A DNA stretch of 31,425 bases from assembly GCA_050239825.1 (NCBI GenBank), contig JBFXGO010000029.1, forward strand, positions 1 through 31,425, read 5' to 3'. Made by a program: the position numbers and the translations under genes. The notes beneath the pieces were generated by a model. It was not told the DNA's origin, ran no database searches, and saw nothing but the letters and a program-made list of their open reading frames with translations. The DNA is from a bacterium. GTDB lineage: Bacteria; Hydrothermota; 32-111. Within the stretch, counting starts at the first letter, position 1; every line of letters begins with the position of its first letter. Of this stretch, positions 1 to 31,425 are shown in pieces.

Positions 1-1
1 C

Positions 2-190
2 AATGAACCTCATTCCGCCCTCTCTTATGTCTCTCCTCAACAAGCTCTCATCGGTCTAAAAGATAACATCCTCGCTCAAAGAAAAGCCAATCTCGCTTAT
101 GCTAAATCCATAAGATATAATGCTTGGGCAAAATCTCAAGACTCTTGCTTTTTTAACCGCTCTTTGATAGTATCTCTATCAGTTACTTGA
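2..190 (+). mobile_element. C-terminal end of an IS3/IS481-type (integrase core) transposase, truncated by the window edge
   Basis: Frame 2 reads NEPHSALSYVSPQQALIGLKDNILAQRKANLAYAKSIR...*. This resembles the N-x-R-x-H-S-A-L-G-Y-x-S/T-P...ILxxRxxxL tail of IS3-type transposases. A possible degenerate right end (ggtcaatctcgctgaattactcc) follows at ~191-213. Confidence 0.65.
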
Positions 191-218
191 GGTCAATCTC
201 GCTGAATTACTCCGGTTA

Positions 219-246
219 TTGACTAATATTAGAAGAGTATTATAAT
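219..246 (+). promoter_or_regulatory. sigma70-type promoter of the diguanylate cyclase (probably leaderless)
   Basis: TTGACT(219-224)-16 nt-TATAAT(241-246); the ATG starts at 253; no SD. Confidence 0.65.
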
Positions 247-252
247 AAGCGA

Positions 253-2262
253 ATGGATAAAATCATTCAGAGGCTTGCTATTATACTCTTGTTTCTTGTC
301 TCATTTCTCTTCAATATGTTCTCAAGCTTTTCCCTTCCTCTTTTTATATTGATAATCACTCTGACTGTTCAATTTTTCTGCCTTTCCCTTTATGCACTTA
401 ATAAAAAGTTTTTTGAGGTCCACTTATACTTTCTCATTGTTTTTCTCTTTCTTTTGCCTTTTATTCCAACTGACTTCAGACTTCTCGGATATTTTGCCTC
501 TCTACTTTTTCCTATGATTCTTATATTTCAGAAGCATGATTTGAAAAAGACTGTCTTTGCAATTATTTCTTCTTCAATCTCTTCTATTTTATTCATCATT
601 GCATTTTATGACACCATGTCTATGCTGGTTCTCTCATCACTTGTGATAATGAATATTGTGGCAGTTTACTTTATTTTCAAAGAAAGAAGCGTCTCCGATA
701 CGATGAAAAAGCAGTTTGACAATTATAATGCGAAGAGCAACCTGATAAATGTCTCTCCATTCATGCCCAATAAAGAGCGCGTAATGGAAAATGAAACATC
801 CTATGGAAGAAAGATAATTTCTCAGATAGAGGAGGCTGTTGCGGCAATCGTCGAAATCGCCGCAAAGTGCATTGACGCCCGCTCAGTGATTTTCATGATT
901 TATGACGAGGAAAATGACCTGCTGTTTATTGAAACCGGTGTCTCCGCAGAGGAGATAAATTTAAAAAAAAGCATTACAGACAAGAACAATATTCTTTACT
1001 GGGTCGTTCAGAACAGAAAGGAGGTTTCTGATAATCTTTTCATAGGAGACCCCAAGAGTCTCTGCATATATCCAAGCGAGGCGATTATTCGTTCGATAAT
1101 CGCAGTTCCCGTGCTTTATGGAAATCATGTTTCCGGGGTTCTATTATTTGATTCCGAGGAAGAGAGCCGCTTTACCGTTAAGAATATTGAGACTACAAAG
1201 CTTTTTGCAGATGAAATAAGCAGGATATTCTCCTTTGCTCAGTATGCGGAACAGGCCAAAACAGAGGCTACATACCTTTCGCTACTAAACGACTTTGCGC
1301 ACAAACTGAGTCGCACGCTTGTTTATAGCGAGATACTACAAATCATATCGGATGCGGTGTCCCAATTCTTCTCATTCAACCAATCATTTGTTGCATCCGT
1401 AGAGGGTCTGCATGCAAAAGTTCTCTTTTCCTCAAACAAGGAAAAAATTGATTCTTTCAAAGTTGAAAATTCATTTCTTTTTTTGGCGTCTTCGGAGAGC
1501 GAACTCTTTTACAAGAAGAGTCTGCAGAAAAGGGAGATACCTCTCCCAATTTTATATAAAGGCGAAAGTTTAAGGAAAATCGATTTTGCCCTTTCCCTTC
1601 CCATATTCCAGACAGGAGGAAGAACTGACTATTTCATATTCGCTTCGGATAAAAGGAACATAGACATAGGTCTGACGGCAGAGATAGTGCTTAATTTTAT
1701 TTCGGACATTTCAAAGACAGCCGTGGAAAAATCAATGCTGTATGAACAGACAAGAGAGCTCTCTATTAAGGACGGGCTCACAAATTTGTACAACCACAGA
1801 TACTTTCAGGAAGAGCTTACTAAGATGATGAACAGCGCAAAGCGCATACAAGGAAAGCTTGCGATTGCTCTTGTTGATATTGATTTCTTCAAGAAATTCA
1901 ATGACACATACGGACATCAGGTGGGAGATTTGGTTTTAAAGCATCTTTCAAGAATAATGTTGACTTCCGTAAGAGAGACCGACCTTGTAGCACGGTACGG
2001 CGGGGAGGAGTTTGTTATAGTGCTTTCTAACATTGCACAGGAATCTCCCATGACGGTTCTCGAACAGATAAGAAAGAGGGTGGAATCCTTGCCACTCACT
2101 CATGAATCGCTCTCTGCGTCTCTCTCTGTGACAATAAGCATTGGGTATTCAATCTATCCGAATGACTCTGAAAGCAAAGTGGAGCTCATTAAAATGGCTG
2201 ATGAGGCATTGTACGATGCAAAGAAGAGCGGAAGAAATCAGGTTAAGAATTACAACAAATAA
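253..2262 (+). CDS. Membrane-bound GAF-domain diguanylate cyclase (GGDEF)
   Basis: N-terminal multi-TM region and two GAF-like segments. C-terminal DGLTNLYNHRYF, DIDFFKKFNDTYGH, an RETD I-site and an intact GGEEF motif. Confidence 0.93.
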   Translation: MDKIIQRLAIILLFLVSFLFNMFSSFSLPLFILIITLTVQFFCLSLYALNKKFFEVHLYFLIVFLFLLPFIPTDFRLLGYFASLLFPMILIFQKHDLKKTVFAIISSSISSILFIIAFYDTMSMLVLSSLVIMNIVAVYFIFKERSVSDTMKKQFDNYNAKSNLINVSPFMPNKERVMENETSYGRKIISQIEEAVAAIVEIAAKCIDARSVIFMIYDEENDLLFIETGVSAEEINLKKSITDKNNILYWVVQNRKEVSDNLFIGDPKSLCIYPSEAIIRSIIAVPVLYGNHVSGVLLFDSEEESRFTVKNIETTKLFADEISRIFSFAQYAEQAKTEATYLSLLNDFAHKLSRTLVYSEILQIISDAVSQFFSFNQSFVASVEGLHAKVLFSSNKEKIDSFKVENSFLFLASSESELFYKKSLQKREIPLPILYKGESLRKIDFALSLPIFQTGGRTDYFIFASDKRNIDIGLTAEIVLNFISDISKTAVEKSMLYEQTRELSIKDGLTNLYNHRYFQEELTKMMNSAKRIQGKLAIALVDIDFFKKFNDTYGHQVGDLVLKHLSRIMLTSVRETDLVARYGGEEFVIVLSNIAQESPMTVLEQIRKRVESLPLTHESLSASLSVTISIGYSIYPNDSESKVELIKMADEALYDAKKSGRNQVKNYNK

Positions 2263-2924
2263 TCCTTTATTTTTTTATAGAGTTTATAAGTCGAGAAAAC
2301 ATCTCTTGAACAGTACTCCGCTATCTCCCTGTATTTTTTTTCATTAAAGAATTTCTGCACATCCTTTCCGGAAAGCCCATCTTCCTTTGGATTGACTACT
2401 CCGTAAGTTTTGCAGTACATTTCCAGATTGACGCCTTTAATCGCACCGAAGAATGTCAGAACATCAAAAAGGTCGATATGTTCATCCCGTCTGAATCTAT
2501 TTGTATTTATACTGCGGGTCGGTTTTATTCCAAGGAGTGATGCCCTCAGCGCTATGAATGGGCAGTCGAATTTTAATCCATTGAAAGTGATGAATTTTGA
2601 GGCATTCTTTATCCTGTCATAGAATGCCTTAATTATCTCCTTCTCTGTGCAGACAGAGAACCTGTAGTAATAGTCGTCTTTTTTATAATCCGAAGAAACA
2701 TTGAACAGGTTCTCCTCGCGGCTCTGGTAGAATGTCTCTACTTCTCTCTTCTCGTTGTTCAGTATTGATATGGCGGCTATTTCGCCCGTCATTGCATTCA
2801 AACCAAGCATATCCTCCGCTTTTTCGTCTTCTCTGCTTCTGTTTTTGAGATACTCCCGTGTTCCTTCATCAAGCTTTTCCCAATTGCAACCTATTGTCTC
2901 AATATCAAAACACATTTCAATCAT
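2250..2924 (-). CDS. PolB-like 3'-5' exonuclease (RNase H-like, DEDDy)
   Basis: ExoI FDIET, ExoII TFNGLKFD and ExoIII YCSRD motifs. Confidence 0.85.
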   Translation of the reverse strand: MIEMCFDIETIGCNWEKLDEGTREYLKNRSREDEKAEDMLGLNAMTGEIAAISILNNEKREVETFYQSREENLFNVSSDYKKDDYYYRFSVCTEKEIIKAFYDRIKNASKFITFNGLKFDCPFIALRASLLGIKPTRSINTNRFRRDEHIDLFDVLTFFGAIKGVNLEMYCKTYGVVNPKEDGLSGKDVQKFFNEKKYREIAEYCSRDVFSTYKLYKKIKDYLL

Positions 2925-3607
2925 TTTTTCCTCCCTGTTAATCCGATTTCAAGAAATATTCTCTTCAAGTCATTAGGAGTCGAAGCGATAAATGTCGGTT
3001 TTGCCTTATCAATTTCCAGTCTCTTTGAGTATCCATACCTGACTCCTATCGAATCAAGACCGTGCTTTTTTGCTCCTGCAATGTCAGAATCCCTGTCACC
3101 CACCATAATTAATTCCCCTTCACACTTTTTCGACCACTTTGCCAGAGCAATTCCTATCAATTCTTTTTTTGTCGAGTTTCTTCCGTCCATTTCGCTCCCG
3201 AAAACATCCGTAAAATAATCAATGAGTCCGTACATGCGCAGAATGCGCTTTGCATAGAGCCGCGGTTTGATTGTTGTTAAAAAGACCATGCTTCTGTTTT
3301 TGCTCAGATCCATCAGAATATTTTCCATCATAGGGTAAACTCTATTGTTTTTTATTCCTTTTTTGGCAAAATACTCCCTGTATTTCTTTATGGCAAAGTC
3401 TATTTTTTCAGAGTCATCTGTCTTCAGTATTTCGCTGTATATAAGTTTGAGCGGCTCTCCGATATAATGCTTCAGCTCTTCCCGCGTCACATCATGAACA
3501 TCCGATTTTTTCAGCGAGTATAGAAGAGAATCAAGTATTCCTTCCTGTGAATCCGTTATTGTGCCGTCAAGATCAAATATCGCTCCGCAGTATTTTTTAT
3601 GCCTCAT
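2921..3607 (-). CDS. HAD-superfamily hydrolase (phosphoglycolate phosphatase/5'-nucleotidase-like)
   Basis: Motif I FDLDGTITDS, motif IV MVGDRDSDI, and GVRYGY. Confidence 0.88.
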   Translation of the reverse strand: MRHKKYCGAIFDLDGTITDSQEGILDSLLYSLKKSDVHDVTREELKHYIGEPLKLIYSEILKTDDSEKIDFAIKKYREYFAKKGIKNNRVYPMMENILMDLSKNRSMVFLTTIKPRLYAKRILRMYGLIDYFTDVFGSEMDGRNSTKKELIGIALAKWSKKCEGELIMVGDRDSDIAGAKKHGLDSIGVRYGYSKRLEIDKAKPTFIASTPNDLKRIFLEIGLTGRKK

Positions 3608-4142
3608 TTTCTCTCAGTATCCTTTCCAGTCTCTTTATTTCTCTCAGAGTACCCATGTTGCCTTCTCTTTCGCTCACATACATTCCGCTCAGTTGTCCTT
3701 CAAGATAAAGATAGGAGGCGAGAAATTGGAGATATGCTTCGTGACATGATTCATTATTGTCAAGACTCTTCAACTCGTCTTTTAGAGTTTCGAACAATTG
3801 CTTGATACTCTCAGTCGGATACTCCTGCCTCCTGAGTATCCTGAGAGATTTGGCGGCATAGTCAAATGCCTGAAGATTTTTCATTATATTTTCGGGATAG
3901 AAGAGAAGGTCGGCCCTTGTGATAGTGTGAATCTGTCTTCCCTCCCTGTAAAGAAATTCTATGCTGTTTACTGAAAGCGGCTCAAGGTGGGAAGAAAAAC
4001 TTTTTTTCTTTCTGTAAATTCCTCTTGCCATGAGAGTGTGCCTGCCCATAACCGGAGAAAATATTTCTATCAGGGCTGAAGTTTCTCTATACCTGCTCTT
4101 CTTGATCACCACGGCTTCAGACTTAACGAATCCCTCTTTCAT
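3597..4142 (-). CDS. recO: DNA repair protein RecO (short form)
   Basis: N-terminal OB-fold pattern AVVIKKSRYRETSALIEIFSPVMGRHTLMARG...LEP; located in a phoH-ybeY cluster. Only 181 aa. Confidence 0.8.
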   Translation of the reverse strand: MKEGFVKSEAVVIKKSRYRETSALIEIFSPVMGRHTLMARGIYRKKKSFSSHLEPLSVNSIEFLYREGRQIHTITRADLLFYPENIMKNLQAFDYAAKSLRILRRQEYPTESIKQLFETLKDELKSLDNNESCHEAYLQFLASYLYLEGQLSGMYVSEREGNMGTLREIKRLERILRENEA

Positions 4143-4990
4143 GCGCGCTTTGGAAATCCTTTTCCTAAAACTTCGTGCACATTTGTCACTACGACAAAGG
4201 CATTCTTGTCAACATCCTGTATCAACTGAGTGAGTATTGACATCTCTCTCTTTGAAACAACGCAGTACAATACCATCTTCTCCTCTTTGAGATACATGCC
4301 CAAACCTTTAAAAGCGGACACTCCTCTTGAGAGATTTTTCATTATCGAATGAGATATCTCTTCCGGCTTCTCTGTGAAGATATAGACTCCGCTCGCATAA
4401 TCCTGGCCTTCAAGGACAATATCTATCACCTTGCTTGAAAGAAACAGAGTTATGAATGAATATAGTATCAGTTCATAATTCTTGAAAACAGCTCCGGATA
4501 TAAGGATTATGATTGAATCAATCATAAATATCGAGTAGCCGACTGAAAATGAGGTGTATTTGCTCATCAGTCTGCCAACTATGTCAGACCCACCCGTGCT
4601 TCCCCTTCCTTTGAAGATAAATCCCAGACCCATACCAAGAAAAACGCCTCCGTAGACAGCCGAAAGGAGAGGATTACCCTCGAAAACAAGAAACTTGAAT
4701 AGGTATGCGAACATATCGGAGATTATACTTATCAGTATCACTGCAATTATTGTGCGCACTCCAAAGATTGCTCCGAACTGCTTCATGCCGATGATAAGAA
4801 GCGGTATGTTGGCTATAAGAAGAACAGCTCCGAATGGAGTGTTGAATATGTGATGAAGTATCATTGAAATTCCGGATAAACCTCCGGTGTTGATCTTTGC
4901 GGGGACAAGAAAGAAGGAGTAAGACACCGGGCATAGGATTATTCCTATAGCCATGTAAAAGAAATCTTTGTAATTATTCCTCATTTGCAT
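4139..4990 (-). CDS. YitT family membrane protein (DUF161/DUF2179)
   Basis: TGGLSGIS, NIPLL, GSTGGSDIV, and a C-terminal DKNAFVVVTNVHEVLGKGF. Confidence 0.92.
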   Translation of the reverse strand: MQMRNNYKDFFYMAIGIILCPVSYSFFLVPAKINTGGLSGISMILHHIFNTPFGAVLLIANIPLLIIGMKQFGAIFGVRTIIAVILISIISDMFAYLFKFLVFEGNPLLSAVYGGVFLGMGLGFIFKGRGSTGGSDIVGRLMSKYTSFSVGYSIFMIDSIIILISGAVFKNYELILYSFITLFLSSKVIDIVLEGQDYASGVYIFTEKPEEISHSIMKNLSRGVSAFKGLGMYLKEEKMVLYCVVSKREMSILTQLIQDVDKNAFVVVTNVHEVLGKGFPKRA

Positions 4991-6215
4991 CAGTCCTTTC
5001 TATTTCAATTTTTTTCGCTGTAAAGTTTTTTACTTTTACAACTCTTATTTTACAGATATTTTCAAATGTTGCAATATCATTTTCCTCAGGGATTTTTTTA
5101 AGATAGGTCATCAGAAGACCTGCCATCGTTTCGTATTTCGGTGATAGAGGCAGTTTGATTTTCAATGATTCATTAACATCTTCAACTCTTTCGTCTCCAT
5201 CCAGTATAAATTTTCCGTCCTTTTCTCTCACCTCTTCTTCAATATCGTATTCATCCGAGATATCCCCTATCAGCTCCTCTACAATATCCTCAATAGTTAC
5301 TATCCCAGCCACTCCTCCATATTCGTCTATTACAACAGCCATATGCACATTGCTCTTCTTCATCTCAATCATGGCAATATCGAGAGTAAGGGTCTCTGGA
5401 AAAAACAGAATCTTTCTTATGATGCCCTTTATCTTTGCAGGATTCTCAACCGCAAGGTCATTCACATTCAATACTCCTATTATATCATCTTCCGAGTTTT
5501 CGTACACAGGGTATCTTGTATATACTTTTTTAGCGGATTGTATTCTTTTATTTATCTTCCGAACATCTTCGTGCACATTCATAAAGATTGCCTCTCTCCG
5601 TGGAATCATAGTATCTCCGACTTTCTTATCGCTGAATCGGAAAATTCCTTTGAGCATATTTGATTCATACTCCGCAGATTTCGAAATGTCTATATTGCTG
5701 AGTATAAGCTGTTCCACATCCGCAGAACTTAGATGCGGATTCTCTTCCTGATGAGAATTTTTTTTGAGCAGTTTCATCGAAAATTCCGCAATTGAAGAAG
5801 ATAGAAGAATGACGGGATAGAGTATGATATAGAGTGTTTTTATCAGAGGCGCATATATTAACGCCATCTTCTCCGGGATTGATGACGCTATGGATTTTGG
5901 AAGAATCTCTCCGAAAAGAAGAACCACTGCTGATACTCCAAGCGATAACATGAGAGAGGATGAAACTGACGCTTTTTCGAGGAAAAGAGATTCCGCTGTC
6001 ATTGCAAGCACAGTATTGGCAATGTTGTTTCCTACAAGCACGGTATACAGATAGACCTTGGGGGTCGAGAGAAGTGAATAAAGAAATCTGTAAGCTCTGC
6101 TGCTCTTTGAACGGATTTTTACATACAATTTGTCTGATGCGACAAAAGACATCTCGCTTGAAGAGAATAAAAATGACATCGCAAGAAAGACTGCAAAGAG
6201 TATGTACTCTTTCAT
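4974..6215 (-). CDS. Hemolysin-family CNNM (DUF21)-CBS-CorC/HlyC protein
   Basis: FSSSEMS, VLVGNNIAN, FGEILPKS, CBS motif VIDEYGGVAGIVTIEDIVEELIGDI, and C-terminal YETMAGL. Confidence 0.92.
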   Translation of the reverse strand: MKEYILFAVFLAMSFLFSSSEMSFVASDKLYVKIRSKSSRAYRFLYSLLSTPKVYLYTVLVGNNIANTVLAMTAESLFLEKASVSSSLMLSLGVSAVVLLFGEILPKSIASSIPEKMALIYAPLIKTLYIILYPVILLSSSIAEFSMKLLKKNSHQEENPHLSSADVEQLILSNIDISKSAEYESNMLKGIFRFSDKKVGDTMIPRREAIFMNVHEDVRKINKRIQSAKKVYTRYPVYENSEDDIIGVLNVNDLAVENPAKIKGIIRKILFFPETLTLDIAMIEMKKSNVHMAVVIDEYGGVAGIVTIEDIVEELIGDISDEYDIEEEVREKDGKFILDGDERVEDVNESLKIKLPLSPKYETMAGLLMTYLKKIPEENDIATFENICKIRVVKVKNFTAKKIEIERTDANEE

Positions 6216-7159
6216 TCTTCCTCCTGAAGCGGTTTCACTATATCATCTACTATGTCCTGAAGAGTTACTATTCCGAGCGTCTTTCCCAAAGAATCAACCA
6301 GCACCGCCATATGAGTCTTGTTCTTGAGAAAATAATTCATTACCTTGAATACAGGAGCTCTGTAATCTATCTTGTGGGCTTTCCTCATATTGCTTTCAAC
6401 AGGAGATTTGGGGTCCATATTGATAATGTCTTTCATATAAAACACTCCGATTATGGAGTCAATATCATTTGATACAACCGGCACTCTTGACAGACGGTAC
6501 CTCTTGAAAAGAAGACCTGCCTGAAGAACCGTTGCGGTGGATTTCAGGTAAATTATGCCATCCCGCGGCACAGCCACAGAGAGTATCTCTCTGTTCTTAA
6601 GGTCTCCGTATTTTTCCAAAAATTCCACCTCATCCTTGACATGCTCCTCATTCTCTTTGAGGTATGATAGAACCTCATTCATTCCACTGTTTTTTCTTGA
6701 CACTCTTCTCTTTTTTTTGCCGAATATTTTTTCAGTTAGCAAAACAAGAGGGGAAAAAATGTAAAATATTAGAAAGGCGGGAATCAAAATATAAATGAAC
6801 AACTTTCTATTGTTTATGGCAAGCGCCTTTGGCGTTACCTCACAGAACATCAGTAGCACAAGAGTTATCACAATCACCTTCATAAGAGCGTACTCGCCGC
6901 CGGCAAATCCCAATCTTTCAAATAATAGATTTGAAAGCGAAACAAAGGCTATGTTTACAATTGTATTGAGAAATAGAAGAGAAGAGAGGAATGCGCTTCT
7001 GTTTTTTGACAGACTGCCCAATATCCTTGCAGTCAAATGATTTCCCTTTGTAAACCTCTTTATTTCAAGATCCGTAAATGAGAAGAAGAGAGTCTCGCTA
7101 CCTGAAAATATAAATGAAGCTGCCATAAGAGAGATAAGCAGAAAAACGATTAAAAACAT
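6212..7159 (-). CDS. CNNM (DUF21)-CBS protein lacking the CorC/HlyC C-terminal domain
   Basis: FSGSET, CEVTPK, SRVPV and HMAVLVDSLGKTLGIVTLQDIV; tandem paralog of the downstream gene. Confidence 0.88.
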   Translation of the reverse strand: MFLIVFLLISLMAASFIFSGSETLFFSFTDLEIKRFTKGNHLTARILGSLSKNRSAFLSSLLFLNTIVNIAFVSLSNLLFERLGFAGGEYALMKVIVITLVLLMFCEVTPKALAINNRKLFIYILIPAFLIFYIFSPLVLLTEKIFGKKKRRVSRKNSGMNEVLSYLKENEEHVKDEVEFLEKYGDLKNREILSVAVPRDGIIYLKSTATVLQAGLLFKRYRLSRVPVVSNDIDSIIGVFYMKDIINMDPKSPVESNMRKAHKIDYRAPVFKVMNYFLKNKTHMAVLVDSLGKTLGIVTLQDIVDDIVKPLQEEE

Positions 7160-7162
7160 ATA

Positions 7163-7603
7163 TCAGTCTGTATTTATAAGTTTCAGAAATTTATCTTCAA
7201 GGGATATGAATCTGCCGAGGTCTGCTTCGCCTTTGTGGTCATTGCCAAGAAGGTGAAGGAGTCCGTGGATAATTCTCCTGAGAATTTCCTTGTTATTTTT
7301 GGGTTTTATGTAATCAGGGCATATGTAGATATCGCCCAGCATGTCAAGAGAGTATTGTTTGAACTTTCCTTCAAGCATTGAAAATGTTATCACATCGGTC
7401 GGTTTGTCCTTTCCCCTGAACTTCCTGTTCATAATTCTTATCTCAGAAAGAGTAACAAATACTATGTTCACCTGCACTCCTGTCAGACTGTTTATCAGCA
7501 GTACATCATTGGCCCAATCTGATATGGCACCGATCTTAACTGAAACATCCTTCGGTTTATTGAATATTTTGATTTTATTCTTTGCTAATGCCGCCATAAT
7601 CAA
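7163..7603 (-). CDS. ybeY: rRNA maturation endoribonuclease YbeY
   Basis: NRKFRGKDKPTDVITF, LGDIYIC and HGLLHLLGNDH (H3xH5xH). Confidence 0.93.
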   Translation of the reverse strand: MIMAALAKNKIKIFNKPKDVSVKIGAISDWANDVLLINSLTGVQVNIVFVTLSEIRIMNRKFRGKDKPTDVITFSMLEGKFKQYSLDMLGDIYICPDYIKPKNNKEILRRIIHGLLHLLGNDHKGEADLGRFISLEDKFLKLINTD

Positions 7604-9716
7604 CTCTCGGATGATATATCCCTTTTAATGCGGAAAGAAAAACATCTCTCACTAAAAGTATTTGGGAAACAGAGATTTCACTCTCATTGAACTGCCCCTC
7701 CCTCAACTTCTTTTCAAATATTGATTCAACAAGCCGCCTTATTGATAACTCGTCCGCCTCTGGGAGAGAGCGCACTCCGGCCTCCACAGAATCAGCCAGC
7801 ATCACAATGGTCTCTTCTATTGTCTTCGGAAGAGGGCCGTCATATTTGTACTTGTTCTCGTCTGTTGCAGAATCCTGTGACTTGGATTTTTCAAGAAAAT
7901 ACTCTATTGCCGAAGTACCATGATGACTTCTGATAAATGCCGTAACTTGAGAAGGCATTCTGTGTTTTCTGGCCAGCTTTTCTCCGTTCTTTATATGTTC
8001 CTTGATTATTGTCGCCGATATTTCCGGCGGCAGCGACTGATGCGGGTTGAAGCTTCTGTTTTGATTTTCAATAAAATACTCGGGTTTCTCGATTTTCCCG
8101 ATATCATGAAAATAGCCCCCCACCTTTGCCATCAGTTCGTCTGCATTTAGAGCCACAGCCGCCTTCTCGGCAAGCGAAGCCACTATCATTGAATGATTGA
8201 AAGTGCCGGATGTCTTTTCCGCAAGCTCTTTCAGCAGAGGATGGTTCAAATCCGAGAGCTCCATAAGCGAGATTCTTGTCACTCTTCCAAGCGTTCTCTC
8301 AAGAATTTGTATGATAGCGGTCACAAGCAGAACCGATATAACTCCGTTTACAAAGCCATATACGGAGCTCATAAGAGACTGTGTGAATGTTGAATCCCTG
8401 TACAGCTCAATGAAGAATGCAAATACTCCGTTTACAATTCCTATTCCGACTATCACGGAGACAAAATGCATTCTTGTCCCTCTCTCCCTTATCAGAAATA
8501 TCGCATAAATACTTGAAATGAGAAGACCCAAAAGACCGTGCATACGGAGTCCTGAATAGAGTATCATCGCCGATATGTTGAAAAGCAAACCTGCAAGGGC
8601 AAATGTGCGGCTGTAAAGTAGCGACAGAAGCACCGATGAAAGAATTACAGGCAGAAGGTACTCTATATGCGTGAATTGATAGAAGATGCCGTAAAATAGA
8701 AGATTTGAAATGAATACTATGGAGATGAATATTTTGTCGCGTTTTCTTATATTGAGCTTTTTAAACTGAGAATTGGTGAACAGTATGTACAGGAAGAAAA
8801 TTATTATGAATATCATGTTTTTCACAAAGAACCTTGTCAATCTGTCAAATGTATTCACCTTGGGCGACATGTATGTCCTCAAAGATATCAGTTTATCCTC
8901 GACTTCTTCATCGACAATGTCATTTGCCCGCACGATTATTTCGCCCTTCAGAACAACTCCCACCTTCTGAGCCACTTCACTCCTTGCCTTTTCTCTCCTG
9001 AAGGATGTCTCCGCTATGTCAACGGACAGATTCGGCTTCAATATGTACTGCACCAGCTCCAGAGAGTATTTCAGAAGATATGAATTTGATGAATATTTTG
9101 AAGTTATGTCCTGTTTTACAAAATGTATTGCCTCATCCATATCAAATATATCAGTCTCAGATACAATTCTTTCTTTGCCGTTCTTCTCTATCACTATCTT
9201 TTTGTCTCTTCCAAACGGTATACTAACTTTGTCGGATATCAAACCTTTTTCAATTATCTCTTTTACCGCTGTTCGCGAATACTCGATGACCTTGACGCCC
9301 TTATCGGAAAGTAGCACATCTACAAGCTCCTTTGACAAGGCCGGATAGCTTTTCAGAAGAGCTGTTTTCCTGTTTTCATGCTTCCATGTGGATTTATTGA
9401 GAGAATCAATAACATAGGAAAGCCTGCTGATATTTTCAAGAACATCCTTCGCACTCTTATCATTATATAAAAGCACAGGCGGCATATTGTCGTATGCGGC
9501 CTGCCGTTCAGTTTTCAAAGCAGATTCATTTTTAAGCAAGTCAAAGGTGATCGGAGATATAATATCCCGAGGCGCTATGTCTTGCTTTTTTAGATTGGGT
9601 ATTGTATAGACGCTGTACGGAAAAAAGATATTGAATAATACTATAGCAAGCACGAGGATTATGACATCCAAGAGATTGTTCTTAAGCTTATCTCTTAGAA
9701 AAATCAGAATATGCAT
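7575..9716 (-). CDS. 7TM-HD (HDIG) phosphohydrolase, PgpH/YqfF-like (putative c-di-AMP phosphodiesterase)
   Basis: Extracellular 7TMR-HDED-like region and a TM block, then HPLL...GTFNHS...GYFHDIGK...YFIENQ...HHGT...LADSVEA. Lies between phoH and ybeY. Confidence 0.9.
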
Positions 9717-10608
9717 TTATTATTTCCTTTACTATCGGGTGCCTGACTACATCCTCGCTTCCGAGGTAGACGAAGGATATCAGATCTATTGATTTCACTA
9801 TCTGTTCAAGTTCAACAAGCCCGGATTTTGCAGTTATTGACAGATCTATCTGAGTCACATCTCCCGTAATAATGGCTTTTGAGCGCATTCCAAGACGGGT
9901 CAGAAACATCTTCATCTGCATTGAAGTTGTATTCTGAGCTTCGTCGAGAATCAGATAGGCATTCGAGAGGGTGCGCCCTCTCATATATGCGAGAGGCGCT
10001 ATCTCAATCACTCCGTCGCGGATGAATTTGTCAATTCTGTCTTTGTCTGCGAGGTCATAAAGCGCATCATACAGAGGCCTCAGATATGGGTCAATCTTCT
10101 CTTTGAAATCTCCGGGAAGAAATCCCAGTCTCTCTCCTGCTTCTACAGCGGGACGGGTGAGAATGATTTTGCTCACATTCTTTTTCAAAAGCTCGCTTAA
10201 AGCCTTTGCCACAGCCACAAAAGTTTTGCCTGTGCCCGCAGGTCCTATTGAAATCACAATGTCTGAGGAGTTAAGAGCTTCCACATACTTCTCCTGCCCG
10301 GGAGTGCGCGCTTTGAGTATTTTCTTTGGAAGATAATAGACATTTGATTCTTTCGGCAGAGCCTCTTCATTCAATATTTTCGATATTGAGTGTATGACAT
10401 CCGCCCTTTCAATATACCCCTTTTCCGTCTCCATTTCCGCCAGTTTTGCAATTATCAGATTCAGCTTTTCGAGATCCTCCTGCCTTCCTTCAAAATAAAG
10501 AAGACCCTCATCCTCTGAAATTGAGCCTTTCATATTTGATATTATGAGTTCTTTAAAATTTGGAAATCTTGTAAAGAAATCTGATACTCTGCCGCCTAAA
10601 TGAATCAT
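9688..10608 (-). CDS. phoH: PhoH-like ATPase
   Basis: [47 protein letters not shown] and DVVRH. Confidence 0.95.
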
Positions 10609-10614
10609 ATTAGT

Positions 10615-10642
10615 TGGGGTTTGGGCAAAAGCCCAAACCCCA
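10615..10642. other. Perfect 12-bp intergenic hairpin between the LysM gene and phoH
   Basis: TGGGGTTTGGGC-AAAA-GCCCAAACCCCA. There is no U-tract in the transcribed (minus) direction. Confidence 0.7.
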
Positions 10643-10650
10643 TAATTTTA

Positions 10651-11076
10651 TTACGGCCTAGGTATTGTGAGTTTCCAGTTGGGATAAATGAGATTGGGAT
10701 CCTTGATAAGCTTTTTATTTGCTTTGTAAATCTCCGGCCATCTCTTCCATCCGCCCCTGCCGTATACTTCTTTGTAATCGGCAAGCTTAGAAAGCCAATC
10801 GCCCGGCTTTACTGTGTAGAAGCTTCTTGATTCCTTGAGAGCCGCAAGCTCGTTTAAGAGCTGTTCTTTCTGAAGACGAAGAGCATCAACTTCCTGTATA
10901 AGCGGTTCACCAACTGCTTTGCAAGCATCATGGTCTGCGTTTGCTTTATCAAGACGCGCCTGCTCTGATGCTATCTGTTCAAGGTAATCCTTCTCTGTCA
11001 GCTTTGCTTCCTGAGCGGAAAGGAGTGTGAATGAGAGGACTACAAGTAAAAGTGCGATAAATAATTTGGATTTCAT
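10651..11076 (-). CDS. Secreted coiled-coil + LysM peptidoglycan-binding protein
   Basis: Signal peptide (..TLLSA/QE), a heptad region, and LysM YTVKPGDWLSKLA...WPEIYKAN...DPNLIYPNWKLTIP. Confidence 0.92.
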   Translation of the reverse strand: MKSKLFIALLLVVLSFTLLSAQEAKLTEKDYLEQIASEQARLDKANADHDACKAVGEPLIQEVDALRLQKEQLLNELAALKESRSFYTVKPGDWLSKLADYKEVYGRGGWKRWPEIYKANKKLIKDPNLIYPNWKLTIPRP

Positions 11077-11086
11077 CTTTCACTCC

Positions 11087-11332
11087 TTATTTGTAGATTT
11101 CAATTTCTTTTTTGAGATCTTCAATCTCTTTCAGAAGCTGAGCTTTCTCTGTTTCAAGTGAAGCAATTTTATCCTTGCATTCCTGAACCTGAGCTTCTGC
11201 CGCGTCTGCCGCGTTTCTGATTTCATTGAGCTGGTCAAGCTGTGTCTGATTGGCCATCTTCGGCCCGCATCCTGCAAATATCATTGCAAGCATTATCAGA
11301 ATCAAACCTGTTAATACGAAATTGCGTTTCAT
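11087..11332 (-). CDS. Small coiled-coil lipoprotein (81 aa precursor, 60 aa mature)
   Basis: Start moved to ATG 11332 behind a GGAGG SD, because the longer ORF call runs into the tRNA. Lipobox FAG-C, heptad repeats, C-terminal Lys. Confidence 0.85.
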   Translation of the reverse strand: MKRNFVLTGLILIMLAMIFAGCGPKMANQTQLDQLNEIRNAADAAEAQVQECKDKIASLETEKAQLLKEIEDLKKEIEIYK

Positions 11333-11356
11333 TAAAACCTCCATCTTTTTTTTATT

Positions 11357-11385
11357 ATTATATACCTTACAATAATTCAAGTCAA
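11357..11385 (-). promoter_or_regulatory. sigma70-type promoter for the lipoprotein-LysM genes
   Basis: TTGACT-17 nt-TATAAT on the minus strand. Confidence 0.7.
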
Positions 11386-11398
11386 GTAAAAATTTAAG

Positions 11399-11470
11399 AG
11401 CGGGCAACGGGATTTGAACCCGCAACTTTCAGCTTGGGAAGCTGACACTCTACCGTTGAGCTATACCCGC
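11399..11470 (-). tRNA. tRNA-Gly(CCC), CCA not encoded
   Basis: GCGGGTATAGCTCAACGGTAGAGTGTCAGCTT-CCC-AAGCTGAAAGTTGCGGGTTCAAATCCCGTTGCCCGCT; full cloverleaf with a U discriminator. Confidence 0.96.
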
Positions 11471-12238
11471 TTATTTCAACGAAGGTCCTATTAAGTCCTT
11501 CAGCGAAGTGACAGTGAATCCTTCCCTGCTAAACTCAAAATTTTTAGGTGAAATATTTGAATTCAATTTCAGGTTGCTTATGGAGGTCTTTTCCTCCATA
11601 ACAACTCCTTCCATTTTTGTATAGGCTTTGATTGCGGTAGGGAGCTTATTCTTGTATTTTGAATACTGAAGCTGCATCATGACCTTCCTGTTCCAGTCAT
11701 ACATCTCAATAAGCTCTGGAAGGGAATCTTGCGTGAATCTTACTATTATGAGGGAGTACACGGGATTTGAAGTGTCGGATATAAAACTTACATTGAGTTT
11801 TTTGTTTTTGTCAGTCTGAACCAGTATTGAATCATGGTCTTTCAAACTCTCAAGTATGCTCAAAGATTCAAAAACATTCAAATCAAACATTTTTCTTCCA
11901 ACATCTCCGTATTCATCTATGTTGAGAAAGTATATCGCCTTTTCCTGTTTGTCCAGAATAAAGAGAGTGTCATTCAGCACATAAACATCATTCTTTGTGC
12001 CTTTAGAATCTGAGACAAGCAGGTGCTTCTTTCTGTTTGGCGAATCATCGTAGAATGTTATTTTGGTCTTTACCTTCTCTCCGCCTGCTGTAATCTCCTT
12101 GGTGTATGTGCCCTCCATTGTCTTGATTTCGGCAAGATATTTGCTCATATAATCAATACACGCTGGTCTCTCAGCGTGTACTGATATGAACAAAACTACC
12201 GATAATAAACTAAAAAAGACTTTTTCTGTATTACTCAT
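11471..12238 (-). CDS. Secreted LolA-like (outer-membrane lipoprotein sorting fold) protein
   Basis: Signal peptide (..SVHA/ER), then LAEIKTMEGTYTKEI...ITFYDDSPNR...VLNDTLFILDK and a C-terminal NLKLNSNISPKNFEF, typical of the LolA/LolA-like fold. Confidence 0.7.
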   Translation of the reverse strand: MSNTEKVFFSLLSVVLFISVHAERPACIDYMSKYLAEIKTMEGTYTKEITAGGEKVKTKITFYDDSPNRKKHLLVSDSKGTKNDVYVLNDTLFILDKQEKAIYFLNIDEYGDVGRKMFDLNVFESLSILESLKDHDSILVQTDKNKKLNVSFISDTSNPVYSLIIVRFTQDSLPELIEMYDWNRKVMMQLQYSKYKNKLPTAIKAYTKMEGVVMEEKTSISNLKLNSNISPKNFEFSREGFTVTSLKDLIGPSLK

Positions 12239-12410
12239 TAAGCAGAATGTTCATGCTTGATGCGTATGGCGACACAGATACGGTCTTTGTTTGTGATGTC
12301 ATACCGCAACATGAGTCACACTGTGTCATTGCAATCGAGAATGTCACTGATGCGAATGCTCCCAGAGCAGCGACAATCATAATGATAACCAAAAGTGCGT
12401 TTAATTTCAT
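12231..12410 (-). CDS. Unannotated 59-aa secreted peptide with a CDSCC motif
   Basis: AGGAGG-4 nt-ATG; MKLNALLVIIMIVAALGAFA/SVTFSIAMTQCDSCCGMTSQTKTVSVSPYASSMNILLNE*. Overlaps the next start by 8 nt and has its own promoter. Below the 60-aa cutoff of the ORF track. Confidence 0.8.
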   Translation of the reverse strand: MKLNALLVIIMIVAALGAFASVTFSIAMTQCDSCCGMTSQTKTVSVSPYASSMNILLNE

Positions 12411-12430
12411 CGAGCCTCCTTTTTGTATAT

Positions 12431-12458
12431 ATTATAATTATTACAAACAAAAAATCAA
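12431..12458 (-). promoter_or_regulatory. sigma70-type promoter for the peptide-LolA-like-tRNA-Gly unit
   Basis: TTGATT-16 nt-TATAAT on the minus strand. Confidence 0.6.
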
Positions 12459-12464
12459 TACTCT

Positions 12465-13094
12465 TTATCTTTCCAAATATACTTTGTAGTGATTGACTTT
12501 TTCTATAGTCTTTTTTTCAAAATCTGTTGTCTCTATATAAAGAGGAAACCCATCTGCATAGTTCTTATATAGAGTTTTCACAAGAAGCAGATTTTTCCTG
12601 AATACAAGCACAGAATCAATTTTTCCTTCCGTGCTCCAAACTCCCGCAGAATCAATTTCTTTTGTCTTCGGATAAAACATGGTCATTCCTTCTCTCTCCG
12701 ATTCTTCAGATGATGAGAGTGCGATTGCGGGATTTATGAATGACCTGATGTCAATTTCGGGCGGAACAGACTCTATGTTTTTATCAACAAATCTCTTTGA
12801 ATCAACAATCTCATAAGGATGCCTGCCGTCAAAACCTACTGTTTTAACAGTATTGTTGTAAATTATATACGCTTCAATCGAATCTCCCCTCACCATTATC
12901 TTTCCCTTTACCTTTCCAATCATTGCCCCTGTCTGCTCCGTAATCTCCTTGCTGAAAAAGAGACTCGCATTCTTGAAATCGGAAGCTTCAAAACTTTCTT
13001 TGATTTTGTCCTCAAATGATAAAAGGGGAACTATTGCGATAAAAAGAAAAAAAAGCCGGCTTGAAGCCGGCTTTATAAATTTAATCCTCTTCAA
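12465..13094 (-). CDS. Secreted hypothetical protein, possibly LolA-like fold
   Basis: The proposed TTG start at 13094 gives signal-like MKRIKFIKPASSRLFFLFIAIVPLLS. Beta-rich body (KGKIMVRGD, VGFDGRHPY, YKNYADGFP). The start is uncertain. Confidence 0.6.
   Translation of the reverse strand: MKRIKFIKPASSRLFFLFIAIVPLLSFEDKIKESFEASDFKNASLFFSKEITEQTGAMIGKVKGKIMVRGDSIEAYIIYNNTVKTVGFDGRHPYEIVDSKRFVDKNIESVPPEIDIRSFINPAIALSSSEESEREGMTMFYPKTKEIDSAGVWSTEGKIDSVLVFRKNLLLVKTLYKNYADGFPLYIETTDFEKKTIEKVNHYKVYLER
13041..13074 (-). terminator. Intrinsic terminator-like hairpin after ferredoxin
   Basis: Minus strand AAAGCCGGC-TTCAA-GCCGGCTTT, running into a long T-tract (TTTTTTTTCTTTTT). Confidence 0.75.
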
Positions 13095-13263
13095 TTGCTT
13101 CTGTAGGACAATTGTCGATAGCATCATCAAGGTCGCATGAATCAAAATCAGCGTCCTCTTTTACTGCCGCTTTGTTATCATCATTCAGTTCGAAAACATC
13201 CGGGCATGTGCTGATACAGACACCGCATCCGATGCATTTTTCTTCAAGTACTTTTACCTTCAT
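13081..13263 (-). CDS. Single-cluster [4Fe-4S]/[3Fe-4S] ferredoxin
   Basis: CIGCGVCISTCP...NCPTEAI; acidic 60 aa; AAGGAG SD. Confidence 0.93.
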   Translation of the reverse strand: MKVKVLEEKCIGCGVCISTCPDVFELNDDNKAAVKEDADFDSCDLDDAIDNCPTEAIEED

Positions 13264-13358
13264 CGGTACTCCTTGTTTGAGTTACTTTTTTATGTCAATA
13301 ATATAATAGATAAATAAAATAAGTCAATACCAAAATCAAAGAAAAGTTATTTTGTCTA

Positions 13359-13386
13359 TTGACATTGATTTAAGCTTGTGTATAAT
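13359..13386 (+). promoter_or_regulatory. Consensus promoter for tRNA-fMet
   Basis: TTGACA-16 nt-TATAAT; a 16-nt spacer is typical of stable-RNA promoters. Confidence 0.8.
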
Positions 13387-13403
13387 CAAAATTCTTAAAA
13401 CAT

Positions 13404-13475
<72 letters not shown>

Positions 13476-13480
13476 TTTTT

Positions 13481-14530
13481 TCAAACATCCAAAATAGTTT
13501 CAAATTCTTCAAGACGCTTGGCGCTTGAAATGTACTTTTTAGCCCTGTTCATCGAAAACAGCCTCTTCTCTTCGCAGAATTCCTTGTTTGCAAGAAGCTT
13601 TACAATAATATCCATCAGCCCCTTCTCATCATTCTCTTCAGCTAACAGTTCTCTGTCTTCTATTGATTCCGATATTCCTCCGGAATCATAGCCTGCGCAG
13701 ACTGCTCCGCAGAGACCAGCCTCCTGGGCTACCATTCCAAAGCCTTCAACGTTTTCATTTGTTTTTACGGAAGGCATTACTATCACATCCGCCGAAGAGT
13801 ATATTTCATTCATGCTCTCCACATTCATTTTTCCTCTTATTTTGACAATTTCCGACAATTTTGTTCTGCTTATGTAATCTTCATATTCGCTCTTCATTAT
13901 GCCCTCTCCTATAACCTCAAGCTCAACGCTCCTTCCTGTTATTTTTGACACACTCTCATTTATCTCCCTTATCATACGAATAACCGAGATGAAATTCTTG
14001 TGGGGAACGAATCGTCCCACCATTATGATTTTGAATTTTGAGGATTCTTTTTTTATACTGCTCCCGACATCGTCAATAAGAGGATAGTAAACTCTGCCTC
14101 TCTTCTCTATCAGAGAATTGGTAAAATCAGAATTCACTACAATAGTATCCGCTCCGCCGAGAATGCTTTTAACTTCAGGCCTGAAGAGAGGTTTGCTGTT
14201 GATGTCGTGAAGAAGCTCCTGCCCGTATGCAAAGTATATTTTTTTGGATTGTATCTTCATGAAATTGAGCATCCAGCCGAGAGGCAGCACGGTTCTGACC
14301 AGAATAGCATCATACCTGTCTCTTGAAATTATTTTTCTCAGATGAATCGGAAACAGGATTTTGCTTGTTTTTAAGAAATATGAATCATCCCGATTCTCTC
14401 CCCTTATTCCGAATGCATATAGATCGACCGAATATTTCTTTTTAAGAAGTCTGAAGAGGCGCATCGTATCTACTGCGATTCCGCCTATATTGGGAGGGTA
14501 GTCAGAGGTAAGTATTAAGAGTCGCTTCAT
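13481..14530 (-). CDS. Glycosyltransferase family 4 (GT-B)
   Basis: DYPPNIGGI, VGRFVPHKN, ADVIVMPS and EGFGMVAQEA. Confidence 0.92.
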   Translation of the reverse strand: MKRLLILTSDYPPNIGGIAVDTMRLFRLLKKKYSVDLYAFGIRGENRDDSYFLKTSKILFPIHLRKIISRDRYDAILVRTVLPLGWMLNFMKIQSKKIYFAYGQELLHDINSKPLFRPEVKSILGGADTIVVNSDFTNSLIEKRGRVYYPLIDDVGSSIKKESSKFKIIMVGRFVPHKNFISVIRMIREINESVSKITGRSVELEVIGEGIMKSEYEDYISRTKLSEIVKIRGKMNVESMNEIYSSADVIVMPSVKTNENVEGFGMVAQEAGLCGAVCAGYDSGGISESIEDRELLAEENDEKGLMDIIVKLLANKEFCEEKRLFSMNRAKKYISSAKRLEEFETILDV

Positions 14531-15300
14531 CCTTTGTATTCAAAGGTCTGAGTGCGAACCGGCCTGAGAATTCTATTCCATCTTATGAATTTCCATATCT
14601 TCCAGACAGGCTGTGTCTTGTCAATAGAGAAGTAATAAAGGAAGGGAGTTCCTATTACATATTTTCTGTGCAGTGGCCCCCAGAATCTTGAATCGTCTGA
14701 ATTGTCGCGGTTGTCACCCATCATGAAATAATGGCTCTGCGGCACAACGACAGGCCCGAAATTGTCCCTTGCATAGAGCCCTATGTACATGTTCCTGTAA
14801 AATTCTCCCTCCATCCAAAACTTTTGATACTCTTCATCGCTCATGTAATTCTTATACATCTCCTTCAGGTGCGGAAATGTTCTGCTGTCTATATGTTGGA
14901 TGAATGGCTCCTCATATGTCTTGCCGTTGATGTAAAGTTTTTTGTTCCTAATCTCTATTGTATCTCCGGGAAGTCCGACGCACCTCTTTACAAAAGGCCT
15001 GCCGTCGATAGGAAATTTGAAAACCACAATATCTCCGCGCTTGGGATTCGAGTATCTCACAAGCTCCTCGGAAGAAAACGGCACATTTGTAGAATATTTA
15101 AGGCGATTCACGAAGAGAAAGTCATTTATCTGAAGGGTCGAAAGCATTGACCCTGAAAATACCATATATGACTGAATGAAGAATGATTTCAAAAGGAATG
15201 TGGCGACAATTGCGAAGAGAATTGCCTCAATCCAGTCAAGGGTCTTCTCACGCTTTGTCTTTACCGGCTTTACTCTGTTTTCTTTTCTTTTAAAAAACAT
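14527..15300 (-). CDS. lepB: Signal peptidase I
   Basis: SGSM (catalytic Ser), RGDIVVF, FVKRCVGLPGD (catalytic Lys) and MGDNRDNSDDSRFWG. Confidence 0.96.
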   Translation of the reverse strand: MFFKRKENRVKPVKTKREKTLDWIEAILFAIVATFLLKSFFIQSYMVFSGSMLSTLQINDFLFVNRLKYSTNVPFSSEELVRYSNPKRGDIVVFKFPIDGRPFVKRCVGLPGDTIEIRNKKLYINGKTYEEPFIQHIDSRTFPHLKEMYKNYMSDEEYQKFWMEGEFYRNMYIGLYARDNFGPVVVPQSHYFMMGDNRDNSDDSRFWGPLHRKYVIGTPFLYYFSIDKTQPVWKIWKFIRWNRILRPVRTQTFEYKG

Positions 15301-15307
15301 AGAAGTA

Positions 15308-15335
15308 AGTATAATAAGATTGAGGATAAAGTCAA
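15308..15335 (-). promoter_or_regulatory. Promoter of lepB (probably leaderless)
   Basis: TTGACT-16 nt-TATACT-7 nt-ATG; no SD. Confidence 0.6.
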
Positions 15336-15435
15336 GGGCGGATTACTCTTTATTCGGCGCCGTTGCATCTTTCATCCTTATGATTCTTCATTCGTTCCGG
15401 CAGGGAATCTTCGGATCTCCCGGCTTAAATTACAA

Positions 15436-16404
15436 TTAAATCACATATTCATCTTCAAATGCCTCTCTGTTTTCAGAGAACCACTTGAAAGTCCTGAAGA
15501 GCCCCTCATGTATATCGGTTCTCGGCTTGAACCCTATAAGTTCTCTTGCTTTTGACCAGTCGCCCTGAAGGTTCATGACTTCGCTTTTGGCGCTTCTGAC
15601 TCTTGCTCTTTCGACTTTGACTTTGAGTTTTGAATTTCCTATCTTTTTTATTATATCTATGATTTCCGATATTCTGTATGATTTTCCTGTTGCAAGATTC
15701 ATTGTCTGTCCAAAGCCATTCTCATTGAAAAGCGACCTGCATATACCTTCGCACACATCGTCCACATACATGAAGTCGCGCTTCGTATCCACATTTCCCA
15801 CCTTAATCTCCTTCGAAGAGAGCACCTGATTGATTACCGAGGGAATTATCGAACGCATCGACTGACGCGGTCCATAAACATTGAAAGGTTTAATAACGCT
15901 TACTGGCAGGTCAAATGACCGGAAGTAGGAGAGAGCCAGTTCCTCGCCGGCTATCTTTGTCGCGGCGTATGGGGATTGAGCTTTCAGAGGGTGCATCTCA
16001 TCTATGGGAGTGTACTCGGCAGTGCCGTAGGTCTCGCTTGAAGAAATTATTATCAGATGCTTTGTCTTATTCTTCAAAGCGGACTCAAGCATATTATATA
16101 CGCCGATTATATTGGTGTCTATGTATGACCTCACGGAAATGTAAGAGTAGGGTATTCCAATAAGAGCGGCCATATTTACAACTCCGTCGCAGTCCCTTGT
16201 CTCCTCCGTCATCATGGACAAATCTCTTATGTCGCCCTTTACTATCTCCAGGTTCCTGGATTTTCTAACCCATTTAAGCTTGCCTATTCCATTCTCAGCA
16301 TTGTACAGGGAAAGAGCCTTCACTTTGAATCCCTTTCTCAGGAGATGCTCCGTGAGATGGCTTCCTATGAATCCGTCAGCTCCCGTCACCATCACCTTTT
16401 TCAT
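15436..16404 (-). CDS. NAD-dependent NDP-sugar 4,6-dehydratase (LegB-like extended SDR)
   Basis: VTGADGFIGSHL, AALIGIPYSY, SSSETYG, SPYAATK, PFNVYGPRQS and SEV. Start placed at ATG 16404 behind GGGAG (alternative 16416). Confidence 0.9.
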   Translation of the reverse strand: MKKVMVTGADGFIGSHLTEHLLRKGFKVKALSLYNAENGIGKLKWVRKSRNLEIVKGDIRDLSMMTEETRDCDGVVNMAALIGIPYSYISVRSYIDTNIIGVYNMLESALKNKTKHLIIISSSETYGTAEYTPIDEMHPLKAQSPYAATKIAGEELALSYFRSFDLPVSVIKPFNVYGPRQSMRSIIPSVINQVLSSKEIKVGNVDTKRDFMYVDDVCEGICRSLFNENGFGQTMNLATGKSYRISEIIDIIKKIGNSKLKVKVERARVRSAKSEVMNLQGDWSKARELIGFKPRTDIHEGLFRTFKWFSENREAFEDEYVI

Positions 16405-16467
16405 ATTTTCTCCCATTTTTGTTTTCCGATTCGCCTTGCCGGAATGTTTCGTTGTAGCATATTACAG

Positions 16468-17502
16468 TTACCCCCTGTAGATTTCCTTTGCTTTAAGATA
16501 ATTTTCAAGCGAGCCCATATCATACCATAATCCTTTGTGAAGAGACCACCCGACATTATAACCTCTATCTATCAGCTTCTCTATGAACTCATTCATATCT
16601 ATTTTTGACAGCTTGATTCCCTTCATTGCGTCAAATGAAAAGATGTTTACTCCCGTGAGAGCAAAGAAATTTATCGAAGGTTTTTCATTTATCGACTCGA
16701 CCATTTCTCTCCTAATATTTGCAAGTCCGTACTCTATTTTCAGCTGATGTTCGGTTAAAACGAGAGTTGCTTTGTTTTTTGATTTTCTGTGGCTGTTTAA
16801 TAGCATTCTGAAATCAATGTCAGTTATAATGTCTGCATTGTGTGTTATTATATCCCTAAACCCGCAGTCTTTCAAACAAAGCATTGAACCTGCCGTTCCG
16901 AGTGGGCTCTTCTCTATTATGAAAGAAGAATCGTCAAGAGTATTTTTATACTTTTTCAGCAGTTTTCTCTTTATCATGTCGGATTTGTAATTCAGAGAGA
17001 TGAATATGTTTTTAAATCCGTCGGAAAGAAATTTGTCTATAATCGATTCAATAATTGAGCTTCTGCCTATGCTCAAAAGCGGTTTCGGTGTCTTCAGAGT
17101 CAATGGCCTCATCCTCTTTCCCATTCCTCCGGCAAATATCATGACAGCCGCTTGAGTCTCATCAGATATAAAATCATCACTTGAGAAGATCTTTATAATT
17201 CGCCTTCTGCTGTTTATGAGCGGTATGTGTCTGACTTTGTTTTTATCCATCTCCCTTTTAGCGAGAGAGTGTGAATCTTTTGATATATAAATGAAATTTT
17301 TATTGGAAATCCTCTTCACCTTCTCTTTGAGTCCGGTCTTCTTGAGTATCGCCCTTCTTATATCGCCGTCAGTCAGACTCCCCGTGACAATTCCGTCTTT
17401 CTTAACAGTAAACAGAATTTGTTTGCCAGTCCTGCTCAGTTTTTGAAGAGCCTGAAGAATTGTCATATCCTCATCAATCAGAAACTGTAAAAAATCATTC
17501 AT
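16468..17502 (-). CDS. CBS-domain nucleotidyltransferase (sugar-1-phosphate NTP transferase, PtmE-like architecture)
   Basis: CBS pair (GSLTDGDIRRAIL), then AGGMGKRMRPLTLKTPKPLL, PLGTAGS, EKP and WYDMG. Confidence 0.9.
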   Translation of the reverse strand: MNDFLQFLIDEDMTILQALQKLSRTGKQILFTVKKDGIVTGSLTDGDIRRAILKKTGLKEKVKRISNKNFIYISKDSHSLAKREMDKNKVRHIPLINSRRRIIKIFSSDDFISDETQAAVMIFAGGMGKRMRPLTLKTPKPLLSIGRSSIIESIIDKFLSDGFKNIFISLNYKSDMIKRKLLKKYKNTLDDSSFIIEKSPLGTAGSMLCLKDCGFRDIITHNADIITDIDFRMLLNSHRKSKNKATLVLTEHQLKIEYGLANIRREMVESINEKPSINFFALTGVNIFSFDAMKGIKLSKIDMNEFIEKLIDRGYNVGWSLHKGLWYDMGSLENYLKAKEIYRG

Positions 17503-17503
17503 T

Positions 17504-18505
17504 CTATTCTCCGTTTAAAGCATTGATTATCGCTTCAGCTGTTCTGTTCATATCTTCTTCCGAGTATTCTTCATCTAAAGGTATATTTATTATTCTTTTC
17601 GACAGACTCGAATCGCCTCTCCATAGAACCGGCGCAAATATCGATTTATCCGCCAGCCTCCTTTTAACGGCGTCCCTTCCATCTACAAGAAGGGGGAGAG
17701 ACTGAAAAACAACATTCGAATCGGCGCTCTTTATGGGACAAATTCTCTTAATCTCCTTGTGAGAGATAAGCACTCTGTAATTCTTCTTTCTTTTCTTAGC
17801 AACTGAATCTATATTGTATGAAGAGAATACCTTCTCGGAGTATAGAGAGATTTTCTTTGAATTGATTTTTATTTTCTTCTCTCCCGCCTCCGAAAGCATT
17901 ACATATTCTTTCTCAAATCCTTCATCTTTGCTTCCCCTCTCGAAAAGCTCGCGGAGTATCTTTGCATCAAGCTTCAGAAGATAGAATGATGAATCCCTCT
18001 CTCCCATGATTGCTTTTTCTTTGAAGTTGATGAGAAATCCTCCATCGGGAACCGGTAGAATTTTTCTCAGACTCCCCAGCTGAATTCCGGAGTCGAACGG
18101 ATAATTCGAAAACAAAGAATGTGTGCGGTCAATGATTGGAATGAGTCTCTTCTTTTCGGCAAATTCCTGCAGTTTGTAATCTCTGATTCCGCAGTAATCA
18201 TTTATGTAGATGTATTTTATCCTCTTCGGAGCGATTATTGAATCAGTATCTGCAACTAAGTCATCCTTGATTGTATAAAAAGCAATCTCTGTGCCTGTTT
18301 TTAGAACCGGCTCAATCATCTCCCTGCAGTAAAAGTCGGGGAAAAGGATCTCCTCCTGCTTCAATCTTGAAAACAAACTAAAAATCGCGCTTCTGCCGGA
18401 GGAGAAGATGTCCGCTTCTCTTGATTTAAACTCCGAATACAGTTTGTTATCAGCTGTTTCAAGATTCTTTATATCGAGCATTCTTTCAGACCCTATTATT
18501 CTCAT
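17504..18505 (-). CDS. DegT/DnrJ-like PLP-dependent aminotransferase family protein (divergent)
   Basis: SSGRSAI, PDFYC, IIDRTHS, and GSLRKILPVPDGG (putative PLP Lys). Confidence 0.7.
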   Translation of the reverse strand: MRIIGSERMLDIKNLETADNKLYSEFKSREADIFSSGRSAIFSLFSRLKQEEILFPDFYCREMIEPVLKTGTEIAFYTIKDDLVADTDSIIAPKRIKYIYINDYCGIRDYKLQEFAEKKRLIPIIDRTHSLFSNYPFDSGIQLGSLRKILPVPDGGFLINFKEKAIMGERDSSFYLLKLDAKILRELFERGSKDEGFEKEYVMLSEAGEKKIKINSKKISLYSEKVFSSYNIDSVAKKRKKNYRVLISHKEIKRICPIKSADSNVVFQSLPLLVDGRDAVKRRLADKSIFAPVLWRGDSSLSKRIINIPLDEEYSEEDMNRTAEAIINALNGE

Positions 18506-19608
18506 CAGATAATCCTCATACTTGTCTTTATTTTTTTTTCAGAGAGAAGACGAATTATCTCTTTGAAATTTTTCTCATCCATTCCTATCTCTTCAGGAGT
18601 CAACACACCGCCTCTGCTCTGCGGATTATTGAGTAGCCAAAATGAGAATGCGGCAAGAGAGTATCCGGTGGTGCGCTCCATAGCGGAATGATTTTTGTCC
18701 GCAAAATCAATTATCTCATACTCAATTCTTTTTTTTCTGCCCTTTACCACACCCTCTCCGATGACTCTCATCAAAAGCACATCTCTTAGGTTTTTGTATT
18801 TTATCCTCTTCATCAGTTCAAGGGAGGTCTCTCTTGGTTTTGTATTTCCCGCTGTTTGCTCAAAATACCCCATTTCGAAGAGAAATTTTATTTTATCCAC
18901 ATGGCCAGCATATCTCATTGTCTTCTCTTCGAGATTCTTCACATTCTTCAGAGTCTTTGAAAGAGTCCTCAGTCCATCCGTATAGAATGCCTGCAGAGTT
19001 TCAAATCCTTTAAATTGCATATTCTCGATTCCTGTAAGAGGCTCAACAGTGAGGGATTTGAAATTTTTTCTTATCTTTGCCTTTCTCTCATACTCTGATA
19101 TCAAATCCTCGGGCGACCATGTTATCGAATACCCCAGCGGTGGAAGATTCTTTTCTGGCATGCCCCCCACATAAATTTTAATCGTCTCCGCCTTGTCAAA
19201 TGATCTGTACAATCGTCCTGCCATAAGATTGGATGTTCCCGGAGCAATTCCGGCATCAGGGATAAGAATCACATTGTTCTTTTCGCACATTCTCTGAAGC
19301 TCAAGCGGGTCATCCTCAGAGTAGGAGACATCCACCATGTTTGTTTTTGCTGTTATTGCGCCAAGATGCGCCATACGCCCCAATCTCGCAGGAAGAGCCG
19401 ATATGGCAAGGTCATAGCCTCTTATGGTCTTTGCAATATCATCTTTGGTTTTCATCACTCTCTTTGCCGCTTTAAATCCCGCTTTTTTTGCGGCTTTTAG
19501 ATTCTCTTCATTTATGTCAATGAATGTTACATTTGTTTTTTTGTTCCTCAGGAACTCGCCAGCCGTAAGCCCCTGTCTTCCCGCGCCCAAAATAATTATT
19601 TTTTTCAT
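18505..19608 (-). CDS. Saccharopine dehydrogenase family oxidoreductase
   Basis: ILGAGRQG, ISALP, DAGIAPG, YVGGMP...LGYSITWSP, TMRYAGH and AMERTTG. Start at ATG 19608 behind AGGAG. Confidence 0.9.
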   Translation of the reverse strand: MKKIIILGAGRQGLTAGEFLRNKKTNVTFIDINEENLKAAKKAGFKAAKRVMKTKDDIAKTIRGYDLAISALPARLGRMAHLGAITAKTNMVDVSYSEDDPLELQRMCEKNNVILIPDAGIAPGTSNLMAGRLYRSFDKAETIKIYVGGMPEKNLPPLGYSITWSPEDLISEYERKAKIRKNFKSLTVEPLTGIENMQFKGFETLQAFYTDGLRTLSKTLKNVKNLEEKTMRYAGHVDKIKFLFEMGYFEQTAGNTKPRETSLELMKRIKYKNLRDVLLMRVIGEGVVKGRKKRIEYEIIDFADKNHSAMERTTGYSLAAFSFWLLNNPQSRGGVLTPEEIGMDEKNFKEIIRLLSEKKIKTSMRII

Positions 19609-19624
19609 AAAACTCCTTTTTTTC

Positions 19625-19652
19625 ATTTTATGCCATACGGCAAAAAAGTCAA
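19625..19652 (-). promoter_or_regulatory. Promoter of the saccharopine dehydrogenase-sugar operon
   Basis: TTGACT-16 nt-TAAAAT on the minus strand. Confidence 0.55.
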
Positions 19653-19690
19653 TGATTTACCTTGTTGACTTTTCTTGAAAGATTTGGATG

Positions 19691-19997
19691 TGTATCCGTT
19701 CCGAGATGTGTTGACAGATAACCCCAATAGAGATTATCATAAAATCACCTTGAAAGCAACTTTGGTCTGATTGAGAAGCCAGTAAGAACTTGGAATGGTG
19801 TTCTTCCCTTAACTCTATAATCTTGATGAAATCTTTCAAAGTTATAATACCATAACCAAGCGTCAAGATCTGCTTGTAGCTCCTCAATTGATGTATACCA
19901 TTTTTCTCTTAGTTTAGTTACGAAGAATTCTTCCAGCAATGTTTTGTTAAATCTCTCCACAAAGCCATTTGTTTTCGGGCTTCTAAATTTAGTACGC
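19691..19997 (-). mobile_element. IS481-family remnant (transposase C-terminus and right end)
   Basis: The minus frame reads RTKFRSPKTNGFVERFNKTLLEEFF...LQADLDAWLWYYNFERFHQDYRVKGRTP. A 26-nt TGT...TTGACA terminus lies at 19691-19716. The 5' part is lost at 19997. Confidence 0.85.
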
Positions 19998-20188
19998 GGG
20001 AGTATAATAAAAGTTGTGTAAAATCAATAGGAGTGGAATATAATAAGATTAATGAAAAGGAGACATTGGACCGAATCATGAAGAGTGAGCGAGAGATATA
20101 TCTGTCAAGTAATGATGATTATGCTAATGGGTATATTGAGCGGGAACTTGGAACAACTCGGGGGAAAAAGAGAGAGGGCGGCTTTTAA
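19998..20188 (+). mobile_element. IS256-family remnant (left end and transposase N-terminal fragment)
   Basis: End sequence GGGAGTATAATAAAAGTTGTGTAAA. ORF 20033-20188 reads ...ETLDRIMKSEREIYL...ANGYIERELGTTRGK..REGGF*, matching the IS256 E-R..NGY..R.L.T..G pattern. Confidence 0.75.
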
Positions 20189-20204
20189 ACTTAAACCGCC
20201 CTCT
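20165..20204 (-). terminator. Intrinsic terminator of the LVIVD gene
   Basis: AGAGGGCGG/CCGCCCTCT 9-bp stem followed on the minus strand by CTCTTTTT. Confidence 0.6.
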
Positions 20205-20240
20205 ACGGGAAAACTGCTTTCTCTTTTACCTTTTTGTGTT

Positions 20241-22418
20241 CTACCTTATTATCACCATCTTTCTGTTTATCTGTGTCTCTCCGTCTCTGAATCTTATGAA
20301 GTATATGCCTGACGAAAGGTGTTCTGTTGAGTAGCTGTGCTGACCTATCCTTGTCTCTTTCGCTCTATATACTTCCTTGCCATTTATATCATATACAGAA
20401 AATTTGTTATCCCCTGTCGAATTTGTATACCTTATTTCATTCTGTAGTATATCCATCTTATGATTCTCTTTATCTTGCTTCTCTTCAACAAACTTTTCTG
20501 TTACTCCCATAAAAGGATCAAACTCTAAAATATATAATGCGCTTCCATCAGCAACATAGGCATAATCTCCTGAAACATAGACACCCCATGCACTCCTCGG
20601 TGTATCATAGCTACCTGTAAGGGTTGGGCTTGTGGGATTTGAGATATCTATTATCTGTAAACCAGAATCCTCATCAGCAACATACACATAACTGCCTGAA
20701 AGATAGACACCATAAGCAAAACCCGGTGTATCATAGCTCCCTGTTAGGGTTGGGCTTGTGGGGTCAGAGATGTTGATTATTTGTAAACCATAATCATAAT
20801 CAGCAACATAGGCATAACTGCCTGAAACAAAGACACGCCATGCAAGCCCCGGTGTATCATAGTTTCCTGCAAGGGTTGGGCTTGAAGGATTTGAGATGTC
20901 TATTATCTGTAAACCAGAATCATCATCAGCAACATACACATAACTGCCTGAAACATAGACACCCCATGCATAACCCGGTGTATCATAGCTTCCTGCAAGG
21001 GTTGGGCTTGAAGGATTTGAGATATCTATTATCTGTAAACCATAATCATCATCAGCAACATAGGCATAATCTCCTGAGACATAGACATCATAAGCATAAT
21101 CCGGTGTATCATAGCTTCCTGTTAGTGTTGGGCTTGAAGGATTTGAGATATCTATTATCTGTAAACCATAATCAACATCAGCAACATAGGCATAATCTCC
21201 TGAGACATATACATCATAAGCATAACCCGGTGTATCATAGCTTCCTGCAAGTGTTGGGCTTGAAGGATTTGAGATATCTATTATCTGTAAACCAAAACCC
21301 CAATCAGCAACATAGGCGTAATCTCCTGAAACATAGACATCATAAGCATAACTCGGTGTATCATAGCTACCTGTAAGGGTTGGGCTTGTGGGATTTGAGA
21401 TGTCTATTATCTGTAAACCATAATCATAATCAGCAACATAGGCATAACTGCCTGAAACATAGACACCCCTTGCAGTCCCCGGTGTATCATAGCTCCCTGT
21501 AAGTGTTGGGCTTGCAGGATTTGAGATGTCTATTATCTGTAAACCAGAACTACCATCAGCAACATAGGCATAACTGCCTGAAACAAAGAAACCCCATGCA
21601 CGACCCGGTGTATCATAGCTCCCTGCAAGTGTTGGGCTTGTGGGGTCAGAGATGTTGATTATCTGTAAACCACCATGATAATCAGCAACATACGCATAAT
21701 CTCCTGAGACATAGACATCATAAGCATAACCCGGTGTATCATAGCTACCTTTAAGTGTTGGGCTTGTGGGGTCAGAGATGTTTATTATTTGTAAACCATA
21801 ATCATAATCAGCAACATAGGCATAATCTCCTGAAACATAGACACCCCTTGCAGTCCCCGGTGTATCATAGCTCCCTGTAAGTGTTGGGCTTGAAGGATTT
21901 GAGATATCTATTATCTGTAAACCATAATCATAATCAGCAACATAGGCATAATCGCCTGAAACATAGACACCCCTTGCATAACCCTGTGTATCATAGCTCC
22001 CTGCAAGGGTTGGGCTTGAAGGATTTGAGATATCTATTATCTGTAAACCATAAGCTTCATCAGCAACATAGGCATAACTGCCTGAAACATAGACACCCCT
22101 TGCATAATCCGGTAAACTAAAATAACTTACCAAAAAAGGATTTGCTTTGTTCTTAACATTTAACACTACTAAATAATTATCCATACAAGAATATGCTAAT
22201 GTATCTACGATGAAAACATTATATGCATATCCAAAGAAAGGATAAATTCCTACTCCCCTTACATTCAAACTATCTGTCGCCCAGTTGGGTTGATTGTTAT
22301 CTTCCGGTTGTTCAAAGTTAGCAAGAAGCATATCCTCTTCTCTGAATGGTCTCTCATTTGAAGCAAAAACAAACAATGCTGAAACAATAATAATGATAAT
22401 GAAAATAACTTTTTTCAC
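20241..22418 (-). CDS. Secreted LVIVD-repeat beta-propeller protein with a T9SS type-A-like C-terminal sorting domain
   Basis: GTG start with AGGAGG SD and a signal peptide. 14 blades of ~42 aa (VYVSGxYAYVADxxxGLQIIDISNPxxPTLxGSYDTP). C-terminal SVYDINGKEV...HLSSGIYFIRF...RKMVIIR. Confidence 0.92.
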   Translation of the reverse strand: MKKVIFIIIIIVSALFVFASNERPFREEDMLLANFEQPEDNNQPNWATDSLNVRGVGIYPFFGYAYNVFIVDTLAYSCMDNYLVVLNVKNKANPFLVSYFSLPDYARGVYVSGSYAYVADEAYGLQIIDISNPSSPTLAGSYDTQGYARGVYVSGDYAYVADYDYGLQIIDISNPSSPTLTGSYDTPGTARGVYVSGDYAYVADYDYGLQIINISDPTSPTLKGSYDTPGYAYDVYVSGDYAYVADYHGGLQIINISDPTSPTLAGSYDTPGRAWGFFVSGSYAYVADGSSGLQIIDISNPASPTLTGSYDTPGTARGVYVSGSYAYVADYDYGLQIIDISNPTSPTLTGSYDTPSYAYDVYVSGDYAYVADWGFGLQIIDISNPSSPTLAGSYDTPGYAYDVYVSGDYAYVADVDYGLQIIDISNPSSPTLTGSYDTPDYAYDVYVSGDYAYVADDDYGLQIIDISNPSSPTLAGSYDTPGYAWGVYVSGSYVYVADDDSGLQIIDISNPSSPTLAGNYDTPGLAWRVFVSGSYAYVADYDYGLQIINISDPTSPTLTGSYDTPGFAYGVYLSGSYVYVADEDSGLQIIDISNPTSPTLTGSYDTPRSAWGVYVSGDYAYVADGSALYILEFDPFMGVTEKFVEEKQDKENHKMDILQNEIRYTNSTGDNKFSVYDINGKEVYRAKETRIGQHSYSTEHLSSGIYFIRFRDGETQINRKMVIIR
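20546..22112 (-). repeat. Intragenic 126-bp tandem repeat array (12 full near-identical units plus a partial terminal unit)
   Basis: Anchors such as gtgtatcatag and atcagcaacata recur with a 126-nt period. Confidence 0.95.
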
Positions 22419-22468
22419 AATTCCTCCTGTTTAAATTGTATAAATACTCCTTCTAATTTCTTTTTCAC
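22415..22468 (-). CDS. Possible 17-aa leader ORF coupled to the LVIVD gene
   Basis: AAGGAG SD, then GTG; MKKKLEGVFIQFKQEEL*. Its TGA overlaps the LVIVD GTG start (GTGA). Confidence 0.4.
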   Translation of the reverse strand: MKKKLEGVFIQFKQEEL

Positions 22469-22496
22469 AACCATCTCCTTTTTATTAACCATTTCA

Positions 22497-22525
22497 ATCA
22501 TATTGTATTGTGCCCACTTTGTCAA
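22497..22525 (-). promoter_or_regulatory. Promoter of the LVIVD gene
   Basis: TTGACA-17 nt-TATGAT. Confidence 0.7.
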
Positions 22526-22544
22526 GAAGTTTGCATAATAGTAT

Positions 22545-22570
22545 TGTAATGGTCACGATTATATTTCACA
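22545..22570. mobile_element. Possible isolated IS481-type terminal repeat
   Basis: 26-nt TGTAATGGTCACGATTATATTTCACA, with the same length and TGTA...TT(G/C)ACA frame as the 19691-19716 end. Confidence 0.4.
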
Positions 22571-22763
22571 CCGTACTTTGCGACAGCAAAAGGGCGGATT
22601 CTTCCAATCCGAAGACATCCTCTTCATTAATATTTATATCCGTTACCTAAATATGTTACCTAAATGGAAAAACGGTTATCCTAAAATCATTGCTAAATTA
22701 TATTACCTCCGCCAATCCTTCGTTAATCTCTTTGGAGAACTCCCTTATGAATACTAATCCCTC

Positions 22764-22789
22764 TTTACACAACTTCCTTGACAAGTCTC
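22764..22789 (-). mobile_element. IS256-family terminal inverted repeat (isolated)
   Basis: Minus strand GAGACTTGTCAAGGAAGTTGTGTAAA shares AAGTTGTGTAAA with the 19998 end, in inverted orientation. Confidence 0.6.
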
Positions 22790-22810
22790 GTGGCTTATTA
22801 ATTCTTGTTC

Positions 22811-22876
22811 GGGGCAGGGTGACAAGAGTTCTGAGCTTTCGCCCAAACTATGATTTTGAGTCTGCACCTGCCCCTT
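22811..22876 (-). ncRNA. Candidate ~65-nt structured small RNA of unknown class
   Basis: Closing stem GGGGCAGGUG/CAC(C)CUGCCCC and inner AGUU-UGGGC-GAAA-GCUCA-G-AACU hairpin. It begins just downstream of a TTGAAA-16-TATAAT promoter. Confidence 0.5.
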
Positions 22877-22883
22877 ACATTTT

Positions 22884-22911
22884 ATTATATACATTACTAA
22901 TCCTTTTTCAA
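22884..22911 (-). promoter_or_regulatory. Promoter of the candidate ncRNA
   Basis: TTGAAA-16 nt-TATAAT; predicted +1 at ~22876-22877. Confidence 0.55.
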
Positions 22912-22932
22912 GAGTAATAACTTATACGGTGC

Positions 22933-22960
22933 TTGACAATATTATTTAAAATGGTAAAAT
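22933..22960 (+). promoter_or_regulatory. Promoter of the membrane protein/pilin-like fusion gene
   Basis: TTGACA-16 nt-TAAAAT with a TGn extended -10. Confidence 0.65.
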
Positions 22961-22977
22961 TAAAAAAAAGGAGTATA

Positions 22978-24054
22978 ATGAAAATTAATGACAAATTGTT
23001 TCAGTTTTTTATTCTGATAGCTATGATGACATCAATAATCTCTCTTGAAGCCACTTCTTGGTCGATGAATTTTTTCCTTCTTCCTTCAATCGCCTTCACT
23101 TTCAGCGGTTTTATGATATTTTTGGTGCACGAAAAGCACATAATCAACAACTTTATGCGAACATACAAAAGAGCGCTTAAAGCGGCTTTGACTGCGGCTT
23201 TGTTCTTCTTTGCGGTTTACACTTCTTTACACACACTCTCAGCCGGCGCGGCTTTCTTGATCGTTTCAGCTGCATATACGGCATTCAGACATTTAAAAAA
23301 GAAAAATTATATTCTTCTCTTCATTTCTGCGCTTCCGCTCGCTCTTGCCTATTTTATTCCAGCTTATAAAGACAACATAACTGTGAAGATTCTTATGATT
23401 CTTGCATCATTTTCCGGAGAGACAGCCCTTATGTTCATGCTCCGCGAAGTTAAGGATGAATTTACTCAGAACCCAAAAGAGACACTCTGTTTCGCGAATC
23501 TAACGGTTGCGGTTATTTCTGTGCCTCTCTTTTTCATAACCAAATCCGACACTGCGGCTATACTTTCAAAGACGGAGCAGGTACATCTGTTCCTTATAAC
23601 ATTTATATACACTTTCCTTGTATCCTCTCTGGCGATAATCAAACCGAATTCACTGCGCCTCGACAGAAAGGTTTTTATTTTCGCATTCATAGTATCCGCA
23701 TCAGTAATTTCTCTCTTCAGTTTCTCGTTATTCTTCATAGCAGGAGCATTGATTCTTGCGGTTTTATTATTTTTTCAAAGCTTTAAAAAAGAGAAGAGAG
23801 GCATGGCTATTACGGAATTCATGGCTATTTTAACCCTATCATCTATATTGATATCAATGGTATTCCCAGTTTATTCTAAAATAAAGAGCGAAATCAATGT
23901 TAGAAATGACAAAAGACTCTATGAAGAGGGAAGACAGAATGAAATAGAGGATGCAATTAAAATCGGCGGATATTTTATAAAATCCGCCGATAACCAAATA
24001 AAATTTATCTACAAAACAAACTCAGAAAAATTCACATATTTCACTGCTGAATAG
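22978..24054 (+). CDS. Polytopic (EamA/DMT-like) membrane protein with a C-terminal type IV pilin-like domain
   Basis: Start at ATG 22978 behind AAGGAG. About 10 hydrophobic segments, then KKEKRG/MAITEFMAILTLSSILISMVFP (class III signal-like, with Glu+5 and Pro+22). Confidence 0.65.
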   Translation: MKINDKLFQFFILIAMMTSIISLEATSWSMNFFLLPSIAFTFSGFMIFLVHEKHIINNFMRTYKRALKAALTAALFFFAVYTSLHTLSAGAAFLIVSAAYTAFRHLKKKNYILLFISALPLALAYFIPAYKDNITVKILMILASFSGETALMFMLREVKDEFTQNPKETLCFANLTVAVISVPLFFITKSDTAAILSKTEQVHLFLITFIYTFLVSSLAIIKPNSLRLDRKVFIFAFIVSASVISLFSFSLFFIAGALILAVLLFFQSFKKEKRGMAITEFMAILTLSSILISMVFPVYSKIKSEINVRNDKRLYEEGRQNEIEDAIKIGGYFIKSADNQIKFIYKTNSEKFTYFTAE

Positions 24055-25720
24055 CAGTATAAACAGTCTCTTTTACCTTGCTACAGGACTTTTTCACATC
24101 TTCAAGCATTTTATCGGCCTGCTTCATTTTTTTATCCTTATACTCCTTATCCGACAAGTTCTTCAGATTGATAAGCACATTCATATATGCGCCCTCTGCG
24201 CACCCCTCTGCGTTTATGGCCGCCACTCCTGCATCTGAGATGGAATTGACATTGCCGATTACGCTTATTCTCTCCATTATTGAGAGAGAGGCGAGCACCT
24301 CTTCCATAGTTTTCAGAGGCACTTCAATCGCCGCCTTTGTGGCTTCTTCCAGAAGAGCGTCTCTTTTCTTTGCCTCCTCCTCTGTCTTTTTCGGCATCTT
24401 GAATGCAGCCATGTAGTTGTTGAACGCCTCTGTGTCATCATCTATCAAGCTCAAAAATGAATCCTTTATCCTCTGTGCTTTGGCGGCAATTTCATTTGCT
24501 TCCGCAGAATGTTTTTCGTATCCTTTTTTCATGTATGTCAGACTGGCTACCATTGATACAAGGGACGCCGCTATTGCGCCATTCAATGCGGCGACGCTTC
24601 CTCCGCCCGGCGCCGGCGAGTCTGTTGAGAGTTCGTCGCAGAAATCTTTTATTCTCATGTCTGCAAGATACTCTTTTCCGGAATTCTTTTTATACGCATA
24701 CTCTATAACCTTCTTGTCAATATCGAACGGATACAGGTGGTCAAGACCCAATGATTTTACCGCTATGTGTATCAGCTCTCTCTCCGGGACACCGCATGAT
24801 TTCCCCTGCTTTCTGAGAAAATATTCTCCGGCTTCGATAAGAGCATCTTTCGGAATCAGTCCGACAAGTTCGCTTCCTGTTGCCATCAAACCTCTCTTGG
24901 CTGCCTCTTCAGCGGCTGTTTCATAAGCGATGTGAGGAGGAGTCACCTTCCAGTTTGTAAGATTTATGGATATCTGCGCCACCTTGTACATGTCAATGTA
25001 CCATCCTATCGCTCTGCACTCCTTCAGCCGTCCGGGAGCAAAAAGGGTCTCTCCCTTTTCATTCTTGAGGATTTTTCCGTTTGCATCCTTCTTTGCGCTT
25101 CCCTTCTCTCTGATTGCATTCGCAACTGCCGTGGCGAGTTTTGCGTCCCTCGTATTTAAATTCACATTATAAGCTATGAGAAAGTCCCTTACTCCTATCA
25201 CGGTAGCGCCGCTCTTGACATTAAACTCGGGTTTGCCGAAATCAGGTTTCCATTCCGCCCTCTTTATCTTCTCGCCGAATCCTTCATACTCGCCCTCTCT
25301 TATAATTGCGAGAGATTTTCTCTTCTCTTCCGAAGCTGAGTATTCGTAAAGGTAAACAGGTATAGAAAGCTCATCCGCCACCCTCTTTGCAAGTCTTCTG
25401 GATATTTCGACGCACTCCTCTATCGTCACTCCGTTAACCGGTATCAAAGGACACACATCCGTCGCTCCCATTCTCGGATGCTCACCTTTGTGGGTGCGCA
25501 TATCAATGAGTTCCGACGCCTTCTTTATTGCCTTAAATGCGGAATCAACAACGGATTCGGGGGTGCCTATAAATGTTACCACGGTTCTGTTTGTATCTGC
25601 CCCCATATCAACATCCAAAAGCATCGAACCGTTCACATTGATTATCTCATCCGTTATCTGCTTTATCAACGCACTATCTCTGCCCTCGGAAAAATTCGGC
25701 ACGCACTCTATGAGTTTCAC
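24041..25720 (-). CDS. ftcd: Bifunctional glutamate formimidoyltransferase / formiminotetrahydrofolate cyclodeaminase
   Basis: ECVPNFSEGRD, NRTVVT, IDMRTHKGEHPRMGATDVCP and SELVGL, plus cyclodeaminase motifs PAPGGGSVAA and NVLINL. Confidence 0.95.
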   Translation of the reverse strand: MKLIECVPNFSEGRDSALIKQITDEIINVNGSMLLDVDMGADTNRTVVTFIGTPESVVDSAFKAIKKASELIDMRTHKGEHPRMGATDVCPLIPVNGVTIEECVEISRRLAKRVADELSIPVYLYEYSASEEKRKSLAIIREGEYEGFGEKIKRAEWKPDFGKPEFNVKSGATVIGVRDFLIAYNVNLNTRDAKLATAVANAIREKGSAKKDANGKILKNEKGETLFAPGRLKECRAIGWYIDMYKVAQISINLTNWKVTPPHIAYETAAEEAAKRGLMATGSELVGLIPKDALIEAGEYFLRKQGKSCGVPERELIHIAVKSLGLDHLYPFDIDKKVIEYAYKKNSGKEYLADMRIKDFCDELSTDSPAPGGGSVAALNGAIAASLVSMVASLTYMKKGYEKHSAEANEIAAKAQRIKDSFLSLIDDDTEAFNNYMAAFKMPKKTEEEAKKRDALLEEATKAAIEVPLKTMEEVLASLSIMERISVIGNVNSISDAGVAAINAEGCAEGAYMNVLINLKNLSDKEYKDKKMKQADKMLEDVKKSCSKVKETVYTAIQQ

Positions 25721-25733
25721 AAAAACCTCCTGC

Positions 25734-27233
25734 TTATTGCTCGTGTTTTACTATGTTGTATTCCTTGAGTTTATACTGCAGAGTCCTGAGGCTTATGCCC
25801 AGAACATCGCTTGTCTTCTTTCTTGAATATTCATTTTCCTTCAACACATTGATTATATGCTCTCTTTCAACATCCTTAAGCTTCTTTGAAAACACCTCGC
25901 GTCTGATTATATTCTTGTTGGATATCTCGGGCGGCAGGTCGTCAACCGTAATCAGTTCATTCTGCGACATAACAATCGCATGCTGCATCATGTTTTCAAG
26001 TTCGCGTATATTGCCGGGCCAGTCGTACTGCATCAGCACGCTCATCGCTTCGCTTGACACCCCGTCAACCGCCTTTGATTTTGTGTTGAGTTTGTTTAGA
26101 AGATACTTGACGAGTATGGGCACATCATCCTTTCTCGCCCTTAAGGGGGGTATATCAATCTTTATCACCTTAAGCCTGTAGTAGAGGTCCTCCCTGAAAG
26201 TGCCCTTCTTGACTTCATCTTCAAGCACCCTGTTTGTAGCAGATATTATCCTGACATCCACATCCCTGTCCTCAGTGTCTCCTATCCTTCGTATCTTATG
26301 CTCCTGAAGAACCCTTAAAAGCTTAGTCTGAATTGTCAAAGAGAGGTCGCCCACTTCGTCGAGGAAGAAGGTTCCTCCGTCTGCCGCTTCAAAGAGGCCA
26401 ACCTTGTCTGACATTGCTCCAGTGAAAGATCCCTTCTTATATCCGAAGAGTTCGCTCTCCAGAAGGGTCTCCGGAAGAGCCCCGCAGTACTGGGTTATGA
26501 ATTTTTTGTCCTTCCTCGAAGAGTTGTGATGTATAGCCCTTGCTATTAGGCCTTTTCCGGTTCCGCTCTCTCCGTGAAGAAGCACCGGCACATCCGTATT
26601 GGATATTTTTTCGAGAAGCTCTGTGACATGCCTCATCTGCTTAGATACTCCTATTATATCCTCAAAATGAAACATTGAAGATATTTCATTCTTCAATGTT
26701 TTGTTCTCGATTGCTAGAGAATTGGTCAGCTTTGCATTCTCAATGCTTAATACTGCAAGATTGGCAAATGCATTCATGAATTCAAGCGCATCTTCGTCAA
26801 AGATTTTCTTCATTGTCTGAGTATCAAGATATATAACCCCTATTGTGCGGTCAATCCTCTTTAACGGAACAACTATAATCGAATGGAGATTGTAGAGAGC
26901 GACCGACTGATTCTCCGTGAACCTCGGGTCGGACATTGCATCCGAAGTGCGCACCGCCTCCCCCGTCTGTAGCGCATTATAGACAGATGTCATGGATATC
27001 TCTTTTGAATTTATAATGTTCTCTTTTCTCAGGTTTCTCGCCACTTCAACCTTCATCTCCTGAGTTCTCTCGTCTGTTATCATCAGAAATCCCCGCTCCG
27101 CATCGACAGTGTTAATGGCAATATCCATAATCTTTTCCAAAAGTTCGCCATAGTCCCTTATGGAGTTTATCACTTCGCTTGCCTGATAGAGGGACCTAAG
27201 TATGCTGATGCTCTCCGGAAGATCTTTTTTCAT
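25734..27233 (-). CDS. GAF-domain sigma54-dependent Fis-family transcriptional activator (bEBP)
   Basis: N-terminal GAF, GESGTGK, ESELFG, GSFTGA loop, [21 protein letters not shown] and a Fis HTH. Start at ATG 27233 behind AAAGGAG. Confidence 0.95.
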
Positions 27234-27244
27234 TCTTTCTCCTT

Positions 27245-28201
27245 TCAAAATATCGAGAATGTTACCGAGTTTTCGCTGTAATTTCCGAACAGGTCGTACA
27301 GCCTGAGGTAGAGTGAATATGCTCCTTCATTAAGAAGAGTATTTATATAAACGCCTGTTTTGGAGGATTGAATGCTGTCGTAAGAGAGCACGAGACCTCC
27401 TGCGTCGCACATTTCTATTTTAAAATAGGATTCAAACAAAACACTCTGGGATGACCATATAACCGAATCCGGAAGTATCAGGGCTCCGCCCTCCTCGGGT
27501 GATATGATTTTTGGAACCGTTTCAACGAATCTCACAAGGCTTGCCGCATTGCTCTTTACTATCTCCCCCGATTTATCATAAACCTCTATAAAGCAGTCCT
27601 CACCCTGCAGATCGTATATCCTGAAAAATTCATTATCTTCCGCAAAATTGAGAGTGCATCTCACATTCTCTTCACTTTCGACGAGAAACATCTTAAACCT
27701 CTGCGAATCTATTGTCATAATGCATGAATCTATGTCTTCAATTCCGTCCCTCTCATCAAGAATTGAAAAGTAATTGACATCATAGTCAAGCGTGTCGGTG
27801 AAGGATTTCACAGTCCTCACAGTCGAATATGCCTTAAGCTCCTCTATAACCGGAATGTAATTTAAAACAACTTCAAAATCAAGAAGTTCTCCGGTGCTTA
27901 TGAATGTGTCCTTCTTGAAAACTCTGTATCCAGCCTTCTCTATGCTTAAGGAGAGAGTTCCTTTGTCAAAAGTGCCTATAGAAAAAATCCCGTCTATGTT
28001 AGTGTAGAATTCAAGGGTATCGTTTATCTTTATCAGGACATTCTCCTGAGGATTCCCCGACTTGTCTTTGACATAAATTGAAATTGCGCCCTTTCCGAAC
28101 GGATTCAATCCGTCATACCTGCTGTCATGCGGCATATCAATGTAACATGAAGTCAGAAATAAAACTGAAACAAGCAAAAGCCCGGTTATTCGTTTCACCA
28201 T
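27245..28201 (-). CDS. Lipoprotein with carboxypeptidase-regulatory-like and Ig-like domains
   Basis: Lipobox LTS-C; GAISIYVKDKSGNP...YTNIDGIF...IEKAGY. Confidence 0.75.
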   Translation of the reverse strand: MVKRITGLLLVSVLFLTSCYIDMPHDSRYDGLNPFGKGAISIYVKDKSGNPQENVLIKINDTLEFYTNIDGIFSIGTFDKGTLSLSIEKAGYRVFKKDTFISTGELLDFEVVLNYIPVIEELKAYSTVRTVKSFTDTLDYDVNYFSILDERDGIEDIDSCIMTIDSQRFKMFLVESEENVRCTLNFAEDNEFFRIYDLQGEDCFIEVYDKSGEIVKSNAASLVRFVETVPKIISPEEGGALILPDSVIWSSQSVLFESYFKIEMCDAGGLVLSYDSIQSSKTGVYINTLLNEGAYSLYLRLYDLFGNYSENSVTFSIF

Positions 28202-28890
28202 ATTATATCAAATAGGTTAAAGGCATAAACAGAGAGAGTCGCGTCAAATGCGAATCTGTTCAACTTTGACCAGAGATTGTATTCATCGTAATACTTTGCG
28301 GCATCGTCCTCGGTGACAGCGTCATAGTAATTCTCTCTGGCATTTAAAGTAATGAAAAAGGATGTGACCGTGCTGAGAAGGGAAACCGCAAAGACTGAAC
28401 CCATAGCTATCCCTTTAGTCTTTTCATCCATGTCGAACTGACCCCAGCCCGGAACAAAGGATGACTTTAAAATCAGATTTTGGCGCGTAAACCTGTAAAT
28501 CTGTTGACCCGGATTTATCATATAATACTGAGGGGATTCCTTTATTAAAAAGGATATTCTCTCCTTTGCCTTTGAAAATATGTGTATTATCTTTGGAGAT
28601 ACAAACTCTTCATTCAGAGAATAATTGACATTCATAGTGAGTATGTTTTCAAAATGCTTCTGCGCATTTATCGTGTCTCCAATTGCAACATAGGAGAATG
28701 CTATGTATGTGGACAGATTTATTTTGTCTTGCTTCTCCATGTCCGTTCCCGCCTTGTCAAGAAGCTCCTCGCCGCTCTCAATCGCCTGTTTGTACTCTCC
28801 TGTTTCATAAAAAACGATGACATCGTTTATTGAGACGGGAAATATCATAAGAGCGCATAAGACGGTTGTCAGAATGAATAAAACTTTCGT
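28195..28890 (-). CDS. Secreted TPR protein with a C-terminal DUF5683-like region
   Basis: TPR helices (YETGEYKQAI...AFSYVAIGD..NAQKHF), SPKI and SFVPGWGQF. Proposed ACG start at 28890 behind AGGAGG; the first in-frame ATG is 28848. Confidence 0.75.
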   Translation of the reverse strand, partial: TKVLFILTTVLCALMIFPVSINDVIVFYETGEYKQAIESGEELLDKAGTDMEKQDKINLSTYIAFSYVAIGDTINAQKHFENILTMNVNYSLNEEFVSPKIIHIFSKAKERISFLIKESPQYYMINPGQQIYRFTRQNLILKSSFVPGWGQFDMDEKTKGIAMGSVFAVSLLSTVTSFFITLNARENYYDAVTEDDAAKYYDEYNLWSKLNRFAFDATLSVYAFNLFDIIW

Positions 28891-30527
28891 AAGACCTCCT
28901 CTTCTGAGATGGTTATTTCATCCTCGATTGCCGGGTACTTTGAATTTACAAGTTTTATGCTGTGCGGACCTGTCAGCAGAACCAATGAATCATTCAGAGG
29001 CGTTGTGCCGACAAGCTGGTCATCAATGTAAACATCCGCCCACGGACGCACTACAATTTTGAAGAACCCATAAGCCTTTTCAAGTTCTACATTAAGCTTC
29101 AAAGTGCTGTCCTTTTTTATTTCTATTTCTGCCGTATAGTTTTTTCTGTTCGGATGTTTTAGCTGAAGAGTGTACCTGCCTGCCTTCAGCTTTATATTCT
29201 CATCTATCGGAGTCCTGTCGAAGAGCTGGTCATTGATGTAAACATCGGCCCATGGGGATGCATTTACAGAAAGGAACCCCCACTTCTCCACAACCACTAT
29301 TTTCTTCATCTCAAAGAATATTGTGTCATTTGCCGTCAGTTCGACTGTCGTGTCTCTTTTCTCGTAATCAGCCGATACTGTGGTTAGTTTGAATGTGCCT
29401 TTGTCAAGAGAAATAACCTGAGGCGTCTGCACTATTATTGAATCATTTATCTTCACCTGAATGCTCTTGGGGGAGGAGTTAATGTATAGGAATGGCTTGG
29501 TTTCATTGTTCGGCAAATAGATAGTGCGCACACTGCTTCTTGTGGAAGTGAAAATCTGAAAACCAACAACAAAGACAAGAATCAAAAAGAGCAATGACAG
29601 CACTGTGGCTTGCAGGCCCCGCCTCTCCTTTTTAACCCGTATCACGATTCCGGTCTTATCAATCACTCTCTGAGTGTCAAACATGAACTGTCTGAATTCA
29701 TCCTTTGTTACAGGATTTTCAAACTGTGATATAATCGAAAAAAGTTCTTCTCCGCTCTTAGGCCTCTTTGACATATCGCGGTTAAGCATTGATTTTAGAA
29801 TATCGACTACAACCTGAGGCACCTCATCCACATTGAAATCAATATTCAGCGATTGAAAGTAAAGTATATTGTTGATTGTCTCAAACTGATCCTTTCCTTC
29901 AAACGGATTCTTCCCTGTCAGAATTTCTGCGAAGGTAATTCCGAGAGAGAAGATGTCCGATACAGCAGAGAGCTGTTTCCCTGTCAACTGTTCCGGAGGA
30001 AAGTAGGCCGGTGTACCCATATAGGTGCCGGGATTTGTCACATTGACAGACTCACTTCCGAATGCAAGTCCGAAATCTGTAAGCTTCACCACACCCTCAT
30101 CCGAAATCATTATATTATCCGGCTTAAGGTCCCTGTGCAGTATGTTATTTTTATGAACATGCGACAATCCCTTTAAGACCTCTTTTAATATGTAGAGAGC
30201 ATACTTCACGGGGATCTTTCCCTTGTCCTTAATAATCTGTTTTAAAGACCTGCCCTTAATATACTCAAGCACAATGAACTTGTCTCCCTCCTTCTCATAG
30301 AAGTCAAATATTCCCACTATGTTCTCATGTTGCAATTTTCCGAGAAGAGCCGCCTCTCTCTTGAACCTTTTGACAAAATTTGCATCTTCCGACAGGTGGG
30401 GGTGCAATTTTTTAATAACAACCTCTCTATTGAGAGATATCTGCACTCCCTTGTAGATGGTTGCCATGCCACCTGTGGCAATTGTCTCTATTATTTGGTA
30501 TTTTTCTTCTTGTTTCTCATTGTTCAT
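28869..30527 (-). CDS. Hanks-type Ser/Thr protein kinase with a TM helix and extracytoplasmic PEGA domains
   Basis: ATGGMATIY, VIKK, HRDLKPDN, DFG, GTPAYFPPEQ and SDIFSLG; a TM helix; repeats such as PWADVYIND..RTP. Confidence 0.95.
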   Translation of the reverse strand: MNNEKQEEKYQIIETIATGGMATIYKGVQISLNREVVIKKLHPHLSEDANFVKRFKREAALLGKLQHENIVGIFDFYEKEGDKFIVLEYIKGRSLKQIIKDKGKIPVKYALYILKEVLKGLSHVHKNNILHRDLKPDNIMISDEGVVKLTDFGLAFGSESVNVTNPGTYMGTPAYFPPEQLTGKQLSAVSDIFSLGITFAEILTGKNPFEGKDQFETINNILYFQSLNIDFNVDEVPQVVVDILKSMLNRDMSKRPKSGEELFSIISQFENPVTKDEFRQFMFDTQRVIDKTGIVIRVKKERRGLQATVLSLLFLILVFVVGFQIFTSTRSSVRTIYLPNNETKPFLYINSSPKSIQVKINDSIIVQTPQVISLDKGTFKLTTVSADYEKRDTTVELTANDTIFFEMKKIVVVEKWGFLSVNASPWADVYINDQLFDRTPIDENIKLKAGRYTLQLKHPNRKNYTAEIEIKKDSTLKLNVELEKAYGFFKIVVRPWADVYIDDQLVGTTPLNDSLVLLTGPHSIKLVNSKYPAIEDEITISEEEVLRKFYSF

Positions 30528-30536
30528 AATCTTATT

Positions 30537-30565
30537 ATTTTAATGTTAATAGAGCATTATGTCAA
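30537..30565 (-). promoter_or_regulatory. Promoter of the kinase operon (near-leaderless)
   Basis: TTGACA-17 nt-TAAAAT-9 nt-ATG; no SD. Confidence 0.6.
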
Positions 30566-30653
30566 GGGCGCACAAAACTTCAGGATATAAATATCTTTTA
30601 AAGCTCTCTGTTTTGATGTATAATTTTAAAAAGGAGATTAAAAAGGAGAATTG

Positions 30654-31409
30654 ATGAAAAGATTTTTTGTGGCGGCGGGAGTTGTCATTGTTATTGGAAC
30701 AGGTTTGATTGCCCTAAATGATTTCGGAGGAAGAGCCAAGAGAGAAACAGCTGAGAGAAGAGCATTATTGGATGATTTGAAAAGGATAAGCGCTCTTGCG
30801 CCTGCAATCAAAGATGCAGACATCAATGATATTGATGACTTCTGCAACAAGAAAATCGAGGCAAAGAACCTCAACTATTACAGAAGAAGAGAGATAAAAG
30901 GAGAAGTTAGGGAGGATTTTTTCGATATTAAGCCCTCACCATCAGTGAGAGAGGATGAGAAAATCATAATAAATTACTATAACTGTGCAGAGTTTGACCC
31001 AATCTTCAGAAAGAGCATCACTCTGGATTTTAGAAACAACACACTTCACACAAATGAGTTTTCCGAGCATGTAATACTCATGACGCCTGTCGTGATAGGA
31101 AAATCATGGCTATCAACTATTGAAATTGATGGCGAGAACATTGAATTCATATCTGAGATAAGAAAAACAAACCTTCAGCGCTCGATAATACTAAACTGGC
31201 GCTCTTATGTTCTTGAAGGAATAATCGAATCATACTTTGAAAGCGACAGACCCATTGAAGGCGGACATCAGCTTTTGATATATAATTTCAGATGGTCTCC
31301 GCAGGTAAATTGCTTTACAGAGATAACAATGAAGAGACTTACAGAGACTGAGAATGATACAGTGAGCGAGACAACTGCATATATTCTTAAAGAGGTTGTC
31401 GCAGAATAG
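30654..31409 (+). CDS. Hypothetical membrane-anchored or secreted protein
   Basis: ATG 30654 behind AAGGAG; N-terminal hydrophobic helix; no recognisable family. Confidence 0.7.
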   Translation: MKRFFVAAGVVIVIGTGLIALNDFGGRAKRETAERRALLDDLKRISALAPAIKDADINDIDDFCNKKIEAKNLNYYRRREIKGEVREDFFDIKPSPSVREDEKIIINYYNCAEFDPIFRKSITLDFRNNTLHTNEFSEHVILMTPVVIGKSWLSTIEIDGENIEFISEIRKTNLQRSIILNWRSYVLEGIIESYFESDRPIEGGHQLLIYNFRWSPQVNCFTEITMKRLTETENDTVSETTAYILKEVVAE

Positions 31410-31425
31410 GTTTATCGTCAGACGA

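Follow-up and report, generated by a model that had tools for sequence, protein, structure and literature searches.

In the cytochrome b-c1 precursor encoded by Bradyrhizobium fbcH, a membrane polyprotein is split at an internal signal peptide. For type IV pilins, both the available pilin finders and the Pfam and InterPro models assume a short N-terminal leader. Prepilin peptidases are generally regarded as limited to such short leaders. According to the review PMC4471445, the leader of known prepilins comprises 6-26 hydrophilic residues, and no known one extends past about 26-30. The same review describes Gly-1 as critical for prepilin processing, and Glu5 as dispensable for processing and required for assembly (PMC4471445). 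An Ala at -1 is given as a permitted leader end in PMC8179133, which also describes modular pilins (Raynaud et al. 2021), where the pilin module is N-terminal and an extra module comes after it and is displayed on the filament.

The window is the whole stretch of DNA that we analysed, 31,425 nucleotides from a bacterium of the Hydrothermota (contig JBFXGO010000029.1). On its forward strand, an open reading frame (22978-24054) runs from an ATG at 22978 to a TAG at 24052-24054 and encodes a fusion protein of 358 amino acids, which confirms that the frame first observed here is real. About ten transmembrane (TM) helices are followed by the basic stretch KKEKRG and the junction G|MAITE; from there a hydrophobic helix, which includes Pro+22, leads to a small beta head. 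Whereas ordinary pilins carry the class III signal at the very start, here it lies 275 residues into the protein. We see an even chance that the product is a polyprotein that prepilin peptidase would cut at the cytoplasmic face of the membrane, yielding a minor pilin of 83 aa and a protein with the fold of the drug/metabolite transporter (DMT) superfamily.

Upstream of the gene, a consensus scan, the only basis for this call, suggests a sigma-70-like promoter at 22933-22960 (+ strand; TTGACA-16-TAAAAT with TG before the -10, 11 of 12 matches). A Shine-Dalgarno (SD) sequence, AGGAG, lies at 22969-22973 (+), 4 nt before the ATG at 22978, and purine-rich boxes similar to AGGAG are present upstream of the starts in 12 homologues. 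At the other end, the 3' end of a convergent FTCD gene overlaps the last 14 bases of the fusion ORF. Rfam gave no match within 22300-24200 and ARAGORN none within 22300-23000. A terminator-like hairpin at 23740-23759 (7 pairs, 3 of them GC) lies inside the coding sequence of TM10 and was judged to be a chance occurrence.

An artefact, in which faulty sequencing or assembly, or a recent frameshift, has run two adjacent genes together, is practically negligible as an explanation: it is refuted by the same uninterrupted frame in 12 independently assembled genomes and in further metagenome proteins. Overall, the fusion is full length and stop-free in 20 homologues. A set of 1.84 billion representative proteins, searched exhaustively, contained 12 matches, all full length except for one 58-aa piece and one 307-aa protein without the first ~56 residues; this search revealed neither a DMT-only nor a pilin-only relative, and a profile search of a 5.8-billion protein collection added no further members. 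The family profile found a match without internal stop in each of the 13 further genomes from the taxonomic family of the host (11 full length, 2 cut by contig ends), and the fusion was absent from all other families among 272 genomes of the phylum. Homologues in the 1.84-billion protein search and in these 13 genomes thus keep both parts and none is split, in line with the original prediction. A 5823-base Logan contig of one sequencing run also spans 22844-24300 with 0 differing letters and 0 gaps, which speaks against an artefact. As this run may be the source sample of the assembly, the contig is not independent support.

The fusion protein is only 23-31% identical between genera, compared with 58-69% for the neighbouring FTCD. 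Mean pairwise identity is 0.44 over the junction and alpha-1N versus 0.27 over the DMT domain, indicating that the junction and alpha-1N are the best conserved region of a fast-evolving protein, which is a further argument against a joining error. In the sister family, an AAA ATPase gene lies downstream of FTCD on short contigs that show no DMT or pilin gene, and the ancestral state was not recovered. Of 12 loci, only 3 have a pilin gene next to the fusion. Separately, a gene pair encoding 167-aa and 164-aa proteins beside the fusion gene in three relatives was considered as an ortholog of a pair in the host genome, and this orthology was unsupported: the pilins of the two pairs are alike only over the N-terminal 68 residues (E 2e-9), and their upstream proteins show no significant likeness (E 0.61).

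The membrane domain (residues 1-268; 22978-23781, + strand) is predicted from hydropathy and AF2 to have 10 TM helices with both the N- and the C-end in the cytoplasm. Kyte-Doolittle analysis gave 10 hydrophobic segments upstream of the pilin-like helix and, with the N-terminus taken as inside, 17 K+R fall in the inner loops as against 3 in the outer ones. This positive-inside distribution is predicted to place the KKEKRG|M junction on the cytoplasmic side, where the original prediction had put it from a 10-TM DMT topology, and the modelled fold agrees. We used an AF2 model built from a 20-sequence alignment (pLDDT 86.7), as a 4-sequence alignment gave an unusable one (pLDDT 48). The model contains ten helices and has a pLDDT of ~85-95 over the DMT-fold part. 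In VIA-align, residues 1-272 matched the triose-phosphate translocator TPT (Z 17.9), SLC35B1 (15.9), YddG (14.0) and LicB (13.6); eight DMT entries covered Z 17.9-10.0 (the others at 11.8, 11.1, 11.0 and 10.0), followed by the next row at 6.7. These DMT matches aligned 229-260 residues, all inside model residues 1-277. Foldseek with the model likewise returned DMT proteins in all top rows (E 4e-3, target-normalised TM-scores of 0.55-0.61). On this confident model, the assignment of residues 1-272 to the DMT-superfamily fold holds.

At the sequence level, the cut-off of Pfam EamA (PF00892) was reached by none of the 20 family members, one of which came to E 0.021, and a six-frame EamA scan of the genome matched other ORFs and missed the fusion ORF. 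The EamA/DMT-like label given originally thus stands for the fold, as seen in AF2, VIA-align and Foldseek, and does not extend to the Pfam family. The genome carries at least five other EamA proteins of 274-305 aa; hhalign of the DMT-fold domain against the genome's five EamA proteins was collinear over 219 columns with a probability of 17.6%. A sequence-level comparison of the N-terminal with the C-terminal half of the domain, as a 5+5 repeat, reached a probability of 0.2%. A periplasmic loop at residues 189-204 (TKP..A..LS...Q.HL) is among the best conserved parts of the domain.

The C-terminal module begins with the pilin alpha-1N segment (MAITEFMAILTLSSILISMVFPV; 23803-23871, + strand), which contains Glu+5 and Pro+22 and is in register with the N-termini of geopilin and PilA. 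It continues, in the AF2 model, with alpha-1C and a four-stranded beta head (residues 299-358, together with the stop codon 23872-24054, +). When a profile of 12 C-terminal modules was compared with the PDB, all 4 matches were type IV pilins, the best being geopilin (9egp_A, E 1.4e-4), again in register. Outside the host family, the fusion-family profile matched ORFs only at its positions ~260-330, and all 17 of the non-family ORFs that were scanned against Pfam scored above the PF07963 cut-off. Judged by these profile comparisons, the homology of the C-terminal 83-89 residues to type IV pilin N-termini holds. The Pfam N_methyl model (PF07963; InterPro IPR012902) itself recognised 0 of the 20 full-length members and 0 of the 12 C-terminal modules even at permissive E-values (limits of 1 for the 20 full-length members and of 10 for the window protein and the 12 modules), and the NCBIfam pilin models did not recognise the module either (best NF007848, E 0.05-0.17). 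A six-frame N_methyl scan of the genome detected three other pilins and missed the fusion ORF. The label of a type IV prepilin-like domain is therefore carried by pilin homology and the conserved motif, and not by the Pfam model.

In the AF2 model of the whole protein, this module has a helix at residues 278-316 and strands at 326-329, 332-337, 340-348 and 351-356 (pLDDT 76-83), with D311 and Y345 as invariant positions. The head gave weak structural matches (GspK, Z 5.3; PilA5, Z 4.8), tied with YoeB and HigB (Z 4.8-4.9). In the ESM Atlas, one row corresponded to a 106-aa N_methyl cluster with a TM-score of 0.51, where the query was the Atlas's own poor model (pLDDT 0.51); the remaining structure rows were noise and the feature search gave no usable match. 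A head that also resembles unrelated small alpha/beta folds and a module missed by Pfam N_methyl would both fit a reading that we regard as quite unlikely, namely that the fused pilin is an exapted relic, which now only gives a DMT-type transporter an extra TM helix and a small domain in the periplasm, pili and peptidase having no part. Such a relic would hardly be expected to have its junction and alpha-1N as the most conserved region (0.44 versus 0.27), nor to have exactly the pilin signature positions -1, +5 and +22 frozen, including a charged Glu within a TM helix.

Between the two parts lies a basic cytoplasmic linker, FKKEKRG (23782-23802, + strand), which ends at Gly-1, and the prepilin-peptidase site is predicted after G275. 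Residues 270-275 read KKEKRG, M276 begins at 23803, E280 is at +5 and P297 at +22, and residues 276-298 form a hydrophobic tract. With 83 residues C-terminal of Gly275, the 83-aa pilin-like unit behind KKEKRG has the coordinates and residues that were claimed for it. The G/xxxxE motif is also conserved, as had been expected: residue -1 is Gly in 19 of the 20 homologues and Ala in one, and Glu+5 and Pro+22 are invariant (20/20 each). K or R occupies -2 in 18 and -3 in 16 of the 20, and the +1 residue is Phe in only 13, with Met in the window's protein. Across 12 loci, the codons underneath have turned over, with all four Gly codons used at -1, all four Pro codons at +22 and both Glu codons at +5. 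As Gly-1 and Glu+5 are both kept, the pattern fits a protein that is cut and then assembled, given what PMC4471445 says of these two residues.

A loose regular expression for the motif matched 6 of ~1907 ORFs of the genome, comprising the 3 N-terminal pilins, the fusion ORF and two others, where the match is internal, in membrane proteins, and without Pro+22. The motif by itself is not beyond chance, and its chance occurrence in two other membrane proteins is a point in favour of a relic. What takes it beyond chance is the conservation in 20 homologues together with synonymous codon turnover and profile matches to genuine pilins only. A test of signal location placed the motif from residue 270, behind 10 TM helices, and not behind a short N-terminal leader.

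Alternatively, translation might begin inside the ORF and give, additionally or exclusively, the pilin module as a prepilin with an ordinary short leader, which we consider very improbable. An ATG at -3, present in 3 of 12 loci, would yield MKKG|F, and the retention of this sequence at the junction looks like a former pilin start; in one locus, a TTG at -14 is preceded, 9 nt upstream, by an SD-like box. However, a start codon with an SD at a suitable distance is not conserved anywhere from -30 to +1 of the 12 homologous loci, and two of these loci lack ATG, GTG and TTG there altogether. In the window, the sole in-frame start near the junction is the ATG at 23803 itself, at +1, which has GAGG 1 nt upstream and would give a leaderless protein, and the consensus scan found no promoter-like site just upstream of 23803. 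There is thus neither a stop between the parts nor a well-spaced SD for a separate start, as stated in the original prediction.

The genome encodes one A24 prepilin peptidase (PF01478; 26646-27320 of its contig) with both catalytic Asp present (D80 and GEGD156), and same-contig type IV pilus genes comprise two for PilB, one each for PilT, PilC, PilS and PilR, and two for pilins. An A24 peptidase was found in 12 of 14 genomes of the host family. The window itself contains no pilus genes, so that the fusion gene lies outside any pilin cluster there, which would again suit a relic. In a predicted complex of the genome's own peptidase with the full-length fusion protein, ipSAE was 0.46 (runs at 0.46, 0.31 and 0.49) compared with 0.00 for the best control; the runs share at least 77% of contacts and the partner pLDDT is at least 75. 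Among 157 solved complexes, 116 attain the ipSAE mark, as do 2 among 215 mismatched pairs, and passes at 0.60 or under come from just 18 of the 157 solved complexes and from both passing mismatches. As the one direct test of the proposed processing, the model weakly supports a peptidase-fusion complex.

In PilA, the alpha-1N residues E5 and P22 matter in PilS sensing. A somewhat unlikely alternative would employ the corresponding residues without any cleavage: the pilin-like helix could be an 11th TM helix that docks the DMT domain, via a Glu+5/Pro+22 interface, to the pilus machine, to pilins pooled in the membrane or to PilS, the sensor. The protein might then, for example, serve as a stopper or final subunit that cannot be extracted, or else mimic a pilin and report to PilS. 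In favour of such a tether, it is Glu+5 and Pro+22, which serve assembly and interaction, that are invariant (20/20), whereas Gly-1 has been replaced by Ala once and +1 is variable; the genome encodes PilR as well as a PilS with a 6TM_PilS domain; and the conserved periplasmic loop 189-204 of the DMT domain could contact the head. Nevertheless, an uncleaved helix would have no obvious need for Gly-1 and the two preceding K/R, which are kept in 18-19 of 20 homologues with codon turnover. Residues 271-276 are the sole stretch of the model with a pLDDT below 50, pointing to a flexible linker that is not packed, and the peptidase is present and would meet a textbook site. Even the single Ala at -1 is an allowed leader end according to PMC8179133.

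For the polyprotein, we propose the following course. A DMT-fold domain of 10 helices, formed by the first ~268 residues, would insert with its two ends in the cytoplasm. From there, the flexible basic FKKEKRG would lead into the alpha-1 helix, canonical for a type IV pilin, which would span the membrane outward and place the small beta-sheet head in the periplasm. This arrangement would present a complete class III signal, with [K/R][K/R]G | F/M x x x E, ~21 hydrophobic residues and Pro+22. As the signal would face the peptidase's side of the membrane, the single A24 peptidase is expected to cut after Gly275. Cleavage would free the DMT-fold membrane protein and an 83-residue minor pilin, which, with Glu+5, could join the type IV pilus whose genes lie elsewhere in the genome. 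We infer this cleavage, the incorporation into the pilus and any functional link between the two products. The original interpretation is supported in part: nothing in the analysis pointed to the signalling role or to the activation of the membrane domain that it also raised. Most probably, the fusion arose when a DMT gene lost its stop ahead of a pilin gene; we propose that it was tolerated, and then fixed in one family, because the peptidase would remove anything preceding Gly-1.

Several observations count against the polyprotein. An A24 peptidase would have to gain access to a site tethered to a 10-helix bundle, and the leader would be far longer than the limit of about 26-30 hydrophilic residues that PMC4471445 gives for known prepilins. 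Pfam N_methyl and the NCBIfam pilin models miss the module, +1 is Phe in only 13 of 20 homologues and Met in the window's protein, and topology alone could explain why Gly plus Lys/Arg are kept at a cytoplasmic turn that precedes a TM helix. In addition, the complex prediction is a weak pass, the fusion gene lies apart from pilus genes in the window and has a pilin neighbour in just 3 of 12 loci, and the head's structural matches are weak and tied with YoeB and HigB.

With slightly less than even confidence, we suggest that this is the first class III signal to have a whole 10-helix transporter-fold membrane protein as its leader, with the peptidase acting as a maturase that separates a minor pilin; a literature search by terms, of limited scope, found no description of a polytopic or DMT domain before a class III signal, which leaves absence unproven. 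If true, A24 peptidases can process internal sites of polytopic substrates, and the supply of one pilus subunit is tied 1:1 to a DMT-type membrane protein. With its site placed after ten TM helices, a conserved family of this kind would broaden the range of substrates for the A24 aspartic peptidases, and its reversed architecture would extend the modular pilin concept. Pilin censuses that look for an N-terminal motif would miss such subunits; motif and Pfam scans of this genome gave only the three other pilins. One gene, one peptidase and one Gly would also make a simple system for studying site recognition and the coupling of pilus biogenesis to a transporter.

Compared with known systems, the fusion protein shares with type IV pilins the [K/R]G | F/M-x-x-x-E signal, ~21 hydrophobic residues, Pro+22, a long alpha-1 and a small beta sheet, as well as an in-register profile match, a mature size of 83 aa within the short-pilin range, and a prepilin peptidase and pilus machine in the genome. 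It differs in that a 10-TM domain precedes the signal (residues 270-298), in place of the 6-26-residue hydrophilic leader described in PMC4471445, in that PF07963 does not recognise it, and in that the gene is outside a pilin cluster in the window. With the DMT 10-TM transporters (bacterial YddG/EamA 5i20, LicB 7b0k, plastid TPT 5y78, SLC35 nucleotide-sugar transporters), it has in common the predicted fold of residues 1-272 and a predicted 10 TM helices with both ends cytoplasmic; unlike them, it bears a C-terminal pilin, stays below the Pfam EamA cut-off in 20 of 20 members and shows no detectable 5+5 repeat in sequence. Like the modular pilins of PMC8179133, it combines a pilin module and a short linker with a domain not specific to pilus biology. 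The order is reversed, however: here the extra module stands ahead of the class III signal, is integral to the membrane and would be removed by processing.

As in fbcH, a polytopic membrane protein is followed in one ORF by a signal-peptide-bearing protein, and a signal peptidase separates, or here would separate, the two. Whereas fbcH relies on a class I signal, the outer face of the membrane and signal peptidase I, the fusion would use a class III signal, the cytoplasmic face and an A24 aspartic peptidase.

The fusion gene runs on the forward strand from 22978 (ATG) to 24052-24054 (TAG), encodes 358 residues. Ahead of it on the same strand lie an AGGAG box at 22969-22973 and, at 22933-22960, a sigma-70-type promoter close to consensus, with 11/12 matches and an extended -10. 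Hydropathy analysis showed 10 hydrophobic segments up to residue 268. The linker FKKEKRG (residues 269-275) follows directly after the tenth segment and leads into the pilin-like hydrophobic stretch MAITEFMAILTLSSILISMVFPV (residues 276-298) and a polar tail of 60 residues. Gly-1 (residue 275), Glu+5, Pro+22 and the 83-residue unit from 23803 were all found where the original prediction had placed them. If the N-terminus is inside, Lys and Arg residues in the loops number 17 on the cytoplasmic side versus 3 on the outer side, indicating that the KKEKRG/M junction is cytoplasmic, as had been claimed for the cleavage site. A Logan contig, from a run that may be the source sample itself, is identical to the window over 22844-24300.

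Three full-length relatives, 51-61% identical, came from a word-indexed search, and when 1.84 billion representatives were searched exhaustively with HMMER, 12 proteins matched at E ≤ 0.001. The HMMER matches span ~350 residues and align end to end, save for a 58-residue fragment and a 307-residue protein missing ~56 residues at its N-terminus; relatives of the DMT part alone or the pilin part alone did not turn up. Within the phylum, the family profile was matched in 59 of the 272 genomes searched. Full-length, stop-free matches occur in the window's genome and 11 others of its family, and in two further genomes the gene is truncated by contig ends, so that the fusion is kept in 13/13 other genomes of the family, as the original prediction required of a genuine architecture. 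In other families the match was limited to profile positions ~260-330, in ORFs of mostly 130-290 residues; at the 17 loci scanned, all 17 ORFs scored above the Pfam N_methyl cut-off, several with a GspH domain. By these searches, the fusion gene is confined to a single family of uncultivated bacteria. Stop-free full-length homologues and the lack of unfused relatives exclude a split gene and leave an assembly or sequencing artefact with practically no probability.

Across an alignment of 20 homologues, L204, E280 (+5), P297 (+22), D311 and Y345 are invariant, and Gly-1 is present in 19, the remaining one having Ala; the G/xxxxE motif is thus retained. Lys or Arg occupies -2 in 18/20 and -3 in 16/20, and Phe occupies +1 in 13/20. 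Mean pairwise identity is 0.44 in the junction and alpha-1N, the best conserved region, versus 0.27 in the membrane domain. Between genera, the fusion protein shares 23-31% identity, the adjacent formimidoyltransferase-cyclodeaminase (FTCD) 58-69% and a nearby sigma-54 activator 68-78%; judged by these identities, the fusion protein is fast-evolving as a whole. Every synonymous codon for Gly-1, Pro+22 and Glu+5 is used among 12 loci, indicating that these residues are kept by selection and not by recency. That the module is an exapted relic with no tie to pili is improbable, as constraint in this fast-evolving protein is strongest at the positions of the pilin signature.

Pfam and NCBIfam gave nothing significant for the fusion protein, and the EamA cut-off was reached by 0/20 homologues, one of them coming to E 0.021. 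An AlphaFold2 model built with the 20 sequences had a mean pLDDT of 86.7 and a pTM of 0.70, with pLDDT below 50 only at 271-276, the proposed cleavage site. When residues 1-272 were compared with 48,161 PDB representatives by VIA-align, the top eight matches were all DMT-superfamily transporters, led by TPT 5y78 (Z 17.9; 260 residues aligned, rmsd 3.7) and followed by SLC35B1 (15.9), YddG (14.0), LicB (13.6) and others at 11.8, 11.1, 11.0 and 10.0. These alignments lie within residues 1-277 and cover almost all of the region, and below them Z falls to 6.7 with half-MFS matches. The best Foldseek rows were the same DMT families (E 4e-3; TM by target 0.55-0.61). Going by the predicted structure, the N-terminal domain has a DMT fold, so the DMT/EamA label stood for the fold and fell for Pfam EamA membership. 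Against the five ordinary EamA proteins of the same genome, hhalign gave a collinear alignment at 17.6% probability, and a 5+5 repeat was undetectable at the sequence level.

The prepilin label fared similarly: none of the 20 homologues matched Pfam N_methyl, and homology to pilins was upheld by profile comparison. A C-terminal profile of 12 sequences had four matches in the PDB, type IV pilins only, the best being geopilin 9egp_A (E 1.4e-4) with Gly-1, Phe+1, Glu+5 and Pro+22 in register. AlphaFold2 predicted a helix at 278-316 and then four strands. Head structure matches in VIA-align were weak (GspK Z 5.3, PilA5 Z 4.8), at the level of YoeB and HigB, and an ESM Atlas row paired residues 272-358 with a 106-residue cluster, 97% N_methyl, at TM 0.51. 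Profile homology indicates that the C-terminal module is homologous to type IV pilins.

Could the module be made on its own, by internal initiation? Across 12 loci, no internal start codon combined with a suitably spaced SD is conserved ahead of it, bearing out the prediction of no well-spaced SD for a separate prepilin start, and at 2/12 loci there is no start codon whatever in -30 to +1; with a conserved start absent, this route is very unlikely. In three homologous loci (L014, L015, L016) the junction reads ...KK(G/R)MKKG/FGVSE, where a start at the in-frame Met at -3 would yield MKKG/F, a canonical short leader also carried by one of the window genome's own pilins (MKKG/FTLIEL). This looks like a possible relic start of a formerly separate pilin gene.

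The window holds no pilus genes. The fusion gene is convergent with the FTCD gene, overlapping it by 14 bases. FTCD belongs to a reverse-strand block of five genes (24041-30527) encoding a PEGA Ser/Thr kinase, a 217-aa protein, a 318-aa CarboxypepD_reg-like protein, a GAF sigma-54 activator and FTCD; its order is kept in 12/12 loci, always convergent on and overlapping the 3' end of the fusion gene, and no functional link between the two was seen in these loci. Neighbours on the far side vary among the 12 loci. Three genomes, all of one genus, have an N_methyl pilin gene (164 residues) ~700 bases away, the second gene of a pair that lies divergently to the fusion gene (L043-L045 in G004-G006; ~180-1250 bases from it); the first encodes 167 aa with a single TM helix and an acidic N-terminus. 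A similarly built pair lies on another contig of the window's genome (C32:6333-7321); comparison did not establish orthology of the two pairs, the pilins matching (E 2e-9) in no more than their N-terminal 68 residues and the upstream proteins at E 0.61. In the sister family (L070, L071), a co-directional AAA ATPase gene (GDVGTGKTT) lies 3' of FTCD in the fusion gene's place, on contigs that end shortly past it. Upstream of the fusion gene, the intergenic DNA consists of a dispersed ~372-base repeat (22419-22790, also 22811-22914) with no tRNA or Rfam match. Other contigs of this genome carry at least 12 more full or partial copies, 88-98% identical, among them a short form of 210 bases; in Logan contigs the summed depth of the repeat is very high and its loose ends are many. 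Next to the repeat, the reverse strand (20241-22418) encodes a protein of 725 residues that combines 12 LVIVD repeats with a C-terminal sorting domain for type IX secretion (Por_Secre_tail); the protein is missing at the corresponding place in related loci.

A pilus machine is encoded elsewhere in this 2.1-Mb, 99% complete genome: contig C27 carries PilB (twice), PilT, PilC, PilS, PilR, two pilins and the only A24 prepilin peptidase (225 aa; C27:26646-27320, reverse strand; L046:2647-3321), with catalytic Asp80 and GEGD156 conserved. The motif and Pfam scans of the genome turned up three other pilins only. With one protein query, an A24 peptidase was detected in 12/14 genomes of the family, the two misses being 91-93% complete. 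The peptidase lacks a Cys-rich N-terminal segment of ~36 residues (CxxC...CxxC) kept by nine relatives in the family; with both catalytic Asp kept, its sequence suggests that it may cleave but not methylate. The predicted complex of peptidase and full-length fusion protein scored 0.46 (runs 0.46, 0.31 and 0.49; best control 0.00), which the tool rated as weak support: the benchmark mark was reached by 116/157 solved complexes and 2/215 mismatches, and scores ≤ 0.60 comprised 18 of the 157 solved complexes and both passing mismatches. The runs shared at least 77% of contacts, with partner pLDDT of at least 75.

As described by Berry and Pelicic (PMC4471445), class III leaders have 6-26 hydrophilic residues with Gly at the end and are cleaved at the cytoplasmic face; processing depends critically on Gly-1 and can do without Glu5, which is needed for assembly. 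If the helix instead stayed on, uncleaved, it could mimic a pilin and dock the DMT domain to the machine or PilS, which is possible but doubtful: the absolutely conserved interaction residues agree with such a tether, which leaves the well-kept Gly-1 and basic pair unexplained. Given that Gly-1 and Glu+5 are kept, the topology is right, the linker is flexible and enzyme and machine are in the genomes, a polyprotein is the most economical reading, and we give its cutting by prepilin peptidase into a DMT-fold protein and a minor pilin an even chance. The DMT-fold domain would enter the membrane first, the pilin helix would form an eleventh span with its head outside, and the peptidase would cut after Gly275, setting the DMT-fold protein free from a minor pilin of 83 residues. 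Overall, the original interpretation is partly supported: its architecture, topology and conservation stand, whereas cleavage, pilus incorporation, any transport function and the proposed coupling of processing to transport or signalling are inferred.

The C-terminal module is alike and homologous to type IV pilins; it differs in failing their Pfam model and in position, its signal not being N-terminal behind a short hydrophilic leader. In modular pilins (PMC8179133) the pilin module comes first and the extra module is put on display; the fusion protein has the opposite order, and its extra module is a domain integral to the membrane. That domain shares the fold of DMT transporters but fails the EamA model. 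Term searches of the literature, which are no proof of absence, found no description of a polytopic or DMT domain before a class III signal. Polyproteins split at internal class I signals do exist, such as the Bradyrhizobium cytochrome b-c1 precursor, and offer a conceptual precedent for the fusion protein.
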